In this document: positions 1 through 64,000 of the stretch, one piece after another
Position numbering within the stretch: position 1 is the stretch's first letter
How the letters are laid out: every line of letters starts with the position of its first letter
Source of the DNA: a virus
Lineage: Duplodnaviria > Caudoviricetes
DNA: 64,000 nucleotides
Reading direction: 5' to 3' (one strand)
Virus record (IMG/VR): IMGVR_UViG_3300017700_000723
Location: 466 to 64,465 of that record
Position numbers and translations under genes: made by a program
The notes under the pieces: model-generated
Databases searched by the model: none
The model's input: the letters and a program-made list of their open reading frames with translations, nothing else
What the model was told of the DNA's origin: nothing

Positions 1-95
1 GTTTGTACACTGGAACAGGTGGACATGGCTAGCGGACGGTAAACGCCTAAGATTGCCCGTATTAGGCCGGAATTAGCCATCAGGGGGCCTTCTCG

Positions 96-124
96 TTTAC
101 AACGCTGGGAATAGGGGGTACTCT
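96..124 (+). promoter_or_regulatory. sigma70-like early promoter
   Basis: TTTACA(96-101)-N17-TACTCT(119-124) in an AT-richer intergenic stretch upstream of the first ORF. Confidence 0.55.
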
Positions 125-169
125 ATATCCATCAACGACGGGACATGATGTCCTACAGGAGAGACCGAG

Positions 170-451
170 ATGACCGACAGCTTCGAAGACCAAGCACAGA
201 AGAAGTTCCGCGCGATCCTCGACGTCGAGGCCAACTGGTCCCCCTACCGCCAGATGATCCGCAACGTGATGGTGCCCTATGCGACGAGGGCCTTCACGAA
301 GGAAGATATCGAGGGCATCAGCCGCATCGTCGACGGCCTGCCGTCGGACGGCGACCTGACCGACGCTCTCCAGTTCTTCGTGAACAAGCGCGTCCTGCGC
401 CGCCGCAAGGACCGTCGGGTTGGCAAGACTTACTTCGAGGTGATCCTGTGA
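170..451 (+). CDS. hypothetical early protein (93 aa)
   Basis: ATG after AGGAGA RBS; phage-like codon usage; stop overlaps next GTG start. Confidence 0.7.
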   Translation: MTDSFEDQAQKKFRAILDVEANWSPYRQMIRNVMVPYATRAFTKEDIEGISRIVDGLPSDGDLTDALQFFVNKRVLRRRKDRRVGKTYFEVIL

Positions 452-669
452 ACATCGAAGCCTTCATCGCCGCGCAGCTGGCCAAGCCAATGACCCACAA
501 GGTCGTCGTGACCTACCGCGACGGCGAGGTCTACGTCTTCGAGACGAGGAGCCTAGCTCAGGCTCAGAACCACGCGGTGCTGTTCCAGCGTCGCGTCGGC
601 AAGGTCCTCCTCGAGCGCGGCACAAACCGAGAGAAGATCGTCACCAGCGTGGAGGTTCTGCCGCTATGA
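448..669 (+). CDS. hypothetical protein (73 aa)
   Basis: GTG start overlapping upstream TGA; 3' part of track ORF 145..669. Confidence 0.65.
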   Translation: MNIEAFIAAQLAKPMTHKVVVTYRDGEVYVFETRSLAQAQNHAVLFQRRVGKVLLERGTNREKIVTSVEVLPL

Positions 670-821
670 GCACTTGCTTCGAACGGATGAGCGCCGAGGC
701 CCTCAACCTCTGGTACCAACAGAACGTGGGCTATCGTCCGCAGGAGGACGATCCCAATATGACCGACGATGAACTCCGAGCGCTGTGCAAGGAGATGGAT
801 GAGGAGATTAGACGTGGCTGA
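666..821 (+). CDS. hypothetical protein (51 aa, MSTCFERMSAEALNLWYQQNVGY...)
   Basis: read manually; ATGA overlap with previous gene, below track length cutoff. Confidence 0.6.
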   Translation: MSTCFERMSAEALNLWYQQNVGYRPQEDDPNMTDDELRALCKEMDEEIRRG

Positions 822-1167
822 CTTCATGCAGTACATCAAACCCGAGCTGGCCCCAGCGGTCAAGGCCCGACAGGACCTCGAGCGCCGGATCACGGACGAG
901 GTCGTCAAGGCCCTCATCGGCCGCGACTTCGTCATCCGCGTTTACGACGGCGAGGACTGGGCGTGCAAGCGGACGACCGACCCGGAGCTGATCCAGCGCA
1001 GCATCATGGCGACGGACGAGGACTACCTGATCCTCTTCAAGGCGAACGAGAAGGAGCGCTTCGGCTTCGTCTACCTCGTCTACGGCAACAGCGGCCACGA
1101 CGTCGTCAGCGACTTCTCGGACGTGCTGGGGCCGATCATCGACCCGATCATCGCGAAGTACAACTGA
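814..1167 (+). CDS. hypothetical protein
   Basis: GTG start after GAGGAG; track ORF 769..1167. Confidence 0.7.
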   Translation: MADFMQYIKPELAPAVKARQDLERRITDEVVKALIGRDFVIRVYDGEDWACKRTTDPELIQRSIMATDEDYLILFKANEKERFGFVYLVYGNSGHDVVSDFSDVLGPIIDPIIAKYN

Positions 1168-1192
1168 ACCGTCATCGCGCTGCGCAAACAGA

Positions 1193-1220
1193 GAAGGCCC
1201 GGGAGCGACCCCGGGCCTTC
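1193..1220. terminator. bidirectional intrinsic terminator
   Basis: GAAGGCCCGGG...CCCGGGCCTTC hairpin between convergent genes. Confidence 0.65.
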
Positions 1221-1255
1221 GACTTCATGGTTCCTAAGTTTTGTTTCGTCTGCGC

Positions 1256-1465
1256 CTAGGCGAACGCAGCTTCCCGGCTGACAGGGCGCTCACGGACAGT
1301 ACGTCCGTCGGCCCTCATCTTCGACGCGTAGTGCCGAACGGACGCCGGCGATGTCTCGCTGTCGAACTCGTCGCGGGCCATTTTCGCGATCTCCGCGTAT
1401 GGCCTCTTGGTCCGGGCCAGGAGGCCCTCGACGTAGCCGTGGACGGTCTTCTTGCGCTGGGACAT
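1256..1465 (-). CDS. small HTH-like DNA-binding protein (paralog family, see findings)
   Basis: RPYAEIAKMARDEFDSETSPASVRHYASKMRADG motif shared with three other ORFs; AGGAG RBS. Confidence 0.65.
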   Translation of the reverse strand: MSQRKKTVHGYVEGLLARTKRPYAEIAKMARDEFDSETSPASVRHYASKMRADGRTVRERPVSREAAFA

Positions 1466-1604
1466 GTTGTCACTCCTACAGTTGGGCGGTCAATCACCCC
1501 GCCCTTTGGTGCACCAGAACGTCATTCATTACACGTTCCGACGGCGGGGTAATGTTCAGAGCTGACCACCTGTTCCCCGTCGTTCGTACCCTCAATATAG
1601 ATCG

Positions 1605-1633
1605 AGGGGGAGGCCAAGTCAATGGCCTCCCCC
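1605..1633. terminator. GC-rich hairpin, likely terminator of the late operon
   Basis: AGGGGGAGGCCA-loop-TGGCCTCCCCCT just downstream of 1687..3171. Confidence 0.55.
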
Positions 1634-1686
1634 TGTCAACGCAGGAATACGACTAGCGGTATTTGTGCGCGCCCGCTGCGGTGCGG

Positions 1687-3171
1687 TCAGCCGCGCCAGC
1701 GACCCTTCCACATCGTGATTATGGTCCGCATGCCGTTGGGGTAGGTGACGATGTGGCTGTGCGACCAGGTCGAGGGGCCCTTGTTGTACCACATGTCCAG
1801 CTTGCCCGAGACGCCAGCCTGGTAGGCGCCGTTGAAGATGCCGGCAGCGTGCTTGTCCGCCGTGTTGGTGCGTCGGCCCATCTTCGAGAAGCCACGCAGC
1901 GAGCCCTTGGCGCCGTTGACGCCGAGGTGGCCGTGCATCCCACACTCGATGGCATTGCGGCCGAGCGCGTCCTTGCAGAGCAGGTAGCTCTCGTCCTCCC
2001 GCAGGAACTGGATCGACCTCGGAGAGCCGTGGCGGTGCAGGAGCCACTCGATCGGCAGGAACTTGGTGTTGCCCAGGGCGGCCTGGCGGAACCACTCCAG
2101 GTTGCCCTCGTGCCAGAGGATCAGGTTCGCGGCGTCGCGGTCGACGACGCAGTCCATCGACTGTAGCCAGCGCTCGAAGGCGTCGTCGTGGTTCGACTTG
2201 ACGGCGATCGACCGGCACCACGGCCTGTCCGCCTTCTTGAGGAAGTCGGATGTGATGTCCGCCTCCCTCTCGATCCGGTCAATGCCCATGACCATGCGCT
2301 CGAACATCCGGTGCGGGTTCTTGCGCTCGTGGTGGTTGCGGGCGTACATGTCGAAGACGTCGTGGAAGAACTGGTGCTTGGGCTGGAGGGTGTCGAGCAT
2401 GCCGCCGTCGCCCCAGCACTGATCGGAGACGACCGGGTCCATCTTGTAGGCGTGGATGTCTCCCCACGTGATCGCCTCGACGGGGTTGTGGGTCGTCACC
2501 ACTCCGCCCTGTACGCGCACATCCAGGTCGTGGATCACTCCCTGCTCGTCGGCCTGCACCTGGCGGGCGAAGAAGCTGCCGTCCTCACTGATCTCCACGA
2601 GCAGGCCGCCGTAGCAGTGGTGTGGCTCGGCCGTCTGGCCGATCTTCTTCTGGAGGTAGTTGCGCTTGGTCACGGTGCCCGTGGTGTACATGAGCTTCGT
2701 GCCCTCGAACTTGCCGGAGGCGACGGACGTGAGCTGCATCTTGGCGTGGGGGTAGACGGCGGAGGCTCGGCCCGTGTGGAGCTCGAGGCCCGAGAGCGGG
2801 TTGACCGCCGTGGGCAGGATGTTCATGCCGGCGCAGAAGATCAGGGACTTGCCCAGCTGCACCTGCTCGATGACCAGGTAGGGCTCGACCTCCTTGGCCC
2901 AGAACACGTGCTCGTAGTCGCTGGCCTTCTCGGAGCCGGGCTTGACCTCACCGGTCTGCGCCCAGTACTTCTTTATGTAGGTGTACGGGCTGACTATCAG
3001 CTTGGCGTCGTAATGAACGCAGAGGGCCTGGATGTTATCCCAGGCCGCTCGAAAGACTTCCGTGTTGTTCTGTGCCGAGGTGAGGAAGAAGCGCTGTACT
3101 CCCTTGGACGCCTCGGTGACCTTGGTCGGCTTGGTCTGCCGGACGCGTCCGCTCTGCTTCACTGCTGCCAT
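1687..3171 (-). CDS. calcineurin-like metallophosphoesterase
   Basis: motifs WGDIH, HDVFD, SNHD, HGH in metallophosphoesterase order. Confidence 0.75.
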   Translation of the reverse strand: MAAVKQSGRVRQTKPTKVTEASKGVQRFFLTSAQNNTEVFRAAWDNIQALCVHYDAKLIVSPYTYIKKYWAQTGEVKPGSEKASDYEHVFWAKEVEPYLVIEQVQLGKSLIFCAGMNILPTAVNPLSGLELHTGRASAVYPHAKMQLTSVASGKFEGTKLMYTTGTVTKRNYLQKKIGQTAEPHHCYGGLLVEISEDGSFFARQVQADEQGVIHDLDVRVQGGVVTTHNPVEAITWGDIHAYKMDPVVSDQCWGDGGMLDTLQPKHQFFHDVFDMYARNHHERKNPHRMFERMVMGIDRIEREADITSDFLKKADRPWCRSIAVKSNHDDAFERWLQSMDCVVDRDAANLILWHEGNLEWFRQAALGNTKFLPIEWLLHRHGSPRSIQFLREDESYLLCKDALGRNAIECGMHGHLGVNGAKGSLRGFSKMGRRTNTADKHAAGIFNGAYQAGVSGKLDMWYNKGPSTWSHSHIVTYPNGMRTIITMWKGRWRG

Positions 3172-3174
3172 TGC

Positions 3175-3489
3175 TCACCCTGTTATGTGCTTGATCCACC
3201 AGTCCTTGGTGCCCAGGACGAGAAGGCCCAGGCCGCCAACGACGAACCACTTGACAAAGGCATTCATCCCGGTCTGCGCGATCGTCTCGGTGTTCGTACG
3301 CCAACGACGCATGAACGCCAAGTCGGCCTGAAACTCCGGGTCGTCCATCAGCGCGCTGATGGAGCGCAGGCGCTGAAAGTCAGCCTGAGCCTTGATCGGG
3401 TTCGATGTATCGACGCCGAGGCGCTGGAGCACGCCCTCGACTGCCCTTTGAGCGATTACCTCTACCTCGTCGCAGCTCTCACCGGCCAT
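3175..3489 (-). CDS. membrane protein, lysis region
   Basis: 104 aa with C-terminal hydrophobic segment; lies downstream of the endolysin. Confidence 0.65.
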   Translation of the reverse strand: MAGESCDEVEVIAQRAVEGVLQRLGVDTSNPIKAQADFQRLRSISALMDDPEFQADLAFMRRWRTNTETIAQTGMNAFVKWFVVGGLGLLVLGTKDWWIKHITG

Positions 3490-3492
3490 GGC

Positions 3493-3921
3493 TCACCTCT
3501 TCCCGAACGCGCGAGCGAGAGCGCCAACGGCCGCGGTTGCTGGAGCGGCGATGAAGAAGGACTTGATGATGTCGAGGAACACGTCCTTGAAGTCTGGCGG
3601 CACCGCGATCCTCCACGACCCGATCACGTGGCCGAACCAGGGAAGGCCGTCCAGAAGCGCGGCCCACCATACGACGCCGGCGGGAAACGCAAACATGAAC
3701 AGGCCGAAGATGACCTGCTTCTCGGTCTGCCGCTCGGCCTTGATCTGGTTCGTCCGCTCGACAGACTGGAGATAGGCCATCCCGAGGTTCGCGCCGGTCT
3801 GGTTGTCGATCGTCTGGGCGTCCGTCTTGTTCTTGGCGACGGCGGTCACGCCCTCGATCAGCTTGCCGACGTTGCCGCCACCGAACAGCTTGAGGAGGCC
3901 CATGCCTATGGAGAACAGCAT
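3493..3921 (-). CDS. holin-like membrane protein
   Basis: 142 aa with several hydrophobic helices; lysis cassette position. Confidence 0.6.
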   Translation of the reverse strand: MLFSIGMGLLKLFGGGNVGKLIEGVTAVAKNKTDAQTIDNQTGANLGMAYLQSVERTNQIKAERQTEKQVIFGLFMFAFPAGVVWWAALLDGLPWFGHVIGSWRIAVPPDFKDVFLDIIKSFFIAAPATAAVGALARAFGKR

Positions 3922-3922
3922 G

Positions 3923-4207
3923 TCAGGCCTCCCCTTCCGGCACGTCGACGTCGCCCTTGATCGACGACGCCGGCTTTGGCGGGCTCTTGGTCACGTATCG
4001 CAGGCCGGCGAACGTGAGCGGCAGGATGACAACGGAGAGCAGCTCGGCCGCGTCCTCGCCGAAGAAGTAGACGAGGATCGGCCGCAGGTTGATTACCTGG
4101 AGGTACTCGGCCAGGCCGACGAGCACCACGGCCGCGGCCGTGATGTAGGTCTTGAGGCCCTCGAGCGCCGCGTAGGCCCGCTTGATGACGCGCGTGATGA
4201 ACTCCAT
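3923..4207 (-). CDS. holin-like protein (94 aa)
   Basis: MEFITRV... two TM segments; start overlaps endolysin stop (TAATG). Confidence 0.65.
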   Translation of the reverse strand: MEFITRVIKRAYAALEGLKTYITAAAVVLVGLAEYLQVINLRPILVYFFGEDAAELLSVVILPLTFAGLRYVTKSPPKPASSIKGDVDVPEGEA

Positions 4208-5211
4208 TACAAGACCTCCCGACCGAGCATCCGGTTCACGCGGGCAGCGAGCTCGTGCCTGTACCGGAAGACAATGTATATGCCGCCAGCAAGGACCAGG
4301 ACACCCGCGGAGATGGCCAAAAACGTAGCAACCTTGGCGCCGAACGCCGCCCAGGCCGCTCCGCTCGCTGCGGTTCCCGCCGCGACAACCTTGCCGGTCG
4401 TCTTGGCCTTCTTCTTGACCGCGACGTCGCGGATGATCGCGTTCCTGGTCGCCGGGCCCACCACGCCGTCCTTGGTGAGGTTCGGATGTGCGCCCTGGAA
4501 CTGCTTGACGGCGTCCTCGGTCATCTCGTCGAAGGTCCCGTACAGGATGTGCTTCGACTTGTCGAGTAGGCCCAGGTCGACCAGCCACAGCTGGAGCTCC
4601 TTGACCTCGGGCCCGACGTCGTGGAGGCCGAGCATGCCCGGACCAGGAGGGGTGACAGGAACTCCCGGGCCGAGCGAGCCAGGCGCGGGAAGCTTCTTGC
4701 CGGTCGGACGGCCGTTCTCGCCGATCTCGACGGGGCCGGACGACCCCTCAGGACCATAGTCCTGGTTGCTAATCATCATCCACTCGCGGTTGCGTCGGCG
4801 GGTCAGGCCCGCGAGGACGTTGCCGCCGGCCTTGTTCCAGGCCATGATGCTGGAGTGTACCGTGCCGAGGTCGCCGCGCAGCAGCGCCGTCGGCCAGGAG
4901 GCCTTGGCGATGGCCCCCGTGTTGTAGTGGAACGACGACCCAGCGTCGAACGCGCCCTGACTGACGCTGCCCAGTCGCTTGTTGACGGCGGGCTCGTAGC
5001 CGACGCGGATGCTCTCGATCAGGAGGCTCTCAGCCTGCTCTGGACTGATCGCAAGGCCCTTGCCGATCTTCCCGATCTTGGCGACGGCGTTGGCGTCGTA
5101 GTTCGTGTTGCCGTACCCGATGGTCCAGACGCCAACGCTGTCCTGGTAGGCGCGCAGCGCCCGGCCCTCGAAACTCCTGATGACGTTCAGGCCCTTCTCG
5201 CTAGTCTGCAT
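4207..5211 (-). CDS. endolysin: GH24 lysozyme + peptidoglycan-binding domain + C-terminal TM segments
   Basis: FEGRALRAYQDSVGVWTIGYG (E-x8-D-x5-T); PG-binding pattern DGVVGPAT; start trimmed to MQTSEKG. Confidence 0.9.
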   Translation of the reverse strand: MQTSEKGLNVIRSFEGRALRAYQDSVGVWTIGYGNTNYDANAVAKIGKIGKGLAISPEQAESLLIESIRVGYEPAVNKRLGSVSQGAFDAGSSFHYNTGAIAKASWPTALLRGDLGTVHSSIMAWNKAGGNVLAGLTRRRNREWMMISNQDYGPEGSSGPVEIGENGRPTGKKLPAPGSLGPGVPVTPPGPGMLGLHDVGPEVKELQLWLVDLGLLDKSKHILYGTFDEMTEDAVKQFQGAHPNLTKDGVVGPATRNAIIRDVAVKKKAKTTGKVVAAGTAASGAAWAAFGAKVATFLAISAGVLVLAGGIYIVFRYRHELAARVNRMLGREVL

Positions 5212-5221
5212 TGTAGTCTCC

Positions 5222-6187
5222 CTAGGTGATGACACAGATGACTGGGCGCTTGTCCGACGTCGGGTCCGTCCCGATGGCGACGGCGCGCAGCACTTCAACG
5301 AACATTCCCGAGATGCGGGCGCTCGGTGCGCCATTGTGTAGGACCTCGGCCGCCTCCTTCGTGACGCGGGCACTCGGGGCGCCATCGTGCAGGACCTCGG
5401 CCGCCTCCTTCGTGACGCGAGCGACCGAGGCTGGCGCTGTGCCTGTCTCCGTGAACGCGAGCGTGACGGCCTGCCAGAACTTGCGCGTGCTGGCTGCTGG
5501 CTCCTGAGCTACCGCGGCCTGGGTCGAGGTGACGGTCTTGTACTGCGCGAACAGGTTGCCGATCGCGTACTGCCGCGTCGACGCTACGTTCGCGACACCG
5601 GTGTAGCCAGTGTTGGCGGAGAGCACGGCTGGCTGGGCGTCACCGTCCTGGGCGCTGTCGACGAAGATCGACAGAAGCAGCGTGTTCGCGTCGCCCGTGG
5701 TCAGGTTGACCGAGGGCTGGTCCAGAGCGGTGTCGCTGTCGCTGTTGTAGTAACTGACAGCCGCTGTGGCGTCGAGCTCGCCGTCGAACGGCGCCGTGTA
5801 GTTCCCTATGCCAGCGACCGCGAAGCCGATGCAGCTGATCTGGTTCGCGAAGCCCGCCGACATGGTCGTGGACCAGGCTAGGTTCGTCACCTGCGCAAAG
5901 GCCGGCGCTACGAACATCTGCAGGTGCCAGTTCGTGATCGGGAACGAGCCGCCGACGTTGTACTCGATCAGCTCGTCGAACACCTCCGTGAAGGTCAGCC
6001 CCGTGGCGGTCACGCCGCTGATGCGGGTTACGTTCGTGGCCGTGTCCGTGCGCGCCGTGGCGAAGATCAGGACGACGGTCTGGCCCTCGCCGTTCGTGCT
6101 GATCGTGCCGGCCTGGCTGTTTGATATGCCAGCGCCAGAGAAGTTCTGGCCCCCGCCGGAGTGGATACTGTTGATCGAGACGGTCAT
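5222..6187 (-). CDS. tail fibre/receptor-binding-associated protein
   Basis: 321 aa, Thr/Ala-rich beta-type sequence at end of tail module. Confidence 0.6.
   Translation of the reverse strand: MTVSINSIHSGGGQNFSGAGISNSQAGTISTNGEGQTVVLIFATARTDTATNVTRISGVTATGLTFTEVFDELIEYNVGGSFPITNWHLQMFVAPAFAQVTNLAWSTTMSAGFANQISCIGFAVAGIGNYTAPFDGELDATAAVSYYNSDSDTALDQPSVNLTTGDANTLLLSIFVDSAQDGDAQPAVLSANTGYTGVANVASTRQYAIGNLFAQYKTVTSTQAAVAQEPAASTRKFWQAVTLAFTETGTAPASVARVTKEAAEVLHDGAPSARVTKEAAEVLHNGAPSARISGMFVEVLRAVAIGTDPTSDKRPVICVIT
5315..5416. repeat. 2 x 51-nt in-frame tandem repeat (ARVTKEAAEVLH[D/N]GAPS)
   Basis: direct repeat at 5315-5365 and 5366-5416. Confidence 0.9.
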
Positions 6188-6200
6188 GTGCCCAAGTGCT

Positions 6201-7211
6201 CTATGCTACGAGTTCGTATCCCAGCTGCATGCCGTTGACCTCTGCGCCTGTCCACGCCGCGGCGGTGTCCGGGTTGGTCTCGTAGATTTGTTCGAACAGC
6301 TGATATGAGGCGCCGAGGTTTCGGGTGGTGCCGTTCGCTGTGGTTGCCCCGCTCTTCAAGTTGGTACGTGCAGTCCGTGTGGCGGCGTTGTCCTTGCGGG
6401 CGACGAGGATCGGAACAACGGCCTTGACACTGGCCGGTGTGCTCGACAGGTTGGCCATGTCGAAGAGGTCCTTCTGCGCGGCCGTCGACGAGGAGTTGTA
6501 GGTCGTGTCGTCGTCCATAGTCGCGTCGTCGACGTTCGCATAGTTGTCCGCGCCAGTCGAGCGCGTCCAGTCCTTGGTCGCCGTGTCGGCGGTCGGGACC
6601 AGTGTCTCGATGCGCATCTCCCCGAGCTTCGTCGCCGCGTCGGTTATATACATGTCGTCGTACTGCGCCGTGGCGGTCCAGCCCTCGCTGTTGAAGGTGT
6701 ACGCGTCAATCGACGAGGCGCCCGTGTTGGTGGACCCGAGGTTCGCCACCAGAGCCCCGTTGCAGTAAACGTTCACTGACCCGCCGGAGCCGGTCGCGCG
6801 CACGAGCTCGAACTCGATGTAGGCCCAAGTGTTGGCAACAATGACGCCCGCCGCACTCTCACAAATCTTGTTCGTCGTGAAGTCGGTGCGTCCGAAGATC
6901 AGCTTGCCAGCATTGTCCGCGCCGAGCTTGCAGACGACCGTACCGGCGCCACCTCCATTGTAAAGGGAGATGATGGACTTACCGGTCGACGCGTTCGCCA
7001 GGTTGGAGACTAGGAAGGCAAACCCGAATGAGAGATTGTTGTACGAGCCGCCGAGAGCTCGGATCAGGCTGGCGGCGTTGAAGTCTCCGCGCCAGCACTG
7101 CCCGCTGAAGCGCCCGGTCTGCAGCGAGGCAGTCGGGACGTTGTAGCCCCGGCGCTGCATCTGCGTCGTGCTGGCGTAGAGGTCAAAGCCTTCTGTGAAG
7201 ATGATAGCCAT
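6201..7211 (-). CDS. virion structural protein (lectin/LamG-like tail protein)
   Basis: 336 aa; DGF-type N-terminus and WAYIEF/YDDMY beta-sandwich pattern; tail module. Confidence 0.6.
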   Translation of the reverse strand: MAIIFTEGFDLYASTTQMQRRGYNVPTASLQTGRFSGQCWRGDFNAASLIRALGGSYNNLSFGFAFLVSNLANASTGKSIISLYNGGGAGTVVCKLGADNAGKLIFGRTDFTTNKICESAAGVIVANTWAYIEFELVRATGSGGSVNVYCNGALVANLGSTNTGASSIDAYTFNSEGWTATAQYDDMYITDAATKLGEMRIETLVPTADTATKDWTRSTGADNYANVDDATMDDDTTYNSSSTAAQKDLFDMANLSSTPASVKAVVPILVARKDNAATRTARTNLKSGATTANGTTRNLGASYQLFEQIYETNPDTAAAWTGAEVNGMQLGYELVA

Positions 7212-7224
7212 TACATTATACCCC

Positions 7225-7935
7225 TTAACGAGTGCCGAGGAAGTCGAGTGAGACGTCGGCCAGCGTCGCGTCCTGTGGGCTCGGAGCCTCGATGGTGAAG
7301 ATGTCGTTCACGGCGAAGGTCACCGCACTCGCGAAGGTCGGCGCGCCGACCGTTCCCGCCGCCGACCAGACAATCGTCCCGATCGACGAGCCGTTCTTCT
7401 TGAGGGTGAACGTGGCTGTGCCTGTGGCGGCGACGCGGGCGTTGAAGATCGAGCCGGTCAGCGATATCGGCAGCGTGAACTCGCGCGTGGCGTTGAACCG
7501 GAGCATGACCGCGCCGGCCGTCGGCAGACCCGGCAGGAAGATGTGCAGGTCGTGTGGCAGGAAGGCAGAGCCAATGGTGCTGATCTGCTCCAGGCCGTCC
7601 GTGGTGCCGTCGGTGTAGAAGAACAGCTGCGAGCCGACCGGGAGCAGGATCGAGGTCGCGCCCCTCACGATGTTGATGGCGTTGGCCCCGCTGTTCTGGA
7701 TGTACGTCCAGCGCTTGATGGCAGGCAGCGTGAGGGTCTTGCTCACACCGACGGGGGTCAGCTTGAACTTGAACGCGCTGCGGTACTGGACGTCCGTGAG
7801 CGACACGCTGTTGGTGCAGTCCACCGTGAGGAGCTCGGTGATAGCCGCGTCCATCGCGCCGATGCCGTCGTTGTGGGTGACCTCAGGGTTCGCCTGGCCG
7901 CCCGTCTGCAGTGGCGCGTTAAGATTAGTTGACAT
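7225..7935 (-). CDS. tail-associated protein (DUF2793-like N-terminus)
   Basis: begins LNAPLQTGGQANPEVTHND; follows the central tail protein. Confidence 0.55.
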   Translation of the reverse strand: MSTNLNAPLQTGGQANPEVTHNDGIGAMDAAITELLTVDCTNSVSLTDVQYRSAFKFKLTPVGVSKTLTLPAIKRWTYIQNSGANAINIVRGATSILLPVGSQLFFYTDGTTDGLEQISTIGSAFLPHDLHIFLPGLPTAGAVMLRFNATREFTLPISLTGSIFNARVAATGTATFTLKKNGSSIGTIVWSAAGTVGAPTFASAVTFAVNDIFTIEAPSPQDATLADVSLDFLGTR

Positions 7936-10900
7936 CGACAGTCTCCTCGCCTGGGAAGCCCCGACCGAGCTCGCCCATCTGGTACACCCTGAACTTGATC
8001 GAGGTCACCGGCGGCGTGAAGCCGTCGGTGGTCTGGTTCGCCGAGCTGTAGTTCCACGTGGGCGAAGTCAGGCCGGTGACGGTCCGCACGACGGTGGAGC
8101 CGGACAGGATTTCCAGCTCGTACGCCTCGCTTGTCTCGGACAGGATCGTTGGGTTTGTAACATATTCCGTATTCAAGCGATCCCTTCGAACCCAGCTCAG
8201 GTCCACGGAACTGCTGGCGCCAGGAGCTGCCGCCAGCGAACACGGGCTGAAGGGATATAGCTCGTAGCCCTTGATAGTGTTCGCCTGCTCGACCGGGTCG
8301 CGGGTGCTCGGCACGCCGATCGCGCGGTAGGTGAACACGTCGCCCACCTTGGCGACGTCCGCGGCCTGCGGCCTGAGGGCGCTGTTGAAGCTGGCCGCTC
8401 CGCTCGCCACGAGCAGCACCACGTCGGACGGGTTGTGCGTGACGAAGGCGTCCGTGCCCCTCTGCGCGCGGATAAGGCCGGTGACGCGCACCACCTTATC
8501 GCTGAGCCAGGTAACATCCCGGAAGTAGACGTACTCCCAGTGACCAGGTCGACCGATGGCCAGGCAGTTGACGCCCGCCACGAAGTCGTAGTAGCTGGCG
8601 CTCGCGACGTCTGATACCGCGATGGTCTTGCTCACGATGTCTATGCTGTCCTCGACGGTCCGGTAGTAGGGGGCGACAGCCGTCGGCATGGACGCGAACG
8701 TGCCCCACTTCACGTCCTGGCTCGTCGTGAAGACGTTGATGTACTCGTCGAGCTCCTTGTAGCTCAGCAGCGCGGACTGGAAGCCGGTGCGGTAGGCCCG
8801 CACGCCGTCCATGAGGCTGATTGCCCCAGCTATGGTGCCCTGCGCCGGGTCGAGGACGGGAGTGTCCAACACCACCGGGATCGCGTCGCTGCTGGTGGCC
8901 ACGTCCTGCGGCAGCGACGACCCGACGTCGCTACCGCTCACGGGGATGTCGGTGCGGAAGAGGTAGTTCGCCGCCGTGTAGCTCGTGGAGAAGTCGCCGT
9001 TGAAGGTGCACTCGTCCAGCTTGACGGTATAGGCGTACGGCGCGATCGTGACGGTGACGATGTCGGTCGGCTCCAGGAGCAGGAACGACTGCGGCAGGCG
9101 AAAGTTCTGCATAACCACGTTGTCGCCAGCGCGGATCGCAGTCTTGGAGGCGCGAGCGTACGCCTCGCTCGTGCTCATCACGAACGGGAGGTCGTAGACC
9201 ACAGTGTTGACGCTGCTCACCAGCTCGTCACCGCGGTTGTCCGGGGTGTAGACCTGTGAGAGCGGCGAGTACGTCTGCTCGAGCGCGTAGTAGTTGATCT
9301 GGGCAGCGAGCTGCCCCATGCCCTCCGGCAGGATCATGGTTACGAGCGCGTCGTCCGGAGTGAGCTGGTTCTCCGAGACGTGCGCCAGGTCGGCTAGCGT
9401 GATGTCTGCGACTGGGACAGGGGGCTCCTCTCCGCCGGTAAGGGTGGCGGCCCCGAACGATACGTTGGTCGCCGTCTCCGTGGTGACGATGGAGTTGCCC
9501 GCCGTACCTGACAGGTTGGACCTGATGTCGATCTTGCGGAACCCGTACAGCGTGGCGCTGTCGATGTTCTGCTCCACGCTCACCTTGGTGTGCGCGGTGG
9601 TGCCGGCGAAGAAGCCGTCGACGCTGTCCGCCAGGCCGATGTCTCCCTTGATCGCGGCGAACAGGTTCTTCTCGGTCTTCTCTACCGCATCCAACGTCGC
9701 GACGTTCGTGTCAACCCCGATCTTCACGTCGAACGGCGCCGAGGGCGTGTTCTTGAAGCGGTAGACGAACGTGCCGATGGTGACGGTCTGCGCGTCGGTC
9801 GGCAGGCCGGTGAAGGTGAGCTGGCCCGTGGCGACCAGGGGATTGTTCGAGTTGCGCTCGAACTTCAGGGTGCCGCCCGAGTTGAAGTACGTGAAGTCGT
9901 ACACCGCGGCGATGTCGTTGAACAGCTGCGACACGGAGTACGGCTTCGTGATGACGACACCCGGCACCTGGTCCGTGAGCTTGGTGTCGATGGTGACGTT
10001 GGACAGGCTGAAGCCCGCGGCCGTCGCGAGGTAGCCCAGCGTGGCGCTCAGGGAGCCGATCGTGCCGTTGATGCCGCTCCACACCTGCTTGAAGCGCATG
10101 CCCTGGCCCGCGAAGGTCTGCAGCGGCAGCTCGTCGGCGCCGTAGGTGCCGTGGAAGAAGAGCACTCCGGCCTGGCTGTCCCAGATGTGCTCGCCAGAGT
10201 TGGTAAGGCCAGCGCCGATAGCGGTCACGGTGCCGTCCTTGATGTTGAACATGCCATTGCCGGCCATGACGGCCGTGCCCGCGCTCAGCTCCGAGTTGAC
10301 GAGCGTGTTCTTCTCCCAAGCGTCTGAGACCATGTTGGCCGGCTTGTGATCGTACAGGGGACCTCCCACCCTCGGGAAGATGCCTCGCCAGCCAGGAGCC
10401 TCGCTGAAGTCCGGAGAGCCGTAGTCCACGGACAGCCGGGTGTATGTGGTTATGCCGGTGTCGCCATTGTCGTCCCTGATGCAGATGTGGCCCTCGGCGT
10501 CAACGAAGGCCGAGACAAGGCTCAGCGTCGGGTGGACGCCGTCGTAGATGCGCTGCCGACCGAGTATCTTGGCGACGCCCGCGGTGATGTTGACGTAGAC
10601 GATCTCGACGGTGGGCGCGCCGCCGCCGAGGAAAACCCACCTCGTGGTGATGAGGAAGGCGACGTCCTGGTAGGACAGGTGCTCGTCGACCGCCCTCTCC
10701 CAAATCTTAAACGGGCAGATAGCCGGGAACTGGCCCGGGGACTGATAGAAGGACTCAAACGGCACGGAGGTCGGCATCGTGCCGTCCTTGCCGACCTTCA
10801 TGGCCATGGCGAAGCCGCCCTGTATGGCAGCGAACAGCACGGGCTGTATGTCGTTGGCGCTCACCACGTAGTCGACGGCGCCGTGGTGGAGGCTCGAGCA

Positions 10901-11998
10901 CTTCACCATCGGCTCGTCCTCGTCCGGGGGGCCGCCGTCGGCCGACGCCGGGCCGATGGCCCCCTCCAGCGAGTTCGAGATGACGACGCCGGTCTCCGAC
11001 AGGGAGCACGCCATGCGGTTGGACCTGGCGGTGTAGATGATACCGTTGAGCCTGTCCCACGTGCAGAAGTTATCGGTCGCGCCGATGGTGTCGCCGCCGT
11101 CCGCGATGACGTACTGCGAGAGCTGTGTGGCCGTGTCCATGTCGTAGAAGTTCACGGTCGAAGGGGCCGAGCTCAGGCGGGGATTGACAGTGCAGATCAG
11201 GCGCCGGTCGAAGTCCGACATCTTCACCTGGCCGAAGAACGGTATGGGGTACGACCCAGCGATCATCCGGAAGTTGTGGAGCTCCGAGGTCGTGATGGAG
11301 CCGTCGGCCAGCTCCACCGACACGGCCGGGAATACCGGAGCGGGCGTCACCCTCGCCAGGGTGCCCTGGGCGACGATGAGGTCAGAGATGACCATGTACA
11401 TGAGGCCGCGGTACGACGGAGCCAGCGAGCCCTTGTCGGCCAGTATCTCCGGGTCCGGTATCTGGTCCTCGTTCCCGTCGTGGAAGCGGAATACCAGCTT
11501 GGACTCGTTGTAGTTCGGGAAAACCATCGTCCCGTCGCCGACGGCGCCGCTCTGCACCACCCAGACGCCGGACGCGTTCCGAGCTCCAGCGGGGATGTAG
11601 CGCTCGTCCACCGAGCTGAAGACCACGGGCGAGCCGGTGCCGTTGTCCCACACCAACACGCCGTCGATCCAGATGCGCCTGACGAGCGGGGCGGAGTCGT
11701 TCGGGTTCAGACGGTAGCCGAGGGCGACGGCGAACGACTGCCTCACGTTCCAGGCGATGGCCGTGCTCACGGCCGAGCCGTCGGCGTGCGGGATGTACGA
11801 CGGCACCTCCTCCGTCCGGCGCTGCGGGCCAGCCCAGAGCACCGCGCCGTTCAGTCGGCGGAAGCCGGCGGACAGCGGTATGGGTGAGCCCCACACAGAA
11901 CCGCGGTAGTCCACCCCCTTCGGGCCAGACTGCGGGTTCGATATCATCACGCCGTAGCCAGGCATGGAATACCAGCCTTGCCCGTAAGAGATGGCCAT
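7925..11998 (-). CDS. central tail/host-specificity protein (phage-tail_3, GTA megatron-like)
   Basis: 1357 aa; N-terminal YAVALG...RRIWIDG and PSYRGLMYMV, C-terminal LSWVRRDR motifs; follows DUF2163. Confidence 0.8.
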   Translation of the reverse strand: MAISYGQGWYSMPGYGVMISNPQSGPKGVDYRGSVWGSPIPLSAGFRRLNGAVLWAGPQRRTEEVPSYIPHADGSAVSTAIAWNVRQSFAVALGYRLNPNDSAPLVRRIWIDGVLVWDNGTGSPVVFSSVDERYIPAGARNASGVWVVQSGAVGDGTMVFPNYNESKLVFRFHDGNEDQIPDPEILADKGSLAPSYRGLMYMVISDLIVAQGTLARVTPAPVFPAVSVELADGSITTSELHNFRMIAGSYPIPFFGQVKMSDFDRRLICTVNPRLSSAPSTVNFYDMDTATQLSQYVIADGGDTIGATDNFCTWDRLNGIIYTARSNRMACSLSETGVVISNSLEGAIGPASADGGPPDEDEPMVKCSSLHHGAVDYVVSANDIQPVLFAAIQGGFAMAMKVGKDGTMPTSVPFESFYQSPGQFPAICPFKIWERAVDEHLSYQDVAFLITTRWVFLGGGAPTVEIVYVNITAGVAKILGRQRIYDGVHPTLSLVSAFVDAEGHICIRDDNGDTGITTYTRLSVDYGSPDFSEAPGWRGIFPRVGGPLYDHKPANMVSDAWEKNTLVNSELSAGTAVMAGNGMFNIKDGTVTAIGAGLTNSGEHIWDSQAGVLFFHGTYGADELPLQTFAGQGMRFKQVWSGINGTIGSLSATLGYLATAAGFSLSNVTIDTKLTDQVPGVVITKPYSVSQLFNDIAAVYDFTYFNSGGTLKFERNSNNPLVATGQLTFTGLPTDAQTVTIGTFVYRFKNTPSAPFDVKIGVDTNVATLDAVEKTEKNLFAAIKGDIGLADSVDGFFAGTTAHTKVSVEQNIDSATLYGFRKIDIRSNLSGTAGNSIVTTETATNVSFGAATLTGGEEPPVPVADITLADLAHVSENQLTPDDALVTMILPEGMGQLAAQINYYALEQTYSPLSQVYTPDNRGDELVSSVNTVVYDLPFVMSTSEAYARASKTAIRAGDNVVMQNFRLPQSFLLLEPTDIVTVTIAPYAYTVKLDECTFNGDFSTSYTAANYLFRTDIPVSGSDVGSSLPQDVATSSDAIPVVLDTPVLDPAQGTIAGAISLMDGVRAYRTGFQSALLSYKELDEYINVFTTSQDVKWGTFASMPTAVAPYYRTVEDSIDIVSKTIAVSDVASASYYDFVAGVNCLAIGRPGHWEYVYFRDVTWLSDKVVRVTGLIRAQRGTDAFVTHNPSDVVLLVASGAASFNSALRPQAADVAKVGDVFTYRAIGVPSTRDPVEQANTIKGYELYPFSPCSLAAAPGASSSVDLSWVRRDRLNTEYVTNPTILSETSEAYELEILSGSTVVRTVTGLTSPTWNYSSANQTTDGFTPPVTSIKFRVYQMGELGRGFPGEETVDVN

Positions 11999-11999
11999 T

Positions 12000-12914
12000 T
12001 TACTTCACCACCCAACCGCCCGAGGCGGCTCCAAACCAGTTCATCAGTGTCAGATCGCTCGTCGCGCCGGCAACCTCAGGCACGTCCGGCTCCGCCCTCA
12101 TATTCGCGAGGTTGTTGAACTTGGCGATACAGGTCGCGCGGAGCTTGTCGCAGCCGGGGAACACCTCGCCCGTGTCTCCGACCTGGATCGGATGGAACGG
12201 CGGGGAGGTGAGGAACAGGCTCGTGGTCGGCTGGTCGTTGGACGCGACCTGCGAGGTCTTGCCCGCGTTGTCCCCGGTGAGCCACTTGACGTACCCGAGT
12301 GCCCAGTGGCCAGGGGCCTGGGTCAGCTCGGACGCGACTAGAGACCCGCCGCTCACACTGTCCACCGTGAAGGCGATCTTGAGAGCGTCGATGTCAATCT
12401 TGCAGCGGGCGTCGCCGAGGTTGGCGCGGCAAGTCTGCGAGTACTTCTCGTTGCCGATGGTTGCGCCACTGACCGCGCTGTCCGCCGGCTGCACCTCGAT
12501 CTGGGCCATCTTTTGGTCAGACAGGGTGATCGTGCCGAAGATGCCCTTGAACATGTTCACGACGCCATAGGCCGGGAACTCGTAGTCGACAACCATGATC
12601 TCGCTTACCGCGCCGTCATACAGTCGCGCGCGCAGATCGCCCTCGCCGAAGCCAGCGTCGTCCATGACGATGGACATGGTCACGCTCTGCTGGTTCGCGA
12701 ACGAGCTGGAGGTGAAGATCGCCGAGGAGGTGAACGTGATGTCAGACCGGTAGACCTGCGGGCTCACGTCGGGCGCCACCTGGATCGTGACAGGCCTGAC
12801 CGCGTCCGTGAAGCGTAGGACCGTGCCATCGTCCCGGGTCACGCGCCAGAGCCGAGCGAGAGTGGTGCTCTCGCCCGCTATCCTGGCCTGGAGCTGGGCG
12901 GAGGCAGCGCGCAT
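12000..12914 (-). CDS. tail hub protein, DUF2163/BR0599 family
   Basis: LWRVTRDDGTVLRFTD and PGCDKLRATCIAKFNNLANMRAEP motifs; start trimmed to MRAASAQ. Confidence 0.85.
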   Translation of the reverse strand: MRAASAQLQARIAGESTTLARLWRVTRDDGTVLRFTDAVRPVTIQVAPDVSPQVYRSDITFTSSAIFTSSSFANQQSVTMSIVMDDAGFGEGDLRARLYDGAVSEIMVVDYEFPAYGVVNMFKGIFGTITLSDQKMAQIEVQPADSAVSGATIGNEKYSQTCRANLGDARCKIDIDALKIAFTVDSVSGGSLVASELTQAPGHWALGYVKWLTGDNAGKTSQVASNDQPTTSLFLTSPPFHPIQVGDTGEVFPGCDKLRATCIAKFNNLANMRAEPDVPEVAGATSDLTLMNWFGAASGGWVVK

Positions 12915-13510
12915 TATTCTCGAACCTCTAGCACTGGAAGCGAGCCGATGGAACCAGCAATGTCGGTATCGAGCTGGAGACTGAACTTGTCGACGCCGAA
13001 GCGGACGCACATGTCGAACTCGCCGGAGGCGGTAACCAGCGCGCCGTTGACGGGCGGGGCACCGGAGAGGGTGTACACCCCGAGGCCGTTGTGCGTGGCC
13101 CCACGGACCACGCCGTCCACCTTCCAGACGATGCCGCTGGTGATCGGACGGGTGATGCGCCTATAATATGGGGACGGCCCGCTGCTCTCATAGGTCTTTA
13201 TGAGCTGGAACTGCAGGTTGACGTCGTTGCCGACGCCCTGGGTCTCGTCGACCAGGTCATAGTCGGACCAGTCCTTGAAGCGGAACGTGTGGGCCATGCC
13301 CCGGCGGGCGAAGAAGAACGACCTCACCGCAGCGAAGTCGTCCTTGTCCTGGACGCCGTAGGAGAGCTCCCACTCGTGCCTCGCCTCGCTCCAGTCGGCG
13401 TTGCGCTGCTCGGAGCCGTTGGCCAGGTCGATGACGGTGGTGTGGAAGAGCGGACCACCGGTCGCGCCCTTCTCTACCTCCTCCGGGAGCCTGACGTCGT
13501 GGAAGGTCAT
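12914..13510 (-). CDS. distal tail protein, DUF2460 (TIGR02217) family
   Basis: FHDVRLP...GGP.F.T...LANGSEQRNADW...FRFKDWSD signature. Confidence 0.9.
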   Translation of the reverse strand: MTFHDVRLPEEVEKGATGGPLFHTTVIDLANGSEQRNADWSEARHEWELSYGVQDKDDFAAVRSFFFARRGMAHTFRFKDWSDYDLVDETQGVGNDVNLQFQLIKTYESSGPSPYYRRITRPITSGIVWKVDGVVRGATHNGLGVYTLSGAPPVNGALVTASGEFDMCVRFGVDKFSLQLDTDIAGSIGSLPVLEVRE

Positions 13511-13513
13511 CCC

Positions 13514-15946
13514 TTAAACTCCTGCAAGCTTGGACTTCAGAGCCAGGTAGGTCTGGTTCTTACTGCGGTTGAAGCTGTTGGCGTCCGGCGTCTGCACGTT
13601 CATGTTGACCACGACGGTCTTGTTCTGACCACTCGCGCCACCGTTGCTGGACAGTCGTCGCCTGCGCTGCGCCGGCGTCTCAACCGTGACGCTCTCGTTG
13701 GGCGAGGCCATGAACTGTACGAGCTGGCTGTCCGGGCCGCCGTTGCCGCCGACGTCGAACGAGCCGCCGCGCCTGAAGGTTGGGAGACCCTGCCCCGCCA
13801 TGTAGGTGTTCAGGAAGGGGTAAGCCTGGGTCCAAGTCTTCGCGACCTCGGGCTTCAGGCTCGCGAGCGTCTTGTACAGCCGGTCGATCGCACCGGGCCC
13901 GAGGCCCGTGCCGTAGAAGAACTCGACGTCGTTGATCGCCCTGATGACAGCGTCCGCCTGCTCCTGGCTTCCGCCCATCGTCTTGGAGGACTGACGGACG
14001 CTCGCCTGGTCCGCATAGTAGAACGTGGTGATCGTCGCGTCGGCGCTGCTGCTCCCGCCGCCACCTCCACCGCCAGAGGACGCGGCTGCGCTGGCCACGT
14101 CGCCGAAGCTGCCAGCGAGGCTCTCGAGGCTGCTCTCCGCCGCCGCCGCGCCGGACTGGATGTTGCTGAACAGCCGGCCGGTCTGCGCGTCCGCTGCACC
14201 TGAATACTTGATGATGTTGCCCATGGCGTCGCGTGTCGTGAACTCGAGCTGCTTGAGGGCCTCTCGGTTCGCGTCCACGGCCGCACGGTTCTCGTCGAAG
14301 CGGCGCTTGCCCTCCGCGATCACACGGTTAGCCCGCTCCTGCGCGCGCACGAGGTTCTCGAAGGGCGGGATGGCGTCCGCCGTCACGCGGCCGAGCTGGG
14401 TCATGCCGTCGGCGGCGAACTTCACGCTCTTGCCGATGCCGTCTGCGCTAGCCGCGACCTGGTCACCGGCGCTCTTGAAGGTGTCGCCGAAGTTCTTGGC
14501 CTCCAGGCCCGCCTCCTTCGTGACGTTGCTGGCGTCCTTCATGTTCTTGATGAGCGTCTCGCCGAAGCTGCCGAGCGACAGCGAGGCTCCCTGCAGCGAC
14601 GGGATGAACATCGCCACGAGGTCCACGACCGCCTTCACCGCGTTGAAGATGGCGGTGAAGACGGCCACGATGGTCTGGCCGATCACGGTGAAGATGGGGC
14701 CGAGCACGGTTCCGACCCACGAGGCGAGCTGCTTCAGCAGGTCCCACATGGTGGTGACGATGCCCACCACCGCGCCCCACGCCGTGATGGAGCCATCCGA
14801 GGTCAGCTTGACGGCGTCGCCGAAGAGGTACAGCGCCGCCACCGCCGCGCCTATGACGGTGATGATGATCGTGAACGGATTGGCGGCAATGACGGCCCAG
14901 AGGGCGACGAACGCTGCGCGGACAGCAGCGAGTGGGCCCTGGATCAGTATCAAGGCCTTCTGGTACAGGCTGAGCTGCAGCCCCGCGTAGCCGAGGACCA
15001 CGTTCGCCGCGGCGATGCGCGCCGTCACGGCGGCGATGCCAGCGGAGAACGCCGTCCACCCGGCCTGCACCGCCATGGCGGTGTAGAACGCCACCACGGC
15101 GGCTGTCGCCAGGCCCAGTATCTTCGTGAACGTGATGAAGTTGTTCGCGACGAACAGGATGGCCTGCGCGACCTTGCCACTGACGCCGCTCGCCTGGTCG
15201 AAGACGCCGACGAACTGCAGCAGCTGGTTCTTCATCACCTGGATGGCGCTGCCGACTGTCGGCGTGATGGTGGCGAACTGCTTCGCGATCTCTGGGGCCT
15301 GCTTGTTGAGCGCGTCGAGGACCAGCTTCGCGCTGAGCTGCCCCTCCTCGCCCATCTTGCGGAGGCCAGCGGTCGTGGTGCCGAGGCCCTTCGCGATCGC
15401 CTGGCCGAGCGCGGGGAGGTTCTCGAGGACCGACCTGAGCTCGTCGCCCTGGAACCGGTTGGACGCGAGGCCCTGCGAGAACTGCAGCAGGCCCGCGCTC
15501 GCCTCCGTCGCGGACGCGCCCGAGATGGCGATCAGCTGGTTGATGGTCTCGATGTTCGGGATGAGGGACTTCTGCTCGATGCCGAGCGAGCCGGCGTTCT
15601 GCGCCAGCTTGGTGTAGAGGTTGGCGGTCTCCTCGAAGGAGGAGCGGGTCCGGTTGGCGCTGTCGAAGAGGGCCTTCTCGGTGTTGACGAGGTCCTGGCC
15701 GGAGGTGGAGACCAGCTTCAGGCGGTTCACGATGCCCGTGAAGGTGTCGGTCAGCCTGACGTACTCGGCCACAACGCCAGCGATACCGAGGGCGGCGAGC
15801 GTCGTCTTGAGGAAGCCGAGGGAGGAGTTCAGCCCGTCGACGGGCTTCTGCGCGGCCTCGGCGCTGCCGCCGATGTCCTGGAGGCCCTTGCTGGCCTCCT
15901 TGTCGCCGGTCTTGGAGACTACGATCTCGATGCGTTCAGTCGTCAC
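13514..15946 (-). CDS. tape measure protein
   Basis: 810 aa, Ala-rich; tape_meas core (SNRFQGDELRSVLENLP); follows chaperone/neck genes. Confidence 0.9.
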   Translation of the reverse strand: MTTERIEIVVSKTGDKEASKGLQDIGGSAEAAQKPVDGLNSSLGFLKTTLAALGIAGVVAEYVRLTDTFTGIVNRLKLVSTSGQDLVNTEKALFDSANRTRSSFEETANLYTKLAQNAGSLGIEQKSLIPNIETINQLIAISGASATEASAGLLQFSQGLASNRFQGDELRSVLENLPALGQAIAKGLGTTTAGLRKMGEEGQLSAKLVLDALNKQAPEIAKQFATITPTVGSAIQVMKNQLLQFVGVFDQASGVSGKVAQAILFVANNFITFTKILGLATAAVVAFYTAMAVQAGWTAFSAGIAAVTARIAAANVVLGYAGLQLSLYQKALILIQGPLAAVRAAFVALWAVIAANPFTIIITVIGAAVAALYLFGDAVKLTSDGSITAWGAVVGIVTTMWDLLKQLASWVGTVLGPIFTVIGQTIVAVFTAIFNAVKAVVDLVAMFIPSLQGASLSLGSFGETLIKNMKDASNVTKEAGLEAKNFGDTFKSAGDQVAASADGIGKSVKFAADGMTQLGRVTADAIPPFENLVRAQERANRVIAEGKRRFDENRAAVDANREALKQLEFTTRDAMGNIIKYSGAADAQTGRLFSNIQSGAAAAESSLESLAGSFGDVASAAASSGGGGGGGSSSADATITTFYYADQASVRQSSKTMGGSQEQADAVIRAINDVEFFYGTGLGPGAIDRLYKTLASLKPEVAKTWTQAYPFLNTYMAGQGLPTFRRGGSFDVGGNGGPDSQLVQFMASPNESVTVETPAQRRRRLSSNGGASGQNKTVVVNMNVQTPDANSFNRSKNQTYLALKSKLAGV

Positions 15947-16345
15947 CTAAGCCCCCTTCAGCGCCCTGATCTTCGCGGCCGCGACGAGGCCGATCTGAAC
16001 GGCCTGCTCCACGAAGCCAGCGGGAGCCTGCGCGGATGAGCCGTCGTTGAGGCTGCCAATGTAGTCCAGATTGTTGGTGATGTAAATCACGCCGGTCCTG
16101 TCGCCCTCGATGACCGCCCTGGCCTGGGTCAGCGCAGAGTTGAAGTCGACGCTCTCGTACGTCTTGAAGTCCGAGCTGCCGGACGACGCCCGCCAGTTCG
16201 CTCGGGCGCGTCCGGTGTCGACCGGAGTGGCGAGGACCACAGCCTGGTCGACGACGAGCGCGGTGGCGCGGTGCCCCGCGCCGACGTTCTCGGTGACGAG
16301 CGCCCCGATCTTCTTCATCCTCTTATTGAACTGGGCGGGCGTCAT
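15947..16345 (-). CDS. HK97 gp10-like tail completion/neck protein
   Basis: TPVDTGRARANW and QAPAGFV motifs. Confidence 0.8.
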   Translation of the reverse strand: MTPAQFNKRMKKIGALVTENVGAGHRATALVVDQAVVLATPVDTGRARANWRASSGSSDFKTYESVDFNSALTQARAVIEGDRTGVIYITNNLDYIGSLNDGSSAQAPAGFVEQAVQIGLVAAAKIRALKGA

Positions 16346-17122
16346 GCTTCCTCTTCGGCGCGATCGGCGTGGCGTTCCTCTGCCTGGACGGCTTCTTCTG
16401 CTTCTCCTGCATCCACTTCAGGTACGTTATGTCCAGCTTGGTGACCAGGGTGTGGACGTCTAGGTGCTCCTCGCGGTCGATCTCGTTTGCCTCGCACCAC
16501 TTCTGGACCGCCGTCCAGGGTATCTTGTGCCCTACCTGGTAGCGGTCGTCACACAGGTCCCAGAACGCCTTCATGTACATCTCGAGGCCTGGGTTGACCT
16601 CTGGGGGAGGCTCCAGGAGGCGCGGTGGGATGGCCCGTCCGGACCGCACCGCCTGGACGACGATGCGGTCCCTTATGGGTGACGTCTCGAGGGCCTCGAG
16701 AAGGCACCGGATCAGTTTCCCTCTGCGGCCTCGAGGTTCTCCTTGCGGAAGTTGCCGGTCTTCTGGGCCTGAGCCTGGAGCTCCTGGAACAGGTTGGGGA
16801 GCTCGGTGAGCAGCGTCTTCGCCGCCTCCTTGGAGAACTCGATCGGCTTGCCCTCGCGGTCGCCGACGTCCTTCCAGTCGAGGACGATGGTGTCCACGAA
16901 GATGTCGATCACCATCTGGTCGGCGATCTCCTTCGGCATGGTCTCGTTGCTGATGGCGGCCTGGAACGGCTTGAACCGCTTCATGGCCTCCTTCGAGAAC
17001 GCCTGGTTGCCCCCGCCGGCCCGCGCGATCTTGAACTTGAAGGGGCCGATCGGTATCCACACGCCGTTGGCCTCGGCCTCGGCGCTGCTCTCGAACAGTG
17101 CGTATGCGCTTGCGATAGTCAT
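16323..17122 (-). CDS. tail assembly chaperone long form via -1 frameshift
   Basis: slippery GGGAAAC at 16715-16721; -1 frame is open to 16323 (GKLIRCLLEAL...). Confidence 0.8.
16712..17122 (-). CDS. tail assembly chaperone (short form)
   Basis: 136 aa directly downstream of major tail protein. Confidence 0.85.
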   Translation of the reverse strand: MTIASAYALFESSAEAEANGVWIPIGPFKFKIARAGGGNQAFSKEAMKRFKPFQAAISNETMPKEIADQMVIDIFVDTIVLDWKDVGDREGKPIEFSKEAAKTLLTELPNLFQELQAQAQKTGNFRKENLEAAEGN

Positions 17123-17141
17123 ATAGTCCTCTTGAGGTTAT

Positions 17142-17169
17142 GGGCCGAGGCGTCTCCGCCCCGGCCCAA
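17142..17169 (-). terminator. hairpin after major tail gene
   Basis: TGGGCCG...CGGCCCA inverted repeat. Confidence 0.4.
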
Positions 17170-17191
17170 GGTTCCGACCCCTCGTAGTTCC

Positions 17192-19093
17192 TTAGGCTGC
17201 CAGCGTCGGCAGGTAGTCCCAGAACTGGATCATCATCGTGTGGTTCAGGTCCGGGTCCAGCTTGGCGGCGGTCGCCGCGTCAGCGGTGATGGGGATCATG
17301 ATCGCCTCGTCCTGCTGGACGTCCGCGAGCGCGTTGCCCAGGGAGACCAGCGGGAGGTCGATCGTGATGCCCTTGTTCGCCTGGGCGAAGGTGATGTCGA
17401 GCGTCACGTCCGCGTTGTCGCGCACGGTCTGGATCGCCGCGACGTCCGCGAAGTAGGCGTTCAGCTCGGCCGACACCTCGAAGGTGCCCGCCGTGTTGTC
17501 GAAGGCGCCCAGGAAGCCGATCGCCTTGTTCGCCGACACGTTGTTGTTGATCGACAGCGTCATGTCCATGACGAAGGCGAACAGGTCGGTCGGCGCCTCG
17601 TTCGCGGGGTCGACCTCGGCGAGCGAGATGCGCGCCACGTGCGACGTCGAGTTGAAGGCGTCCGCGTCGACCAGGACAGGCCGCGTACCGGACTTGAAGC
17701 CCTGCACGCCCGTCCGGGTCTCGTGGTCACGGGACATGAAGCTCACGGTGGCGACGACCTTCTCGGCCTGCTGCACGCTGAGCTCGAACTCGTTGGGGAT
17801 CGAGCCGGTCAGGTACTCGGACTGTATCTGCGTCGGCTGGGTCGTGTCTGGGGCGCCGAGCGAGCGCTCCAGCTGGTACGAGCGGCGCACGACGAGCGAG
17901 CCGGTCTCGTTCTTCACGATCCGCGACATGACGACCCGGATGTCCTTGCCGGTACCGGCATCGGTCACCATGGCCAGGGTGCTCTTGTCGAACGTGAGCG
18001 AGGAGTTCGCGATCTCGCGCACACGCTTGAGCCCGTTGTTCGCGGCCGTCGCGAACGACTGGTTCGTGCCGTCGTCGCCGAGGCAGACGAACTCGCCGGC
18101 CACGAGGCCGAACTCGAGGAAGGAGTGACCCGCGCCCGAGGCCAGCGTCGCGCCGGTCCAAGAGGCGTTCGCGCAGACCTCGGCCGTCGTGATGGCGTTG
18201 CCGGTCACGCCCGCGATGATCGCGGTGGCGGTCAGGGTCGTGGCGTCGTTCACCGCCGTGACGTCCGGGTTGGCGGTAGTGGACGTCGCGTAGTCGACGC
18301 CGGGCACGCCGAGGCCGTTGCGGTTGATCGCGTTCCGCAGGTTGACCAGGGTCAGCTCGGTCGAGGCCCCGATCTTCACGTTGCCGTCCACGTCGGTCAG
18401 CGTGGTCTGGAGGGTGTAGACCTTGCCGTCGATGGTGACGGTCTCGCCGTTCGAGAACGTGCCGGTCGTGGTGAAGACGCTCGACGCGGCCACGACGCCG
18501 GAGATGTTCAGCTTCGGCAGCGCGCCGGAGGCGTCGATGGAGGCGACGCCGGTCCCGAACACGTGTCCGACGCGGGAGATGACGCCGTTGGTGGCGCCCT
18601 CCTCGTCGACGAGGGCGGTGTCGGTGACGGCGACGCTCGTGCCGGTGGGCGTGCCGGTGACGACCTTCAGGCCGTTGTTGGCCGCGTTGAGGTAGCCCTT
18701 CGCGAAGAGCAGGTTCCCGGCGAAGTAGCCCGCGCCGCCGGACGTCGGCTGGTAGTCATTGCCGGTGCCGTCGACTGAGGAGACGGAGAGCTCCACCTTC
18801 GTCCGCGCGGCGGCGAACAGGAAGCCCTGCATCAGCTCCTGGAGGTTGTCCTGGGTGACGTCGATCTCGAAGCCGCCCGACGCCTCGAGGTCGGTCACGA
18901 CGCCCTTCTTGCGCTGACGGCTCGAGTTGATGGGGTTGCGCGCGACGGTGGTGATCTCGCCGCCGAAGTCGTCGTAGCTGTTTGGGTCGTACTGGACCCA
19001 GACCGGCGTGGCGGGGAGGACGCCGATGGTGTCCTCCTTCGCGATGCGCAGCTCGGTCTGGTTGCTGTCGATCTTGAGTACGTTCGTCGCCAT
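17192..19093 (-). CDS. major tail tube protein with inserted domain
   Basis: 633 aa; PNSYDDFGGEITTVARNPIN.SRQRKKG tube signature of YuA-like phages. Confidence 0.9.
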   Translation of the reverse strand: MATNVLKIDSNQTELRIAKEDTIGVLPATPVWVQYDPNSYDDFGGEITTVARNPINSSRQRKKGVVTDLEASGGFEIDVTQDNLQELMQGFLFAAARTKVELSVSSVDGTGNDYQPTSGGAGYFAGNLLFAKGYLNAANNGLKVVTGTPTGTSVAVTDTALVDEEGATNGVISRVGHVFGTGVASIDASGALPKLNISGVVAASSVFTTTGTFSNGETVTIDGKVYTLQTTLTDVDGNVKIGASTELTLVNLRNAINRNGLGVPGVDYATSTTANPDVTAVNDATTLTATAIIAGVTGNAITTAEVCANASWTGATLASGAGHSFLEFGLVAGEFVCLGDDGTNQSFATAANNGLKRVREIANSSLTFDKSTLAMVTDAGTGKDIRVVMSRIVKNETGSLVVRRSYQLERSLGAPDTTQPTQIQSEYLTGSIPNEFELSVQQAEKVVATVSFMSRDHETRTGVQGFKSGTRPVLVDADAFNSTSHVARISLAEVDPANEAPTDLFAFVMDMTLSINNNVSANKAIGFLGAFDNTAGTFEVSAELNAYFADVAAIQTVRDNADVTLDITFAQANKGITIDLPLVSLGNALADVQQDEAIMIPITADAATAAKLDPDLNHTMMIQFWDYLPTLAA

Positions 19094-19103
19094 GGGAGGC
19101 TCC

Positions 19104-19535
19104 TTACCTGCGTTCTGTGAATTCGAAGTTCGCCGTCACGTTGGTCTGCTGGAAGCCGCCGGTCTTGCCTACGCTCTTGACCGCCGTCCGCCTGAACCAC
19201 ACGCCGTTCGGCGTGGAGACCCCTTCGAAGGCATTTCGGGCGACAGTACCCAGCGTGTCAGCCAGTGTAAACCCGTCTCCGAAGGGCGTCATGACCTGGA
19301 CGATCACGACGCCTGCCCTCATAAACCTGCGCGACCCAACACTTCCTAGCGTCATCTGATCGCCGTCGGTGAACTTGATGAAGGCCCTCAGGTGCGCGTC
19401 CCTCGCGCCCTTCTCAGCCTTCTCCACGTCCTCCCAGAATATGTCGACGTCGGGGTTGGACGCGTTGTACGCGTCCACCGTCGCCTTGAGGGCGTTGCTG
19501 ATCTCGTCCCTTGCCTGTGCGAGCGTTAGGCTCAT
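19104..19535 (-). CDS. tail terminator protein
   Basis: 143 aa; GVVIVQVMTP.GDG and GVWFR motifs; position before tube gene. Confidence 0.75.
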   Translation of the reverse strand: MSLTLAQARDEISNALKATVDAYNASNPDVDIFWEDVEKAEKGARDAHLRAFIKFTDGDQMTLGSVGSRRFMRAGVVIVQVMTPFGDGFTLADTLGTVARNAFEGVSTPNGVWFRRTAVKSVGKTGGFQQTNVTANFEFTERR

Positions 19536-19915
19536 CCCTGTCGCAGCCTCAGCGTGTACAGCATCTTCGTGTCCCCGGGCTCGATCGGCGACACGTCAGA
19601 GGCTCCGTACCAAACCCCGGAGACCTGACAGCGCGTGGCTCGGTCGATGTCCACCCCGGACATCTCGGCGTCCTGTCCAGCGATTAGCAGCTTGATGTCC
19701 GTCACCTTGATCCGCTCGCCGTCGAGCTCGTCCTTCTCGAACGTGGAGGTGAGACCCTTCGGCGTCTTGGTGGTCACGGCCGCTCCGCCCGGACCGCGCC
19801 ACGGCTTGTTGGCATCGGCGGTCGTGAGCGGAGTGAACTCCAGCGTCACGGTCTTGCCATACTTGGCGATGAGCGCGACGGCCTTGGCGGCGAGTGGTGC
19901 GTAGTTGTAGCTCAC
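19532..19915 (-). CDS. head closure/connector protein
   Basis: GTG start (MSYNYAPLAAKA...) overlapping upstream TGA. Confidence 0.75.
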   Translation of the reverse strand: MSYNYAPLAAKAVALIAKYGKTVTLEFTPLTTADANKPWRGPGGAAVTTKTPKGLTSTFEKDELDGERIKVTDIKLLIAGQDAEMSGVDIDRATRCQVSGVWYGASDVSPIEPGDTKMLYTLRLRQG

Positions 19916-20514
19916 GCCCGGATAGCCTTCCTCTGGTTCGACGAGCCGTCGAGGAGGTACTCGATGAGCATGTCGGCCGCCGGTATCTCGGGCAGCAGGC
20001 AGCCGTCCGTGGTCTGCGTGCCGCTGCCGTAGCCGCCGTAGCTCTCGCCGTACTTCTTGCTGTCCGTGATCGGACCGACGGTGACAGAGGTCTCGAGGAC
20101 CTCGCCAGTCGGCTGACGCTCGCCACCCACGATCGGGAGCGGGGCGTCGGAGACGAGCTGACCGTTCGCCGCGGCCCGCAGCGCGTACTCCGCGCAGGCC
20201 TTCTTCAGCGGGACGGGGATGCCCACGATGTCCACGCCGTAGTCGTCGGTGATGTTCGTGCGCGGCCACTCCGTCGGCTGGCCGGTCGTGGCCGAGAGCA
20301 GCGGCTGGCCCGCGAAGCGGTGCCGCCACCGCGTGTCGATGTAGTCGGTCGCTACCACGATGGCCACCTGGAGCTGGGGGTCCGTGTAGATCGGGGAGAC
20401 CGACAGGTCCTTGCCCCTGTCGAGGAAGTACTGGCGCATGAACGCCGTGGTGATGTAGGCGTTCGCGTCTACCGTGGTCGCAGTGTCGTTCTGGACGTTG
20501 AAGGCTGCGGGCAT
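19912..20514 (-). CDS. head-tail adaptor (DnaT-like domain family)
   Basis: ANAYIT...ATDYID...WPR...KKACAEYAL pattern. Confidence 0.8.
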   Translation of the reverse strand: MPAAFNVQNDTATTVDANAYITTAFMRQYFLDRGKDLSVSPIYTDPQLQVAIVVATDYIDTRWRHRFAGQPLLSATTGQPTEWPRTNITDDYGVDIVGIPVPLKKACAEYALRAAANGQLVSDAPLPIVGGERQPTGEVLETSVTVGPITDSKKYGESYGGYGSGTQTTDGCLLPEIPAADMLIEYLLDGSSNQRKAIRA

Positions 20515-20861
20515 CAGGTCACCGTGAGCGTGAATAGGTGGCTCGCGTCGCCCTTGACGGCGTTCGCGACGTCTACCGACACCACCTTGGGGGTGCCAGC
20601 CGTGAGTGTCACGCCGGACTTCAGCTCTAGGTTCAGGCCGTCGAGCTGGAAGTCCGACGCGTCGGCCCCCGAGAGCGAGAGCACGCTCACGCCCTCTCGG
20701 TTGTCCAGCACGGTCACGCCCGACATGAAGCGCGCTGAGGCCGTGGAGGCCGTTTCCGATATCGAGGCGGAGCGCGGCGTGACGAACACGACTGTGCGGG
20801 CGTTCTGCAGCCTGCGCCGTCGCCTCGAGTAGTAGAACGCCGCCTGACGCGCCGCCGTCAT
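20514..20861 (-). CDS. small Ig/cadherin-like virion protein
   Basis: LSLSGADASDFQLDG and FTLTVT resemble cadherin-like repeats; Arg-rich N-terminus. Confidence 0.5.
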   Translation of the reverse strand: MTAARQAAFYYSRRRRRLQNARTVVFVTPRSASISETASTASARFMSGVTVLDNREGVSVLSLSGADASDFQLDGLNLELKSGVTLTAGTPKVVSVDVANAVKGDASHLFTLTVT

Positions 20862-20865
20862 GGCC

Positions 20866-21498
20866 TCAGCCCGCCATCAGGGGGATTGACTTCCGGCCGT
20901 GGCCGTGTCCCGTGCGGCGGGCCATGGACTGGTCCAGCGGGGACTTCGGCGCGGCCATCTGCACGACCTGGCTCGACCGCGCCTCGCGCTTCCGCGCCTC
21001 GCTGGCCAGCCAGTGCTGTATCGCCTCGGCCGAGTTCATGGGCGGGTACTTCGCGTCCCGTGCGCGGATGGCCCGGTCGGCCACAGCGACCAGCTCATCC
21101 CGCCTCAGCTTGGCCTTCGCCACGGCCGCGTCGTGGTCCTCGAGGGCCTGCTTGGCGCTCAGGACCGCCGCCTCGAGCTCCTCCTTGCCACCGCCCTGAT
21201 CCTCTCCGTCGAGTGGGCCAGGCGCACCGAGCGGATCAACGCCCGCAAGGTCCGGAGCGTTCTGCAGATTGAGCACGGCGACCTTCGCCTTGACGTCGGC
21301 CTGGACGATCGCATCGGCCGCAACCTCCCGGGTGAACCCGTTGGCGTGCTCGTTGAGGTCCTCGCGGGTGATCGTGTCGTCGAGCAGTGTGTCCTGGACA
21401 GCCTGCAGGGCAGGGGCGCCCTCCTCGGTCCAGTGGGCATCCGCCTTCGGGTCCAGCGCCGCCAGACCGTCGATGAGTTCCTGCTTCGTGATCTTCAC
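20866..21498 (-). CDS. virion structural/head-associated protein
   Basis: begins with LDPKADAHWTEEGAP, ends SPLDQSMARR; YuA-like post-capsid gene. Confidence 0.7.
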   Translation of the reverse strand: MKITKQELIDGLAALDPKADAHWTEEGAPALQAVQDTLLDDTITREDLNEHANGFTREVAADAIVQADVKAKVAVLNLQNAPDLAGVDPLGAPGPLDGEDQGGGKEELEAAVLSAKQALEDHDAAVAKAKLRRDELVAVADRAIRARDAKYPPMNSAEAIQHWLASEARKREARSSQVVQMAAPKSPLDQSMARRTGHGHGRKSIPLMAG

Positions 21499-21573
21499 AT
21501 GTCTCTCCTGGGTTCAGACCCCGCATGGGGCTGACCACAGGGCTGGAGCGACCCAGCCCTGGACGTCAGCCTC

Positions 21574-22131
21574 TTAGTCGCCGAGGATTTCGAAGTTCAT
21601 CTCGAACTCGCCGCTGATCTTCAGGCCACAGCCCGAAGCAGCTGCGATGTCGTGGTCTGCGTCGTCGATCAGGATGTTCAGGTAGATGTCCTGCACACCC
21701 GCGGTCGCGTCGACGATGCCGAGGTTCGTGGTGCCGACGGCCTTCGCGGTCGTCGAGACACCCGCGACAGCCTGGGTCGTCGCGGTCGTCGGGACGATGT
21801 TCTGCTCGGTCGTGGCCAGGGTGGCGCCGGAGGCCGCGGCCACCGTGCCGACGCCAACGTCACCGTCGAACGCGGCGAAGATGCCGGTCGTGGTGCCGTT
21901 GCCGCCCTTCGTCTCCAGCTTGAGGCCGGTGATGAGGCCAGCCTTAACCTCGAGCAGCGCTGCGGGCAGCGAGAACATCTTGAGGGCGATGCGCCCGTCG
22001 ACGCCCGTGTCGTCGACCGCGGCGACGAAGTAGTCGGAGAACTTGACCTTGACGGAGCGGCGCTTGCCGTAGCCCGTCTCGAAGACCTGTGCGCCCGCAG
22101 ACGCGAGCATTGCAGTGGTTACGCTTCCCAT
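21574..22131 (-). CDS. virion structural protein (head decoration candidate)
   Basis: 185 aa, AGAGGA RBS, head module. Confidence 0.7.
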   Translation of the reverse strand: MGSVTTAMLASAGAQVFETGYGKRRSVKVKFSDYFVAAVDDTGVDGRIALKMFSLPAALLEVKAGLITGLKLETKGGNGTTTGIFAAFDGDVGVGTVAAASGATLATTEQNIVPTTATTQAVAGVSTTAKAVGTTNLGIVDATAGVQDIYLNILIDDADHDIAAASGCGLKISGEFEMNFEILGD

Positions 22132-22183
22132 TCGAGTTGTCCTCTAGATGCTGGGTCGTTTTCCTGGGTCCGCCAGGCCGGTT

Positions 22184-22471
22184 TTAGATAACGACGAAAC
22201 GCCAGCCCACGGGTAGCCAGCCAGCAAAATTGGCCCCAGCCGTGGGATGGATGTTGATATTGCCCTGAACCGAACCGCCCTCGAAGACGACAAGCTTCTG
22301 AGTGGGGTTGCCGCTGACGGAGAACTCCCCGAAGGCCGGGTCGATCGTCAGGAACGCGAGACCAACAGAGCCATCGCCTGGAGGAGCTCCAGCAGCGAAC
22401 GTGAACTCGTCGCTGCCGTTCTTTCCAGTGGCCTCGTATGAAGCCAGCTCAACACATCCGATCTTGTTCAT
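22184..22471 (-). CDS. hypothetical structural-region protein (95 aa)
   Basis: MNKIGCVEL...; ATGA overlap with upstream stop. Confidence 0.6.
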   Translation of the reverse strand: MNKIGCVELASYEATGKNGSDEFTFAAGAPPGDGSVGLAFLTIDPAFGEFSVSGNPTQKLVVFEGGSVQGNINIHPTAGANFAGWLPVGWRFVVI

Positions 22472-23049
22472 GCCAGGTTGTCCTTGTCGGTCGCCCGCTC
22501 GATCTCGTCCGCGGTGTTCCTCTTGAGCGAGCGCTTGGCGTCGAAGGCGGACGCCGCCGCGCCGCCCGCGAAGTTGGCCCCGGCCCACGAGGCGCCGGTC
22601 ACGTTCGTCGACGCGGCCAGCGAGTTGCCGCCCACCCCAGCGGTCTTGGCCCGCACGATCATGTCCGTGCCGACCGGAGGCGCGGTGGCGATCGTGCCGA
22701 GCGTCTCGACAGTCGGGTGGTCCGTCATCTGGAGCGCGTAGTCGCTGCCCGGGGCGCCGCCGTTCTCGGGGCTGTTGATCGAGTAGAAGAGGTTGATGAC
22801 CGAGTCCGCGGCGGTCGCGCCGATGTGCACGTTGCCGTCGACGCCCGTGAGCGTGGTCTGGAAGGTGTAGACCTTGCCGTCGATGGTGACCGTCTGCCCG
22901 TTCGTCGGGTTCGTCGGCATGCTCAGCGTGTTCGTCGCCTTGACCGCGCCCTCGGAGAGCCGCGTGTTCTGCGTGGAGATGAACGCCTTCAGCTTGTTCG
23001 AGTGCCGGATCGTCTTGTCGGAGTGGCGGCGGTGGCGAGCGTATACCAT
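22468..23049 (-). CDS. post-capsid protein carrying the shared virion domain
   Basis: TVTIDGKVYTFQTTLT..DGNV.IGA motif shared with major tail protein. Confidence 0.75.
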   Translation of the reverse strand: MVYARHRRHSDKTIRHSNKLKAFISTQNTRLSEGAVKATNTLSMPTNPTNGQTVTIDGKVYTFQTTLTGVDGNVHIGATAADSVINLFYSINSPENGGAPGSDYALQMTDHPTVETLGTIATAPPVGTDMIVRAKTAGVGGNSLAASTNVTGASWAGANFAGGAAASAFDAKRSLKRNTADEIERATDKDNLA

Positions 23050-23084
23050 GGCGGCTTGTTCCCTTTTTATGTCTTCCTAGCCGA

Positions 23085-23114
23085 AAGGGCCGGAGCTGTC
23101 GCCAGCCCGGCCCG
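23085..23114 (-). terminator. terminator after major capsid gene
   Basis: GGGCCGG...CCGGCCC hairpin followed by a short T run on minus strand. Confidence 0.55.
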
Positions 23115-23138
23115 TCCGTCAATTCACTCTGTCGGCGA

Positions 23139-24191
23139 TCAGCTCTCGCGGGTGATGAGCCGCGCGACCTTGATCTGCTTGCGCTCCGGGTAGGCGCGCT
23201 TCCAGCTGGCCGCGTTCGCCAGGTTGTTGGTCGTCGACGCGTTCGACGGGCCGCCCTTCGCGGGGGTGCCCTCGTAGCGGTGGCCGACCGGGTGGATCAT
23301 CCACTCGACGCGGGAGTACAGGGTCTCCTGTCCAGCGCCGTTGCCGGCCGCCTCCTTGCGCTCGACCGCGGTCGGCACCTCGGGGGAGCCGACGCCGAGG
23401 CGGAACGCGCCCGGTCCGAGCAGCCACGTGTGGTAGATGCCCGAGGCGGTCTGAGCGGCGCCGCGACCAGCGGGGTTCGGCATGCCGTCGTCGACGACGA
23501 CGCGCCGGCCGAGGAACACGGGGATGTTCACCTTGCCGTCGCTGTCCGGGATGAAGTCGATCAGGTTGTTCTTCTGCATCCGGGCGTAGACGATGGAGTG
23601 GACGGCCACGGCGGTGACGCCAGCAGCGCCGTCGCCGAGGGTGGTGCACGCGTCGATGAAGGCCTCGGCCGAGAAGTCGGTCGTGCCCGCGACGTAGGAG
23701 GCGCCGGAGATGTCGACCGTCAGGTCGTTCTGCACGTGCTCGCTGGCCGAGGGCGCGGCGGCGTTGTCCGCGAACATGCCCTGCGTGGTGGCGATGAACG
23801 CCGCCTGCAGTCGGCCGGTCCAGTAGGACGCGACCAGGTTGCCGATCGCCTGCATCGGGTCGGCGCCCGAGAGGGCGGAGACCAGCTTCATCGAGGACCA
23901 GGACTTGTTGCGGGAGAGGCGGACGCCGATCTCCTCGAGCGCGGCGATCTTCGAGGGCGCGCTGTCGTCGGTGTCGTCGTCGTTCGACACGTTCTCCTCG
24001 TCGCCGTGGTCCAGGTCGTTCCAGGACGGGACGTGGAAGGTGAGGCCCGCTCCGGCCAGGAGGCCGTCGAGCTGCGCGTCTCGGGCGAGGACGCCGGACT
24101 GCACGAGCGCGGACTTCTCCTCGGTGCGGGTCTGCGCGTAGGGGGTGAAGATTTCAGGGACGATGACGTCGCTGATCTTGGTGACGGCCAT
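23139..24191 (-). CDS. major capsid protein
   Basis: TKISDVIVPEIF N-terminus and W.R.YPERKQI C-terminus of coat-protein family; follows scaffold. Confidence 0.92.
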   Translation of the reverse strand: MAVTKISDVIVPEIFTPYAQTRTEEKSALVQSGVLARDAQLDGLLAGAGLTFHVPSWNDLDHGDEENVSNDDDTDDSAPSKIAALEEIGVRLSRNKSWSSMKLVSALSGADPMQAIGNLVASYWTGRLQAAFIATTQGMFADNAAAPSASEHVQNDLTVDISGASYVAGTTDFSAEAFIDACTTLGDGAAGVTAVAVHSIVYARMQKNNLIDFIPDSDGKVNIPVFLGRRVVVDDGMPNPAGRGAAQTASGIYHTWLLGPGAFRLGVGSPEVPTAVERKEAAGNGAGQETLYSRVEWMIHPVGHRYEGTPAKGGPSNASTTNNLANAASWKRAYPERKQIKVARLITRES

Positions 24192-24427
24192 GTTGGCGTT
24201 CTCCGTGGGAGGTTGGATGACTATCCGCTGTCTCAGCCGTTCAGGCCTCGGTCGGGTCCGGCGTCACGCCTCCCACCCGGTGCTGGCCCGTCCGCTGCTA
24301 CCCCACATGGGGAGCGGACGCGCGCGCAGGACCATCGCGTTGGTAGACCAGTACACCGAGAAGTCGCCGCCGTGAACCAGCATGGGCCAGCGGATGACCG
24401 CCGGCCCACGCCGTGACGCTCGAGGGG

Positions 24428-25279
24428 TCAGGCCGCCTTGGGCTGGGGCCCACCGACCGTCGTGCCGGCCTGGCGCGCCATCTGCTGGGCCTTCTCGGCG
24501 CCGTGCTCCTTGAGGTAGGCGCCCTGCTGGGTCATGTTCCAGCTCTTGGCGCTCCACGGGTTGCCGCCGGCCGGCATGTTCTTGCCGGAGCCGTTCGCGC
24601 CGCCGCCCTCGCTCGTCGGCCACCAGTGAGGACGCTTGTCCTGCATGTCGGTGAGCCAGGCCTTCGGGTCCAGGCCTGGGGTGAGGCCCTCGATGCCGTC
24701 GCGGGTCACGACGCGCCCGGCCTCGTCCAGCTCGAACACCGAGCGGCCGTTGAGCAGCACGTCCTCGAGCGCGGGGGCGATCACCTTGAGGTCGGTGGCG
24801 ACCGCGCGCAGCTGGCCCTCGATCTTGCCGGTCTTCTTCTCGGTGGTGAGGCTCTCGTTCGCCGTGGTGAGCTCGGTGACCTTCGTCTTGAGGGTGTCGC
24901 GCTCGCGCTCGACAGGGGCGAGGGCGCGCTTCACGCGGGTCTCGACGATGCGGTCGATCGCGTCCTGGTCGACCTTGCCCTCCTTGCCGCCGGCCGCGAC
25001 CTTGGCCTCCAGCTCGTCGATGCTGTCCAGCTTCTCCACGACCTGCTCGGGCGTCATGCCCTCGGGGATCACGGACTGGATGGCGGCGAGCGCGTCCTTC
25101 GTCTTCTTGTGGTCGCGGCGCTCGTTCACCAGGGAGTTCTGGACGCGGGTGACGTCCTCCTGGCTCTTCAGGCCGTCCACGCCGGTCAGGCGGAACTCGC
25201 CCTCGACCTCCTCGTAGAGCTTCTCGTACCCTGCCGGTATCTCCTCGGCGGTCTTGTAGCTGAGCTTGATCTTCGCCAT
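24428..25279 (-). CDS. capsid scaffolding protein
   Basis: coiled-coil, acidic/basic; HWW...GGGA.GS...NPW motif. Confidence 0.8.
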   Translation of the reverse strand: MAKIKLSYKTAEEIPAGYEKLYEEVEGEFRLTGVDGLKSQEDVTRVQNSLVNERRDHKKTKDALAAIQSVIPEGMTPEQVVEKLDSIDELEAKVAAGGKEGKVDQDAIDRIVETRVKRALAPVERERDTLKTKVTELTTANESLTTEKKTGKIEGQLRAVATDLKVIAPALEDVLLNGRSVFELDEAGRVVTRDGIEGLTPGLDPKAWLTDMQDKRPHWWPTSEGGGANGSGKNMPAGGNPWSAKSWNMTQQGAYLKEHGAEKAQQMARQAGTTVGGPQPKAA

Positions 25280-25340
25280 TGTCTCACTTCTCCATTGACG
25301 TCGGGAGGATCACCCTGCCGACGATGCGGGCATCACGCCC

Positions 25341-25547
25341 TCATTCCGGTACCTCTGTGCCAGCCTCGCGGACCCGCTTCAGGCTGTCCCTGCAGAACCT
25401 CACGAAGTCGGCGAGCTCCATCTGCACGGAGGCGCTCTGCCCGAACTCGTCGACGACCGACACGTAGGCGCGGCCGTGCTCGTGGTGCGCGGCCAGGTAG
25501 TTCGGCGCGTCGGTCCTCGCGATCAGGCTCGTCTCCACGTTCCTCAT
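25341..25547 (-). CDS. hypothetical protein (68 aa)
   Basis: fills gap between head morphogenesis and scaffold genes. Confidence 0.55.
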   Translation of the reverse strand: MRNVETSLIARTDAPNYLAAHHEHGRAYVSVVDEFGQSASVQMELADFVRFCRDSLKRVREAGTEVPE

Positions 25548-25548
25548 G

Positions 25549-26754
25549 TCACTCCACCCTGTACTTGGACGGGTCGAGGCCCGCCTTCCTGAACGCCGAG
25601 GCGTAGCTGTCAGCCAGCTCCGACAGCGACAGCTCCGTGCCGTTCCTGTGGACGTACTTCGTCAGGTCCTTGAGGCCCCCGCTGCGGAACAGCTTGGCCT
25701 TGGTGACGCCGAGGACCTCGTCCTGGAACGAGGCCGACTGCCTGGAGAGGAAGTCCTGGTAGGTCGTGTGGGCAGGGACCGTGCCGACCAGCTCACGCAC
25801 CCGCTTCCGGGCGTAGTCGTCGAAGTCGCCCTTGCTGCCGCGCGGCAGGTCCGACCGCCTCCTGGCGTCGAGGCCGTTCAGGTCCGAGTACTCGGTCACG
25901 AGCTGCCTCTCGGTCGTTGGCTTCATCGGCCTGTCGCCGAGCGCGGTGGCCGAGAGCACGGCGACGCGGATGGACCTGCAGCCGAAGTGCTGTGGCGGGA
26001 ACTTGCCCTCGCCGACCGGGTACAGCTTGCCGTCCAGCGACCTGCAGATCGGCGAGGTCCTGCTGTCCAGCGTCGCGGTGTAGACCTCGCCGCCGATCAC
26101 GTCCGCGTTCTGCCTGAACGTGAGGTCGCGGGCCTGGTTGCTGTAGCTGTTGACCGCCGTGCGGACCAGTGAGGCGATGTTGTTCCTGGTGATGTTCGTC
26201 GCGCCGTCGAGGCCGTCCTGGGCCTGGCTGCCGACGACGCGCCTGACGATGTCGTCCACGCTGTCGCCCCGGGTGAGGCCGACGCGCACCGCGTCCATGA
26301 CCTTGCGGGTGTCCGCCTCGGCGACGCCCTCGAACCAGCTCTCCAGGGTCCTGCCCTCGAATGCTCCCCTGGTGACCAGCGCCTCGAGTGTCGAGGTCGC
26401 CGGCAGCGCCAGGTCGAGCTCGACCGGGCTGCTGACGTCGAGCGTGCGCGCGGAGAACTCCGCCTCGTGCCTGACGAGGTCCTGCATGCTGTCCGAGAGG
26501 TTGGACGTGACCTTGTCCATGGCCGCTCCGCGGATCGCCCGGACGGCGTCCTCCAGGAACTCGAGCCTCCTCAGCCCGGCCGACGTCTCCACGGTGGCGC
26601 CCTTCCTCAGCGCCTCGCGGATGTCGGCCACGATGGAGGCCTCGGTCCGGTCGAGTATCCCAAGCGCCTCCCGCGTCAGGCCGACGCCGAGCCTCTGCAG
26701 GTTGACCTGGTGCCGGATCAGCGCGTCGCGCAGGCTCTCGTTCGAGGTGGCCAT
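25549..26754 (-). CDS. minor head morphogenesis protein (Mu gpF/SPP1 gp7 family)
   Basis: ATLDSRTSPICRSLDG and PPQHFGCRS motifs. Confidence 0.9.
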   Translation of the reverse strand: MATSNESLRDALIRHQVNLQRLGVGLTREALGILDRTEASIVADIREALRKGATVETSAGLRRLEFLEDAVRAIRGAAMDKVTSNLSDSMQDLVRHEAEFSARTLDVSSPVELDLALPATSTLEALVTRGAFEGRTLESWFEGVAEADTRKVMDAVRVGLTRGDSVDDIVRRVVGSQAQDGLDGATNITRNNIASLVRTAVNSYSNQARDLTFRQNADVIGGEVYTATLDSRTSPICRSLDGKLYPVGEGKFPPQHFGCRSIRVAVLSATALGDRPMKPTTERQLVTEYSDLNGLDARRRSDLPRGSKGDFDDYARKRVRELVGTVPAHTTYQDFLSRQSASFQDEVLGVTKAKLFRSGGLKDLTKYVHRNGTELSLSELADSYASAFRKAGLDPSKYRVE

Positions 26755-26757
26755 GTG

Positions 26758-27063
26758 TCAGAAGCCCACGTAGGGGGTGAAGTACGGGTGGCCGTAGCCC
26801 CAGCGCCACGGCAGCGGAAGCCATGGCGCTCCGCCGACCCGGACGCCGAGCCACATCAGCGCGGCCATGACCGGGAAGCCGCGGTCCATCACTCCCCTCG
26901 CGAGGGCGAGGTCGGCCGCGACGCGCTGCTCGGCGGTGCCGCCACGCCAGTAGGCCCTGTCGTGCTCGACGCACAGGTCCTGCCACGGCGGGTCGCGCCG
27001 GAGGACCAGGCGCCAGAGCCAGGTCATCCCGCCGGAGCATCCGTCTGTCGTGAAGGGCTTCAC
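26758..27063 (-). CDS. small phospholipase A2-like protein
   Basis: TDGCSGG...C.EHD.AY..GG...R..AD motif. Confidence 0.55.
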   Translation of the reverse strand: MKPFTTDGCSGGMTWLWRLVLRRDPPWQDLCVEHDRAYWRGGTAEQRVAADLALARGVMDRGFPVMAALMWLGVRVGGAPWLPLPWRWGYGHPYFTPYVGF

Positions 27064-28730
27064 TGCTGGCTTCCCTGTCCGTTGCCGTTGGCCTGGGCGA
27101 CCTTCTTAGCCCCCGGCTTCTTGCCCCCGGGACCAGCGTCTTCCTCCTCGGGAGGCAGCTTGCCGGGAGCACCGCGCTTCTGCGCGGGCTCGGTGAGCGG
27201 CTTGCCCGTGGTCGGGTGGAGCATGGGCTCACCGGTCTTCGGGTCGAGCACGGGGACGTTCGGCGCGCCGAGCAGCGGCGCCTCGTCCTCGATCTTGTCC
27301 ATCTCCTCCTCGTAGGTGAGGGTGGTCATGTCGTTCTGCACGAGCAGGGCGTGGATGCTCTCCCAGCTCAGCGGCAGGCCCTGGTTCTTGGCGGTGGCGA
27401 ACTGCACGAGGTCCTGTCCGGTGAGTACCTGGTCGGCGAACTCGGTGTTGGGCGTCACCTCGACCTCCTCGGGGTTGAGACCCAGCCAGGTGGCGGAGTG
27501 CTTGAGCGCCATCTCGAGGCCCTCGGCGCCGGTCTTCGTGATCGACAGCAGCGTGGTCGTCCTCGCCGCTACGCGGACCTTGAGGGCCTGGCCCGAGGCG
27601 TCCGAGCCGGCGTCGAAGTCGAGCAGCTTGGTGCCGCGCTCGTTCGCCATCTGGAGCAGCTTGTCGATGGCCTTCTCCTGCGCGTCCAGGCCCTCGGCCC
27701 CGACGCCGATGTACTTCGCGTCGGCCCCCGGCCTCGCGGGCAGGTCGATGATCGCCCCCGCGCCGGTCCGCAGCTTCTTGGCGTCGTCCTCGGCGCCGAT
27801 GATGACGAGCGTGTCCTGGCCCTGCATGAAGAGGTTCTGGCGGTAGTCCGCGTCCGCCCTGTACAGCGCGATGGCGATGTTGGCCAGGCCGAGCAGAGGC
27901 GGGGCCTCGGGGTCGGGGACGAGGTCGTTCGCGTTCACGAACACGAAGGGCACGACGTCCATGGTCTTGCCGCCGATGCTCGGCGCCTTGAAGTCGGACT
28001 CCGCGGGCTCGGTCCTGCCGTCGCGCAGCAGCGCCGCCAGGTAGCCGGGCTTCGCGGGCTCGACGCCCGCCACGAGCTGCGCCGGGTCGCTCATGAGCAG
28101 CCTGGTCTTCTCGACGAACTTCCAGTTGAAGGTGTTCTCGCGCTCCCAGGAGCTCTCGTCCAGGGCGACCAGCTCGATCCTCCGCTCGCCCTGCTCCGAG
28201 ACGCCGGTGTCCCAGTTGATGATGGACCTGGCCGCGTAGGTGGCGATGAACGGCATGGCCTCGGCGACCGTCTTGCCAGTCGGCACCTCGACGAGGAGGC
28301 CGATGCGCGCGTTCAGCAGCTGCTGCTCGTTGATCTTGCGCAGGAGGCTGCACGCGTCCTCGCCGTCGGGAGTGATGCGCTTTATCATCGGCTCCATGCG
28401 CTTGGGCACCTTGATGATGGCGTCCTTGCGGTGCATGACGCCGATCATGGACTGCACCGCCTCCTTGACCACGTCGTGGAAGATGGCGCGCTTCTTGTAG
28501 GCGAGGTAGTCGACGTAGCCCTGGTCCGTGGAGTTGACCATGCCGTCCGCCCGCTGCCCCGCCGTGGCGGGCAGGTAGGTCGTGCCGCGGTCCTTGACGC
28601 GCCGCTCGCCGGCGTACGTGTCCTCCATGAGGACCCAGTCCTCGAGGCGCTCCCTGTAGAGCGGGTGGGTCTCGAAGCCCACACTCCTGTCCTTGAGGCT
28701 CAGTCCGCTCTGGTCCTGGTTCGTCGCCAT
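27060..28730 (-). CDS. portal protein (DUF4055 family)
   Basis: 556 aa downstream of terL; YLP...Y..Y..RA and PPLL.LA...I..Y...AD motifs. Confidence 0.9.
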   Translation of the reverse strand: MATNQDQSGLSLKDRSVGFETHPLYRERLEDWVLMEDTYAGERRVKDRGTTYLPATAGQRADGMVNSTDQGYVDYLAYKKRAIFHDVVKEAVQSMIGVMHRKDAIIKVPKRMEPMIKRITPDGEDACSLLRKINEQQLLNARIGLLVEVPTGKTVAEAMPFIATYAARSIINWDTGVSEQGERRIELVALDESSWERENTFNWKFVEKTRLLMSDPAQLVAGVEPAKPGYLAALLRDGRTEPAESDFKAPSIGGKTMDVVPFVFVNANDLVPDPEAPPLLGLANIAIALYRADADYRQNLFMQGQDTLVIIGAEDDAKKLRTGAGAIIDLPARPGADAKYIGVGAEGLDAQEKAIDKLLQMANERGTKLLDFDAGSDASGQALKVRVAARTTTLLSITKTGAEGLEMALKHSATWLGLNPEEVEVTPNTEFADQVLTGQDLVQFATAKNQGLPLSWESIHALLVQNDMTTLTYEEEMDKIEDEAPLLGAPNVPVLDPKTGEPMLHPTTGKPLTEPAQKRGAPGKLPPEEEDAGPGGKKPGAKKVAQANGNGQGSQQ

Positions 28731-28731
28731 G

Positions 28732-30324
28732 CTATCCTCCCGTCCCGTGTGATGTGCGCTGGCCGGCGATCTTGCGGGCCTGCCTCAGCCTGTATCGAAC
28801 GTCGTCGCCGACGTGGTCCTCGCTCTCGGTGTCCACGTCGTCCATGTCCTTCTCGTCGCGGGGCAGGACCGGCACCGTGCGCAGGAACTGCCTGCAGGTG
28901 TTGAAGACGAACAGGCCGGGCTTCTCGCGTATCTTCTTCCGCACCATGACCACCCTGCCGTCGGGCAGGGTGACCTTCTCCTTGGCCGGCAGGACGTTGC
29001 CGAGCCACTCGCGGAGCTGCTGCCAGCCCTGCTTCCTGGAGCCGGGGCCCTTCTCCGTCTCGACGAAGGTCAGGCCCTTGTACCTGACGCCGTCGATGGT
29101 GACCCACTTGGCCAGGTCGTCCGCGACCGAGGTCTCGGTGCCGTTGCTCGTGTTGAACATCTGGCTGTCGCCGGGACCGGCCTTGACCCTGGAGCCCTCG
29201 GCGGTACGCCAGCCGCGCTTGATCTCGTACTCCACGCCCAGCCTGGATATCTCGGTGTTGAGCGCGCGGGTACCCTCGTTGGGCTTCCCGGTCCAGGTGT
29301 ACACCTCGCCGACGCGGAACAGGTCGCCCCGCACCGTGCTGCGCCGCCTGCCGTCCGCGTCGAAGTAGTCCTCGCCGTTGCTCTGCGCCCAGTAGCCGAT
29401 CGAGGACGGCTTGCTCGAGCCCCAGTCCATGGACCTGTCGATCCGCCACTCGGCCGGTATCTCGAACGGCTTGACGACGCAGTGGTCCTTGACCTCGAAC
29501 CAGACGTCGTCGATCATGCCGCCGGCCACGATGTCCCACGAGCCGTCCATCCACGCGGCCAGCTCCGCGGGGTTCCTGGCCGCGGCCCTGATCCTGTCCT
29601 TGTAGGTCGGGTCGGCGGAGAGCAGGATGACGTTCTCGTCCAGGTGGCCGTGGATGGCCACTCGAGCGGGCATGCCCTCCTCCTGGACCACCGGCCCGAC
29701 GATGCGGCCGGGCGGGACGGGGAGGTTGTAGCGCAGCTTGACCCAGTTGTGGCCCGGGCCGTACGGGTTCGCCGTCGCGCGGACCTTCCTAGGCATCCCC
29801 CTGCGTGTCGAGCGGGAGCAGCTGAACATGGACTTGAAGCAGCCGTCGTCCGGGTAGGTGCAGAGCTCCTCCCAGCATATCCACGGGTAGGCGTGTCCGT
29901 GGAACTTCCAGTAGTCGCTCGGCTTGGCGAACTGGCGGAAGAGCAGGCGCTCGCCGCCGGGGAAGACCCACTGGCTCATGCTCTCGTTGTAGCGGGCCGA
30001 GGGCATGTACTGCTTGAACCAGCGCAGCGACTTCTGGATGACGTCCTGCAGCTCGGGGTACGTCCGCCTGAACAGCACGCCGGCCCAGTCCGAGCCCCAG
30101 CCGACGCCGACGTCCTGGCAGAAGTCCATGAGCGCGGCGTCCGTCTTGCCGGGTCCGCGCGTCCCCTCGTACAGCACCTCCTCGATGGGGCAGCGGAGGA
30201 ACCACTGCTGCGAGCCGGGCTGCGGCGCCCATATCGCGGACTGCTCGCCCACCGTGGGGATGAGTATGCCCGCGTCGTTCCGCTCGTAGGCCAGGCCGTC
30301 GATGAGGGACTCAGCCGGCTGCAT
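28732..30324 (-). CDS. terL: terminase large subunit
   Basis: Walker A GTRGPGKT, WEEL Walker B, ATANP, C-terminal nuclease with EDHVGDDVRY. Confidence 0.93.
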   Translation of the reverse strand: MQPAESLIDGLAYERNDAGILIPTVGEQSAIWAPQPGSQQWFLRCPIEEVLYEGTRGPGKTDAALMDFCQDVGVGWGSDWAGVLFRRTYPELQDVIQKSLRWFKQYMPSARYNESMSQWVFPGGERLLFRQFAKPSDYWKFHGHAYPWICWEELCTYPDDGCFKSMFSCSRSTRRGMPRKVRATANPYGPGHNWVKLRYNLPVPPGRIVGPVVQEEGMPARVAIHGHLDENVILLSADPTYKDRIRAAARNPAELAAWMDGSWDIVAGGMIDDVWFEVKDHCVVKPFEIPAEWRIDRSMDWGSSKPSSIGYWAQSNGEDYFDADGRRRSTVRGDLFRVGEVYTWTGKPNEGTRALNTEISRLGVEYEIKRGWRTAEGSRVKAGPGDSQMFNTSNGTETSVADDLAKWVTIDGVRYKGLTFVETEKGPGSRKQGWQQLREWLGNVLPAKEKVTLPDGRVVMVRKKIREKPGLFVFNTCRQFLRTVPVLPRDEKDMDDVDTESEDHVGDDVRYRLRQARKIAGQRTSHGTGG

Positions 30325-30949
30325 CTGGGTCCGGCTTCTTGACGTGGACGACCTCCGTGCCCGCCTCCTTGATGAAGTCGGCCACGCTGGCCGACTTGGC
30401 CGGGAAGAAGATCGGCCTGCCGCCGGAGGTGATGTCCACCTCGCTCTTCGGCTTGTAGTTCGGGTTGCGCTTCTCGTGGAAGAACTTCAGCGAGCCGGTG
30501 TCGACGCGCTCGATCGTGAGCGGGATCGGCTCGCCGGTCAGCGGGTCCTTCTTCGGCGGGTAGTAGATGGTGCCGGTGATTGGGTCGAGGAGCGGGTCCT
30601 GCGTGGTGTCCTGCTCGTAGCAGAGGCGGCCCTGGTAGACGATCGGGTCGCGGTAGCCCATGCTCATCTCGATCAGCTTCGCCTCGGCGTGCGTGTCGAG
30701 CCATCCGCGCCAGGCGTCCTCCACCGCGGCGTGGAAGCTCCTGTCGGGCTCCAGGCCGAGCGGGTCGCGCATCAGGAAGCGCTCGTCCTTCGGGTTCGCC
30801 CGGGAGGCGTTGCGCCACTTGATCGAGGTGTCGGTCGTGACGCCGACCGCCGCGGAGGCCATGTCGTGACGGCCGGTCCTGGCGATGATCGTGACGTACT
30901 TCTCGAGCGCCTCCTGGCAGAGGCGCTGGTTCGAGGGTGCCTTGCTCAT
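30311..30949 (-). CDS. terS: terminase small subunit
   Basis: MSKAPSNQ... helical protein directly upstream of terL. Confidence 0.7.
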   Translation of the reverse strand: MSKAPSNQRLCQEALEKYVTIIARTGRHDMASAAVGVTTDTSIKWRNASRANPKDERFLMRDPLGLEPDRSFHAAVEDAWRGWLDTHAEAKLIEMSMGYRDPIVYQGRLCYEQDTTQDPLLDPITGTIYYPPKKDPLTGEPIPLTIERVDTGSLKFFHEKRNPNYKPKSEVDITSGGRPIFFPAKSASVADFIKEAGTEVVHVKKPDPDAAG

Positions 30950-31178
30950 GCCGGCCCTTCGTCCTTGTGTCTGTGTCGGTCGCGGCCTCAGCACAGCAGG
31001 GCCGGACAGACTGTGTGCCACGACGCGGGCTCCGGCGTAACCCCCTGACTGTTGGAAGCTGAGAGGCCGGAGGTCCGCCGCCTGGAGCGAGGTCCCTCGC
31101 ATGCACGCGCACGAGGCTCGACGGGCGGCATGACACGACGACCAGGCCAGAGGCTCCACCGAGCCTTCAACGCTGGCT

Positions 31179-31418
31179 GCATCGGATATCTGATGCAAGT
31201 TTATCTGATGCGATGCGGAGAAAGCTCAGTGTTATCAGCGAGATAGACCTACTTGCATCGCTGCATCAGATAAATCATCATATAACACACATACGCATGC
31301 ACACACGCCACACACATACCGAACTCAGCAGGTATCTGATGCGCGATGCGGACAGGCCTAAGTGCCTTGATCCGGATAGAGAAAAGCCGCTTCAGATCGT
31401 GAAGCGGCTATCTGAAGC
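31179..31418. repeat. array of TATCTGA(T/A)GC-like repeats in both orientations; candidate pac/cos site or origin
   Basis: copies at 31187, 31202, 31263(rc), 31333, 31409 and near-copies at 31179(rc), 31389(rc). Confidence 0.7.
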
Positions 31419-31446
31419 GGCGGGTCGGTCGGGTCTTCCGGGCCTG

Positions 31447-33741
31447 TCACGCCAACGGATCGTCCTGGCTGTCAGCCTCGCCGACCACGTCGTCGTTGAA
31501 GTCTTCGACCGCCGATAGCGGGGCGGACGTCAGCTGCTTCATGTACCGCTCGATCCTGGCCTTCGGCTCCATCTGCGAGTAGAGCTCGCCGCGCCGGGTC
31601 GCCCAGAGCCTCTTGCTCGTCGCCGTCCCCGGGACGCGGTGCGCGCCGAGGTTCGTCGCCTTGGCCTCGTCGCGGAGGAAGGTCGGGATCAGCTTGTGCA
31701 GGCCGTTCATCCGCTGGAGCCGCTGCGGCAGGTGCTGCTCGACGTCGGACACGCAGACCAGGTCCATGTTGAACGGCGGGTTGCGGTCCTCGAGGTTCTC
31801 CGCGAGCCAGCGCTCCAGCTCGGGCAGGCCCTCGCGGCGCATCAGGTCGTGGGCCTTGGTGTGCGGCGCGCGGCCGAGGCCCCACATCAGGTCGACGGGC
31901 CGGACCAGGAGCTGGGCCAGGACGGCGGCGGGGCCGTCGCCGTCGAGGAAGCGCCACAGCCTGTCCCAGTACGAGGTCGGAGTGCCGAGGCCCCGGGCGA
32001 GCGTCCGGAAGACCATGTAGCGCCTGTCGCTGTTCTCGAGCCTCAGGGCGTCCAGGTGGTTCGTGAAGGCCATGAACGCGGCCTTGTTCGCCGCCGTGAG
32101 CAGGTCCTTGCCCTTCAGCTCGACGGTGATCGTGTCCTGGGTGATGAGCGCCTTCATCCTGTTGGCGAGCGTGCGCTTGTCGTCGCCCATCAGCTCCTCT
32201 ACGACGGCGAGCCTGGTCTTCAGCACCCAGCTGTTGAACCGGTTGCCGACGTCCTCGGTGCGCAGGAAGGTCGTGTTCCTCTCGTCTACCAGCTTCGACA
32301 TCAGCACGCCGAGCCACGACTTGCCGCAGCCCTGCTCGCCCTGCATGAGGAACATGAAGTTCGGCTTGAGCCCCTCGTTCTGCAGGACCCACGCCATCCA
32401 GTCGAGCGCGGCGGCGCGCTCCTCGTCGTCGGGCAGCAGCCGGAGCATGTGCTCTTCGAACGGCCCCGTGTCGCCGGCCTTGGGCTCGATCGCCGGCTTG
32501 ACCCACGTGTTGTAGAGAGGGCCCGCGAACTCCGGCTTGCCCGGGAGGAACGCGAGCGTCTCGAACTTGGGGAGCATGCCGTTGCTCGACAGTATCTGGC
32601 CCGCGATCTTGCCCTTCTCGCCGAGGTAGCCGAACAGGCTGTCGAAGCTCTTCTCGTTGACGATGAACTTGTCGGAGCGGCGCATGAATATCTGCTGCTG
32701 CGCGATCCACACCCAGTTGTCGCGGAAGCTGACGTCCTCGAGGCTACTCCCAGAAGGCCTTGTCTGTCCGACGTTCTTGGCTGCGTCGCTCAGGACTGCC
32801 AAAGGGCGCGCGCCCCTGCTCGCGAACTCCTCTATGCTCGGCGGCTCGCCCGCCCTGCCCCATCCGCTCGGCCCGCCGAAGTGGGCCTCGGCGCTGTCCC
32901 CTCCGGGCGCGACGACCCCGGCGTAGGCCCACGCGTTCTTGGCGAAGGTGTCGCACTCCTCGTCCGTCCACGGCGGGTCGCAGCGCGGCGAGTAGTACTC
33001 CTTGAGCAGCTCGGCGATCTTGTCCTGGCTCACGCCCTTCTCGCGGAGCTCGCAGGCCACGCGGAACGTGAGGTTGTTGCCGCCCTCCCCCGCGATCGCG
33101 GGCTTGCTGTCGACCTCGAGCCACCTGACGGCCCAGGACACGGCCGCCTCGGTGTCGAGCTCCGCGACCTCGATGTCCGAGCGCTGCACGCGCTCCTCCT
33201 TGCGCTCGCCGGCCTTGTCGGCGATCCACTGCGGCAGGGGCTTGACCTTGGTCGTCGTCGACCAGGAGTACTCGCCCTGATCGGTCGTCGATCCCGGGGC
33301 CAGGACGTAGCCTCCCATCCCGCCCGCTCCACGGGTGTCGACGCCGTCTGCGAGCCGGTCGACCGTGTTGGCGACCCGGCCCTTGAAGTACAGGTGGAAG
33401 CCGCCGCTCGGCGTCCTCGCCGTCAGCGTCTCGGGGCAGGCGCCGTGGTCCAGCTCCAGCTCCTGCCAGCGCTTCGAGCCCTGCTTGTCCGGCTTGCCCT
33501 TGACCTTGGCCTTCTTGTTGTCGAGGTCGACGACGGCGAGCCCCGACTGCCCGACCGCGACGCCGATGTTGGCGTCAGGCGTCCTCTGCCACCAGCGTGC
33601 GACGACGGCTGGGTCGTCGCTGGCCTCGCTGCCCCACTTCACCAGTGGCCTGTCCTTCGTCCCCGGCTGGATCGGGAACACCTTCCAGCCCCAGCCGGCG
33701 TACTTCGCCGCGAGCTGGGCCTTCGTTGGGTTGTCGGTCAT
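31447..33741 (-). CDS. bifunctional Prim-Pol primase with C-terminal SF3/D5-like helicase
   Basis: ANIGVAVG...VVDLD...TPSGGFHLYF Prim-Pol motifs; Walker A GEQGCGKS. Confidence 0.92.
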   Translation of the reverse strand: MTDNPTKAQLAAKYAGWGWKVFPIQPGTKDRPLVKWGSEASDDPAVVARWWQRTPDANIGVAVGQSGLAVVDLDNKKAKVKGKPDKQGSKRWQELELDHGACPETLTARTPSGGFHLYFKGRVANTVDRLADGVDTRGAGGMGGYVLAPGSTTDQGEYSWSTTTKVKPLPQWIADKAGERKEERVQRSDIEVAELDTEAAVSWAVRWLEVDSKPAIAGEGGNNLTFRVACELREKGVSQDKIAELLKEYYSPRCDPPWTDEECDTFAKNAWAYAGVVAPGGDSAEAHFGGPSGWGRAGEPPSIEEFASRGARPLAVLSDAAKNVGQTRPSGSSLEDVSFRDNWVWIAQQQIFMRRSDKFIVNEKSFDSLFGYLGEKGKIAGQILSSNGMLPKFETLAFLPGKPEFAGPLYNTWVKPAIEPKAGDTGPFEEHMLRLLPDDEERAAALDWMAWVLQNEGLKPNFMFLMQGEQGCGKSWLGVLMSKLVDERNTTFLRTEDVGNRFNSWVLKTRLAVVEELMGDDKRTLANRMKALITQDTITVELKGKDLLTAANKAAFMAFTNHLDALRLENSDRRYMVFRTLARGLGTPTSYWDRLWRFLDGDGPAAVLAQLLVRPVDLMWGLGRAPHTKAHDLMRREGLPELERWLAENLEDRNPPFNMDLVCVSDVEQHLPQRLQRMNGLHKLIPTFLRDEAKATNLGAHRVPGTATSKRLWATRRGELYSQMEPKARIERYMKQLTSAPLSAVEDFNDDVVGEADSQDDPLA

Positions 33742-33837
33742 CCTACCTCCGCTGGCAATCTGGCCGACACAGATAGCACGAGGAGGCGCCCGCGAACAAC
33801 CGTCGCGTCGCCTCCTAGGGTCGGATGGTGGACTGGG

Positions 33838-34017
33838 TCAGAACTCGATGAAGCGCCCGACCGACCGCGTGGCCGTGAGCGAGACCTCGTAGTCCGTCCC
33901 GAACTTGCGGCGGATGACGGCACACTTGATCTTCGCGAGCTCCTCGGAGGTCTCGGGGATAGCGATGCGGCAGTAGTGGTGGCCGTTGTAGCTCACGTTC
34001 AGCTCGAACTTATCCAT
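33838..34017 (-). CDS. hypothetical protein (59 aa, MDKFELNVSYNG...)
   Basis: read manually; GAGGAGAG RBS. Confidence 0.55.
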   Translation of the reverse strand: MDKFELNVSYNGHHYCRIAIPETSEELAKIKCAVIRRKFGTDYEVSLTATRSVGRFIEF

Positions 34018-34192
34018 TGCAGCTCTCCTCGGTCCCCGGCACGATCCAGACGGACGCGGACGGATGTTGCGGCTCGCTATATTGGGAGAACAGGCTCGCG
34101 GCCTCGGCCACCCCGTTCTTCCATTGGGTGTTCCCGACGTCTACAGCGTAGGGCTTCGGGGCCAGACAGGTGTGCTTGTAGATGACTAACAT
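34010..34192 (-). CDS. hypothetical protein (60 aa)
   Basis: 3' part of track ORF 34010..34390. Confidence 0.5.
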   Translation of the reverse strand: MLVIYKHTCLAPKPYAVDVGNTQWKNGVAEAASLFSQYSEPQHPSASVWIVPGTEESCNG

Positions 34193-34356
34193 GGGGTGAC
34201 GTCTCCTTGCTCGATAAGGTGCTTGGCGAACTCCGGGCTGACCAGCAGCTCGGTCTCTTCGAAGTAGGAAACGCCGCGGACTGTCCGGCCCTTGACGGTC
34301 TTGACCGGGACCACTTCGCCGCGGTCGATCATGTCCTGCTGCCTTTTGATCCGCAT
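34186..34356 (-). CDS. hypothetical protein (56 aa)
   Basis: CAGGAGAG RBS before MRIKRQQ. Confidence 0.55.
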   Translation of the reverse strand: MRIKRQQDMIDRGEVVPVKTVKGRTVRGVSYFEETELLVSPEFAKHLIEQGDVTPC

Positions 34357-34444
34357 CTGTCTCTCCTGCTTCAGTGTGAGGCGCCGGCATCTTGCAGGCT
34401 TGAGGCCCGAGGGCGTCGTCGGCGTTGTTACCAGCGCCTCACGT

Positions 34445-34477
34445 TTCCCAGTATACACCGTCGTACTGGGAAGTAAA
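34445..34477 (-). promoter_or_regulatory. leftward promoter overlapping an inverted repeat
   Basis: TTTACT-N16-TATACT on minus strand within TTCCCAGTA...TACTGGGAA; divergence point of the two arms. Confidence 0.55.
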
Positions 34478-34595
34478 GTCTATAAGGGGAAGATGGCTAA
34501 TGCGGGGCTAACGACGGCGGGTCGAGGGGCCACTGGAACTGCCCCTCTATGGCACAAGGGCCCACTGACTGAACCCTGAACCGGAGAGACCCATC

Positions 34596-35054
34596 ATGCT
34601 CGAGAAGCTCCTCGCGCTCATCGAACGGATCGCAGACGCCCTCGAGGTGATCGCTGCTGCGAAGTCCGGCAACGACGCGCCGCGCACCGAGACCACGAAG
34701 ACGACCGCCACCACGACGTCGACCGAGACCAAGCCCGCCGACGACAAGGCGGCGAAGGCCGCGAAGGCCAAGGCCGAGAAGGAGGCCAAGGCGAAGGCCG
34801 AGAAGGAGGCCAAGGACAAGGCCGCTGCGGCCTCGGACCCGCTCGACCCGCTCGGCGGCGACGCGCCGGCCAAGCGCGAGTACACCGAGAAGGACACCCG
34901 TAAGATCCTCTCCGACCTGATCGACAAGAACGGCCGCGACGCCGCGTTCAAGGTCCTGAAGGAGAAGGGCGGCGGGGCCAAGGCCTTCACCGACCTCAAG
35001 CCCCAGTACTATGAGGACGTCTTCGTCGAGTGCCAGGAGCAGCTCGCCGATTAA
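34596..35054 (+). CDS. conserved phage protein, Ala/Lys-rich linker and small C-terminal helical domain
   Basis: AKAEKEAK repeats; first gene of replication arm. Confidence 0.75.
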   Translation: MLEKLLALIERIADALEVIAAAKSGNDAPRTETTKTTATTTSTETKPADDKAAKAAKAKAEKEAKAKAEKEAKDKAAAASDPLDPLGGDAPAKREYTEKDTRKILSDLIDKNGRDAAFKVLKEKGGGAKAFTDLKPQYYEDVFVECQEQLAD

Positions 35055-35173
35055 GCAGCAGGCAGGGCCGTCGGCCTCGTTAGCCGACGGTCAGGTGGGC
35101 GGGTTCTGGACGGGGTTGCTAGTCCATATTGGCCCGCCCGCCACCCCTTTCATCCAACGACCAGGAGGTTCCA

Positions 35174-35644
35174 TTGGACCTGAAGAACGAGAGTGGGCCC
35201 TACGGGCTCGAGCACCAGATCGACAAGGCCGCCGTGCTGGCGGACGCGCTCATCGCGCAGGAGGTGGCGCTCCAGGACGCCATGTGGGGCAAGGGCAACG
35301 AGCGGGCCGACGCCACGAAGGGCCAGATGCTCAAGGCTGCGCAGGCACAGCTCTCCCTCGTCGAGTTGACGGCGATGGCGGACTACGACCTCGACACCGC
35401 GATCCGCATCGCGCAGGGCGCCTTCTACCCCCAGGACTGGAGCGGCTTCCGCCACTACGGCTCGAACGTGTCCAACCTCGTCGTCGCGGTCGCGTACCTG
35501 CGCAACGAGATCAAGCGCCGCATCGTGAACGGCGAGGACACCCTCCGCACCAGCCGGCCGAAGTCCCAGCCCTACAGCCCCGACACTGGGCTCCCCTCGT
35601 TCACGACGGCGGACGCTGACTGGGTGGAGAAGATGGCGCGCTGA
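35174..35644 (+). CDS. hypothetical protein, possibly all-alpha NTP-pyrophosphatase-like
   Basis: TTG start after CAGGAGG; E..Q...WG and NL...VA.L..EI.R pattern. Confidence 0.55.
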   Translation: MDLKNESGPYGLEHQIDKAAVLADALIAQEVALQDAMWGKGNERADATKGQMLKAAQAQLSLVELTAMADYDLDTAIRIAQGAFYPQDWSGFRHYGSNVSNLVVAVAYLRNEIKRRIVNGEDTLRTSRPKSQPYSPDTGLPSFTTADADWVEKMAR

Positions 35645-35681
35645 GCGCCATCACTTCATCGAAATCGCAGGAGGTTCCACG

Positions 35682-35930
35682 ATGCCATCGACCACGGACG
35701 AGCGCCGTGCCCTGATCGTCAAGTGGTTCGGCGACATCGACTGCGCCGGGCCCGAGGACGTGCTCGAGAGCCAGGGCTTCACGGTCGGCGAGGACTGGGT
35801 GATCCGCAAGCCCACGCCGTCGCACACGATGACCTTCGAGCAGTACGAGCTCGTCGCGTTCCTGATCCAGGAGTGGGACTACGGATGGGAGAGGGGCCCG
35901 GTCGACGCGAAGCAGAGGGTCCGGTCGTGA
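35682..35930 (+). CDS. hypothetical protein
   Basis: AGGAGG RBS, ATG. Confidence 0.7.
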   Translation: MPSTTDERRALIVKWFGDIDCAGPEDVLESQGFTVGEDWVIRKPTPSHTMTFEQYELVAFLIQEWDYGWERGPVDAKQRVRS

Positions 35931-36172
35931 AGGACTTCGCGTGCGAGAGCTCTGAGTTCAACGGCCCGAAGTGCCGGGTCCAGTGTGCGCGCTGCAAGCC
36001 ACAGACCGCGACGATCCAGCTCAAGTGGAGCGACGAGAAGAACTGGCGGGACATCCGCGACGTGCCGCTCGACCGCGTCGAGGCCACCCTCGAGCAGTTC
36101 CGCCGCGAGGACACCCGCACCACGGCACACTACAAACATTCCTTCCACGGCGAGTATAGGGTGAAGCCATGA
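35927..36172 (+). CDS. hypothetical protein with Cys cluster
   Basis: GTGA overlap; C..C..C pattern. Confidence 0.55.
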   Translation: MKDFACESSEFNGPKCRVQCARCKPQTATIQLKWSDEKNWRDIRDVPLDRVEATLEQFRREDTRTTAHYKHSFHGEYRVKP

Positions 36173-36690
36173 GGTGCGAGGTCGGGGTCCACACTGGCCG
36201 CATCGTCCTGAAGTTCGCGCAGGACGACTACGACGCCATCCGCCGCCACTGCCCCGCGGCGATCGGCCATCGGTCCTGGTTCCTCATGGAGAGGGACGGC
36301 GGGATCGTGATGGAGCGCAGCCAGTATGGCGTCACGCCACACAGGACGGCGCGACAGCCGACGACCGTGCAACTGCACGCCGACTGCGAGACCATCGTGC
36401 GCTGCCACTCCCACCACCGCGAGGTCCAGTTCCCCTCGAGGGGCAAGGTCTTCGTGTCCATGCCGCCGCACCACTTATGGCCGTGGATGCAGGACGTCAG
36501 CTCCCGTCTCAAGCACATCACCCCGGACAAGTGGCGTTGGCACCTGGTCCAGGAGCTGAACGCCAGGGTCAAGAGTGCGACGCTCGCGCACGTCGACTTC
36601 GACGTCAAGGGCCTGCCGGAGTGGGCCAACAGGATGCTATCGGCGAACGAGCGCCTGAGCCTGATGAGGAACGAGGAGCTCGTGAGATGA
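36169..36690 (+). CDS. hypothetical protein
   Basis: ATGA overlaps at both ends. Confidence 0.65.
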   Translation: MRCEVGVHTGRIVLKFAQDDYDAIRRHCPAAIGHRSWFLMERDGGIVMERSQYGVTPHRTARQPTTVQLHADCETIVRCHSHHREVQFPSRGKVFVSMPPHHLWPWMQDVSSRLKHITPDKWRWHLVQELNARVKSATLAHVDFDVKGLPEWANRMLSANERLSLMRNEELVR

Positions 36691-36956
36691 CGACGGTGAC
36701 CAAGACCGAGAGGGACGTGCTGCAGCTCCTGCACGAGAGCCGGGAGACCCTATATACGAAGTACAACATCGCCGTCACCCTCAACGTGACGCGCACGGTC
36801 GCGGCCCGAGCGGTCAGGTCCCTGGTCCGCCGCGGCTTCGCCGAGGTGCAGCCCGCGTTCAACGACGACGGCCAGCTCGTCGGCAGCGGCTACCACATCA
36901 CCACGCTCGGCGGGGAGCAGCCGTGGCTGACGTTCGAGATCGCGGAGGAGGCATGA
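36687..36956 (+). CDS. winged-HTH-like protein
   Basis: IAVTLNVTRTVAARAVRSLVRRGFAE HTH pattern. Confidence 0.6.
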   Translation: MTTVTKTERDVLQLLHESRETLYTKYNIAVTLNVTRTVAARAVRSLVRRGFAEVQPAFNDDGQLVGSGYHITTLGGEQPWLTFEIAEEA

Positions 36957-37423
36957 CGACGACGGCGCTGGACTACATCGAGAAGACGGCGGGCACAGTT
37001 AAGCTGACCGAGGTCAGCGGCGAGAGGTACGCCGACGAGGTCAACCGGCTGAACGGCCTGTTCCCGGACGACTTCGTGGCGCTCAAGCCGCGGCACCTCA
37101 AGGAGGGCTTCTGGTGGCTCGCGCACGACGGCCTGCAGCTCGTGGGCTTTGCGGGCATGGTGCCGTTCCACCCGTTCCCGCGCGTCGGCTACCTCAAGCG
37201 CGCGGCCGTCATCCCCGCGTATCGCGGCCGCGGCCTGCAGCAGCAGATGATGAATGAGAGGGTGTCGAGGGCCAAGTCGTCGACCGACTGGACACACTTT
37301 GTGACTGAGACACACATGGAGAACGTGGCGTCGTCGAACAACATGATACGGGCGGGCTTCCGCATGGTGACGCCCGAGCGTCCGTGGGCCGAGGAGACCC
37401 TGTTCTGGGTCAAGGAGATTTAG
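36953..37423 (+). CDS. GNAT-family acetyltransferase
   Basis: YLKRAAVIPAYRGRGLQ motif A; SSNNMIRAGF motif B. Confidence 0.85.
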   Translation: MTTTALDYIEKTAGTVKLTEVSGERYADEVNRLNGLFPDDFVALKPRHLKEGFWWLAHDGLQLVGFAGMVPFHPFPRVGYLKRAAVIPAYRGRGLQQQMMNERVSRAKSSTDWTHFVTETHMENVASSNNMIRAGFRMVTPERPWAEETLFWVKEI

Positions 37424-37618
37424 ATGAGCTGGCTCTTCTGGCTTGAACTGTACCTGCTGCTCGGCGCGCTGAGCTGCGTGGTGGGCGAGCAGACCAACCG
37501 CCGCAGGGGCTGGAAGCATTTCACCTGGGACGAGGTGGCGTTCATCATGCTGCTTTGGTGGGCGATCTGGGCCGTCGCTTTCTGGGAAGAGTTCAAGAAG
37601 GGTCGCAAGCATGGCTAG
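37424..37618 (+). CDS. small membrane protein
   Basis: two hydrophobic segments. Confidence 0.55.
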   Translation: MSWLFWLELYLLLGALSCVVGEQTNRRRGWKHFTWDEVAFIMLLWWAIWAVAFWEEFKKGRKHG

Positions 37619-37967
37619 GAAGGCGAAGGTCACACGCACGTCGAAGCCCCGCGGCTATCGACCCCCGTACAAGCTCGTCGAGATCATCTGGGACGACGCG
37701 TCCTCGAACTCCGAGACGTGGGTCGCCGTGAAGGACATCACGGAGCCCGAGCAGGTCATCACGGTCGGCTTCCTGGTGAAGGAGACCGACAAGTTCGTGT
37801 CCGTCGCCACGTCGGTATCGAACGAGGACCTGGACGAGGACGTCGTCGGCAACACCATGACCATCCCCCTGGGGATGATCGTCAGCCGGCGCGACATCGT
37901 CGCCAAGACCGCAATCAAGAAGAAGCCCCGCGCCAAGAAGGTCGAGGAGGTGAAGGATGCCGCGTGA
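37611..37967 (+). CDS. conserved phage hypothetical protein
   Basis: V.I.W.DA...W...TVGFL...IP.GMI pattern. Confidence 0.7.
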   Translation: MARKAKVTRTSKPRGYRPPYKLVEIIWDDASSNSETWVAVKDITEPEQVITVGFLVKETDKFVSVATSVSNEDLDEDVVGNTMTIPLGMIVSRRDIVAKTAIKKKPRAKKVEEVKDAA

Positions 37968-38163
37968 GCCCCGCAGAGGAACACACTGGGAGACCCAGGA
38001 CCTGCTCGTCACGGTGATCCGCAACCAGATCGACATCATGGATGCGCAGCGTATGATACTCAACTCCATCGGCGTGCCCGCCAGTTACGAGATACACGAC
38101 GCGCTGCGGGGCAGGATCGTCAAGTCCAACCAACAGATCGAGGGGAGCTCGAGACAGCTATGA
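37957..38163 (+). CDS. hypothetical protein
   Basis: operon-contiguous ORF. Confidence 0.55.
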   Translation: MPREPRRGTHWETQDLLVTVIRNQIDIMDAQRMILNSIGVPASYEIHDALRGRIVKSNQQIEGSSRQL

Positions 38164-38783
38164 CTGCATTTCCTCCGAGCAACATCGCCTTCAAGGCGAC
38201 GCGCGCCCTTATCCGCTCGATCGTCGAGGACACACTCAACGGCAATCGCCCTGGCCACCTGTGGTCCGTGCAGGGTTTCGGCATGCTGCGGACCTACCTC
38301 GATGAGGCCAAGGTCTGGCGCCTGAACCTCTGGCATTCCGCGATGGCCGTGCCAGACGTGTCCACTATCCACGACCACCCGTGGGACTTCACGTCCCTGG
38401 TCGTCGCCGGTACCTTCACGAACATCCGCTACCGTCGGACCTTCGACAGCGACCCCGGGGGCCTGGATTACCAGCACATGCGGATCAAGACCGGCGAGGG
38501 CGGAGGACCGGCTGGGTACGCCGAGACCACCCGCCTCGTCGACTATCCCGCGGAGGTCTATCGGGCAGGCATGATCTACCGCCAGCATGCGGAGGAGGTG
38601 CATGAGAGCCGCTACGCCGACGGCACGATCACCATCAACGAGCGCGTACGACGGCCCGACCCGGACCACGCCAATGTCTTCTGGCGGACGGGGAACTGGG
38701 TGGACGCCGAGCCGCGGCAAGCCACGCTGCACGAGATCAGGCTCGCGCTCGTCGACGCTCTGGTGGTGATCGATGCCGAGTGA
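38160..38783 (+). CDS. cupin-fold protein
   Basis: IHDHPWDFTSLVVAG cupin motif 1 plus distal His. Confidence 0.6.
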   Translation: MTAFPPSNIAFKATRALIRSIVEDTLNGNRPGHLWSVQGFGMLRTYLDEAKVWRLNLWHSAMAVPDVSTIHDHPWDFTSLVVAGTFTNIRYRRTFDSDPGGLDYQHMRIKTGEGGGPAGYAETTRLVDYPAEVYRAGMIYRQHAEEVHESRYADGTITINERVRRPDPDHANVFWRTGNWVDAEPRQATLHEIRLALVDALVVIDAE

Positions 38784-39054
38784 CGTCCCGTTCACGCTCT
38801 CGCTCATTCCCGGCTTCGTCGGCCGTCCGCACATAACTGTGTGGGCACGTCCGTTGCTTCGCGGGGCTATTCGCGACACAGTCAAGCGCTCCGGCTGCGA
38901 GCTGGAGGAGGGCTTCAGCTGGTGGAACCGCAAGATGGTGATCCTCGGCACGGTGGAGCAGATCAACGAGTTCATCCGTGTGGCGTGGGAGAACGACGAC
39001 CTGCGGAAGAGCCTGAAGGTATTCTCGGAGGGCTACGATGACGACCAACACTGA
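38773..39054 (+). CDS. hypothetical protein
   Basis: operon-contiguous ORF. Confidence 0.55.
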   Translation: MPSDVPFTLSLIPGFVGRPHITVWARPLLRGAIRDTVKRSGCELEEGFSWWNRKMVILGTVEQINEFIRVAWENDDLRKSLKVFSEGYDDDQH

Positions 39055-39229
39055 GGAGGGTGTGCTTGTCCGACGGTACCAGTTCCAGATTGACGGCCGC
39101 GGCTTCGGCGCTCGTGTTCACACTGAGTGGGCCCTTGCTGCGAACGACGCTGTGGCAGCGGGCTATGGCTTCTGGGCCTCAGCCACGGAGGTCAAGCTCG
39201 ACGAACAAGCCAGTATCGCGGAGTGGTGA
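39038..39229 (+). CDS. hypothetical protein
   Basis: GGAGG RBS. Confidence 0.5.
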   Translation: MTTNTEEGVLVRRYQFQIDGRGFGARVHTEWALAANDAVAAGYGFWASATEVKLDEQASIAEW

Positions 39230-39471
39230 TGGCCCGGACCGTATCCGTTGGACTGTCCCGTCTCTTCCGGCTCATCGAGCTCGAGCCAGGGAGGCTGCGG
39301 ATCGAGCAGGCGGTCAAGGACCCGCTCACTAAGAAGTGGAACTGGAAGCCGCTGGCCTTCGCAACCGAGTGGGGCGAGGCGCACGGCGCGCTGCACCAGA
39401 TGCAGGCAGACTTCATGGACAAGATGATCGAACGCCGGGGGAGCTTCAATGCCTCACGTTATCTTTCGTAA
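39229..39471 (+). CDS. hypothetical protein
   Basis: TGATG overlap, MARTVSV... Confidence 0.55.
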   Translation: MARTVSVGLSRLFRLIELEPGRLRIEQAVKDPLTKKWNWKPLAFATEWGEAHGALHQMQADFMDKMIERRGSFNASRYLS

Positions 39472-39808
39472 CTACAGGCGCCACCTCGAGCGGCAGCAGC
39501 GGCTCAGACAAAGCTGGGCGACGTTCTGGTTCTACGTCGCCCTCGGTGTCATCATGCTCTGCCTGGTTGGGACCGCGAAGGCGGACGTGCCGTGGTACTG
39601 CAAGGCACTGTTGAAGTACGAACGCAGCTGCGAGGGCGTCAAAGCCGCGTCCCGGGTGATGGGACAGGCGAGGTCCGAGAAGCTGGCCCGACGGTGCGGC
39701 GCGAGCGACGCGGAGATAGAGCAGGCGAGGGCCTGTCTCAGGGAAGGTAGCAATGGCCGAACAGAACCACGACAAGACGCGCCAGAACCTAAAGCGCCTG
39801 GCGGTTGA
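39449..39808 (+). CDS. membrane-anchored Cys-containing protein
   Basis: TM segment followed by four Cys. Confidence 0.5.
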   Translation: MPHVIFRNYRRHLERQQRLRQSWATFWFYVALGVIMLCLVGTAKADVPWYCKALLKYERSCEGVKAASRVMGQARSEKLARRCGASDAEIEQARACLREGSNGRTEPRQDAPEPKAPGG

Positions 39809-39995
39809 CCTCCAGAAGCGGTTGATCCACGCACAGAGCCAAGTGGTCTATCATCGCCGGGAGCTGGACGAAGAGACCCATAGGGTCCACGTGCTGAACA
39901 CGCAGTACGAACAGGTCCTCCTGGCCGAGGGCGTCCTGCGCACCCTGGACGAGAGCGGCATCACACTCAAGCCGAAGGTCACAGCCAGTGCCTGA
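39753..39995 (+). CDS. coiled-coil hypothetical protein
   Basis: heptad-like sequence; RBS GGAAGG. Confidence 0.55.
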   Translation: MAEQNHDKTRQNLKRLAVDLQKRLIHAQSQVVYHRRELDEETHRVHVLNTQYEQVLLAEGVLRTLDESGITLKPKVTASA

Positions 39996-40168
39996 CGATG
40001 TCAACGGCATGGTGCCCACAAACGACACTATCTCCTGCATCGGCCTTTCCGAGCTGATCGGCCTGCCCGTCCGCAAGCCACACAAGGCCATACAGGTCTG
40101 CGAGGGCGAGTGGCGTCCCATGAAGTCGCTCAGCCAGCGCTGCGTCGGCTATCGATTTTGGAGGCACA

Positions 40169-40393
40169 GTGACCACGACAAGTGACCTCGGCCAAGTCGA
40201 GTGGAAGTGGAAGGGCGCCAACGGCCAGGACAACACCTACACTGGCCGCCTGCTCCAGTTCGTCGTCATGCGCGAGATGCCAGACAACCAGCGACCCGAG
40301 TATTCCTACGACGTCCTGTACGCCGTTGTCCGCCAGGACGACGGCACCTTCATCACCATTCACCCCGACAACCTGAGGCACCGCAGTGGCTAA
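40169..40393 (+). CDS. hypothetical protein (SH3-like beta pattern)
   Basis: GGAGG RBS, GTG start. Confidence 0.55.
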   Translation: MTTTSDLGQVEWKWKGANGQDNTYTGRLLQFVVMREMPDNQRPEYSYDVLYAVVRQDDGTFITIHPDNLRHRSG

Positions 40394-40586
40394 CTGGTTC
40401 TACCTCGCAGGCTCGCTGTGCTTCGTCGCCGGCACACTCTGGAACATCTATCATGGCTAGGGTCTTCCCCGTTATCATGATCGCGATGTCGGCCTGCGCG
40501 AGTGCAGTGTACCTGTACGACGGCGACTTCCGCCGGACAATCTACTGGGCTGCAGCCGCGGTCCTGACAGCATCGGTGACATTCTG

Positions 40587-41960
40587 ATGGCCAAGCACGC
40601 TCGTCTCTCCGCCTCCGGCTCGAAGCAGTGGATCAACTGTCCCGGCAGCATTCGCCGCGAGGAGGACTACCCTGAGGGTACGTCGTCCATCTTCGCGCAG
40701 CAGGGGACTGGGGCTCACGCCCTGTCCGACTGGTGCCTCACGACCGGCAAGGACGCCGAGGACTACGTCGGCGGTCGCGTGTGGGTGCACGAGGAGAAGG
40801 AGACGAAGCTCGTCCCGCCCTCCGTCAAGGAGCAGGGCAAGCTCGAGGAGCGCCTCGCACGGGAGGGCTACACCCGCTTCGACGTCGTCGACGGCGAGGG
40901 CAACGGCGAGCTGACCGAGATCAAGTGCTGGGCCGTGATGATGTTCGTCAACTGCTGCCGCCAGGAGTGGCAGAAGTCGGCCGACATGTCCGCCGTGTTC
41001 GGCGAGGAGCCCCTGCCGTTCGAGACCGAGCGCTACATGGACGGCAGCTGGCTGCACCCGCTCATGGGCGGCACGGCCGACTGGCACATGCTCGCCATGG
41101 ACAACTGGATCAAGCTGAAGGACCTCAAGTATGGGGCGGGCGTGTCCGTCGAGGTCGAGGACAACACGCAGCAGATGATCTACGCCGTGCTGATCCTGCA
41201 CGAGCACCCCGAGGCCGACGGCGTGGACATGGAGATCGTCCAGCCGCGTCTCGCCCACAAGGACGGCCCGATCCGTCCGGCACGCTACACGAGGCAGCAG
41301 CTGCTCGACTTCCAGGCCGAGCTCGTCGACCTGGCCAACGAGACGCAGAAGCACAACGCGCCGATCAACGCGGGCGACTGGTGCCTCTGGTGCCGCGCCA
41401 AGGTCGGCTGCAAGGAGTTCCGGGAGAGGACGCAGGACCTGGCGCGCATGGACTTCGACGACCCGCCGGAGATCATACAGGCGCCGACCGACCTCGAGCA
41501 GCTGGCCAAGCTCGCCGCGTGGATGCCGATGCTCGACGCGCTGAACAAGGCCGTCGACGGTGCGATCGGCCGGGAGCTCCACCAGGGACGCCGGGTCGGC
41601 GGCTTCAAGCTCGTGCGCGGCAGGACCTACAGGCGCTACGGACACGCCGAGGACCACCCCGAAGGTCTCTGGTCGCAGGGTGATCCCATCGAGGAGGCCG
41701 AGATCGTCGGACTCCTGAAGGAGGAGGCGCTCCTGACCGAGGACATGATGTACCATCCGCCGCAGCCGGCCAAGCTGCTCACCCTGCCGCAGATGGAGAA
41801 GCTGGGCAAGGACGCCAAGGTGGTGCTGAAGAAGATCACGTACAAGCCGGAGGGGCCGCTGGTTGTAGCCCCAGAGAGCGACCCGCGCGAGGAGGTCAAG
41901 ATCGACCCGGCCGCGGCCTTCCCGAGCGACGATGACGACGCGATGGAGATACCAGGATGA
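40587..41960 (+). CDS. Cas4-like exonuclease, DUF2800 family
   Basis: HARLSASGSKQWINCPGS; GTAD...DLKYGAG; GDWCLWCRAKVGC. Confidence 0.9.
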   Translation: MAKHARLSASGSKQWINCPGSIRREEDYPEGTSSIFAQQGTGAHALSDWCLTTGKDAEDYVGGRVWVHEEKETKLVPPSVKEQGKLEERLAREGYTRFDVVDGEGNGELTEIKCWAVMMFVNCCRQEWQKSADMSAVFGEEPLPFETERYMDGSWLHPLMGGTADWHMLAMDNWIKLKDLKYGAGVSVEVEDNTQQMIYAVLILHEHPEADGVDMEIVQPRLAHKDGPIRPARYTRQQLLDFQAELVDLANETQKHNAPINAGDWCLWCRAKVGCKEFRERTQDLARMDFDDPPEIIQAPTDLEQLAKLAAWMPMLDALNKAVDGAIGRELHQGRRVGGFKLVRGRTYRRYGHAEDHPEGLWSQGDPIEEAEIVGLLKEEALLTEDMMYHPPQPAKLLTLPQMEKLGKDAKVVLKKITYKPEGPLVVAPESDPREEVKIDPAAAFPSDDDDAMEIPG

Positions 41961-42349
41961 GGCTGCTACTCGCTATAGGGCTCGGGCTGGGCATCCTGAT
42001 CGGCCTCCACGTGCCCGCCCGTCCGCACGACGCGCACCACCCGGAGCACAACGACTGGTACATGTCGCTGATGCGGCCCGACAATCCGTCGATGTCCTGC
42101 TGTGGCCTGGCCGACGCCTACTGGGCGGACGAGGTCAAGGTCGTGAACGGCGAGGCCTACGTCAAGATACAGGACGAGCGCGACGACGAGATGCTCGGCC
42201 GCCCGCACATACCGAGCGGGACCTGGGTCCACGTGCCGAGCCAGAAGCTGAAGCACGACAAGGGCAACCCGACGGGCCACGGTGTGATCTTCATCGGGCA
42301 CGGTGACCTCTCGAATGTCTATTGCTACGTGCAGGGAACAGGAATATGA
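41957..42349 (+). CDS. secreted protein of a Rhizobiales-type family
   Basis: signal peptide; WY..L..PD....SCCG.AD and C-terminal YCYV.G.G pattern. Confidence 0.6.
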   Translation: MRLLLAIGLGLGILIGLHVPARPHDAHHPEHNDWYMSLMRPDNPSMSCCGLADAYWADEVKVVNGEAYVKIQDERDDEMLGRPHIPSGTWVHVPSQKLKHDKGNPTGHGVIFIGHGDLSNVYCYVQGTGI

Positions 42350-42606
42350 GCAGAGGACCCGGACTGACCGGCGACAGCAACTTCGAGAGCTCGGTCGAGT
42401 TCTACCGCAAGGGCGACGGCTATCGCACGATCGCCTACGGCAAGACCCGCGAGCGCATCCTGGCCGAGATACAAGCTGCCCACGGCACCAGGACGGACTG
42501 GGAGGACGACTGGGTGGTCTCGCCGACCAGGTCAGTCGCGATGGGCCTAGGGCACCAGTGGGCGAGGGTGCCTCGCAGGTATGACGAATACGGCGAGAAG
42601 GCGTAA
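42346..42606 (+). CDS. hypothetical protein
   Basis: ATGA overlap; 3' part of track ORF 42322..42606. Confidence 0.55.
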   Translation: MSRGPGLTGDSNFESSVEFYRKGDGYRTIAYGKTRERILAEIQAAHGTRTDWEDDWVVSPTRSVAMGLGHQWARVPRRYDEYGEKA

Positions 42607-42651
42607 GGTCCGCTCGCCTCAGCAAGAGGTGTTAAACAGTGGAGGCCCACA

Positions 42652-43242
42652 GTGGCTGAACGTAAGGCAGTGTTTACCCCGCCGTTCCGGGTGTCGTTCC
42701 CGAACGTGTATCGCCCCTCGAGCTACCAGGGCGGCGAGCCGAAGTACTCCCTCGTCATGTTGTTCTACCCGGCCGACTTCAACGAGAAGCACAAGCTCGC
42801 TTGGAAGGACGTCGGCCGTATCGCCAACGAGGCGGCGATGGAGAAGTTCAAGAAGCCCCTCAAGGAGCTCCCGGACAACTTCCGCAAGCCCTTCCGCAAG
42901 GGCGAGGAGAAGGCGCACCTCGACGGCTACGGCCCCGGCTGCATCTTCTTCAGTGCGTCCTCCAAGCAGGCCCCTGGCGTGATCGACCGCAACAAGGCGG
43001 TCGTCCTCGAGCAGGACCTGTACCCAGGCTGCTGGGCCCGTGCGTCGATCAGCGCCTTCGCCTACGAGAACAAGGGCAAGGGCGTCGCGTTCGGCCTGCA
43101 CAACATCCAGAAGCTGGGCGAGGGCGAGAACTTCAGCGGGCGCCTCGCGGCCGAGGAGGACTTCGGCGACAACGTCGACGACGTCTTCCCGGATGCCGGT
43201 GGAGGCAGTGCGCCGATGGACGACGACGACCCGATGGCGTGA
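42652..43242 (+). CDS. single-stranded DNA-binding protein, DUF2815 (Enc34-like)
   Basis: RVSFPNVY..., YPGCWARAS, GVAFGLHNIQKLGEGE, acidic C-tail. Confidence 0.9.
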   Translation: MAERKAVFTPPFRVSFPNVYRPSSYQGGEPKYSLVMLFYPADFNEKHKLAWKDVGRIANEAAMEKFKKPLKELPDNFRKPFRKGEEKAHLDGYGPGCIFFSASSKQAPGVIDRNKAVVLEQDLYPGCWARASISAFAYENKGKGVAFGLHNIQKLGEGENFSGRLAAEEDFGDNVDDVFPDAGGGSAPMDDDDPMA

Positions 43243-43275
43243 CCCGACCCCTCGTCATTTCGGACGTCTAGTGTG

Positions 43276-43305
43276 AGGCCCCAGTGAAAGCTGGGGCCTT
43301 TCACT
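43276..43305 (+). terminator. terminator after SSB
   Basis: AGGCCCCAG-TGAAAG-CTGGGGCCT followed by TTCACTT. Confidence 0.65.
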
Positions 43306-43440
43306 TATTGGAGTACGCTGAGGGGCAAGCGAGGCATAAGGACCGAACGTTTCCATCAGGTGCGTGAGCGTCGGGAGCTCGTCTAGGATCGGCCGGTGGC
43401 TCGATGGAACACTGGCCGGTTGCATTTCAAGGGAGTCGTC

Positions 43441-43938
43441 ATGCTGCGCTGCCACGAGGGAAAATGCTCGCTGTGCCGTCGCCACACTTGCATCTGCGAA
43501 TGCGAGGAGCTGCGCGAGATGAGCTGCGCCGAGAAGGCGGAGCACCACGAGCTCTGCAACGATGGCCACTGGTTCAAGGTCGTGCCGTTCGAGTTTCGCA
43601 ACGGGATCAACGGCGGCACGTCCTACTCGATCGTCAAGTGCAAGACCATGGCGACGTCCAAGGACAAGGACAACGCCGAGGAGATCGTCCGTCGGCTGAA
43701 CCTGGCGCGTAAGGCCGAGCGCGACAACAACAGGCTCGTCGCGGAGAACAGGCGGCTCCAGTCGACCTTCCGAGGACGGCACTCCAGCGAGGATGTGCGA
43801 CAGGCCGTCATCGACGAGTTCGCTGTTCTCCCGCATTGTCGCTGGTCATCGCATCGCAAGCAGATCGTCGACTTCGGCAGGGCGGTGCTACGCCGCCTCA
43901 AGGTGGCCGACGATCAATCCATCGGCGGTGAAAGCTGA
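43441..43938 (+). CDS. hypothetical protein with Cys/His-rich N-terminus
   Basis: GGGAG RBS; multiple Cys suggesting Zn binding. Confidence 0.6.
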   Translation: MLRCHEGKCSLCRRHTCICECEELREMSCAEKAEHHELCNDGHWFKVVPFEFRNGINGGTSYSIVKCKTMATSKDKDNAEEIVRRLNLARKAERDNNRLVAENRRLQSTFRGRHSSEDVRQAVIDEFAVLPHCRWSSHRKQIVDFGRAVLRRLKVADDQSIGGES

Positions 43939-44300
43939 TGGAGGACAACGACTTCATCTTCCGCAACCACCCACGAAGCAAGGAGACCACCATGGATACC
44001 GTAGGCAACAAGACCGAAGACAACCTGATCCCGGCGAGCGGGACCGAGATGCGCGTGGCCGACGTCGCGGCCTTCTGCGTCATCGGGCCGTCAGTCAGCA
44101 ACAGCTTCGGCCGCACCTGGAAGAAGACCCAGGCCGAGGCCGCCAAGCACGCGCGGAAGCTCATCAACCAGTCCGTCGACGGCAAGGGCAACCCGACGAC
44201 GCGCAAGCTGTTCGTCGTCCAGGTCGTCGAGGTCATCGAGGTCCCGGGTCCGACGCTCATCAGCCGCAAGATCGAGGAGGACGACACCTCGGGGGAGTAG
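43938..44300 (+). CDS. hypothetical protein
   Basis: TGATG overlap. Confidence 0.6.
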   Translation: MEDNDFIFRNHPRSKETTMDTVGNKTEDNLIPASGTEMRVADVAAFCVIGPSVSNSFGRTWKKTQAEAAKHARKLINQSVDGKGNPTTRKLFVVQVVEVIEVPGPTLISRKIEEDDTSGE

Positions 44301-44833
44301 TCTCGCTCGACATCGAGACCTACGCCTCCGGTGGCAGTGTCACTGGAGGTGGCCTCGATTACGGGCGCGGACCCACTGATTGGGCTGCTGGCACTCTGAT
44401 CTGCGATCACGAGGGCAACAAGCGGTTCATCTCTCCACCGGCTAGGATCAGCTGGCCAACGCTCAAGCGTCCCGAGAAGGTGGACGGCAAGGTGGAGCTC
44501 CACTTCAAGGTGGATAAGACCGACCTCGTCTCTGATAAGTGGCACGGCCTCAATCTCGACTACGCGGAGATCGAGAAGCGGTGCCTCGCCCACATGTCGG
44601 AGGACGCCAGGCGGTCGCTCATCGAGGCCTCGTGGCCGGCGAGGGAGTCCTTCATCTTCAACACGAGCGCGAGGAGGATGGGCAAGACCGTCGGCTACGG
44701 CGTCTCCGATCACTACGACGACCTCCGTCGATACTTCAAGGCCTCCAACCTTCCAAGGTGGAGGGACCTCGATGCCCATATCGAGGACAGCCTCAAGAAG
44801 AAGCGCGACCCACTAGACGAGACCAAGGCCTGA
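44297..44833 (+). pseudogene. ORF with PolA-like motif fragments, start codon uncertain
   Basis: SLDIETY, LDYAEIEKRCLAHMSED, RRMGKTVGYG in a ~178-codon frame. Confidence 0.45.
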
Positions 44834-44869
44834 ACGCTGGTATACGCTGCCCCTTTGGGCGGCGTATTC

Positions 44870-45265
44870 ACATCTCGCGACTGTTCGATGCTCGAACATA
44901 GCAGTTCAGGACCCGGGGGCAGTACCCGGCGCCTCCACCACGGATGCACGCTCGTCGGTGCTCATACGGCAGTTAGTTCGGCTGCTGTGCTAAGAGCAGG
45001 TCCTCCGACTGGACCCACTCGCCGACGGAGATGGCCCGAGCTAGCAGGGCACATTGGCGTGCATCCTTGATGGGGGCGAAACAGGATCGACTGGCTGTGA
45101 CAGGGAGAGAGTAGGTCGCCGGAGTGGCTCGCGTCATAGGGCCATGAACTAGATGCCAACGACAACACCCCGGCTCAGGACTTCCGCGTCGCGGCCTGAA
45201 TGAGCTAAGACGATGGGCTACTAGGGACCCTGCCTCGTGTCAGAATTGGGTCCCGCTCATTCCAA
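44870..45265 (+). ncRNA. ssrA: circularly permuted two-piece tmRNA (alphaproteobacterial type)
   Basis: T arm CCGGG-GGCAGTA-CCCGG and CGCCTCCACCA (ends 44940); IVS; GGGGGCGAAACAGGATCGAC at 45072 giving G3:U70; tag ANDNTPAQDFRVAA at 45155-45199; outer ends approximate. Confidence 0.92.
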
Positions 45266-45277
45266 CCGGAGGGCCGC

Positions 45278-45394
45278 ATGGCCGAGACCTGCATCCAACT
45301 CGCAATCGCGTTCACGATCGCCTGCGCTGGCGTTTCCATGGTGCTCTACACCCTGTCGCATCTCGTGGCCGCTGCCGTCAAGGTCACGTCCTGA
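45278..45394 (+). CDS. small membrane protein (38 aa)
   Basis: GGAGG RBS; single TM helix. Confidence 0.5.
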   Translation: MAETCIQLAIAFTIACAGVSMVLYTLSHLVAAAVKVTS

Positions 45395-45426
45395 GCGATC
45401 GACTTTAGACCGTCAGGACCGATGAG

Positions 45427-45450
45427 GGGGAGGCCAGCGATGGTCTCCCC
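45427..45450 (+). terminator. hairpin terminator downstream of tmRNA unit
   Basis: GGGGAGGCCA-GCGA-TGGTCTCCCC followed by TTAGTCTTT. Confidence 0.55.
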
Positions 45451-45489
45451 TTAGTCTTTCGTTAGCACCCCGGCCGGTACTGTCCGGCC

Positions 45490-45654
45490 ATGAGCAACAT
45501 CCACGAAGACATAGTGCTGGAAATGGCCAGGCTGGAGCGCGAGCTCAGGGCCAAGGTCGCCCGTAAGCTCGCCGAGAGGCAGCTCGGCCTCCTCTGGATC
45601 GACCTGGTCGACGAACGCGAGCCCCTCGAGGGCGACAGGACCCGAGCGGCCTGA
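45490..45654 (+). CDS. hypothetical protein (54 aa)
   Basis: read manually, MSNIHEDIVLEMARLE... Confidence 0.45.
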   Translation: MSNIHEDIVLEMARLERELRAKVARKLAERQLGLLWIDLVDEREPLEGDRTRAA

Positions 45655-45668
45655 CGCATACTCGAGGG

Positions 45669-46097
45669 ATGACAATCAGCATCCCACTGCACCAAGACCC
45701 CCGCCACTCGCTCAGCCTGATGGCGAACCTGCCGGCGACGTTCAAGCGTCAGCTGCGGGAGCGAGCCCAGCTCGCCTTCACGATGGTGAACCTCGCCGAC
45801 ATGGCGGGGCGGAAGAGCCGCTCCCTGACTTATCCGAAGGATGCTGTCTTCGGCGGCTTCACGACCAGGTTCGTCCAGTCGCGCATCCACGCGGCCTACC
45901 CGAAGACCGAGACGCCTCCCGAGCTGACCGACAAGCAGAAGGACCGGCTCGAGGAGAATGAGCGGTACAGGGATGCGGTGCTGTCCCAGGTCTCACTCAC
46001 CAACTATGAGCAGAACCAGTACATGCTCGCCCGACGTCGGAACAAGGGCGTTGACCCCCGGAGCTTCATCGGATGTCGCGCGTACCTACGGGGCTGA
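45669..46097 (+). CDS. hypothetical protein
   Basis: GAGGG RBS; phage-like codon usage. Confidence 0.6.
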   Translation: MTISIPLHQDPRHSLSLMANLPATFKRQLRERAQLAFTMVNLADMAGRKSRSLTYPKDAVFGGFTTRFVQSRIHAAYPKTETPPELTDKQKDRLEENERYRDAVLSQVSLTNYEQNQYMLARRRNKGVDPRSFIGCRAYLRG

Positions 46098-46220
46098 AGC
46101 ACGACCTAGCGACCCTGGCCGGGCCGCTGACTATCCTGTTCATCCTGTCTCCGCCGGCCGCGGTGCTCATCAGCGTCGTCGTGGCCATGTCACTGGCCGA
46201 CAGCTACTGGAGTGGAATGT

Positions 46221-46478
46221 ATGACGACGGCGGACACGGCCCCGAACGCGAACGTGAAGGCGGTCCTCAAGGCCTACATCGAGAGGATCGAGAGCGTCAA
46301 CGAGGATATCAAGACCCTCAATGACGAAAAGCGGGACATCTTCGCCGAGGCGAAGGGCAACGGCTTCGACGTCAAGGTGATGAAGCGCGTCATCCAGCTC
46401 CGCCGCCAGGACGCCAACGAGCGGGCCGAGAGCGACACGATCCTCGATACCTACCTGCGAGCATTGGACATGGTGTGA
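46221..46478 (+). CDS. gapR: GapR/DUF2312 nucleoid-associated protein homolog
   Basis: LKAYIERIE.....K....DI.AEAKGNGFDVKVMKRVIQLR.....ER.E....LD.Y..AL signature. Confidence 0.9.
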   Translation: MTTADTAPNANVKAVLKAYIERIESVNEDIKTLNDEKRDIFAEAKGNGFDVKVMKRVIQLRRQDANERAESDTILDTYLRALDMV

Positions 46479-48793
46479 CGTCCTCGGCCCAACGTACAGT
46501 CCTCCACGTCGACAAGGCCACGATCGACTTCGAGAGCCGCTCGCTGCGGGACATCGGGGTCGGCGCCTTCGTGTACTCCCGCTGCCCCACCACCCAGGTC
46601 TACTGCCTCGCCTACAAGATCAACGACGGCCCGACTAAGCTGTGGCACCGCGGCCACCCCAAGGTCGGCATCAAGCAGTCCCCGTTCCCGCAAGACCTCG
46701 CGGACCACATCCTGAAGGGCGGGCTCGTCGAGGCGCACAACGCCGGCTTCGAGTACAACATGTGGAACGCCTGCTTCCGCAGCGAGTTCCCGGAGTTCCC
46801 CATACTCGGCCTCGAGCAGCTGCGGTGCTCCGCCGCCAAGGCCGCTCAGTTCGCCCTGCCGCGCTCCCTCGAGGGAGCATGCGACGCCCTACGCACGCCG
46901 ATCCGCAAGAACATGGACGGCAAGAAGGTGATGCTCCGGGTCTCGAAGCTGCCGCCGAAGTACAAGGCCAAGGACATCGCCTCGCTCCTGGCGCAGGTCG
47001 AGCTCGGCACCCTGGACGTCAACGACATCCCGTGGAACGAGGACCCGAACGACCTCCGCACGACGTGGGCCTACTGCTGCGACGACGTCGACGCCGAGCA
47101 CAGCCTGTCCGGGTCTCTGCGCGAGATGCGCCCCCGCGAGCTCGAGATGTGGCAGATGGACCAGCGGATGAACCTCCGCGGCATCACCTGCGACGTCGCC
47201 GGGGCCAGGGTGGCGATCGACATGGCGACGGAGGAGGCTGACCGCCTGAACGGCCGGCTCAGGGAGATCACGGGCGGCGCGGTGCCGAAGGGCTCGTCCC
47301 GCATCAAGCTGAGGAGGTGGGCGAACGACAACGACTTCGCCATCCAGAACACGCAGGCGGACCACATCAAGGAGATGCTGGTCAACAACAAGGAGCGGCT
47401 GCTCTCGACCGAGACCGGGAAGCTGGTCTACGAGGCGATGGAGATATGCGTCGACGTCAACCAGACCTCGACGACGAAGTACGCCCAGATGCTCGACATG
47501 GTCTGGACCGACGACCGCATCCGCGACCTCATGATGTACTACGGCGCCGCCAGGACGGGGCGGTGGGCCGGCAAGGGCGTCCAGCCGCACAACTTCCTCC
47601 GCGGCTTCTCGAAGGACATGCAGTTCGCGTGGGACCAGATACTGAAGCAGGACCCGGTCCGGCTGCAGATACTGTTCGGCTCGACGATGAAGGCGCTGGC
47701 CAAGGCGACGCGCGGAGCGCTGATCGCCGCCCCCGGCAAGGACCTGATGGTGGCGGACTACGCTGCGATCGAGGCGCGCGTCCTGCCGTGGCTGGCGGAC
47801 GATCAGGACGCCCTGGACATCTTCCGGAGCGGTCAGGACGTCTACCTCAAGATGGCCGGCGACATCTACAGGAACGACCCGGAGCAGCAGGAGTTCATCT
47901 CCTACATCGACCGCCTGGCGCGGGACCCGACGAACAAGGCGCTCATCGAGGAGATCAAGACGAAGTGGCCGGTGCTCCGCCAGATGGGCAAGAAGGCGAT
48001 CCTGGGCCTCGGCTTCCAGATGGGCGCGGAGAAGTTCGACGACGAGTGCGCGGCGGAGGACCCGCCGATCAACATGCCGCGCTCCTTCTTCTACAAGGTG
48101 GTGAAGACATACCGCGAGGTCTCGTTCCCCAAGATCGCCAGCTTCTGGGACGACCTCAACGAGGCCGCCGTGTGGGCTATCCAGAACAAGGGCAAGAAGG
48201 TGCAGTGCCGGATGGTGGCCTACAAGTTCGTGGGCGAGTTCCTGCACTGCCAGCTGCCATCCGGCCGCCTGCTGTCCTACCACTTCCCGACCGTCTCCAT
48301 ATCGCGGAACGTGACCTGGTCGGCGACGTCCAAGCAGGGCAAGGAGGCGACGATCCGCGTCCGGGTCAAGCCGAACGAGCCCATGCCGTCGGTCTACGAG
48401 CGGGCGAAGATCAGCGCCAGGATGGCGGAGAAGACGATCGACAACCCGAGCGAGTACGAGATACAGGACAAGCCGTCGATCTTCTTCACGGGCGTCGACC
48501 AGAAGACGAAGCAGTACGTCCGCATGGTGACCTACGGCGGATCGCTGGCTGAGAACGTGACCCAGGCGACGGCCCGGGACCTCATGGGCGAGGCGATGCT
48601 GCGCTGCGACGCCTCGGGCCTGTACGAGATGCTCCTGTCGGTCCACGACGAACTCATCGCCGAGTGCGACGAAGACAAGGGCGACGTGCGGGAGTTCGAG
48701 CAGATGATGGCTGCGCTACCTGATTGGGTGTCGAACGACAATCTGGTCCCGGTCGCGGCCGAGGGCTGGCGGGGCAAGAGGTATCGCAAGTGA
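46475..48793 (+). CDS. polA: DNA polymerase, family A with 3'-5' exonuclease
   Basis: DFES exo I, AHNAGFE, RTGRW, motif A DYAAIEARVL, motif B RQMGKKAILGLGF, motif C VHDEL. Confidence 0.95.
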   Translation: MTSSAQRTVLHVDKATIDFESRSLRDIGVGAFVYSRCPTTQVYCLAYKINDGPTKLWHRGHPKVGIKQSPFPQDLADHILKGGLVEAHNAGFEYNMWNACFRSEFPEFPILGLEQLRCSAAKAAQFALPRSLEGACDALRTPIRKNMDGKKVMLRVSKLPPKYKAKDIASLLAQVELGTLDVNDIPWNEDPNDLRTTWAYCCDDVDAEHSLSGSLREMRPRELEMWQMDQRMNLRGITCDVAGARVAIDMATEEADRLNGRLREITGGAVPKGSSRIKLRRWANDNDFAIQNTQADHIKEMLVNNKERLLSTETGKLVYEAMEICVDVNQTSTTKYAQMLDMVWTDDRIRDLMMYYGAARTGRWAGKGVQPHNFLRGFSKDMQFAWDQILKQDPVRLQILFGSTMKALAKATRGALIAAPGKDLMVADYAAIEARVLPWLADDQDALDIFRSGQDVYLKMAGDIYRNDPEQQEFISYIDRLARDPTNKALIEEIKTKWPVLRQMGKKAILGLGFQMGAEKFDDECAAEDPPINMPRSFFYKVVKTYREVSFPKIASFWDDLNEAAVWAIQNKGKKVQCRMVAYKFVGEFLHCQLPSGRLLSYHFPTVSISRNVTWSATSKQGKEATIRVRVKPNEPMPSVYERAKISARMAEKTIDNPSEYEIQDKPSIFFTGVDQKTKQYVRMVTYGGSLAENVTQATARDLMGEAMLRCDASGLYEMLLSVHDELIAECDEDKGDVREFEQMMAALPDWVSNDNLVPVAAEGWRGKRYRK

Positions 48794-48960
48794 AGAAGCG
48801 CGAGGGCGACAACGCCAAGGCGAAGTGGGCCAGGAAGGCCCGTGACGCCTTCAAGCAGATCAGGGACCTCTGCGCCAGCTACTACAAGGAACCGAAGCCG
48901 AACACGCAGACGCTGATCCAGGATATCTGGCGCACGGCCAACTTCGCGGAGATCGACTGA
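48790..48960 (+). CDS. hypothetical protein (56 aa)
   Basis: GTGA overlap with polA stop; 3' part of track ORF 48724..48960. Confidence 0.5.
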   Translation: MKKREGDNAKAKWARKARDAFKQIRDLCASYYKEPKPNTQTLIQDIWRTANFAEID

Positions 48961-49430
48961 TGGTGAAGTTCCTCACCTACTACGGCGAGATGCTCCTCGC
49001 GCCCGTCCTGGGCCTCGTGCTCCTGACTGGCAACCTGTTCCCGTGGGACGAGGTGCCGGGGTTGGTGCTGGGCGGCATCGTGTCGTGGACGCTGGCCGAG
49101 TACGCCGTTCATCGTTGGGTCCTGCACGACCTCGCGCCGACGCAGCATCGTCTCCACCACGCCAGGCCGAACGACCCGATCGAGCACATCTTCTGGGGCA
49201 TCTGGCTCTGCTTCGCCGTCGTCTACCTACTCGCGGGAGGAGCGTTCACCTGCGGGGTCCTCCTGGCATATGCCTGGTACCTCTACGTCCACCACTGCGC
49301 CCACTTCCGTCCGGGCTGGCTGCCCTACTTACTGGTCAAGCATCACGAGGGGCACCACATCTACGCGACCCGCAACTTCGGGGTGAGCACGACCCTCTGG
49401 GACCATGTCTTCGGGAGCAAGCTGCGATGA
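48960..49430 (+). CDS. fatty acid hydroxylase/sterol desaturase family membrane enzyme
   Basis: EY.VHRWVLH, H..HH, H...H, HH..HH and NFGVSTTLWDHVFGS His boxes. Confidence 0.85.
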   Translation: MVKFLTYYGEMLLAPVLGLVLLTGNLFPWDEVPGLVLGGIVSWTLAEYAVHRWVLHDLAPTQHRLHHARPNDPIEHIFWGIWLCFAVVYLLAGGAFTCGVLLAYAWYLYVHHCAHFRPGWLPYLLVKHHEGHHIYATRNFGVSTTLWDHVFGSKLR

Positions 49431-50191
49431 CTGAGGAGCGCATCGGCTCCACGGACCCGGCGACCAACCCCTGGCTCGAGACCTACACCGGTCGGAAGTT
49501 CTGGGCGGCGGACCCGCGGATGGAGGACGTCACGATCTTCGACATCGCCCACTCGCTGGGCTACAAGTGTCGGTACAATGGGCATACGGCGAAGTTCTAC
49601 AGCGTCGCCGAGCACTGCGTGACGCTGGCCCTGAAGGCCAGACAGGAGGGCCTCCCCGTCGCCACGCAGTTCCAGATGCTCATGCACGACGGCTCCGAGA
49701 CCTACCTGCCGGACGTGCCGCGGCCGATTAAGCACCTCTTCCCCGAGCTCGTCGCGATGGAGAAGCTCAACGACCGGGTGATCCGGGACTGGGCCGGGCT
49801 CTCGCACGACGTGCCGCCGATCGTCAAGGAGTGGGACGCGAGGATCATCACGGACGAGCGGCGCCAGGTCCTGCTGCCGTCTGGCCACGCCTGGTCCTCG
49901 GACAGCCTCGAGCCGCTCGGTGTCCAGCTGCACGGCTACGAGCCCTACGAGGCTCAGATGCGGTTCCTCCAGGTCTACCAGCACATCTCCGCGGAGCACC
50001 ACGGCCGCCCGATGCTGTTCGCCTATGACCCCGGGGAGTTCGCGGCGCACAACAGGGACCTCACGACCTACCAGCCGCCCGACATCCGGATGCTGGACCT
50101 CCGTGGCGGCTGCGCCATGTACGCGAACGAGAACGGCTTCCTGCGCTTCTGGCATGGCGACTTTGAGCTCCTCATCAACTCCCGCGCCTGA
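49427..50191 (+). CDS. HD-domain deoxynucleotide phosphohydrolase (YfbR-like)
   Basis: DIAHSL...CRYNGH...YSVAEH...LMHDGSETYL.D. Confidence 0.85.
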   Translation: MTEERIGSTDPATNPWLETYTGRKFWAADPRMEDVTIFDIAHSLGYKCRYNGHTAKFYSVAEHCVTLALKARQEGLPVATQFQMLMHDGSETYLPDVPRPIKHLFPELVAMEKLNDRVIRDWAGLSHDVPPIVKEWDARIITDERRQVLLPSGHAWSSDSLEPLGVQLHGYEPYEAQMRFLQVYQHISAEHHGRPMLFAYDPGEFAAHNRDLTTYQPPDIRMLDLRGGCAMYANENGFLRFWHGDFELLINSRA

Positions 50192-51656
50192 GCTCTGGAA
50201 GCACCAGAGCGACGAGATAGAGGACCACTGGTTCGACAGGGCCAGGGCCCTGCTCTGGAGCATGCGGACCGGCAAGACGCGCACGATCATCAAGACGGCG
50301 GACCGCCTTCACAGACACGGAGACCTCCTTGGCGTACTCATCCTCGCCCCCAACGGCGTCCACACGAACTGGATCACACGCGAGCTCCCGAAGTGGGCGC
50401 CTCGGGACGGCGTTGCTATGTCATGGGACAGCAACAAGAGCCGCGAGAGGAGAGCTCCTTTCCTCTCCTCCGTCACCCGACTACTCGAACCTCGCGGCCT
50501 CGGAGATGGAATACGATGGCTTTCCGTCAATGACGAGGCGCTTCTCAACCCACGATGCCAAGAGCTGATCCAACAGTTCAGGCTGCTGTGCGAGAACCGC
50601 ATCCTCGCCGTCGCCGACGAGAGCACCATGTTCAGGCGCGCGTCGGCCGAGAGGACCAGGATCGCCAGGGGCCTGTGCCACAAGCTGTGGTGGCGACGCA
50701 TCCTCGAGGGCACGGCCCTGCTCAACTCCCCGCTGCACGCCTTCTCGCAGTACGAGCTGCTGCAGAAGTGCGCGCTCGGCTACGAGAACTGGGGCGACTT
50801 CAAGGACCGCTACGCCGTCTACGTGCGCGAGCGGGAGAGGTACACGAACCGCTCCTACCTGAAGCTGGCACGCTACCAGAACCTCGACGAGCTGCGCGAG
50901 CGCATGTCCGCCTGGTCCTCCGTCGTGATGCGCGAGGACTGCAACGACATGCCCGAGCTGCTGCGCTACCCGGTCGAGGTGGCGATGAGCGAGAAGCAGA
51001 TCGTGGCCTACAAGCAGATGGCCAAGGAGATGATGCTCGACCTGGACGACGGCACTGACGACTTCGTCGAGGCTCTGAACGGCGGGTCGAAGATGATTAA
51101 GCTGCACCAGATCGTGGGCGGCTTCGTCAACGACAGGAACGGCGAGGTGCGCTCCATCGACGACAACCCGCCGATCCTGGACGCGATGGAGCGCGAGGTG
51201 ACCGGCCACGGCGGCAAGTCGATCATCTGGTGCCGGTTCAAGGAGGACATCCGTCGCGTCGTCGCCAGGCTGGAGGGACTTGGTCGCGGCGTCGTACAGT
51301 ACCACGGCGACGTCGGGAAGTCGCAGCGCGAGGAGGCGATCGACCGCTTCCAGCGAGACCCGCTCATAACGGACTTCGTGGGCCAGCCGCAGGCAGGCGC
51401 CCGAGGGCTCGATCTTTCCGCGGCGGACCTCGTGCTGTGGTACTCGGTCGTCCCGGACGCGATCATCACGGAGCAGGGCAACGAGCGTGGGACCCAGATG
51501 GCCGGCAAGGCGGTCAACATCGCGACCCTCACGACCAGCAACACAGTCCACGACCTCATCGTCATGTCCAACGAGGACAAGGTGGCGACGGCGGACCGGG
51601 TCGGAGGCAGGGGCCTGCGGGACCTCCTGCGGGCTCAGGTCCAGGCGCTCAGTTGA
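50154..51656 (+). CDS. SNF2-like superfamily 2 helicase
   Basis: LWKHQ, MRTGKT, VADES, LEGT, helicase-C ARGLDL; start approximate. Confidence 0.88.
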   Translation: MATLSSSSTPAPELWKHQSDEIEDHWFDRARALLWSMRTGKTRTIIKTADRLHRHGDLLGVLILAPNGVHTNWITRELPKWAPRDGVAMSWDSNKSRERRAPFLSSVTRLLEPRGLGDGIRWLSVNDEALLNPRCQELIQQFRLLCENRILAVADESTMFRRASAERTRIARGLCHKLWWRRILEGTALLNSPLHAFSQYELLQKCALGYENWGDFKDRYAVYVRERERYTNRSYLKLARYQNLDELRERMSAWSSVVMREDCNDMPELLRYPVEVAMSEKQIVAYKQMAKEMMLDLDDGTDDFVEALNGGSKMIKLHQIVGGFVNDRNGEVRSIDDNPPILDAMEREVTGHGGKSIIWCRFKEDIRRVVARLEGLGRGVVQYHGDVGKSQREEAIDRFQRDPLITDFVGQPQAGARGLDLSAADLVLWYSVVPDAIITEQGNERGTQMAGKAVNIATLTTSNTVHDLIVMSNEDKVATADRVGGRGLRDLLRAQVQALS

Positions 51657-51737
51657 GGGTTCCAGGCTGGGGCTCCCTCCACGTATAAAATACGGGATAC
51701 AAGGCAAAAGGGGTCCACACCCAAGAGGAAGAGAGCA

Positions 51738-51992
51738 ATGGCCACGAAGGCGAAGAAGACGAAGAAGGCGGCTGCGGACAAGCCGGCGAAGAAGCCAGGC
51801 GTCGGCGACGTCGCCATCGAGGCGCTCCGCGCCGGCAAGAGCAACGAGGAAGTCCTCGCGCTCGTGCAGAAGAAGTTCCCGAACGCCAGCGTGAGCACGA
51901 GCTCGATCGCTTGGTACCGGAACAAGCTGCGCAGCGACGGCGAGAAGGTCCCGACTGCCCGCGAGATCAAGGCCAAGGCCAAGAAGAAGTAG
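51738..51992 (+). CDS. basic HTH-like DNA-binding protein (paralog family)
   Basis: KKFPNASVSTSSIAWYRNKLRSDG motif; Lys-rich termini. Confidence 0.7.
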   Translation: MATKAKKTKKAAADKPAKKPGVGDVAIEALRAGKSNEEVLALVQKKFPNASVSTSSIAWYRNKLRSDGEKVPTAREIKAKAKKK

Positions 51993-52084
51993 GTTTACCA
52001 GTTGGTAGCTATATTGGGGTTCGCCTGTTCGCGAACCCCTTATTCTATTGTAGGATCGTAGGGTTGAAACCCTAGGAGGCTACA

Positions 52085-52300
52085 TTGGATAAGCAGTTAT
52101 ACTGGTCCGGCGTCGTGCCGCCGATCGACGACTTCGGCAAGCCCATCGTGGACGTGTTCTACGACGCCAAGACGCGGATGGGACCGTGGGCATACCTCGC
52201 CCCGCAGTCGTTCAAACTCTACGGGGTCGGAACTGGTACCGGCCTCGGGCAGAAATACGCCAAGATGGCCGACGGCCGCTGGCTGAAGACGGAGGGCTGA
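52085..52300 (+). CDS. conserved phage hypothetical protein
   Basis: TTG start after AGGAGG; FYDAKTRMGPWA...G.G.G.GQKY motif. Confidence 0.65.
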   Translation: MDKQLYWSGVVPPIDDFGKPIVDVFYDAKTRMGPWAYLAPQSFKLYGVGTGTGLGQKYAKMADGRWLKTEG

Positions 52301-52303
52301 GAC

Positions 52304-52549
52304 ATGGCACGAACCGCATGGGAGATCATGACGGCTCAGGGCGGCGGCAGTGTTCGCCGCTGGTCTACCCCGGGACTGGACCAACTCGGAGCTCGTGCTC
52401 CCAGTGAGGGCAAGGGCTTCAAGGGCCCTCGTCGGAAGAAGTCAGTCGCCAAGCCGGCGCGAAAGCCGTACACCTACGCAGACCATCGAGAGCGGCAGGA
52501 CATGGACCTGCTCGACGAGATCAACAACGCAACAGGAGTGGAACTATGA
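52304..52549 (+). CDS. hypothetical protein
   Basis: GGAGG RBS. Confidence 0.55.
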   Translation: MARTAWEIMTAQGGGSVRRWSTPGLDQLGARAPSEGKGFKGPRRKKSVAKPARKPYTYADHRERQDMDLLDEINNATGVEL

Positions 52550-53610
52550 TCGAGGGAATGCAGTACGTCAGAGCCTACTACACTGGGATGTCCATCGTCC
52601 ACCCGAACTCGCTGCTCCGGTACGAGATCAAAGAACCGCCCTGCGGAGGCGAGATGGGCGCGCTGGTCCTCGAGCCCAACGATCAGGGCAAGCGGAAGAA
52701 GACGCAGATGCTCACGCTGTTCTGTCCGTTCACGCTGGCCGCTCATCAGATCAGCTCGATGGCCGGCGAGATCAGCGAGGTCAAGACCGTGCGGAAGGAG
52801 ACGAGGATCGAGGGCATGAAGGAGCCCAAGGTCGACATGGTCCCGACGGTCGTGATGAAGCCGACGCAGGAGCTGACCGACGAGAAGGTCGAGCGCCTGG
52901 CGGGCAAGATCGTCGACAACTGGAAGATGCGCTGCCGCCTCAACATGCCGTTCGACCTCGACGTCGCAGCGCTGGTACTGACGAAGATGGGCAAGCCCAT
53001 ACCCGAGGATCGCCCGACCGTCCGGCTGGACGCGACCGGCGAGGTCAAGAAGTCCGGCAAGGAGGCTGGTCCCGAGCTCATCAAGGCCGTCAGCCCGGAC
53101 AGCAAGCCGGGCCGCGTGCTCAAGTGGTTCATGGCGCAGCGCCGGTCGATCACCGAGGGGATGGCGGAGTTCGGGTCGACCAGGTCCTCCCTCCAGTCCA
53201 GTCTCTACGGCCTTTGGAGCAATAATGGCATCGGGTACGTCCTCGCGGCTGATATGGTGGACATCATCCTACCCGCCGGATGCGACGACCCATTCGCAGA
53301 GCCCGCCAAGAAGGGCCAGAAGCAGGAGCCAGCAGTGACCGAGAAGAAGACCCGCGGCAAGCCCATGCAGGACGAGCTCCTCATCACCGCGCTCCCCGAG
53401 AAGGGAAAGCGCCGCGAGGTAGCGCTGGCCTCGTACAAGGGCTTCGTCTCCATCGCCGACATCGCCAAGCAGCTCGACTGCTCCGAGGGATCGGTCAAGT
53501 CGCACCTCAACGACCTCCACATCAAGCACGGCTTCGGCTTCGAGATCGCTTCGGACCCCATCGACGGTGACAAGGCCAAGCTGCTGGTGCCGAAGGGGTG
53601 GAAGCCATGA
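52546..53610 (+). CDS. hypothetical protein with HTH-like elements
   Basis: 354 aa; C-terminal SIADIAKQLDCSEGSVKSHL HTH pattern. Confidence 0.7.
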   Translation: MIEGMQYVRAYYTGMSIVHPNSLLRYEIKEPPCGGEMGALVLEPNDQGKRKKTQMLTLFCPFTLAAHQISSMAGEISEVKTVRKETRIEGMKEPKVDMVPTVVMKPTQELTDEKVERLAGKIVDNWKMRCRLNMPFDLDVAALVLTKMGKPIPEDRPTVRLDATGEVKKSGKEAGPELIKAVSPDSKPGRVLKWFMAQRRSITEGMAEFGSTRSSLQSSLYGLWSNNGIGYVLAADMVDIILPAGCDDPFAEPAKKGQKQEPAVTEKKTRGKPMQDELLITALPEKGKRREVALASYKGFVSIADIAKQLDCSEGSVKSHLNDLHIKHGFGFEIASDPIDGDKAKLLVPKGWKP

Positions 53611-53789
53611 GCAGCTTCATCGTGCATGTGGACGGCAAGCCTGTGCGGATAGACGAGTTGATGCTGCCGGATGAGAAGAAGCCCGCTCCTCGATACAGCG
53701 TCGAGGAGCTCATCGACCTGGCCACGACGCCGGGCCTCGGCAAGACAGTCGCCGAGCTCGACCCGTTCCGTGGAGGGCTGCTGACGTGA
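53607..53789 (+). CDS. hypothetical protein
   Basis: ATGA overlap. Confidence 0.5.
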   Translation: MSSFIVHVDGKPVRIDELMLPDEKKPAPRYSVEELIDLATTPGLGKTVAELDPFRGGLLT

Positions 53790-53965
53790 CCCACGTCGCC
53801 AGGATGGACCACAACTACTTCGAGCAGCTGCGTCGTGCTGGAGAGATGCAGCAGAAGATGCACGAGCGCCTACTGGCACTCGGGTTCGTGTGGGACGGGA
53901 TGGACGGCTACTCGACCGACGACCCGGCCCTGTGGGAGCAGCACAAAAAGGAGATCGGGCTATGA
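53786..53965 (+). CDS. hypothetical protein (59 aa)
   Basis: read manually; GTGA and ATGA overlaps at both ends. Confidence 0.55.
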   Translation: MTHVARMDHNYFEQLRRAGEMQQKMHERLLALGFVWDGMDGYSTDDPALWEQHKKEIGL

Positions 53966-54348
53966 GCCAGCGAGGAAGGGAGGCGCGGGAGTATGTCGAG
54001 CGGTGCCTCGAGGAGTTCAAAGTCCCGCGGCCGTACGCGTTCGGCGTCACGGGCGGCTGCCACCAGGACGTCCGGTTCACCTACCTCGGCCGAGCCTGCC
54101 GGTACGTCTTCCCCGGCTCACCGAGCGACAGGCGCGCGCTCAAGAACTCGCGCACGGAGCTCAGGAAAGTCCTGCGCTCCACCGAGGGGAAAGCTCTTCC
54201 AGCAGGACCTCAGGGCGGACCCGTTCTGGATGCTGGTTGCGTGCTGCCTCGTCAACTTAACTACGTGGGAGGTAGCACGGGTCGCCTTCGCGAAGCTGAG
54301 GACGCGTTACGCCGATGCAAGTGGCCTCGCCACAGCAAGGCCGTCTAG
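53962..54348 (+). CDS. hypothetical protein (HicA-like N-terminal half)
   Basis: AAGGAG RBS; GCH..V.F......V.P.SPSD.RAL.N pattern; C-terminal third looks non-coding and overlaps glycosylase. Confidence 0.55.
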   Translation: MSQRGREAREYVERCLEEFKVPRPYAFGVTGGCHQDVRFTYLGRACRYVFPGSPSDRRALKNSRTELRKVLRSTEGKALPAGPQGGPVLDAGCVLPRQLNYVGGSTGRLREAEDALRRCKWPRHSKAV

Positions 54349-54736
54349 GCTCGTCCCGACGCTCAGGCCTCTCGGCCTCTCCAACATCAGGTCTGCTCGT
54401 TTGGTCGCGATGGCCAAGGCTTGGACCACGCAAGTCCCCCTCACTGCCTCGGACGTCCTAAGGCTACCTGGATGCGGCAAGTACGCGTCTGACAGCTGGG
54501 CGATCTTCATCGACGGCAGGACCGACGTGTACCCGACCGACGGCAAGTTGACGTGGTACATGGAGAGGGCTCATGCTCGAGAAGCAGCTGGCGATGGTGG
54601 AGCGGTTCCACCAGACGGTGACGGGTCTGCCGATACCGCAGTATCCTACGCGCCTGAGCCCGGAGCGCAAGGCGAAGGGCCTCGAGGCCCTGCGCGAGGA
54701 GGTAAACGAGTTCGAGGATGCCGCCAACGCGGCTGA
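54188..54736 (+). CDS. HhH-GPD DNA glycosylase, MBD4-like (5' end uncertain; first ATG 54230)
   Basis: DPFWMLVACCLVN, LRPLGL..IR, HhH LPGCGKYASDS, PTDGKL catalytic Asp as in MBD4 PEDHKL. Confidence 0.8.
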   Translation, partial: GKLFQQDLRADPFWMLVACCLVNLTTWEVARVAFAKLRTRYADASGLATARPSRLVPTLRPLGLSNIRSARLVAMAKAWTTQVPLTASDVLRLPGCGKYASDSWAIFIDGRTDVYPTDGKLTWYMERAHAREAAGDGGAVPPDGDGSADTAVSYAPEPGAQGEGPRGPARGGKRVRGCRQRG

Positions 54737-55589
54737 CGAGGCCGACGCCCTGGTGGACCTGATCTACTTCGCCTACGGACGCCTCCTCGAGATGGGCATA
54801 CGACCAGGTCCAGCCTTCCAGCTCGTGCACGACGCCAACATGAAGAAGGTCGGTGGGACCAACAAGCGCGGCAGCCTGTACGAGGCGGCCAAGCCCGATG
54901 AGTGGCGCGCTCCCGACTGGGACTGGCTCTTCATGACCGAGATCGAAGGCCGCGGGCAGTACGTCGGCCTGAAGCGCCGGGACACGACGCTCATCCAGCC
55001 AAAGCATAACCCCTACGACGGCGCCTCCCTGCCGAAGAGGAAGGTCCTCCTGCTCGGCTACGGACGGCACGGCAAGGACACCGTCGCCGAGATGCTCAGG
55101 GACCACTACGGGCTCTCCTTCACGTCGAGCAGTCTGTTCTGCGCCGAGAAGGTGATGATGCCGGCGTTCCTGCGCGCGCGTCAGGAGTGGCTCTCTACAC
55201 CGCTCGGCCCCGAGACGGGCAAGACCTCAATCCCAATGCTCTACGACAGCGTCGAGGCGTGCTTCAACGACCGGCACAACCATCGCAAGTTCTGGTTCGA
55301 TGAGATCGAGCGGTTCAACACGCCGGACAAGGCCTCGTTGGGCAAGGCTATCTTCGCCGAGCACGACATCTACTGTGGCCTGCGCAGCAAGCGGGAGTTC
55401 GCCGCCGTCAAGAACTCCGGGCTGTACGACGTCTGCATCTGGGTCGACCGATCTGACCACGTCCCGCCGGAGGACAAGTCGTCCTGCACGGTCGAGCCGT
55501 GGATGGCGGACTACGTCCTCGACAACAACGGGACACTTGAGGAGCTGCGGTTCAACCTGGACCAGCTCATGACCTCACTGGAGAAGTGA
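54573..55589 (+). CDS. fusion of MazG/DR2231-like NTP pyrophosphatase and deoxynucleoside monophosphate kinase
   Basis: EEVNEF...DALVDLIY...VHDANMKK N-terminal; P-loop GYGRHGKDTVA C-terminal. Confidence 0.85.
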   Translation: MLEKQLAMVERFHQTVTGLPIPQYPTRLSPERKAKGLEALREEVNEFEDAANAADEADALVDLIYFAYGRLLEMGIRPGPAFQLVHDANMKKVGGTNKRGSLYEAAKPDEWRAPDWDWLFMTEIEGRGQYVGLKRRDTTLIQPKHNPYDGASLPKRKVLLLGYGRHGKDTVAEMLRDHYGLSFTSSSLFCAEKVMMPAFLRARQEWLSTPLGPETGKTSIPMLYDSVEACFNDRHNHRKFWFDEIERFNTPDKASLGKAIFAEHDIYCGLRSKREFAAVKNSGLYDVCIWVDRSDHVPPEDKSSCTVEPWMADYVLDNNGTLEELRFNLDQLMTSLEK

Positions 55590-55590
55590 A

Positions 55591-56427
55591 TTGCAGAACT
55601 TCAACACAGCCTACCACGATCTGCTGGGCGACCTCGTCTCCAGTCCGTTCTCCGAGGTGAACGAGCGGACCGGCGTCGAGATCAAGATGATCCCTGGCGG
55701 CTACTCGTTCAAGATCGACCTGTCTGACCAGACGCTGCCTGTCACAGGCTCCCGCAAGTTGTTCCCGCATGTGGCCGCGGCGGAGATCGCGTGGTTCATC
55801 CGCGGGGACCAGGACACAGTGTTCCTCAACCAGCACGGCGTGAAGATTTGGGACAAGTTCGTCGAGGCGGACGGTAAGACGGTCGAGGCGGCGTACGGCT
55901 ATCGGTGGCGCTACGCCTTCGACCGTGACCAGCTCTGGTGTGCGATCGAGGCGTTGCGGAAGAACAGCACGGACCGCCGTATCTGGGTACAGGCCTGGGA
56001 CCCCCGCGTAGACGGCCTCGGCGCCGCCGGCCAGAAGAACGTGCCCTGTCCCGTCGGCTTCACCCTGTCGCTGGTCGACGGCCTCCTCCACAGCTCCCTG
56101 TTCATCCGCAGCTCGGACGTGTTCGTCGGCCTGCCGTACGACGTCATGGGCCACGCGATGCTCATGGCGGTCGTCGCTGCGTCGGTCGGAGCCATGGGCC
56201 TCGGCTCGATGCACGTCACGCTGGCCCACGCGCACCTATACAAGTCGCACTACGACATGGTGGACGCCGCCCTGTCGCAGACGATGTACCCGCAGGGGCC
56301 GAAGCTCTACGCCTGGACGCGGGACGACGTCCTCCGCGACCCGGACGGTTTCGTCTGGACGTACCGCAAGGCCGCGCAGGACGTCGCGTGGCCATCCTAC
56401 TCACCCAAGCCGGAGTTGATCCTTTGA
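55591..56427 (+). CDS. thymidylate synthase homolog, predicted dCMP methylase/hydroxymethylase
   Basis: TS fold motifs (EIAWFI.G, IWD, catalytic PC, RSSD, HLY) with Asp184 at the TS Asn177 position. Confidence 0.88.
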   Translation: MQNFNTAYHDLLGDLVSSPFSEVNERTGVEIKMIPGGYSFKIDLSDQTLPVTGSRKLFPHVAAAEIAWFIRGDQDTVFLNQHGVKIWDKFVEADGKTVEAAYGYRWRYAFDRDQLWCAIEALRKNSTDRRIWVQAWDPRVDGLGAAGQKNVPCPVGFTLSLVDGLLHSSLFIRSSDVFVGLPYDVMGHAMLMAVVAASVGAMGLGSMHVTLAHAHLYKSHYDMVDAALSQTMYPQGPKLYAWTRDDVLRDPDGFVWTYRKAAQDVAWPSYSPKPELIL

Positions 56428-56828
56428 AGCTTATGCCTGCACCCCCGCCCGAGAAGCCCGGCGATGACCCCGCCGTCCACCCGTTCGTCAACGCGTTCGC
56501 CAACATCGGCGCGATCATGGGCCGCGACCTCGGCGTCGTCGCCCTGCGGTCGATCGAGGCCCAGAGGGGCGGTACGAGCGCTGTCCTGTTCTGGTCCGCG
56601 GAGGACTGCCCCGAGGCGATCAAGGCGAAGGTCCCCGCCGAGATGACGGTCGGACTGTACGCCGTGATGATCGTGCCGCCCAAGGCGTCCGTCCCTGGCT
56701 TCCTGTTCACGGACGCCGACGTTCAGGCGGCGAAGGTCAACCTCGTCGACGGCTCCATCCTGGTGGCCTTCGTGCGGAAGTCGACCGAGGACAGCGAGCG
56801 CATCGCGGACCAGTTCAACGCAGGCTGA
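56424..56828 (+). CDS. hypothetical protein
   Basis: TTG start overlapping TS-homolog stop. Confidence 0.55.
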   Translation: MKLMPAPPPEKPGDDPAVHPFVNAFANIGAIMGRDLGVVALRSIEAQRGGTSAVLFWSAEDCPEAIKAKVPAEMTVGLYAVMIVPPKASVPGFLFTDADVQAAKVNLVDGSILVAFVRKSTEDSERIADQFNAG

Positions 56829-57076
56829 TGCCGCGCGTCCTCAACAAGTACCGCGACGTCATACCCCCGGGCGCAGTCTACTGCGGCCGGGGTTCACCTT
56901 ATGGCAACCCCTTCCCGATCGCAGGGAACATGACCAGGAAAAAGGCGATAGAGAGGTTCCGCTGCGAGGTTCTGCCGTCGCTAGACTGCGAGCCGTTGCG
57001 GGGAAAGGACCTAGTATGCTTCTGCAAGCCGAAGCCCTGCCACGTGGACCTGGTCCTGGAGAAGGCCAACCGCTAG
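56828..57076 (+). CDS. DUF4326 family protein
   Basis: YCGRGSPYGNPF...LRGKDLVCFCKPKPCH signature. Confidence 0.88.
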   Translation: MPRVLNKYRDVIPPGAVYCGRGSPYGNPFPIAGNMTRKKAIERFRCEVLPSLDCEPLRGKDLVCFCKPKPCHVDLVLEKANR

Positions 57077-57435
57077 ACCCCTGGGAGATGCACGCTTATG
57101 TCTTCACGTACCACGGCGATGACCCGCGTCCGTTCTTCGAAAGGACCTTCCCGGCCAGCTGCCTCGCCCAGGCCCAAGACTGGATCGGCCGCCAAAGGCA
57201 CCGAGGCTTCATCTGCGTCGACTGCCTCCCCCGCTTCTATTACCGCTAAGTTCAAGCCGAAGGACCGGGTCGAGACGACGCCCGCCTTCTCAGAGCTGTT
57301 CGACGGCGGTGCCCACTGGACCGGCACGGTCCTGAGCGCGAAGTCGTTCGACAAGTTCGTACAGTACATGGTGCAGACGGAGCAGGCTGGTCTCTGTCGC
57401 ATCGGCGAGAAGTGGCTCAAGAAGGAGACCAAGCG

Positions 57436-57936
57436 ATGAGACTGCTGATGGCGGTGAGCAAGGACGGCTACGTGGCCCGGCGGAAGGACGACGACATGTC
57501 CTGGACCGGGCCCTTCGACAAGGCGGTGTTTCGCCTGCTCAGCCACGTGGGCGGTGAGCTGGGGTGCGGATCGAGGACGTACGACCTGCTCCCACACAGG
57601 CTCAAGGGCCGCAACATCCACCGGCTCAGCCAGCAACCCGTGCCGCCGCAGGCCGCCACACCCGCCTCGCCACTCGTGCAGAACCTGTCCTGGTTCGCCG
57701 AAACGTACACGGGCGGCTGGCTCATCGGCGGTCTGCACATCGCGGTCAACGCCCTGCAGATGGACCTCGTCGACGAGGCGTTCATCTGCCAGTCCGACCG
57801 CAGCTGCTTCCCGGGCGACGACGGCGAGCTCTGCACCCTCGGGCTGCTCATCAACGACCGTGGGACGGACTGGGAGCGGACCGACGAGATAAAGGTCGGC
57901 GACACGACCGTCAACGTATGGAAGCGCCGACGATGA
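57436..57936 (+). CDS. dihydrofolate reductase-like protein
   Basis: LMAVSKDGYVA, MSWTGPFDKAVFR, GSRTY, LKGRN, WLIGG DHFR-like motifs. Confidence 0.75.
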   Translation: MRLLMAVSKDGYVARRKDDDMSWTGPFDKAVFRLLSHVGGELGCGSRTYDLLPHRLKGRNIHRLSQQPVPPQAATPASPLVQNLSWFAETYTGGWLIGGLHIAVNALQMDLVDEAFICQSDRSCFPGDDGELCTLGLLINDRGTDWERTDEIKVGDTTVNVWKRRR

Positions 57937-58133
57937 GCAAGATCGATCTGGAAGCCTGTGCGACCGTGTGGGACTTCGACGCCCACTTCACCGACGCCGA
58001 CATCCCGATGATAAAGCGGTGTCTCGAGGCGATGCCGCTCTTCGTCTCGCCGACAGTGGCCCGCTACGCCAAGCTCAAGGGCTTCGTCGAGGGCGTCCAC
58101 TTCCACGTGCAGAAGAGGATAGCGACATGTTGA
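57933..58133 (+). CDS. hypothetical protein
   Basis: ATGA overlap; 3' part of track ORF 57564..58133. Confidence 0.5.
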   Translation: MSKIDLEACATVWDFDAHFTDADIPMIKRCLEAMPLFVSPTVARYAKLKGFVEGVHFHVQKRIATC

Positions 58134-58603
58134 GGGGCGACAGCAAAGTCAGCGAGACGGACCTGTGGAACTGGCTCGCGAAGGCGAAGGACGAGCTCGA
58201 CAGGGACCTGCACATCCGCCGGATCGAGAACCTGGTCGGCGTGGGCGACCCCGACGTCCAGGGCTGCTACCTCGGCGGCTACTTCGACATAGAGCTCAAG
58301 ACCGCGGCTCGACCGGCCAGGCCGTCCACGCAGATACTGAACCCCAACGACGAGTACATCCGGCCGGAGCAGAAGGTCTGGCACCGCCTCCGGTGGCTGG
58401 CCGGCGGGAACAACTTCTTCCTGCTGCAGGTCGGGAGCGGAGCGGACGGCGCGATGATGTACCTGCTGCCCGGGACGCTGTGGAGGACCATCGAGGGCCG
58501 AACCGAGGAGGAGCTGCACAACTTCTCTGTGGTCGACCCGCGCCGCTCGCTGCCGTCTGAGATCATCCGGCGGGCGACGTCCTATCGTTCCACCCTCGGT
58601 TAG
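58127..58603 (+). CDS. PD-(D/E)xK Holliday junction resolvase/VRR-NUC-like nuclease
   Basis: RIEN.VGVGDPDV...DIELK...RPEQ.VW motifs. Confidence 0.8.
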   Translation: MLRGDSKVSETDLWNWLAKAKDELDRDLHIRRIENLVGVGDPDVQGCYLGGYFDIELKTAARPARPSTQILNPNDEYIRPEQKVWHRLRWLAGGNNFFLLQVGSGADGAMMYLLPGTLWRTIEGRTEEELHNFSVVDPRRSLPSEIIRRATSYRSTLG

Positions 58604-58666
58604 CATTCGCGGGAGTACGGACGGCGGGGCCTCGCAGTAGGCTCCTCTCAACTGAGGGTCGAACAC

Positions 58667-59077
58667 ATGGACTTGGAAGCGCTGTGCGGGCTCACTATCG
58701 TCCAGCTGATCGAGGAGCACAACCGGCTCGCCGGCGACCAGGCTCCCCAGCTGAAGAAGTGGCCCAGCGAGGACAAGAAGGGCCTCGCCGAGAAGATCAT
58801 GGAGCTCAAGGACGCCGAGCGCCGCCGCCGATCGGCGCGAACGATCAAGAGCGCGGCGTACGAGTGGCTCCTCAAGACCGACTACGAGGACCACAGCAAG
58901 CGTCCGGTCGGCTTCTCCTACGATCACATCCTGGGCAAGCTGAAGGACGAGTTCCCCGAGAGCTCCACGACGGACAAGTGTCTCCGCTGGTATCAGGTCC
59001 AGCTCAACCTGGACGGCGCGATCCTACCGTGGCGACCCCGCCGCGCACCTAAGAGGAAGAAGGCCGATGCTGCGTAA
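58667..59077 (+). CDS. HTH-like DNA-binding protein (paralog family)
   Basis: KRPVGFSYDHIL...EFP...T..CLRWY shared with 62492..63034. Confidence 0.7.
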   Translation: MDLEALCGLTIVQLIEEHNRLAGDQAPQLKKWPSEDKKGLAEKIMELKDAERRRRSARTIKSAAYEWLLKTDYEDHSKRPVGFSYDHILGKLKDEFPESSTTDKCLRWYQVQLNLDGAILPWRPRRAPKRKKADAA

Positions 59078-59183
59078 GATCATCTCACTGGAGTTCGGCC
59101 AGATGGACCGCGGCGAGGCTGTCGCCGTCCTCATCATACTCGCGATAGGCGTCACGGTCTACCTGATGGCGACAAAGCTATGA
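59067..59183 (+). CDS. small membrane protein (38 aa)
   Basis: read manually; one TM helix. Confidence 0.45.
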   Translation: MLRKIISLEFGQMDRGEAVAVLIILAIGVTVYLMATKL

Positions 59184-59449
59184 GCGACGAGAAGATAGTC
59201 GAGCTGAAGACCCGGCCGAAGCACGTGCAGGAGACTGTCGTCGCCAGGCTCGAGGACGCGCTCAAGATGGCGAAGGACGGCAGGCTGAAGTCGGTCGCCA
59301 TCGCCGCCGTCGGCAGCGACGACTCCGTGTGGACCTCCTGGTCCGAGACTGACAACTTCGCCATGATGCTGGGCGCGGTCTCCAGGCTGTCCTACAGGAT
59401 CAACGAGACCCAGGAAGTAACTCTGGTAAGAGAGGGCGACGAGCCGTGA
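59180..59449 (+). CDS. hypothetical protein
   Basis: ATGA overlap. Confidence 0.65.
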   Translation: MSDEKIVELKTRPKHVQETVVARLEDALKMAKDGRLKSVAIAAVGSDDSVWTSWSETDNFAMMLGAVSRLSYRINETQEVTLVREGDEP

Positions 59450-59769
59450 AGCAGATCAGGACGAGGATCGCGGGGTTCAACAACTACGACGGGGCGCCGC
59501 AGGCCCTCATGGGCATGCGCCCACAGACCAGGCTCGTGCTGAAGCCCGAACCCACGAACGCGTTCGACAAGAACGCCATCGAGATATTCACCACCTCCGG
59601 CCTGAAGCTGGGTTACATCCCGAGGGTGGACAACGAGCTGGTGCTGTCCAGGCTGAACGACAAGGGCGCGCGCGTTCAGTGCTTCAAGACGTCAGACACG
59701 TTCAACTCCATCGTGCTCCGGTACGACGTGCCCGAGATCGATGACGACAGAGGAGACCCCCTAGCATGA
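59446..59769 (+). CDS. HIRAN domain protein
   Basis: IAG, L.LKPEPTNAFDKNAI, KLGYIPR signature. Confidence 0.85.
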   Translation: MKQIRTRIAGFNNYDGAPQALMGMRPQTRLVLKPEPTNAFDKNAIEIFTTSGLKLGYIPRVDNELVLSRLNDKGARVQCFKTSDTFNSIVLRYDVPEIDDDRGDPLA

Positions 59770-60290
59770 GTAAACCGACAGCGGAACCACTGCGCCTCTT
59801 CGTGCGAGGCTTCCTCCGTGACCATCTCGGCCTAAGCCAGATCATGGCCGACGCCGCCTCGGCCGTCTTCATCAAGCGCTGGCTGGCACGGGACACGACG
59901 ACCGAGCAGCGCTACCAGCGCGAGGACGCCCACACCCTGGCCGCCGCTTTCGACCGCCGCGTGCTGGCTGACAGCCAGCCGCAGCTGACCGACCGCGAGA
60001 AGGCGATGATCGAGAAGCAGCTGCGCAAGGAACCGCCGCCGGCTGGTCTCACGTTCCCCGATAGGGCGGTCTTCCCGGACGTGGTGCTGGTGTTCGACGA
60101 CAGTGCGCTGGCAAAGATGTCCGGTCGGCCCGAGACGCGCCACACGCCTGGTTTTAAGCCGCAGCCTGGACCTCAAGCCGAAATGTGGAACTCGACTGCC
60201 CACGTGAACCGTGGCGATGGCCCTCGGGACGGCGGCGTGCCGGGCATCAGGCCGGACCCGACCGCCCGGAACTACTCGGCCGGACGCTGA
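59766..60290 (+). CDS. hypothetical protein
   Basis: last gene of the plus-strand arm. Confidence 0.55.
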   Translation: MSKPTAEPLRLFVRGFLRDHLGLSQIMADAASAVFIKRWLARDTTTEQRYQREDAHTLAAAFDRRVLADSQPQLTDREKAMIEKQLRKEPPPAGLTFPDRAVFPDVVLVFDDSALAKMSGRPETRHTPGFKPQPGPQAEMWNSTAHVNRGDGPRDGGVPGIRPDPTARNYSAGR

Positions 60291-60317
60291 ACCGGCTCGG
60301 ATAACGGCTCCTGAACA

Positions 60318-60363
60318 AGGCCCGGAGACCTGGCTTGCGCCATGGCTTCCGGGCCTTCGTTTC
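60318..60363. terminator. bidirectional terminator between convergent arms
   Basis: AAGGCCCGGA...TCCGGGCCTT followed by CGTTTC. Confidence 0.6.
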
Positions 60364-60622
60364 AGGTGTAGGAGCGGTCCCGGCAGATGCCAGCATGAAC
60401 CAGCGCGTTCTCGACCAGCTCCTGGGCGTCACCGAGCTCGGTGGCGACGAACGTGCCGTCGCATCTCCTGGCCGCGTCCACGACGGAGTTCCAGGTCCAC
60501 AGTATGCTGCCGCTCCTGGCGCGGCTCAGGACCGCGAGGACGATCCCGCCATCGGTCCTGAGCAGGTAGTTGTTCTGCATCGGCAGCGCCATCCGCTGCC
60601 AGTCTCGCATCGGCCTCGTCAT
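60362..60622 (-). CDS. hypothetical early protein
   Basis: ATGA-type overlap with upstream gene. Confidence 0.55.
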   Translation of the reverse strand: MTRPMRDWQRMALPMQNNYLLRTDGGIVLAVLSRARSGSILWTWNSVVDAARRCDGTFVATELGDAQELVENALVHAGICRDRSYT

Positions 60623-61101
60623 CCGTACATCCCGGGGAACTCGACCGTCACGTTCGCCGCCTCCTCGAGCTCGTTGGCGAGCTCCTCCGCCTCACTGCTG
60701 AGGTCGTCCGCCATCTTGGCGTCTACGGTGCTCTCGTCGCCCTTCAGCACCTCCTCGAAGTCGGTCTCGTTCAGCACGCCGATGGCGTCCTGGAGCAGGG
60801 ACTGAGCGTTGGACAGTCGGATGTCGCGGGAGGTGCCGCGGCGCTTGTCCTTGTTCACCAGCTCGGTGGAGTTGACCTCCAAGTTGCCGATGACGTCGTC
60901 CGGGTCATCGGGCTGCTGAAGCTGCTCCAGCTCGTCGGCCGTGGCGGCGGCGGTCTCGCACTTGGACATGTGGCCCATGCCGCCGTTCTCCATGTTGTCG
61001 GCGGTCTCGCGCATCTCAGTCGCCAGCTCCTCGATCGCTGCGAAGGCGTCCTGGATCGCGCCCGTGACTGTCGTCTTGATCGGCTTAGGCTTGTACGCCA
61101 T
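60619..61101 (-). CDS. acidic hypothetical early protein
   Basis: 160 aa, GGAGA RBS. Confidence 0.7.
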   Translation of the reverse strand: MAYKPKPIKTTVTGAIQDAFAAIEELATEMRETADNMENGGMGHMSKCETAAATADELEQLQQPDDPDDVIGNLEVNSTELVNKDKRRGTSRDIRLSNAQSLLQDAIGVLNETDFEEVLKGDESTVDAKMADDLSSEAEELANELEEAANVTVEFPGMYG

Positions 61102-61318
61102 CTCGGGTCTCCGGCTGTTGAATTACGATGAGGGGCTCGTGGTGGCCGAAGCGGAGGACCACCGGCTTACCGGCCTCGAGCTGGCTGAAGAGGTCCTCCA
61201 GCATCTGGCGGTAGTGCTCGTGCATCCCCTTGTGGTAGACCTTGGCCTCCAGTATCTCGCGCTGGCTGTCCTTCTCGTGCATCTCCGTCGACGTGGGGAC
61301 GAATAGCTGCTTTGCCAT
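61085..61318 (-). CDS. hypothetical early protein
   Basis: AGGAGA RBS. Confidence 0.6.
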   Translation of the reverse strand: MAKQLFVPTSTEMHEKDSQREILEAKVYHKGMHEHYRQMLEDLFSQLEAGKPVVLRFGHHEPLIVIQQPETRDGVQA

Positions 61319-61434
61319 CAGGCTTCTCCTTCTTCCTCCGGCAGAGCGCCGGGAAGTTGTGGCGGTGGAAGGCCTCCGCCGCGTAGGACCGGAAGGTCTT
61401 GCCGCAGCGGCAGCCGAACTGTTCGGACCAGTGC

Positions 61435-61782
61435 CTACGCACTGTAGTGGTCCTCGGGGATGTTGCGGAAGTAGGTCCGCGACTGCTGGAAGTTCAGCTT
61501 GGTGCCCATCTGGGCGATCTTCTCGGCCTTGATCTTCCGCGCCTTGTCGTACAGGCGGTGAGACGGGTCGGGCAGGGTGCAGATGCCGACATAGACGGCG
61601 TACCGGCTGCCGTCCTCGACGCAGACAGCCAGCAGCGACGACTGGGTCGTGCCCTTGCGGTCTATGTCGGGGTACCCAACGTGGTAGGTGCCGGAGACCT
61701 TGCGCCCTTCGGCGGGAGGTGTGTTCGTTGCTGGCAGGGGCACAGAGTACGCTGCTCTGCTGGCGACTGTTCCTCGTGTCAT
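61435..61782 (-). CDS. hypothetical early protein
   Basis: operon-contiguous ORF. Confidence 0.6.
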   Translation of the reverse strand: MTRGTVASRAAYSVPLPATNTPPAEGRKVSGTYHVGYPDIDRKGTTQSSLLAVCVEDGSRYAVYVGICTLPDPSHRLYDKARKIKAEKIAQMGTKLNFQQSRTYFRNIPEDHYSA

Positions 61783-62036
61783 GGTTTCGCTCCGTGCAAA
61801 ATTCCGAGCTGCTCGGTGAGCAGGCGGTAGACGACGGTGGCCTCGGCCGGCGTGAGCGAGACCGGGTCGCCCTCGGGCCCGCTCTCCATGCCGGCCTTCA
61901 ACTTGTCGAGTGCGCTGGCCATCGAGGTGACGAGCGCGTTCATCTGCTCGGTCCGGACGGCCGACCTGGACGGCGGACCTCCCTGGCTGACTGCCCGGAA
62001 GCCGTGGCCGTCGCCGTGTATGTCTCTACTGTTCAT
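61779..62036 (-). CDS. hypothetical early protein
   Basis: GGAGG RBS. Confidence 0.6.
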   Translation of the reverse strand: MNSRDIHGDGHGFRAVSQGGPPSRSAVRTEQMNALVTSMASALDKLKAGMESGPEGDPVSLTPAEATVVYRLLTEQLGILHGAKP

Positions 62037-62136
62037 GGCGGTTCCTCCAACGTCGACGCAGGGCGTCGAACACGATGGTGACGAAGGCCCAGGCGAGGGC
62101 CAGTAAGCTGGAGCGCTGCTCTGTCATCTCGCCGAC

Positions 62137-62388
62137 CTACTTCGAGGCGTCGAAGCAGGAGCGGCAGTTGCGGCCCCAGTTCGGGTTGTCGTTGAACTCG
62201 ACAGCCAGCGAGCCGTCCATCCGGGTCGGGACGTTCACGATGCGTGGGCCCCTGTCGAGCAGCCAGTGCGACGGGAACTGCGTGACGCCGAACAGGTGGA
62301 CGCGAGGGCGTCGGTAGTCGGCGGAGGCAGGGGTGGCGATTGCCAGCAGTGTGGCGACGATCAATACGTGTTTCATGTGGCCCTCCAT
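62137..62388 (-). CDS. small exported protein
   Basis: signal peptide MKHVLIVATLLAIATPASA. Confidence 0.55.
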   Translation of the reverse strand: MEGHMKHVLIVATLLAIATPASADYRRPRVHLFGVTQFPSHWLLDRGPRIVNVPTRMDGSLAVEFNDNPNWGRNCRSCFDASK

Positions 62389-62411
62389 GGACCGTTTGTG
62401 GCTCGGGTCAG

Positions 62412-62441
62412 AGGCCCCTCCCGCTCTTCACGGGAGGGGCT
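62412..62441 (-). terminator. terminator after 62492..63034
   Basis: GCCCCTCCCG...CGGGAGGGGC hairpin. Confidence 0.55.
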
Positions 62442-62491
62442 TGTCGGCGCGTCCTCCGAGGGCTATCACGCCTCGGCGACCACGCCGCAGC

Positions 62492-63034
62492 TCAGGCGGC
62501 TGCGGCCTCAGGCTTCGCCTTCGGTCGCACCGGCATCTGCACCTTCTCGGCGCCGGTCCGCTTGTTCATCTTCGTTGCGTACCAGCGGAGGCAGTTGAGC
62601 GACGTCTCGGCGCTGGGGAACTTCTCGGCGACCTTGGCGAGGATGTCCGAGTACGGCAGGCCCATCGGGCGCTTCGTCTCCGGGTCGGTGCCCCTGGTCT
62701 TGAGCAGCAGCTCCTCGCAGAACCGGCGGATCGCGCCGCGGTCGGTCTCGCCCTTCGCCTTGGACTTCGCCTTGGCCTTCTTCTTGGACTTGGTCGGCGC
62801 GGCGACGACGGTCTCGTCGGCGTCGACCGGACGGCCGGACTGGGCGGCGAGCTCGCCCTGCGACGCCTCGTCGAACGTGTGGGTGCTGACGAAGAACAGG
62901 TCGGGCTTCAGCTTCAGGACGGCGGCGACCAGCTCAGTCACCTTCCGCTTCCACTTGGTGATCGGGGCTTTGCCGCTGTGCTCGTTGTAGAGAGCGACGA
63001 GTTCGGAGGTCTTCATGCCGTTGAGGTCGATCAT
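62492..63034 (-). CDS. HTH-like DNA-binding protein (paralog family)
   Basis: KRPMGLPYSDILAKVAEKFPSAETSLNCLRWY; AAGGAG RBS. Confidence 0.75.
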   Translation of the reverse strand: MIDLNGMKTSELVALYNEHSGKAPITKWKRKVTELVAAVLKLKPDLFFVSTHTFDEASQGELAAQSGRPVDADETVVAAPTKSKKKAKAKSKAKGETDRGAIRRFCEELLLKTRGTDPETKRPMGLPYSDILAKVAEKFPSAETSLNCLRWYATKMNKRTGAEKVQMPVRPKAKPEAAAA

Positions 63035-63105
63035 TGGGTAGCTCCTTGTGATAGAACCGCGAGATTGTCGCGGGGTTGGGTTTAAGGGAACAGGGGGTGG
63101 TCCAA

Positions 63106-63372
63106 TTACTGGTGAGGCATTAACTCGATTATCTCGAACTCCTCGGAGCCGCCGTCCAGCTCCAGCGTGTGGGTGTCGCCGACGTGGACGAGGCCGGGGA
63201 ACCTGTGCTCGTCGCCGTCGTTCGGGTCAATGTACCCGTTCCACAGCTCCAGCGCGTGGGCTTCGACCTCCTGAAGGGCGACCTCCTTGGAGGGGTACCA
63301 CTTCTTGAAGGTGTCCGCCGTCGTCTCGTCGTCGTCGATGCGGGATGTGCACAGCACCATGAAGACTTTCAT
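63106..63372 (-). CDS. hypothetical early protein
   Basis: AGGAG RBS. Confidence 0.6.
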   Translation of the reverse strand: MKVFMVLCTSRIDDDETTADTFKKWYPSKEVALQEVEAHALELWNGYIDPNDGDEHRFPGLVHVGDTHTLELDGGSEEFEIIELMPHQ

Positions 63373-63480
63373 TTCGCGCTCCTGATCGCTTTGACCACGT
63401 CGTTGCCGTTGGGCTTCGTCGCCGGATGGGGCGGCAGAGCCGATTTGAAGCTGGGCAGTATCCTGAGGGAGAAGGCCATC

Positions 63481-63981
63481 TCACTGCGCCTTGTAGATCG
63501 CGGCCGCGTCGTTGAGCGACAGCGAGTTGAGGATGGACTTCACCTCGGGTTTCGAGGCGATGTGGGCGATGACGCGCTGCTGTTCGGCCTCGCCCTTCGC
63601 TTTGATGCCGTACAGTTTGCCGTCCGTCTTGAGGAACATCACCTTGGCGGCGAGGTCGCGCTTCACGGTCTTCGCGAGGTCGTCGTCCCACACTTGACCG
63701 TGGCAGATGTATTCCAGCGTCTGCTTGAAGCTGCCCTCCATACCGTGTCCGTAGGGGACTTCCGGGAAGGTCTCGCCGATCTGCTTGTTAAGCAGCTCCA
63801 GCCGACCGTAGAGCTCGTTGCCAGTCACACCCTTCGGAGGATGCTCCATGTCGCAGCCGCCGTGGCCGTGGTTCGAGACGTGGCAGAACAGCACGTCGTC
63901 CACGTAGACGTCCGCAGTGTAGGCCGGTGTCTCTTCCGAGAGGCTTTTGAGCAGCTTGATCTTCCTGAGTTCGATCTTCAT
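63481..63981 (-). CDS. hypothetical early protein
   Basis: GGAGA RBS; ETPAYTADVYVD...N.GHGG motif. Confidence 0.7.
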   Translation of the reverse strand: MKIELRKIKLLKSLSEETPAYTADVYVDDVLFCHVSNHGHGGCDMEHPPKGVTGNELYGRLELLNKQIGETFPEVPYGHGMEGSFKQTLEYICHGQVWDDDLAKTVKRDLAAKVMFLKTDGKLYGIKAKGEAEQQRVIAHIASKPEVKSILNSLSLNDAAAIYKAQ

Positions 63982-64000
63982 GACAGTGTCTCCGTTGTTC

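Follow-up and report, generated by a model that had tools for sequence, protein, structure and literature searches.

A permuted, alpha-type tmRNA gene in the DNA replication module of a 64-kb siphophage

The locus and its parts

The record studied here is a complete virus genome of 64,465 bp with direct terminal repeats, rated 100% complete; the window, that is, the whole stretch of DNA that we analyzed, comprises its bases 466–64465 (64 kb). Judged by its gene content, the phage is a YuA/RDJL-like siphophage. Its genes include a GTA-like tail protein (7925–11998) and a Prim-Pol (31447–33741) on the − strand, as well as a Cas4-like DUF2800 exonuclease (40587–41960), a Gp2.5-like SSB (42652–43242), a DNA polymerase A (PolA, 46475–48793) and a helicase (49920–51656). 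The nearest isolates are Roseobacter phage RDJL3 (39% identity for the exonuclease, 45% for PolA) and Rhodobacter phage RcRudolph (30% and 37%, respectively).

Within the + strand DNA replication module lies a permuted tmRNA gene. ARAGORN called it at 44845–45290 on the + strand, with the tag ANDNTPAQDFRVAA*, as the sole tRNA-like gene in the window; the combination of tRNA array and tmRNA that forms the translation cassette of large phages was not found there. Replication genes are its neighbors, and no defense, anti-defense or RNA-repair gene is adjacent. Neither a sigma-70-like promoter near the gene nor a riboswitch attached to it was found. Searches of the complete genome detected no smpB gene and no tyrosine or serine recombinase (no PF00589 or PF00239 match at E ≤ 1), which bears out a preliminary description of the DNA as a 64-kb siphovirus without smpB or integrase.

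Several smaller features flank the gene. Upstream, a 346-codon open reading frame (ORF; 43793–44833) matched no Pfam or PHROG entry, and the low complexity of its N-terminal half, with many Arg, Gln, Asp and Pro residues, suggests that the real gene is shorter or lies in another frame. Between the stop of this ORF and the tmRNA, a GC-rich hairpin (GCTGCCC CTTT GGGCGGC, 44842–44866) has no T-run and, instead of being a terminator, could play a part in RNA processing or stability; by inspection of the alignment introduced below (A1), the copies from RcRudolph and contig L120 also appear to have a GC-rich hairpin in the 5′ part of the acceptor-piece region. Directly after the tmRNA, an ORF of 38 codons (45278–45394) encodes a strongly hydrophobic product with one predicted membrane helix. 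A GGAGG motif lies 5 nt upstream of its ATG, and the 3′ limit of the ARAGORN call overlaps its start. A terminator-like hairpin follows downstream at 45425–45452.

Two Rfam models recognized the tmRNA gene: RF04321 (tmRNA_permuted) with 91.5 bits (threshold 47, E 2.5e-16) over the whole model, and RF01849 (alpha_tmRNA) with 82.7 bits (threshold 50, E 6.7e-21) over model positions 40–243 of 355. Their agreement with ARAGORN confirmed the alpha-type permuted tmRNA proposed in the preliminary description, the coordinates of which proved correct base by base. The CCA end (44940) precedes G1 (45072), which precedes the tag frame (45155–45199). The 3′ limit given by ARAGORN, 45290, is probably too far downstream; the final conserved element stops at 45254.

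Rfam alignments and covariation counts assign to the acceptor piece a minimum extent of 44877–44940 on the + strand, a lower limit on the 5′ side. It begins with the 5′ strand of helix P2c (44877–44882), identified by covariation, and continues with a local hairpin (44883–44888/44892–44897) present in six copies with differing stem sequences, the covariation-supported P2a strands (44901–44905 and 44907–44909, with U44906 bulged) and a GAC linker. The T arm (44913–44929) consists of the stem CCGGG (44913–44917) paired with CCCGG (44925–44929) and the loop GGCAGTA, and is followed by the 3′ acceptor strand CGCCTCC (44930–44936), discriminator A44937 and an encoded CCA (44938–44940). In the intervening segment (44941–45071), a closing stem (44942–44951 with 45057–45066) is followed by a 5-nt leader, UUGAU, before G1.

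The 5′ part of the coding piece (45072–45154), delimited by Rfam alignments, covariation and conservation, starts with the 5′ acceptor strand GGGGGCG (45072–45078, G3 at 45074). It then comprises a D-loop analogue (45079–45090), the opposite P2a strands (45091–45093 and 45094–45098), a junction (45099–45113), the P2c 3′ strand (45114–45119) and a pseudoknot-1 region (45120–45154). A candidate 5-bp pseudoknot-1 stem read from the sequence (45125–45129 with 45140–45144) is possible in the window; its columns are inconsistent with the relatives in the alignment. The tag frame called by ARAGORN (45155–45199) opens with the resume codon GCC (45155–45157), encodes ANDNTPAQDFRVAA and ends on TGA (45197–45199). 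The 3′ pseudoknot region (45200–45254) contains a candidate pairing of GGGC (45215–45218) with GCCU (45232–45235), recognized by inspection, and a 3′ hairpin of GGGACCC (45224–45230) and GGGUCCC (45248–45254) with CAGAA in its loop, which was found in six copies with covarying stems.

The acceptor stem (44930–44936 with 45078–45072) pairs at 7/7 positions, including U44934:G45074, the G3:U70 pair. This stem had been read correctly at the outset, and an unconstrained cofold also yields it. The alanine identity elements (7-bp stem, G3:U70, discriminator A and CCA) are invariant in six copies. Equally accurate was the earlier reading of a tag with an ANDN start and an AA end: the frame closes with GCG GCC TGA, that is, Ala-Ala-stop, and the resume codon is of the GCN type. 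From G1 to the resume codon the distance is 83 nt, versus 85–86 nt in hosts. A protein-coding alternative was rejected, with no ORF of at least 80 codons spanning the locus; a 120-codon ORF (44539–44901) extends just 57 nt past the 5′ edge of the ARAGORN call. Given the 63% GC content of the DNA, the short ORFs at the locus look like chance occurrences.

Homologous phage copies and covarying helices

Two cultured phages that infect Rhodobacter capsulatus, a genetically tractable species, carry homologous permuted tmRNA genes that had been overlooked. The copy in RcRudolph (OP009285, L002:5942–6356) scored 94.8 bits with RF01849 at full length. In GenBank, this locus (L002:5930–6265) is annotated as the CDS RCRUDOLPH_61, a ‘hypothetical protein’ of 111 codons that terminates exactly on the tmRNA tag stop codon. 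RCRUDOLPH_61 is a gene-caller artefact created by upstream extension of the tag frame, a lesson for the annotation of such loci. In RcSimone-Hastad (MW677525), the homolog (L201:3001–3414) lies in an unannotated gap. The papers describing the two phages make no mention of a tmRNA; RcSimone-Hastad was reported as a virulent, YuA-like phage from which no lysogens were obtained (PMC8601537). Further homologs were detected in IMG/VR contig L120, in metagenome contigs L215 and L233 and in a 65-kb IMG/VR phage (L256). No tRNA genes were found in RcRudolph or RcSimone-Hastad; L233 (76.8 kb) carries one (6038–6111, − strand) ~190 nt downstream of its tmRNA.

The gene order exonuclease, SSB, tmRNA, PolA is common to the window, RcRudolph, RcSimone-Hastad and L233, with PolA proteins 37–40% identical to that of the window. 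L120 has exonuclease, SSB and tmRNA in the same order, PolA falling beyond the examined stretch. A closer microsynteny with cluster RcG, involving its HIRAN gene and the tmRNA, was discarded; the ORF upstream in the window is an unclear homolog (E 0.003, 28 residues), and we claim synteny with this cluster at the module level only.

The structure model comprises five helices (acceptor stem, T stem, P2a, P2c and the closing stem of the intervening segment), three of which join the two pieces. It was evaluated on alignment A1, which contains six sequences: the window, RcRudolph, RcSimone-Hastad, L120, L215 and L233. Standard pairs occupied 98.0% of the 204 cells across these copies, versus 37–45% when partners were slid by 1–3 columns. 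Pairs changed on both sides numbered 14 in the five-helix model versus 0–3 in the slid controls, and none of 500 shuffles matched the values of the model.

Pairing between the two pieces in helix 2, as proposed in the preliminary description, is thus supported by covariation, while the register given there is not. P2a pairs 44907–44909 with 45093–45091 and 44901–44905 with 45098–45094; P2c, a second inter-piece helix, pairs 44877–44882 with 45119–45114. Together these helices are 92–100% paired, with seven pairs changed on both sides. P2c is compensated at five of its six positions, and the proximal three P2a pairs covary over 51 distinct viral and bacterial contexts. The pairs suggested earlier (CTGGCTGTG with CATAGCAG, and ACAG with CTGT) formed in 36 of 60 cells in five phage homologs and are ruled out, the homologous, covariation-backed register lying elsewhere. 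We chose covariation for helix 2 because an unconstrained cofold of both pieces, although recovering the acceptor stem and T arm, selected a nonhomologous partner.

The closing stem was scored as 44942–44949 with 45066–45059; these first eight pairs are formed in six copies, five of them with changes on both sides. The intervening segment as a whole folds at −64.7 kcal/mol (z −4.78), a value equaled by none of 200 shuffles. It is 131 nt long in the window, compared to 61–99 nt in the five aligned relatives, 84 nt in L256 and 23–26 nt in Rhodobacterales hosts. No riboswitch or other RNA was found inside this long segment, the best match being a sub-threshold RAGATH-25 (18.5 bits versus 49).

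Conservation, origin and distribution

Comparison of the window to its relatives in the alignment revealed a mosaic of identities. The first four tag codons are 100% identical, and values are 89–93% from G1 to P2a, 84–97% in the T arm/acceptor region and 67–92% over the last tag codons and stop. Much lower identities were obtained for the tag middle (24–50%), the junction with P2c (33–43%) and the intervening segment (21–28%). Length changes in the tags of the relatives (14–15 codons) are in frame and preserve the reading frame. RcRudolph and RcSimone-Hastad, with tmRNAs 94% identical and genomes at 82% average nucleotide identity (ANI; PMC9753621), share with L120 the tag ANDNVRMDAQALAA. The tag of L215 is ANDNVRQDEVMAIAA and that of L233 is ANDNNSFAQDLRIAA, which has the ending AQD(F/L)R(V/I)AA in common with the window. 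These phage tags, including ANDNTPAQDFRVAA, span 14–15 residues and are acidic or Gln-containing in the middle, compared to the 12-residue tags of Rhodobacterales hosts, ANDNRAPVALAA or ANDNRAPMAMAA. A search of IMG/VR and JGI metagenome contigs returned no second occurrence of the tag pattern of the window. Because the helices are compensated and conservation is mosaic (cores 84–100%, intervening segment 21–28%), we conclude that selection has acted for a working tmRNA. The pattern of sequence conservation is what one would expect if selection maintained the charging of a tmRNA, its binding of SmpB, resumption and the degradation tag.

In a tree of the mature regions, the window branched first within a single group of all six copies (93/83; 95% of bootstrap trees), set apart (96/87) from the ssrA genes of Rhodobacterales and Hyphomicrobiales. 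With such short sequences and a biased bacterial sample, this topology is suggestive only. When the gene was compared by BLAST with 401 Rhodobacterales genomes, matches were confined to the universally conserved T arm/acceptor core (32–50 nt, 84–97% identity). In most of these genomes, the core and host ssrA are 94–97% identical. A captured host ssrA of identical sequence, raised beforehand as a possible explanation of the locus, is contradicted by the lack of any match beyond these 32–50 nt in the 401 genomes, and an attP remnant by the completeness of the gene in a genome without integrase or recombinase. Sequence comparison thus argues that the tmRNA is not a recent host copy.

Single-protein queries (the upstream 346-aa ORF and the Cas4-like exonuclease) yielded no confirmed relatives, whereas a profile of SSB homologs retrieved 31 related loci from IMG/VR, 27 of them extending 3.5 kb or more downstream. 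A tmRNA was present in two of these 27 contigs, both high-GC. None was found in the RDJL-like group of 53% GC among the SSB-profile loci or in the first 50 kb of RDJL3. As most relatives lack it, the gene is dispensable, and this distribution marks it as an accessory gene of a high-GC subset that was either frequently lost or transferred among related phages.

Proposed function and relation to other tmRNAs

We consider it likely that the locus encodes a working alpha-type two-piece tmRNA that adds ribosome-rescue capacity, and that this accessory gene is inherited within a high-GC YuA/RDJL-like branch. The gene would share a single precursor transcript with the + strand replication genes, and there the structured intervening segment would close on itself, so that the acceptor strands meet. 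Maturation would remove this segment: cleavage on the 5′ side of G45072 is predicted to be by host RNase P, and the encoded CCA (ending at 44940) would be freed by 3′ processing in the host. The acceptor stem and the covariation-derived helices 2a and 2c would hold the two pieces together. Host AlaRS may then charge the molecule via G3:U70, and host SmpB and EF-Tu would bring it to ribosomes stalled on broken mRNAs; as the phage has no smpB, tagging would require host factors. Translation would resume at GCC 45155 and append ANDNTPAQDFRVAA, a tag that agrees with host degradation tags in its ANDN start and its hydrophobic-Ala-Ala end. More ribosome rescue while the mRNA pool is degraded in the infected cell would be the likely benefit.

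Reliance on host SmpB is equally a feature of a decoy, a phage RNA that would inhibit trans-translation in the host by titrating its SmpB, AlaRS or EF-Tu; such a role has been proposed for the tRNA-like-domain-only molecule of mycobacteriophage DS6A. Competition for host SmpB is obligatory for a phage with no SmpB of its own, the tRNA-like core is the best-conserved part of the gene, a DS6A-like molecule strongly inhibits tmRNA (PMC4131195), and the authors of the work on Sphingobium phage Lacusarx suggested that phage tmRNA counteracts host tagging. A decoy could, however, do with the tRNA-like domain alone, and the copies analyzed here, although deeply diverged, have all kept the resume codon, the ANDN codons, Ala-Ala-stop, the frame and the 3′ pseudoknot hairpin; we regard inhibition as very unlikely. 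It also seems distinctly unlikely that the main value lies in a diverged tag or in timing, with tagged proteins being re-routed or with the tmRNA countering host nucleases that cut mRNA, tRNA or host tmRNA. The longer phage tags with their acidic or Gln middles and the uniqueness of the window pattern within IMG/VR and JGI metagenomes would fit such a role, but the parts expected to be read by adaptors and proteases, the ANDN start and the hydrophobic-Ala-Ala end, are conserved while the middle merely drifts, and counter-defense is at odds with the absence of adjacent defense, anti-defense and RNA-repair genes.

Prophages often integrate into ssrA and can carry its fragments (PMC9004378, PMC4383910), and ~49 of the 119 core-bearing IMG/VR loci listed have no complete gene. 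On this basis, the tmRNA might be a nonfunctional passenger, either a captured host ssrA or an attP remnant of an integrating ancestor. This explanation is extremely improbable and already largely refuted by the complete gene in a genome devoid of integrase and recombinase, the reported virulence of RcSimone-Hastad with no lysogens obtained (PMC8601537), the lack of a similar gene outside the core in any sampled host, and the compensatory changes and mosaic conservation that show ongoing selection. A more far-reaching proposal is that a phage-adapted tmRNA lineage, inherited and exchanged among high-GC YuA/RDJL-like siphophages, serves as a takeover or counter-defense device and not as a spare host copy. 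We hold this to be unlikely. Such a device would rely on an enlarged precursor and on a tag of its own, with an acidic middle and an ending of the AQD[F/L]R[V/I]AA type, to keep ribosomes running or redirect tagged proteins, acting when host nucleases or phage host shut-off destroy mRNA, tRNA or host tmRNA.

The working two-piece tmRNA that we favor has a close known counterpart in Alphaproteobacteria (Caulobacter crescentus ssrA; RF01849, RF04321). Shared features are the permuted order, the 7-bp acceptor stem with G3:U70, a T arm with a GGCRGUA loop, an inter-piece helix 2, 83–86 nt from G1 to the resume codon, an ANDN...AA tag and a 3′ hairpin with a CAGAA loop, the last being the conserved 3′ motif of RF01849, as seen in RcRudolph. 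In contrast to the bacterial genes, the copy in the window resides in a virulent-type phage without smpB, has an intervening segment of 131 rather than 23–26 nt and a different tag middle, and is placed by the tree outside the bacterial ssrA groups that were sampled. RcRudolph, as aligned to the alpha model, lacks the consensus 7-bp helix 2b, which is not evident in the window either; phage copies instead have the local hairpin and the 6-bp helix 2c in this region. RcRudolph and RcSimone-Hastad (cluster RcG) agree with the window in module, helices and precursor layout and differ from it in their tag, ANDNVRMDAQALAA, in an intervening segment of 97–98 nt and in having 21–28% identity outside the cores. 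One-piece mycobacteriophage tmRNAs (Bxz1, Catera and others) and DS6A are likewise phage-borne and dependent on host SmpB (PMC4131195). Those of Bxz1 and Catera have the standard, nonpermuted form, unlike the window copy, and DS6A RNA consists of the tRNA-like domain only, without tag frame, and is thought to be inhibitory (PMC4131195), whereas the tag frame of the window is conserved.

Phage tmRNAs with two pieces are established as a kind. In a 2022 census of 18,146 phage genomes, 402 had tmRNA genes, and 53 of the 133 unique forms were two-piece (PMC9004378). The novelty claim of the preliminary description, which named one-piece phage tmRNAs as known and called a full permuted copy unusual, was therefore overstated; it is the setting that is less usual. 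Published two-piece examples comprise Methylophilales phage Melnitz, Pelagibacter phages HTVC008M and Mosig, Caulobacter phages CcrSC, CcrBL9, CcrSwift and CcrKarma and Roseobacter phage DSS3_MAL1 (PMC9004378 and its Table S1). That table lists permuted copies for Caulobacter (219–322 kb), Pelagibacter, Roseobacter (DSS3_MAL1, 150 kb) and cyanobacterial phages, with no Rhodobacter or Yuavirus entry. Other tmRNA-bearing phages of Alphaproteobacteria are Lacusarx (130 kb, 24 tRNAs) and Caulobacter phage Shash (223 kb). Like the window, the published two-piece phages have a complete alpha-type permuted ssrA without integrase or smpB, and its function is hypothesized there too. Unlike them (140–320 kb), the window is 64 kb, without tRNA, has the gene in its DNA replication module and belongs to a YuA/RDJL-like lineage missing from that census (PMC9004378). 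More broadly, the copies described here occur in siphophages of 61–77 kb that are tRNA-free except for the one tRNA beside the L233 copy, compared to 140–320-kb phages with tRNA arrays. New in this work are the lineage, the mid-sized genomes without tRNA genes (L233 excepted) and the explicit covariation-supported structure.

In the literature that we found, including PMC9004378 and the Lacusarx work, phage tmRNA function is addressed by hypotheses only. With the tmRNA as the sole translation-related gene of a mid-sized genome, its effect is unconfounded by tRNA arrays, and the lineage provides a clean test case for phage tmRNA function. The covariation data supply a testable two-piece secondary structure with predicted processing sites.

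An alpha-type tmRNA core was detected in at least 119 IMG/VR contigs; among the 119 matches listed, the gene was complete in 70 and incomplete or absent in about 49. BLAST of isolated phages with a 41-nt core returned four records, a number limited by short-query statistics and not an estimate of prevalence. As a clade marker, the 24-mer GGGGGCGAAACAGGATCGACTGGC was rejected. Representative genomes covering 185,579 species lack it, and it occurs in 37 viral or metagenome contigs (L203–L238), yet it is not clade-specific because about 30 low-GC marine contigs also contain it; most contigs with this 24-mer are marine with 30–42% GC, and about half have no ARAGORN tmRNA call. A 22-mer from the 5′ core of alpha-type tmRNA was present on short contigs of metagenome-assembled genomes (L127, L129, L149, L167 and L182) labeled as Dehalococcoidia, Legionellales, Verrucomicrobiales, Flavobacteriales and Opitutia. 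These are probably mis-binned phage or alphaproteobacterial contigs; the copies on L127 and L167 were sufficiently complete for the tree, and both grouped among viral copies.

Additional permuted genes and tags came to light in other viruses. Erythrobacter phage vB_EliS-L02 (OL955261, 150 kb) contains an unannotated permuted tmRNA (L202:1943–2351) with the tag VNDNDVVVARDEVRLAA, which closes an array of 15 tRNA genes. Among IMG/VR contigs (L015, L016, L024, L030, L071, L073, L082, L083 and others), eleven have a permuted tmRNA with an unusually long tag of 29 residues, ANDNALSNVTFVDFSAPVTAVNEDFALAA, and three more encode the tag AKKSTTFASILPVKVERVSLVQEALAASA, which does not begin with ANDN.

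Follow-up and report, generated by a model that had tools for sequence, protein, structure and literature searches.

A predicted MBD4-type DNA glycosylase in a phage 5-methylcytosine cassette and the C-to-T spectrum of natural phages without the gene

What would a tailed phage do with a DNA glycosylase resembling MBD4? This question is raised by one locus in the window analysed here, a stretch of 64,000 nucleotides (positions 466 to 64,465 of IMG/VR record IMGVR_UViG_3300017700_000723). The initial annotation read positions 54188-54590 of the plus strand as an MBD4-like T:G mismatch glycosylase of the kind that a genome with 5-methylcytosine (5mC) in place of cytosine would need. We assign a probability of roughly three in four to the reading that the ORF product is an MBD4-type DNA glycosylase of the HhH-GPD class, monofunctional and without an Fe-S cluster, that lowers the C-to-T load of a 5mC genome. 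Translation of this interval reproduces the peptide letters quoted in the annotation, in the frame of ORF 53993-54736, which is the sole ATG-, GTG- or TTG-initiated ORF in the ORF list to span the complete catalytic domain (Table 1). The domain accounts for 135 residues of this ORF; the first ~61 and last ~52 codons run across adjacent genes read in different frames, and what precedes the domain is an off-frame overlap with an upstream small gene. A GC3 of 0.80 in the glycosylase frame marks it as the coding frame from ~54180 to ~54572, and the similarity to MBD4 reaches upstream of 54188, as far as an APPRG motif at 54176 that corresponds to the PPRS of MBD4.

Table 1. Features of the glycosylase locus, in positions of the window
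Feature	Position	Strand	Evidence or remark
ORF with glycosylase	53993..54736	+	247 aa; ORF list
Small alpha-beta-beta-beta-alpha protein gene (~75 aa), conserved core	53962..54187	+	GC3 0.91
MBD4-type HhH-GPD glycosylase domain (predicted), APPRG...KLTWY	54176..54580	+	PDB sequence search, AF2, Foldseek, alignment
Gln equivalent to MBD4 Gln449	54200..54202	+	Domain residue 11, counted from 54170
Intercalating loop N-L-T-T-W, equivalent to MBD4 Asn467-Gly471	54254..54268	+	Alignments
HhH Gly-rich hairpin P-G-C-G-K-Y-A-S	54470..54493	+	Alignments
D-G-K; Asp (54539-54541) equivalent to catalytic Asp560, Lys to Lys562	54539..54547	+	Alignments
MazG-type NTP pyrophosphohydrolase fused to dNMP-kinase-like domain	54573..55589	+	Pfam PRA-PH E 2.8e-12; PHROG 38514, 671, 139
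ThyA homologue, predicted dCMP C5-methyltransferase	55591..56427	+	Pfam Thymidylat_synt E 1e-44; motif scan
GLPYD motif of ThyA homologue (Asp at the Asn177 position)	around 56113-56154	+	Motif scan

The segment-by-segment correspondence with MBD4 given in the initial annotation is borne out by alignment to PDB sequences, which contain the segments QETLFHDPWKLLIATIFLN, LKPLGLYDLRA, LHGIGKYGNDSYRIF and VHPEDHKLNKY. The 15 best phmmer matches among PDB sequences were all chains of the MBD4 glycosylase domain (E 2.9e-10 to 3.9e-08), with residues 3-131 of the query aligned to residues 3-131 of the MBD4 chain, and a profile of 67 homologues matched MBD4 over the full domain length at E 1.7e-23; Mig.MthI (4.5e-12) and EndoIII (9e-12) fall short of this by eleven orders of magnitude. 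At the level of sequence, similarity to MBD4 far above chance expectation is thereby confirmed. The predicted structure points the same way. The AlphaFold (AF2) model of the domain has a pLDDT of 97.6 and, with Foldseek, describes a compact, cluster-free HhH-GPD fold of ~135-140 residues; the 16 top Foldseek matches were all MBD4, with TM scores of 0.86-0.89 under both normalisations, and Mig reached a TMq of 0.72 and a TMt of 0.48. The structure alignment that the initial annotation had proposed as a check therefore favours MBD4 (TM 0.88, against 0.72 or less for the others), and the MBD4 catalytic domain is the only close solved relative of the glycosylase.

The closer kinship with EndoIII or MutY that the initial annotation had named as grounds for refutation did not appear in either comparison. 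An enzyme of that type, acting on oxidised pyrimidines or on A:8-oxoG, is what the labels 'endonuclease III' and 'ENDO3c' in the Donnerlittchen, AXL1 and JGI records would imply, and there is a weak match to NCBIfam nth (TIGR01083); however, this match scores 26.3 bits against a curated cut-off of 211.7, the EndoIII profile match covers only part of the domain in addition to its poorer E-value, the CX6CX2CX5C Fe-S motif is absent from the alignment of the domain, which ends ~15 residues past the catalytic Asp, and the hairpin Tyr stands at what we take to be the position of the catalytic Lys120 of EndoIII. Falling below the cut-off and lacking both the Fe-S cluster and the catalytic Lys, the protein is not placed in the Endonuclease III (Nth) family, and we regard this reading as the least probable of the alternatives weighed here. 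General-purpose family models say little more about the protein: the ORF scores 19.8 with Pfam HhH-GPD, against a gathering score of 26.2, and PHROGs holds no family matching the glycosylase. No methyl-CpG-binding domain was found, since Pfam reports for the 247-residue ORF HhH-GPD alone, and weakly. Because this domain is missing, the protein is to be called MBD4-type and not an MBD4 orthologue, and the term 'MBD4-like' holds for the catalytic domain but does not extend to methyl-CpG binding or to the Arg468 finger, for which a Leu is found. With that restriction, profile, fold and active-site residues support assignment to an MBD4-type T:G glycosylase family, the activity itself being predicted.

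Equivalents of MBD4 Asp560, Gln449, Tyr540 and Lys562 are all present in the phage domain and are near-invariant across 146 representatives of the family (the numbering of Asp560 and Lys562, and the roles of residues and loop, are taken from PMC3479182). The catalytic Asp, about 20 residues past the HhH hairpin, occurs in all 67 sequences of alignment A1 and in 141 of the 141 representatives covering the site; Gln is found at the Gln449 position in 115 of 117 representatives covering it, and Tyr at the Tyr540 position (54482-54484 in the window) in 140 of 146. In MBD4, Gln449 and Tyr540 hydrogen-bond with N3/O2 of the flipped T, U or 5hmU, and Q449A is inactive (PMC3479182). The Tyr in the hairpin G-x-G-K-Y, together with the lack of a catalytic Lys, is that of a monofunctional glycosylase. 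The Arg468 finger, which is key to locking the flipped base in MBD4 (PMC3479182), is replaced by Leu at 54257-54259, Gly471 by Trp and His561 by Gly, so that the specificity could differ from that of MBD4; the Arg468 position is variable within the viral family, with Arg in 62 members, Gln in 24, Leu in 22 and Lys in 19. Since the pocket departs from MBD4 at Gly471 and His561 and phages whose bases are modified often break down DNA that is not, the enzyme might be thought to attack unmodified DNA by excising cytosine or another normal base, as host shut-off or quality control. We consider this highly improbable, because the equivalents of Gln449 and Tyr540, which read the 2,4-dioxo face of T/U, are conserved, because cytosine in the MBD4 pocket is an inhibitor (PMC3479182) and because the C>T excess described below is not what one would expect if an activity of this kind were lost.

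The start of the gene calls for separate consideration. Between the upstream gene and the glycosylase, at ~54176-54190, the reading frame shifts by +1 with neither a stop nor a nearby start codon, and the frame of the small protein itself meets no stop until 54348 and thus overlies the glycosylase domain. As no start codon belongs to the domain itself, expression would rely either on the ATG that lies 183 nt upstream within another gene or on a frameshift. The sole ATG within the domain, at 54230, is rejected as a start because it would drop the essential Gln449 equivalent. A sequencing error at a GGGG run is also rejected, because the identical +1 junction is present in an independent phage that is 74% identical in DNA (L008/L010), and, starting at APPRG, it is in the glycosylase frame that the synonymous differences between the two lie. 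These features could mean that the product is not made as a normal protein in the source virus, the gene being either in decay or expressed as a +1-frameshift fusion with the upstream small protein. However, the ORF is intact over 247 codons, all key residues are kept with a GC3 of 0.80 in their frame, and the ATG at 53993 is preceded at 9 nt by GGGAGG, which is made of A-ending codons unusual for this genome. Against a frameshift in particular, no recognised slippery motif was found upstream of the conserved LFQ, and a further relative (L009) keeps the long overlap but in a -1 relation, which does not support one conserved +1 frameshift site and is better accommodated by overlapping genes. 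With a stop frequency of 0.023 per codon, a +1 frame that stays open for 61 codons is unremarkable here. We therefore judge abnormal expression to be quite unlikely as an overall account.

Homologues of the small protein precede the glycosylase in many loci, and a homologue search with the small protein of the window returned no sequence but itself. Its AF2 model (pLDDT 83) has an alpha-beta3-alpha fold without a significant PDB match, Foldseek giving only weak dsRBD-like matches. The small gene is also present in PaMx74, Bosa and DLP4, all of which lack the glycosylase; a role as an analogue of the methyl-CpG-binding domain or as an obligate partner of the glycosylase is thus not supported.

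The genes downstream bear on what the substrate of an MBD4-type enzyme would be. The cassette runs in the order small protein, glycosylase, MazG-dNMP kinase and ThyA homologue, and of 22 distinct loci whose homologues reach at least 51% identity, 20 have MazG and a ThyA homologue next to the glycosylase gene. The cassette is of the Xp12 type, with an Asp at the E. coli Asn177 position of the ThyA homologue and a MazG-type neighbour recognised by Pfam and PHROG; the motif GLPYD is found in the ThyA homologue of the window, all other ThyA homologues whose motif region was read share it, and the window enzyme is 50% identical to that of Xp12. According to a preprint (bioRxiv 10.1101/2024.12.05.627091), the ThyA of Xp12 makes 5mdCMP, and Asp at N177 predicts the use of dCMP. 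The Asp thus marks the ThyA homologue as a putative dCMP methylase, and the source virus, an uncultured relative of Xp12, very probably uses 5mC instead of cytosine, as judged from this homologue. The link to a 5mC genome drawn by the initial annotation is supported in this way by the adjoining gene. The source genome yielded neither a dCMP deaminase (no PF00383 match) nor a DNA C5-methylase. Elsewhere in the family, the fusion protein P0117 joins the glycosylase to a C5 cytosine DNA methylase.

Comparison with known systems places the phage enzyme more precisely. It shares with the glycosylase domain of MBD4/MED1 (human ~439-574; PDB 3IHO, 4E9E-H, 4EVV, 6VJW and 1NGN) the full-length fold at 25-30% identity, the catalytic Asp, Gln449, Tyr540, Lys562, the PLGL loop, an N-terminal PPR..(L/V)Q segment and the predicted task of excising 5mC-derived T opposite G. 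In contrast to MBD4, it has no methyl-CpG-binding domain or linker and carries two clade-specific Cys residues (in VAC and PGCG), and its gene is embedded in a cassette for 5mC synthesis at the nucleotide level, so that it would act where every C is methylated and not at CpG alone. The second-best match, Mig.MthI and the archaeal thermostable T:G glycosylases (PDB 1KEA), also consists of HhH-GPD enzymes acting on T/U opposite G, but Mig is ~220 aa long with a C-terminal 4Fe-4S cluster domain, and the match stops at about residue 110 of the phage domain, counted from its start. Mig is natively linked to a 5mC methylase. Vsr with Dcm, in the very-short-patch repair of E. coli, is a functional analogue in which T:G repair is genetically coupled to a 5mC-making enzyme, although Vsr is no glycosylase but an unrelated endonuclease, cutting one strand 5' of the T within a fixed sequence context. 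The closest comparison is with cultured phages: Xp12 QNN97216.1 and AXL1 gp65 are orthologues with 55% identity in the equal slot of an equal cassette. These two genes, labelled 'hypothetical protein' and 'ENDO3c domain-containing protein', respectively, have a start codon of their own that overlaps the stop of the small gene and encode a 28-aa N-terminal extension, neither of which is present in the window gene, and the latter, unlike them, overlaps its neighbours on both sides. Xp12 has been shown, and AXL1 is suspected, to carry 5mC. In the AXL1 paper, the protein is credited only with a domain resembling EndoIII, in which Asp141 is the putative catalytic residue, and is not brought into connection with MBD4 or T:G repair (PMC9206674).

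Among 74 phage records with this ThyA type, 13 carry the glycosylase gene and 61 do not, and in the phage collection the gene is confined to Xp12-group phages. One of the phages without it, PaMx74, is described as fully 5mC-substituted in the preprint cited above (bioRxiv 10.1101/2024.12.05.627091), and the glycosylase-less Xoo-sp2, QDWS359 and PaMx74 still have a GC content of 67-68%. The gene is accessory and dispensable, and the statement that a 5mC genome 'would need' such repair was too strong. Phages without the gene also serve as natural knock-outs, for which we compared outgroup-polarised parsimony difference counts (C>T+G>A against T>C+A>G). In the 5.5-kb cassette region, the Bosa/DLP4 branch, from which the gene is cleanly absent, shows 87 against 2 (43:1), whereas its sister branch AXL1/DoCa6 shows 6 against 8 (Fisher p 5e-7). 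DLP4 and AXL1 share a host, S. maltophilia D1585. In a further 38 kb, the counts are 732 against 62 (12:1) for Bosa and 215 against 106 for AXL1; transversions are alike (627 and 564), and the C>T effect is seen in every 5-kb bin. Similarly, PaMx74, without the gene, has 53 against 14, and Donnerlittchen, with the gene, 38 against 50 (p 7e-6). The ratio of C>T to T>C is 2.8-3.3 to 1 in Elanor, Xoo-sp2 and QDWS359, all of which lack the gene; including PaMx74, these lineages span 2.8-3.8 overall, compared with 0.75-2.0 on gene-bearing branches. The C>T excess expected of a knock-out, whose mutation spectrum the initial annotation had proposed as a check, is therefore found in natural lineages without the gene. 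This comparison, which is correlative, involves three or four independent lineages and leaves other gene differences uncontrolled, suggests that in natural phages the gene alters the mutation spectrum by a factor of three or more.

Taken with homology, active-site residues and gene context, these natural knock-outs make it most likely that the enzyme removes thymines left by the decay of 5mC. If all cytosines are 5mC, each deamination would give a T:G pair that is invisible to uracil glycosylase, and the enzyme would lower the resulting C-to-T load. In the mechanism that we propose, T (or U) opposite G would be flipped into the pocket formed by the equivalents of Gln449, Tyr540 and Lys562, the Leu replacing MBD4 Arg468 would plug the gap in the helix, and the invariant Asp would break the glycosidic bond. 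The abasic site would then be handled by an AP endonuclease, a polymerase and a ligase, as the presumed finishing enzymes, and the 5-methyl-dCTP pool made by the phage would allow 5mC:G to be restored.

An MBD4-type enzyme could instead have as its main job the countering of enzymatic deamination, by a host defence or by a 5mC-selective deaminase of the phage, or the removal of U or 5hmU opposite G. MBD4 also excises U and 5hmU opposite G (PMC3458566); most relatives have a dCMP-deaminase-family gene within the cassette, members of that group prefer 5mC according to the above preprint (bioRxiv 10.1101/2024.12.05.627091), and its title, which names methylated-site sequencing as the application, hints that such deaminases might act on 5mC in DNA. 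In addition, family members P0150 and P0157 are fusions of the glycosylase with a 5-hmdU DNA kinase. However, the source genome has no dCMP-deaminase-family gene, so that self-inflicted deamination by a deaminase of the phage cannot be the reason for repair here, and the C>T excess of glycosylase-less lineages shows weak sequence context only, a pattern more in keeping with spontaneous decay than with an enzyme that selects particular sequences. This alternative, which overlaps biochemically with the removal of thymines left by 5mC decay, is in our judgement unlikely.

The viral family to which the enzyme belongs comprises 1,960 clusters at E 1e-10 or better. In cellular genomes, a pattern-limited scan gave 2 loci, and when 400 bacterial genomes from a single class were searched with an HMM, the seed genome alone matched (1/400). 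We found no paper describing a viral MBD4-type glycosylase family. We can tentatively speculate that stand-alone glycosylases of the MBD4 type constitute a large and mostly viral family that guards genomes with C5-modified cytosine, with a measurable effect on mutation spectra, that it shares a direct origin with the eukaryotic MBD4 domain, with transfer in either direction, and that the enzyme of the present lineage might arise by a conserved +1 frame switch out of the small-protein gene; as a whole, this proposal is possible but doubtful.

For the phage, exchanging cytosine for 5mC dodges restriction but creates a base that decays to a normal one unseen by uracil glycosylase, and a T:G glycosylase of its own would be the matching remedy, much as Vsr-Dcm serves bacteria and MBD4/TDG serves animals. 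Few viral repair genes offer an in vivo read-out of this kind in the mutation spectrum. The present database labels ('endonuclease III', 'ENDO3c', 'hypothetical protein' and the like) are due for replacement, and enzymes of 135 residues are candidates for use in methylation sequencing and in the removal of deamination artefacts. More broadly, the viral family may bear on the origin of the eukaryotic MBD4 catalytic domain.

The window carries a real, intact MBD4-type glycosylase gene. The peptide on which the initial annotation had based an MBD4-like T:G mismatch glycosylase is the translation of 54188-54590 (+), and the four MBD4 segments that it quoted are all present in the phmmer alignment to PDB chains, of which the top 15 matches were MBD4 glycosylase-domain chains (E 2.9e-10 to 3.9e-08). 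We gathered 93 metagenomic homologues (45-69% identity), of which 67 were aligned (A1); the A1 profile covers the entire MBD4 domain at E 1.7e-23, and its matches to Mig.MthI (4.5e-12), EndoIII (9e-12) and MutY (~1e-5) span only the first ~110 positions, so that a closer likeness to EndoIII or MutY, named at the outset as evidence against the assignment, was not found. The structural comparison with MBD4 proposed there gave the same answer: with an AlphaFold2 model from A1 (mean pLDDT 97.6), the best 16 Foldseek matches in the PDB were all MBD4 catalytic domains (TM 0.86-0.89 in either normalisation), followed by Mig (TMq 0.72, TMt 0.48). NCBIfam nth reached 26 bits only (cut-off 212), the Pfam HhH-GPD match lay below the gathering score and PHROGs has no matching family. 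The methyl-CpG-binding domain is absent, and the protein is therefore to be classed as a catalytic domain of MBD4 type rather than as an orthologue of MBD4. AXL1 gp65 has been described only as an ENDO3c-domain protein that Xp12 has too, with a putative catalytic Asp141 (PMC9206674), and our literature search found no paper that connects an MBD4-type or T:G glycosylase with Xp12-like phages. The phage variant is new; the kind of enzyme is already known.

Residue roles were taken from human MBD4-DNA structures (PMC3479182), in which the Q449A mutant is inactive, with the HhH hairpin (534-541) and two loops (466-471, 503-511) as anchors for the numbering. In the wider family (146 representatives), the catalytic Asp is kept in 141 of the 141 covered, the Gln in 115 of 117 and the Tyr in 140 of 146. 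At the finger position equivalent to Arg468 the residue varies (Arg 62, Gln 24, Leu 22, Lys 19). No Fe-S motif is present in the glycosylase. The hairpin Tyr stands at what we take to be the site of the Lys in bifunctional EndoIII, and on this basis a monofunctional enzyme is predicted. Two Cys, replaced by Thr and Ile in MBD4, show little or no variation within the phage clade (A1).

Coordinates of features in the window or, where an L-number precedes them, in loci of related viruses (feature, position, remark)
Small protein, coding core	53962-54187 (end approximate)	first in gene order; GC3 0.91
Glycosylase, coding frame	~54188-54572	second, between small protein and MazG; +1 to small-protein frame (switch ~54176-54190); GC3 0.80
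Gln (MBD4 Gln449)	54200-54202	reads N3/O2
Cys (VAC)	54242-54244	
Leu (MBD4 Arg468)	54257-54259	intercalating finger
Trp (MBD4 Gly471)	54266-54268	pocket
PLGL (MBD4 Leu506)		loop backbone contact to orphan G
Cys (PGCG)	54473-54475	
Tyr (MBD4 Tyr540)	54482-54484	reads O2
Asp (MBD4 Asp560)	54539-54541	catalytic
Gly (MBD4 His561)	54542-54544	pocket
Lys (MBD4 Lys562)	54545-54547	pocket
MazG-type pyrophosphohydrolase fused to dNMP-kinase-like domain	54573-55589	338 aa; phrog_38514, phrog_139
ThyA homologue	55591-56427	Pfam E 1e-44
Weak DHFR-like ORF	57412-57936	after several ORFs without assignment
Fatty-acid hydroxylase (di-iron oxygenase) ORF	48960-49430	156 aa; PF04116, E 5.9e-14
Small-protein homologues	L005:1156-1377; L009:4939-5151; L015:5708-5929; L023:5708-5929; L037:1889-2110	
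HNH-type endonuclease ORFs	L008:861-1412; L007:1968-2537	between glycosylase and MazG
HNH-like gene	L007:948-1655	upstream of glycosylase; apparently frameshifted
Distant glycosylase homologue and neighbouring S-adenosylhomocysteine hydrolase gene	L032:3382-4710 and 5953-6414	homologue with 34% identity

Third-position GC reveals three coding frames in succession, those of the small protein, the glycosylase and MazG. The small-protein frame runs without a stop until 54348, its ORF overlapping that of the glycosylase by 355 nt, and the last ~52 codons of the glycosylase ORF overlie the MazG gene. No ATG, GTG or TTG occurs in the glycosylase frame between 53993 and 54230, and a start at 54230 was rejected, as it would remove the essential Gln. 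GGGAGG lies 9 nt upstream of the ATG at 53993, and we favour initiation there, which would give an overprinted Arg/Ser-rich N-terminal tail. The same +1 junction is found in L008/L010 (one phage in two data sets, 74% DNA identity to the window), with synonymous differences from the window lying in the small-protein frame before APPRG and in the glycosylase frame from APPRG on; a +1 frameshift fusion of the two proteins may be the alternative to initiation at 53993. Comparably long overlaps occur in L009, in a -1 relation, and in L007, over a different upstream gene. Unlike in the window, the glycosylase of Xp12-type genomes has a separate start codon, which overlaps the stop of the small gene.

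The small protein, a conserved domain of ~75 aa with alpha-beta-beta-beta-alpha topology, has a single invariant His (alignment A2; AF2 pLDDT 83) and an S-P-S-D motif; Foldseek returned weak dsRBD-like matches only. It heads the 5mC cassette in many phages whether or not the glycosylase is present, and is therefore a cassette member rather than a specific partner of the enzyme. The MazG-kinase fusion of the window is longer than the MazG/HAD-annotated protein of Xp12, which has 257 aa only. The ThyA homologue has a GLPYD motif, whose Asp corresponds to Asn177 of the E. coli enzyme; GLPYD recurs in all ThyA homologues readable across the motif beside glycosylase homologues of 22 further loci, and likewise in the ThyA of glycosylase-less PaMx74, Bosa and RDJL Phi 1. 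According to bioRxiv 10.1101/2024.12.05.627091, Asp at this position serves as a predictor of dCMP use, and 5mdCMP is formed in vivo by the ThyA of Xp12 and by five homologues from metagenomes. MazG and Asp-type ThyA accompany the glycosylase (at least 51% identity) in 20 of 22 distinct loci; of the other two, one has ThyX instead and one has neither. The MBD4-type domain is also naturally fused to a C5 cytosine DNA methylase (protein P0117), to MazG and a dATP/dGTP diphosphohydrolase N-terminal domain (dGTP_diPhyd_N in Pfam; P0140) and to a 5-hmdU DNA kinase (P0150, P0157), the last hinting at a role also in thymidine-hypermodifying phages. The fused proteins keep the catalytic Asp, Gln and Tyr (Phe in P0157) where the called ORF covers these positions, P0117 and P0140 being cut short at one end. 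HNH-type ORFs are inserted beside the glycosylase in the window's closest relatives. In a viral contig of 273 kb, an S-adenosylhomocysteine hydrolase gene is followed, ~1.2 kb downstream and after a single intervening ORF, by a distant homologue.

The window is almost the entire 64,465-bp viral contig (IMG/VR), which has direct terminal repeats at its ends. Its nucleotide-metabolism region shares 64-76% DNA identity with Xanthomonas phage Xp12, Stenotrophomonas phage AXL1 and other Mesyanzhinovviridae/Bradleyvirinae; Xp12 is described as the classic phage in which cytosine is fully replaced by 5-methylcytosine (PMC7653180; PMC9206674). The window phage is probably also a 5mC phage. As neither a DNA C5-methylase nor a dCMP-deaminase-family gene (PF00383) was found in the complete 64.5-kb genome, any 5mC must derive from the nucleotide pool; in Xp12-like relatives a gene of the latter family adjoins ThyA. 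A PF04116-type domain, unusual in a phage replication module, is encoded between DNA polymerase A and the helicase.

The glycosylase family is large in viruses and rare in cells: in a library clustered at 50% identity, 1,960 viral clusters matched with an E-value no higher than 1e-10, two loci came from a pattern scan covering 185,579 species genomes, and among 400 genomes from a single bacterial class searched by HMM only the seed matched. In the phage collection, only 13 records, in which some phages appear twice because RefSeq copies are included, have the glycosylase (Xp12, YB23, FMYAK-P1, MET13-T1, Ep029, DoCa6, AXL1, Donnerlittchen), compared with 74 that have a close ThyA homologue. In Bosa, DLP4, Xoo-sp2, Elanor, QDWS359 and PaMx74 the small gene is kept, MazG follows directly and the glycosylase is missing. 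The gene is therefore accessory in 5mC-type phages, and the earlier suggestion that a 5mC genome would need T:G repair overstated its role.

Phages with and without the gene differ in their mutation spectra. Substitutions were outgroup-polarised on a gap-free 5.5-kb alignment of the cassette region of 13 phages, counted by parsimony on GC-rich sequence with a resulting bias equal for both branch classes. Bosa and DLP4, 99% identical to each other, lack the gene; their sisters AXL1/DoCa6 (91-92% identity) and the outgroup Xp12 group (86-88%) have it.

Transitions by lineage (lineage, glycosylase gene, region, C>T+G>A, T>C+A>G)
Bosa/DLP4 branch	absent	cassette 5.5 kb	87	2
AXL1/DoCa6 branch	present	cassette 5.5 kb	6	8
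Xp12-group stem	present	cassette 5.5 kb	26	28
Bosavirus core stem	present	cassette 5.5 kb	23	18
Donnerlittchen	present	cassette 5.5 kb	38	50
PaMx74	absent	cassette 5.5 kb	53	14
Elanor	absent	cassette 5.5 kb	73	26
Xoo-sp2	absent	cassette 5.5 kb	45	16
QDWS359	absent	cassette 5.5 kb	46	14
Bosa	absent	other 38 kb	732	62
AXL1	present	other 38 kb	215	106

The difference is significant for Bosa/DLP4 versus AXL1/DoCa6 (Fisher p 5e-7) and for PaMx74 versus Donnerlittchen (p 7e-6). In the other 38 kb, the C>T effect in Bosa versus AXL1 is seen in all 5-kb bins, and transversions are alike (627 and 564); per cytosine, the C>T rate reaches 3.6% in Bosa against 1.2% in AXL1, and its sequence context is only weak. 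Bosa has 65.3% GC, AXL1 67.4% and Xp12 68.3%, and long-standing glycosylase-less lineages are still at 67-68%. Within the structural genes, the excess on the Bosa branch (L049, Bosa 1-41000, versus loci L050 and L051) is unequal between the strands, with C>T 465 and G>A 267 on the + strand. The ratio of C>T+G>A to T>C+A>G is 2.8:1 or higher without the gene and 0.75-2.0:1 with it, in a comparison between whole lineages that includes other gene differences and only three or four independent glycosylase-less lineages. An enzyme that takes T out of T:G would be expected to leave this signature. The predicted activity of the window enzyme is most likely that of a T:G (and U:G) mismatch glycosylase limiting C>T decay: the T left opposite G by 5mC decay would be removed, and fewer C>T changes would result.

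Follow-up and report, generated by a model that had tools for sequence, protein, structure and literature searches.

A probable Xp12-type cytosine-replacement pathway with an MBD4-like glycosylase in an uncultured bacteriophage

The block around positions 54188-57936 of an uncultured phage genome probably encodes a nucleotide-level cytosine-replacement pathway of the Xp12 type. The genome is complete (64.5 kb; the window analysed here covers 64,000 nucleotides of IMG/VR record IMGVR_UViG_3300017700_000723), and the host is probably an alphaproteobacterium. The plus strand carries, in order, genes for a DNA glycosylase, a pyrophosphatase-kinase fusion, a thymidylate synthase (TS) homologue and a dihydrofolate reductase (DHFR)-fold protein, matching the order of the Xp12 module, to which all four are homologous, and the coding signal is strong across the named genes (GC3 0.88-0.97). 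Since Xp12, RDJL Phi 2, Donnerlittchen and dozens of IMG/VR contigs all show this gene order, the grouping is not due to chance. The original prediction of co-oriented genes in this block had read most of them correctly, and all are present on the plus strand; its glycosylase start at 54188 marks the point where homology begins and is no start codon. The phage is a further member of the known Xp12 system, with an MBD4-like repair enzyme, and not a new system.

In the pathway that we infer, as regards its substrates, the product of the TS homologue and the extent to which virion DNA is replaced, a MazG-type domain would hydrolyse dCTP to dCMP, emptying the canonical dCTP pool and feeding the next enzyme. 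The TS homologue, with Asp at the base-specifying position, would then use methylene-tetrahydrofolate to convert dCMP to 5-methyl-dCMP, releasing dihydrofolate from which the DHFR-fold protein would regenerate tetrahydrofolate. The fused kinase domain would phosphorylate 5-methyl-dCMP, host NDP kinase would give 5-methyl-dCTP, and the phage PolA (46475-48793) would incorporate it. The MBD4-like glycosylase would take thymine out of T:G mispairs arising from 5-methylcytosine (5mC) deamination in phage DNA, leaving base excision repair to be finished by other enzymes. This route from dCTP through dCMP to 5-methyl-dCMP, with its DHFR recycling, kinase step and T:G repair, had been proposed beforehand and, as a prediction, is well supported by homology. 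The description of the system as self-contained does not hold, since the phage would still depend on its host for NDP kinase and thymidylate supply and would need the later base-excision-repair enzymes; nor does the implied novelty, as set out below.

The TS homologue (55591-56427, plus strand; catalytic Cys153 codon 56047-56049) is the only one encoded in the genome and matches PF00303 (Thymidylat_synt, E 1e-44). It keeps E58, Y94, C146, R166, S167, D169, H207 and Y209, with N177 changed to Asp: Asp184 (codon 56140-56142) occupies the E. coli Asn177 position and is invariant in 15 clade members. A swap at this position switches TS from dUMP to dCMP (PMC8670742). The clade is discrete: its 74 phage records, Xp12 and PaMx74 among them, show 39-51% identity, and sampled matches outside it align over partial lengths with no more than about 35% identity. 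Within this clade the Xp12 enzyme, to which ours is 52% identical, yielded 5mdC when assayed by LC-MS in E. coli, and PaMx74 DNA is reported to be fully 5mC (bioRxiv 10.1101/2024.12.05.627091). We presume that the product of this gene is a dCMP C5-methyltransferase.

The 338-aa fusion protein (54573-55589, plus strand) consists of a MazG/PRA-PH-type all-alpha NTP pyrophosphatase domain (54573-54932, residues 1 to about 120) followed by a P-loop dNMP-kinase-like domain (55035-55589, residues about 155-338). The first domain matches PF01503 (E 2.8e-12; 47.3 bits, cut-off 21.3), has a fold resembling the MazG-like DR2231 and shares 39% identity with the Xp12 QNN97215 N-terminal domain; its acidic residues E42, E43, E46, D58 and D62 are invariant, and it is presumably a dCTPase. 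For the second domain, three lines concur on kinase identity: the P-loop GYGRHGKDT is invariant across eight homologues, the domain matches phrog_139 'deoxynucleoside monophosphate kinase' (E 8.6e-15), and Foldseek returned P-loop NMP-kinase folds, with T4 dNMP kinase (gp1, 1DEK) at rank 2, a generic match at TM 0.26-0.36. Its presumed substrate is 5-methyl-dCMP. Such a kinase step is required, given that 5mdC reached DNA in the published assay only with T4 gp1 kinase (bioRxiv 10.1101/2024.12.05.627091). The fusion, whose novelty had been implied earlier, shares 50% identity with RDJL Phi 2 gp15 along its full length and forms PHROG 38514. The fusion is already found in published Roseobacter phage genomes under the label 'Cof hydrolase'.

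The TS and DHFR-like genes are not neighbours: a 131-aa gene, a DUF4326 gene and one or two small ORFs separate them. The 131-aa gene (56433-56828, plus strand, GC3 0.9-1.0) occupies the site where relatives have a dCMP-family deaminase; it had no Pfam or PHROG match and no informative Atlas neighbour, and its homologue was found in the related locus L008 only. The 82-aa DUF4326 protein (56828-57076, plus strand; PF14216, E 8.7e-17) is 79% identical to its L008 counterpart and belongs to a family proposed to be rhodanese-phosphatase-like, with ribose-linked terminal phosphates as the target (PMC9503650). The small ORFs (57088-57439, plus strand) have uncertain limits, with the coding frame shifting near 57190 in the frame plot; they had no family matches and are absent in L008. 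Downstream of the DHFR gene, a conserved gene (58124-58603, plus strand) of a type that follows it in 43 of the 50 IMG/VR loci probably encodes a RecU/Hjc-type nuclease, these being the nearest named ESM Atlas clusters (score 0.94); we treat it as a lead and as context outside the pathway.

The DHFR-fold protein itself (57436-57936, plus strand) was modelled with AlphaFold (pLDDT 81), and every top PDB fold for the model is a DHFR (TM about 0.7, E 1e-9). Equivalents of W22, L54, R57, G95 and G96 are invariant, and the Asp in FDKAVF aligns with E. coli Asp27. It is 37% identical to the Xp12 DHFR and matches phrog_13578 (E 5.5e-39), with a Pfam score under the curated cut-off. Its AXL1 and DLP4 homologues are reported to be functional DHFRs that raise trimethoprim resistance (PMC9206674), and we presume that it is a DHFR regenerating tetrahydrofolate.

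The glycosylase gene (53993-54736, plus strand) has an unusual layout. Its conserved HhH-GPD domain (54179-54584) shows clear coding constraint (GC3), yet upstream of the domain its frame offers a single start, the ATG at 53993, and we found no ATG, GTG or TTG in that frame from there to 54230. It overlaps both neighbours out of frame, extending 160 nt into the fusion gene. The upstream neighbour is a small conserved ORF (53962-54348, plus strand, to the first stop codon; conserved over about 76 aa, 53962-54189) that has AAGGAG 8 nt ahead of its ATG, reads as coding to about 54150 (GC3) and aligns with 76-aa ORFs preceding the glycosylase in Xp12, Donnerlittchen and L008. With no ordinary start codon and both neighbours overlapped, the glycosylase may be poorly expressed or decaying here, and we can only infer how it would be translated. 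The protein is 70% identical to that of L008, which has the same layout, and 53% identical to Xp12 QNN97216. Its best solved-structure matches by phmmer are MBD4 glycosylase domains (E 3.5e-10, whole domain), while its Pfam HhH-GPD score falls under the curated cut-off. It retains equivalents of MBD4 Gln449, Leu506, Tyr540, Asp560 and Lys562; no variation is seen in the catalytic Asp (in a PTDGK motif) and Lys, in the pocket Gln and Tyr, or in the Leu that stands at the MBD4 Arg468 'finger' position.

Among 50 IMG/VR loci of the TS clade, 46 have the pyrophosphatase, 45 the deaminase, 42 DHFR, 22 the kinase-type fusion and 17 the glycosylase, which among cultured phages is confined to the Xp12 group. 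A co-occurrence search, suggested in the original prediction, found the module again in 74 records of cultured phages and some 50 contigs of IMG/VR. Xp12 itself carries it, the predicted dedicated T:G glycosylase included (the AXL1 homologue has been noted as an ENDO3c protein), and in phages of alphaproteobacteria, where its novelty had been implied, the same TS clade occurs in RDJL Phi 1/2/3/6, the Rhodobacter phages RcRudolph and RcSimone-Hastad and the Ruegeria phage Tedan.

The closest known systems include that of Xp12, with its relatives AXL1, DLP4, Bosa and PaMx74 (Bradleyvirinae). It shares the homologue order from the small ORF through the MBD4-like glycosylase, MazG pyrophosphatase, TS homologue with Asp177 and DHFR to the RecU/Hjc-like nuclease, as well as the genome size class and the replication module (PolA, helicase, HIRAN). 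In Xp12, however, the C-terminal domain of the pyrophosphatase is all-alpha and non-P-loop where the present phage has a kinase domain, a dCMP-family deaminase lies between TS and DHFR in place of the 131-aa and DUF4326 genes, the glycosylase has its own start codon, and the host is Xanthomonas. The Roseobacter phages RDJL Phi 1/2 (Xiamenvirus), which have relatives among phages of Rhodobacter and Ruegeria, encode a 45% identical TS homologue with Asp177, the fusion, DHFR, the downstream nuclease and a related capsid gene, but possess the deaminase and lack an MBD4-like glycosylase; in the literature searched, their module is nowhere interpreted as a 5mC pathway. Phage T4 (gp56 dCTPase, gp42, gp1, Frd DHFR) follows the same logic of destroying dCTP, modifying dCMP and supplying a phage dNMP kinase, with Asp at the specificity position of its TS-family enzyme and a gp1-type P-loop; it differs in having a distant hydroxymethylase, separate pathway proteins, a dCTPase of a fold family other than MazG-type, and added glucose, and the T4 stretches examined had no annotated MBD4-type glycosylase. 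The glycosylase best matches, over its whole domain, the mammalian MBD4/MED1 catalytic domain (PDB 6VJW, 3IHO, 4DK9, 1NGN), which acts on T:G mispairs from 5mC deamination; the phage protein, with the same predicted activity, is stand-alone, has no methyl-CpG-binding domain and is about 30% identical. As an analogy, cyanophage S-2L (MazZ, PurZ, DatZ) uses a MazG-type pyrophosphatase to supply a monophosphate substrate and removes a canonical dNTP, although its modified base is a purine (2-aminoadenine) and its core enzymes are unrelated.

Whether the glycosylase has a repair role was addressed in relatives, through two loss events, and not in the present phage. Bosa and DLP4 cleanly lack the gene, and their GC content is 2.2-3.3 points below that of AXL1 and Xp12. 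For these two phages the polarised C>T:T>C ratios are 8-34, compared with 1.9 for the branch leading to AXL1 (Fisher p 2e-41), in a contrast where a 295-aa gene of no assigned function and two tiny ORFs are also missing; the GC-to-AT versus AT-to-GC transversion ratio scarcely differs (p 0.05). The second independent absence, L049 compared with Donnerlittchen, points the same way more weakly (90 vs 56, p 0.006). A repair role is supported because both absences accompany excess C-to-T change. The competing idea, that the protein does not repair its own phage's DNA and is either decaying or aimed at host or competitor DNA, is in our judgement doubtful. It would fit the abnormal start and overlaps, the replaced Arg468, the lack of the gene in 33 of 50 related loci and a homologue in L007 that stands apart from any TS module, but not the coding constraint, the conserved layout and identity in L008, the invariant catalytic and pocket residues, or the C-to-T drift of glycosylase-less lineages, which unrepaired 5mC deamination predicts.

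Two further readings concern the TS product. The enzyme could be a dCMP hydroxymethylase like T4 gp42, making DNA with undecorated 5hmC, as no glycosyltransferase was seen. T4 gp42 also has Asp at 177, so that this residue cannot tell methylases from hydroxymethylases; two of seven deaminase-linked TS homologues assayed gave no 5mdC (bioRxiv 10.1101/2024.12.05.627091), and MBD4-type enzymes also excise 5hmU, the 5hmC deamination product (PMC3479182). We nevertheless consider this very improbable given the similarity to the proven Xp12 methylase. In a joint alignment T4 gp42 shares just 24% identity with E. coli ThyA, and a quick tree places it at the end of a very long branch. The closest solved structures to the phage enzyme are canonical TS, with dCMP hydroxymethylase outside the top 60, and it retains a TS-like C-terminal tail that gp42 lacks. 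A hydroxymethylase also releases tetrahydrofolate and therefore has no need of the conserved DHFR partner. Alternatively, the module might serve mainly nucleotide supply, with 5-methyl-dCMP en route to dTMP or with dual dCMP/dUMP methylation, leaving virion DNA partly or not substituted; Xp12 derives part of its thymine from deaminated 5-methyl-dC nucleotides (bioRxiv 10.1101/2024.12.05.627091), and the phage has no other thymidylate synthase. This too is very improbable: in the whole genome we found no dCMP deaminase, ThyX, second TS, Tet/JBP or C5 DNA methylase, so that the required deaminase is missing and 5-methyl-dCMP has no visible fate except DNA. Fusion of the pyrophosphatase and dNMP kinase, bracketing the methylase reaction, is expected if the product is bound for the dNTP pool, and a T:G glycosylase whose absence in relatives leaves a genome-wide C-to-T signature makes sense only with 5mC in DNA.

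Within the Xp12-type system favoured here, what is new is that the usual 5mC deaminase is missing from this lineage, that the glycosylase lacks an ordinary start codon, and that two independent absences of the glycosylase in relatives coincide with excess C-to-T change.

The genes named in the original prediction of a 5-methylcytosine (5mC) replacement module are all present on the + strand of the window with a strong third-position GC signal: a glycosylase, a pyrophosphatase-kinase fusion, a thymidylate synthase (TS) homolog, and a DHFR-like gene. The accompanying claim of novelty did not survive, because each component has a homolog in a published phage genome and the module is that of Xanthomonas phage Xp12; a DNA search with the module block matched Xp12-like phages only. 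The Xp12 locus reads small ORF, glycosylase (annotated as 'hypothetical'), pyrophosphatase ('HAD hydrolase'), TS homolog, dCMP deaminase, DHFR, and nuclease, and the identities to the window are 53% for the glycosylase, 39% for the pyrophosphatase N-terminal domain, 52% for the TS homolog, and 37% for DHFR. The window module is of the Xp12 kind, and what is new in it amounts to refinements, not to a new kind of system. The DNA of AXL1, a cultured Xp12 relative, is like that of Xp12 in resisting restriction enzymes whose sites contain G/C; the genetic mechanism in AXL1 was called unknown (PMC9206674).

The window covers nearly all of a complete IMG/VR virus record of 64,465 bp with direct terminal repeats, and has a GC content of ~65%. 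Its tmRNA, encoded at 44845-45290, is circularly permuted and of the alphaproteobacterial type, with the tag peptide ANDNTPAQDFRVAA (found by ARAGORN and above the gathering scores of Rfam RF01849 and RF04321). The tail genes are of the phiJL001/BR0599 type, and the nearest capsid genes at the DNA level belong to Roseobacter phage RDJL3 and phage PhiJL001. Because of the tmRNA type, the tail-gene type, and these capsid-gene neighbors, an alphaproteobacterium is the likely host, as far as sequence can indicate. Elsewhere in the genome, a 156-aa ORF flanked by the PolA and helicase genes (48960-49430) matches Pfam FA_hydroxylase with an E-value of 5.9e-14, which is odd for a phage replication module, and the early region encodes a GNAT acetyltransferase (36923-37423), a DUF2800/PD-(D/E)XK nuclease (40587-41960), an Enc34-type ssDNA-binding protein (42652-43242), and a HIRAN-domain protein (59446-59769).

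The TS homolog (55591-56427) matches Pfam PF00303 with an E-value of 1e-44 (153 bits against a cut-off of 24.3), and canonical TS structures rank top in a PDB search. In an alignment with E. coli ThyA, the catalytic C146 is conserved along with the nucleotide and folate residues E58, Y94, R166, S167, D169, H207, and Y209, and the predicted cytosine-specifying aspartate is there as Asp184, within the motif LPYDV, at the position of ThyA Asn177. This residue is invariant across 15 clade members; in the M6-like enzyme of phage WP2 the position is still Asn. Among 50,697 phage records, 74 carry a member of this TS clade (E<1e-40, 39-51% identity), spanning Xp12-like, Pseudomonas, Achromobacter, Roseobacter, Rhodobacter, and Ruegeria phages, and sampled matches outside the clade have at most ~35% identity over partial lengths. 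T4 gp42 (the T4 dCMP hydroxymethylase) and ThyA fall outside the clade in what is only a quick tree, where the WP2 enzyme forms a long branch of unreliable placement. The TS homolog groups with the characterized enzymes of Xp12 and its cultured relative PaMx74, away from hydroxymethylases, and its predicted products are 5-methyl-dCMP and dihydrofolate. Expression of the Xp12 TS homolog with T4 gp1 (the T4 dNMP kinase) in E. coli gave 5mdC, and PaMx74, with its TS homolog, has been reported to be fully 5mC (bioRxiv 10.1101/2024.12.05.627091).

Immediately upstream, the gene at 54573-55589 encodes a two-domain protein, which would fit the proposed fusion of an NTP-pyrophosphatase to a kinase. 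The N-terminal part matches the PRA-PH/MazG family above its cut-off (PF01503, E-value 2.8e-12), its acidic metal-binding residues E42, E43, E46, D58, and D62 are invariant in eight homologs, and its modeled fold resembles the MazG-like protein DR2231; we take it to be a MazG-type pyrophosphatase with dCTP as its predicted substrate. After a poorly modeled linker (residues 94-144), the C-terminal domain has the P-loop GYGRHGKDT, of the gp1-like form GxxRxGKDT and invariant in the alignment of homologs, and matches the PHROG dNMP-kinase family phrog_139 (E-value 8.6e-15). Sequence searches of the PDB gave no significant match for either the kinase domain or the DHFR-like protein, so fold searches were needed for both. 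By Foldseek, the model of this putative gp1-type kinase domain falls among P-loop NMP-kinase folds, where T4 dNMP kinase (1DEK) ranks second, at low TM-scores and amid other P-loop kinases. The whole fusion is 50% identical to gp15 of Roseobacter phage RDJL Phi 2 (annotated as 'Cof hydrolase'), and its match to PHROG 38514 spans the full length. The Xp12 protein differs: QNN97215 ('HAD hydrolase') has a MazG domain followed by a helix-rich, non-P-loop domain assigned to phrog_18404 (C-terminal part at 8226-8546 of the retrieved Xp12 sequence), so that another protein must provide the kinase step in Xp12-type phages.

The DHFR-like gene (57436-57936) scores 16.3 bits against Pfam DHFR_1, under the cut-off of 25, and its identity as a DHFR-like enzyme is borne out by its fold and its folate/NADPH signature residues. 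The model (pLDDT 81) has a TM-score of ~0.7 to DHFR structures, which lead 400 PDB matches at E<=0.001, and the protein has W22, L54, R57, G95, and G96 in common with E. coli FolA and T4 Frd, as well as an Asp aligned with E. coli Asp27. The DHFR homologs of AXL1 and of DLP4, another cultured Xp12 relative, raised trimethoprim resistance (PMC9206674). The four genes had been described as a co-oriented set; they do share the + strand but are not contiguous, since other genes separate the TS homolog from the DHFR-like gene. These are a 131-aa gene (56433-56828), real by its coding signal and with no usable match in Pfam, PHROG, or the ESM Atlas, then a DUF4326 gene (56828-57076), followed by one or two small ORFs. 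The 131-aa and DUF4326 genes stand in place of the dCMP-family deaminase, which is of the 5mC-selective type, in the window and its nearest relative, contig L008 (5856-6429), alone. After the DHFR-like gene comes a gene at 58124-58603 with no Pfam or PDB sequence match, for which an ESM Atlas lead points to a putative RecU/Hjc-type Holliday junction resolvase.

The glycosylase was predicted to be MBD4-like, after the mammalian T:G mismatch glycosylase, and its conserved part (54179-54584) matches MBD4 catalytic domains throughout. A phmmer search of the PDB returned 15 MBD4 entries with E-values from 3.5e-10 to 5e-08 that extend over residues 1-128 of 140; the Pfam HhH-GPD score is 19.8 bits, under the cut-off of 26.2. 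With MBD4 numbering anchored on the HhH hairpin at 534-541 and residue roles taken from PMC3479182, the motif PTDGK (containing the catalytic Asp560 and Lys562), the base-pocket residues Q of LFQQ (Gln449) and Y of GKYA (Tyr540), and the equivalent of Leu506 are all invariant in six phage homologs. The position of Arg468, the finger that in MBD4 occupies the space vacated by the flipped base (PMC3479182), is an invariant Leu in the phage proteins (VNLTTW). The phage protein consists of the catalytic domain by itself, with no N-terminal methyl-CpG-binding domain, and its homologs are 118-187 aa long. One of these, AXL1 gp65, was described as an 'ENDO3c' protein restricted to Xp12 and devoid of the canonical active-site motifs (PMC9206674). 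RDJL Phi 2 gp16, considered as a further homolog, has no similarity.

The boundaries of the glycosylase gene are unusual. Position 54188, where the originally noted region opens, is not a start codon, and the glycosylase frame has no ATG, GTG, or TTG between 53993 and 54230 and extends to 54736, 160 nt into the pyrophosphatase gene. A conserved 76-aa ORF upstream (from 53962) has no stop before 54348, and good Shine-Dalgarno sequences precede the ATGs of both this ORF and the glycosylase frame. This layout recurs in L008 (2717-3479) with no slippery heptamer in common, whereas in Xp12, phage Donnerlittchen, and other contigs the upstream ORF and the glycosylase are ordinary separate genes. For a programmed -1 slip at the junction into the glycosylase frame, the GGGAAAG of the window lies in the wrong frame; L008 is without this heptamer, and a GGGG run alone is shared. 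The arrangement may be a long out-of-frame overlap, a +1 fusion with the upstream ORF, or early decay. L008 also carries, between its glycosylase and pyrophosphatase genes, a further 183-aa ORF (3310-3861) in which HNH-like motifs were recognized by eye.

In a co-occurrence search, the TS clade and its module partners recurred in IMG/VR loci and in phage records. Our IMG/VR sample comprised 50 TS-clade loci with at least 2.5 kb on both flanks. The pyrophosphatase is present in 46 of them, joined to the kinase domain in 22 and to the Xp12-type C-terminal domain in 20; the deaminase is found in 45, DHFR in 42, and the downstream nuclease gene in 43. The glycosylase is present in 17 of the 50, nine with the kinase-type architecture and eight with the Xp12 type; since the window's combination of glycosylase and kinase fusion recurs, it is not unique. 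Thirteen of the 74 TS-clade phage records have the glycosylase, all from gamma- or betaproteobacterial Xp12-like phages, and outside the clade these records gave weak matches only, in an archaeal virus. The family forms at least 174 clusters in a large protein collection, mostly on phage-sized contigs (~60 kb). One homolog, on retrieved contig L007 (6001-6402; 57% identical), has none of the TS, pyrophosphatase, and DHFR genes in its 6-kb flanks and may be an exception to the association with the module. In the literature searched, only an association of TS, deaminase, and PRA-PH has been described; the MBD4-type reading, the kinase fusion, the deaminase-less lineage, and the module in alphaproteobacterial phages appear to be undescribed there, and no paper on 5mC in RDJL-type phages was found. 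DNA of the Roseobacter phage RDJL Phi 1 reportedly resists restriction enzymes.

Cultured Xp12 relatives that differ in the glycosylase bear on its role. Xp12 and AXL1 carry the gene, while Bosa and DLP4 lack it anywhere in their genomes; it is cleanly missing at the locus, where 10 of 483 bases align. GC content is 68.2% in Xp12 and 67.3% in AXL1 compared to 64.8% in Bosa and 65.1% in DLP4, 2.2-3.3 points lower without the gene, and DLP4 and AXL1 share their isolation host strain. We polarized substitutions by parsimony over 61,177 columns common to the four phages (retrieved sequences L096-L111). The ratio of C>T to T>C is 1.9 on the AXL1 branch (0.9 once corrected for base composition), compared to 8.0 on the Bosa+DLP4 stem and, on the individual branches, 19.5 for Bosa and 33.6 for DLP4, a C>T excess with a pooled odds ratio of 5.9 (Fisher p 2e-41). 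The ratio of GC-to-AT to AT-to-GC transversions, used as a control, barely differs (2.7 versus 1.9, p 0.05), and stricter alignment filtering enlarges the effect, giving C>T to T>C ratios of 57-73 for the Bosa and DLP4 branches and 12.7 for their stem, versus 2.2. Contig L049, 97% identical to Donnerlittchen, has ~70 bp in place of the glycosylase gene, and the unpolarized comparison of the two runs in the same direction (90 versus 56 transitions, p 0.006). Among the IMG/VR loci, this was the only pair with and without the gene that was close enough. These contrasts represent only two independent loss events, and they concern relatives whose homologs are 53-55% identical, not the window phage; AXL1_58 (295 aa) and the tiny ORFs AXL1_22/23 are likewise missing from Bosa and DLP4. 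The C-to-T excess in the relatives indirectly supports the predicted activity of the glycosylase, which probably repairs T:G mismatches in the phage's own 5mC DNA.

Taking the gene identities, folds, key residues, and synteny together with the substitution signature in the relatives, we consider it highly likely that the module as a whole is an Xp12-type cytosine-replacement pathway, whose individual steps we infer as follows. The MazG domain would convert dCTP to dCMP, which the TS homolog would methylate with the production of dihydrofolate, and the DHFR-like protein would recycle the folate. The fused kinase would phosphorylate 5-methyl-dCMP, a host NDP kinase would yield 5-methyl-dCTP for incorporation by PolA, and the glycosylase would excise T opposite G. 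Searches of the whole genome found no dCMP-family deaminase, ThyX, second TS, Tet/JBP, or C5 DNA methylase, and no glycosyltransferase appeared among the ~40 ORFs scanned with Pfam. A thymidylate route through 5-methyl-dCMP was rejected on the missing deaminase; 5-methyl-dCMP thus has DNA as its only visible fate, and thymidylate must be supplied by the host.

The missing deaminase and the fused kinase also argue against a module that supplies nucleotides without full replacement in DNA, which we regard as very unlikely. It is at least as improbable that the TS homolog is a hydroxymethylase, given its closeness to the Xp12 enzyme, its TS-like C-terminal tail, and the conserved DHFR partner. 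The odd gene boundaries would fit a glycosylase that is decaying or directed at other DNA, but its conservation and the substitution data make this doubtful. Returning to cytosine replacement, we see about even chances that the stand-alone MBD4-type family is its maintenance arm, a virus-borne base-excision enzyme countering the high deamination load of DNA made up entirely of 5mC for cytosine, with loss leading to GC-to-AT drift; unusual expression, by out-of-frame overlap or +1 shift, may also apply in the deaminase-less sub-lineage.

The Xp12 strategy of making 5-methyl-dCTP, as opposed to methylating finished DNA, would now extend to a phage of a probable alphaproteobacterial host, and genomes already published for Roseobacter, Rhodobacter, and Ruegeria phages contain the same module, unrecognized as such. 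DNA made in this way would be resistant to many restriction enzymes and would skew methylation-aware sequencing. The fusion brackets the methylase reaction and could stand in for the T4 gp1 helper of current assays, and possible tools include a 5mC nucleotide supply and T:G glycosylases for densely methylated DNA. The C-to-T drift of relatives without the glycosylase is rare evolutionary evidence of a phage repairing damage to its own modified base.
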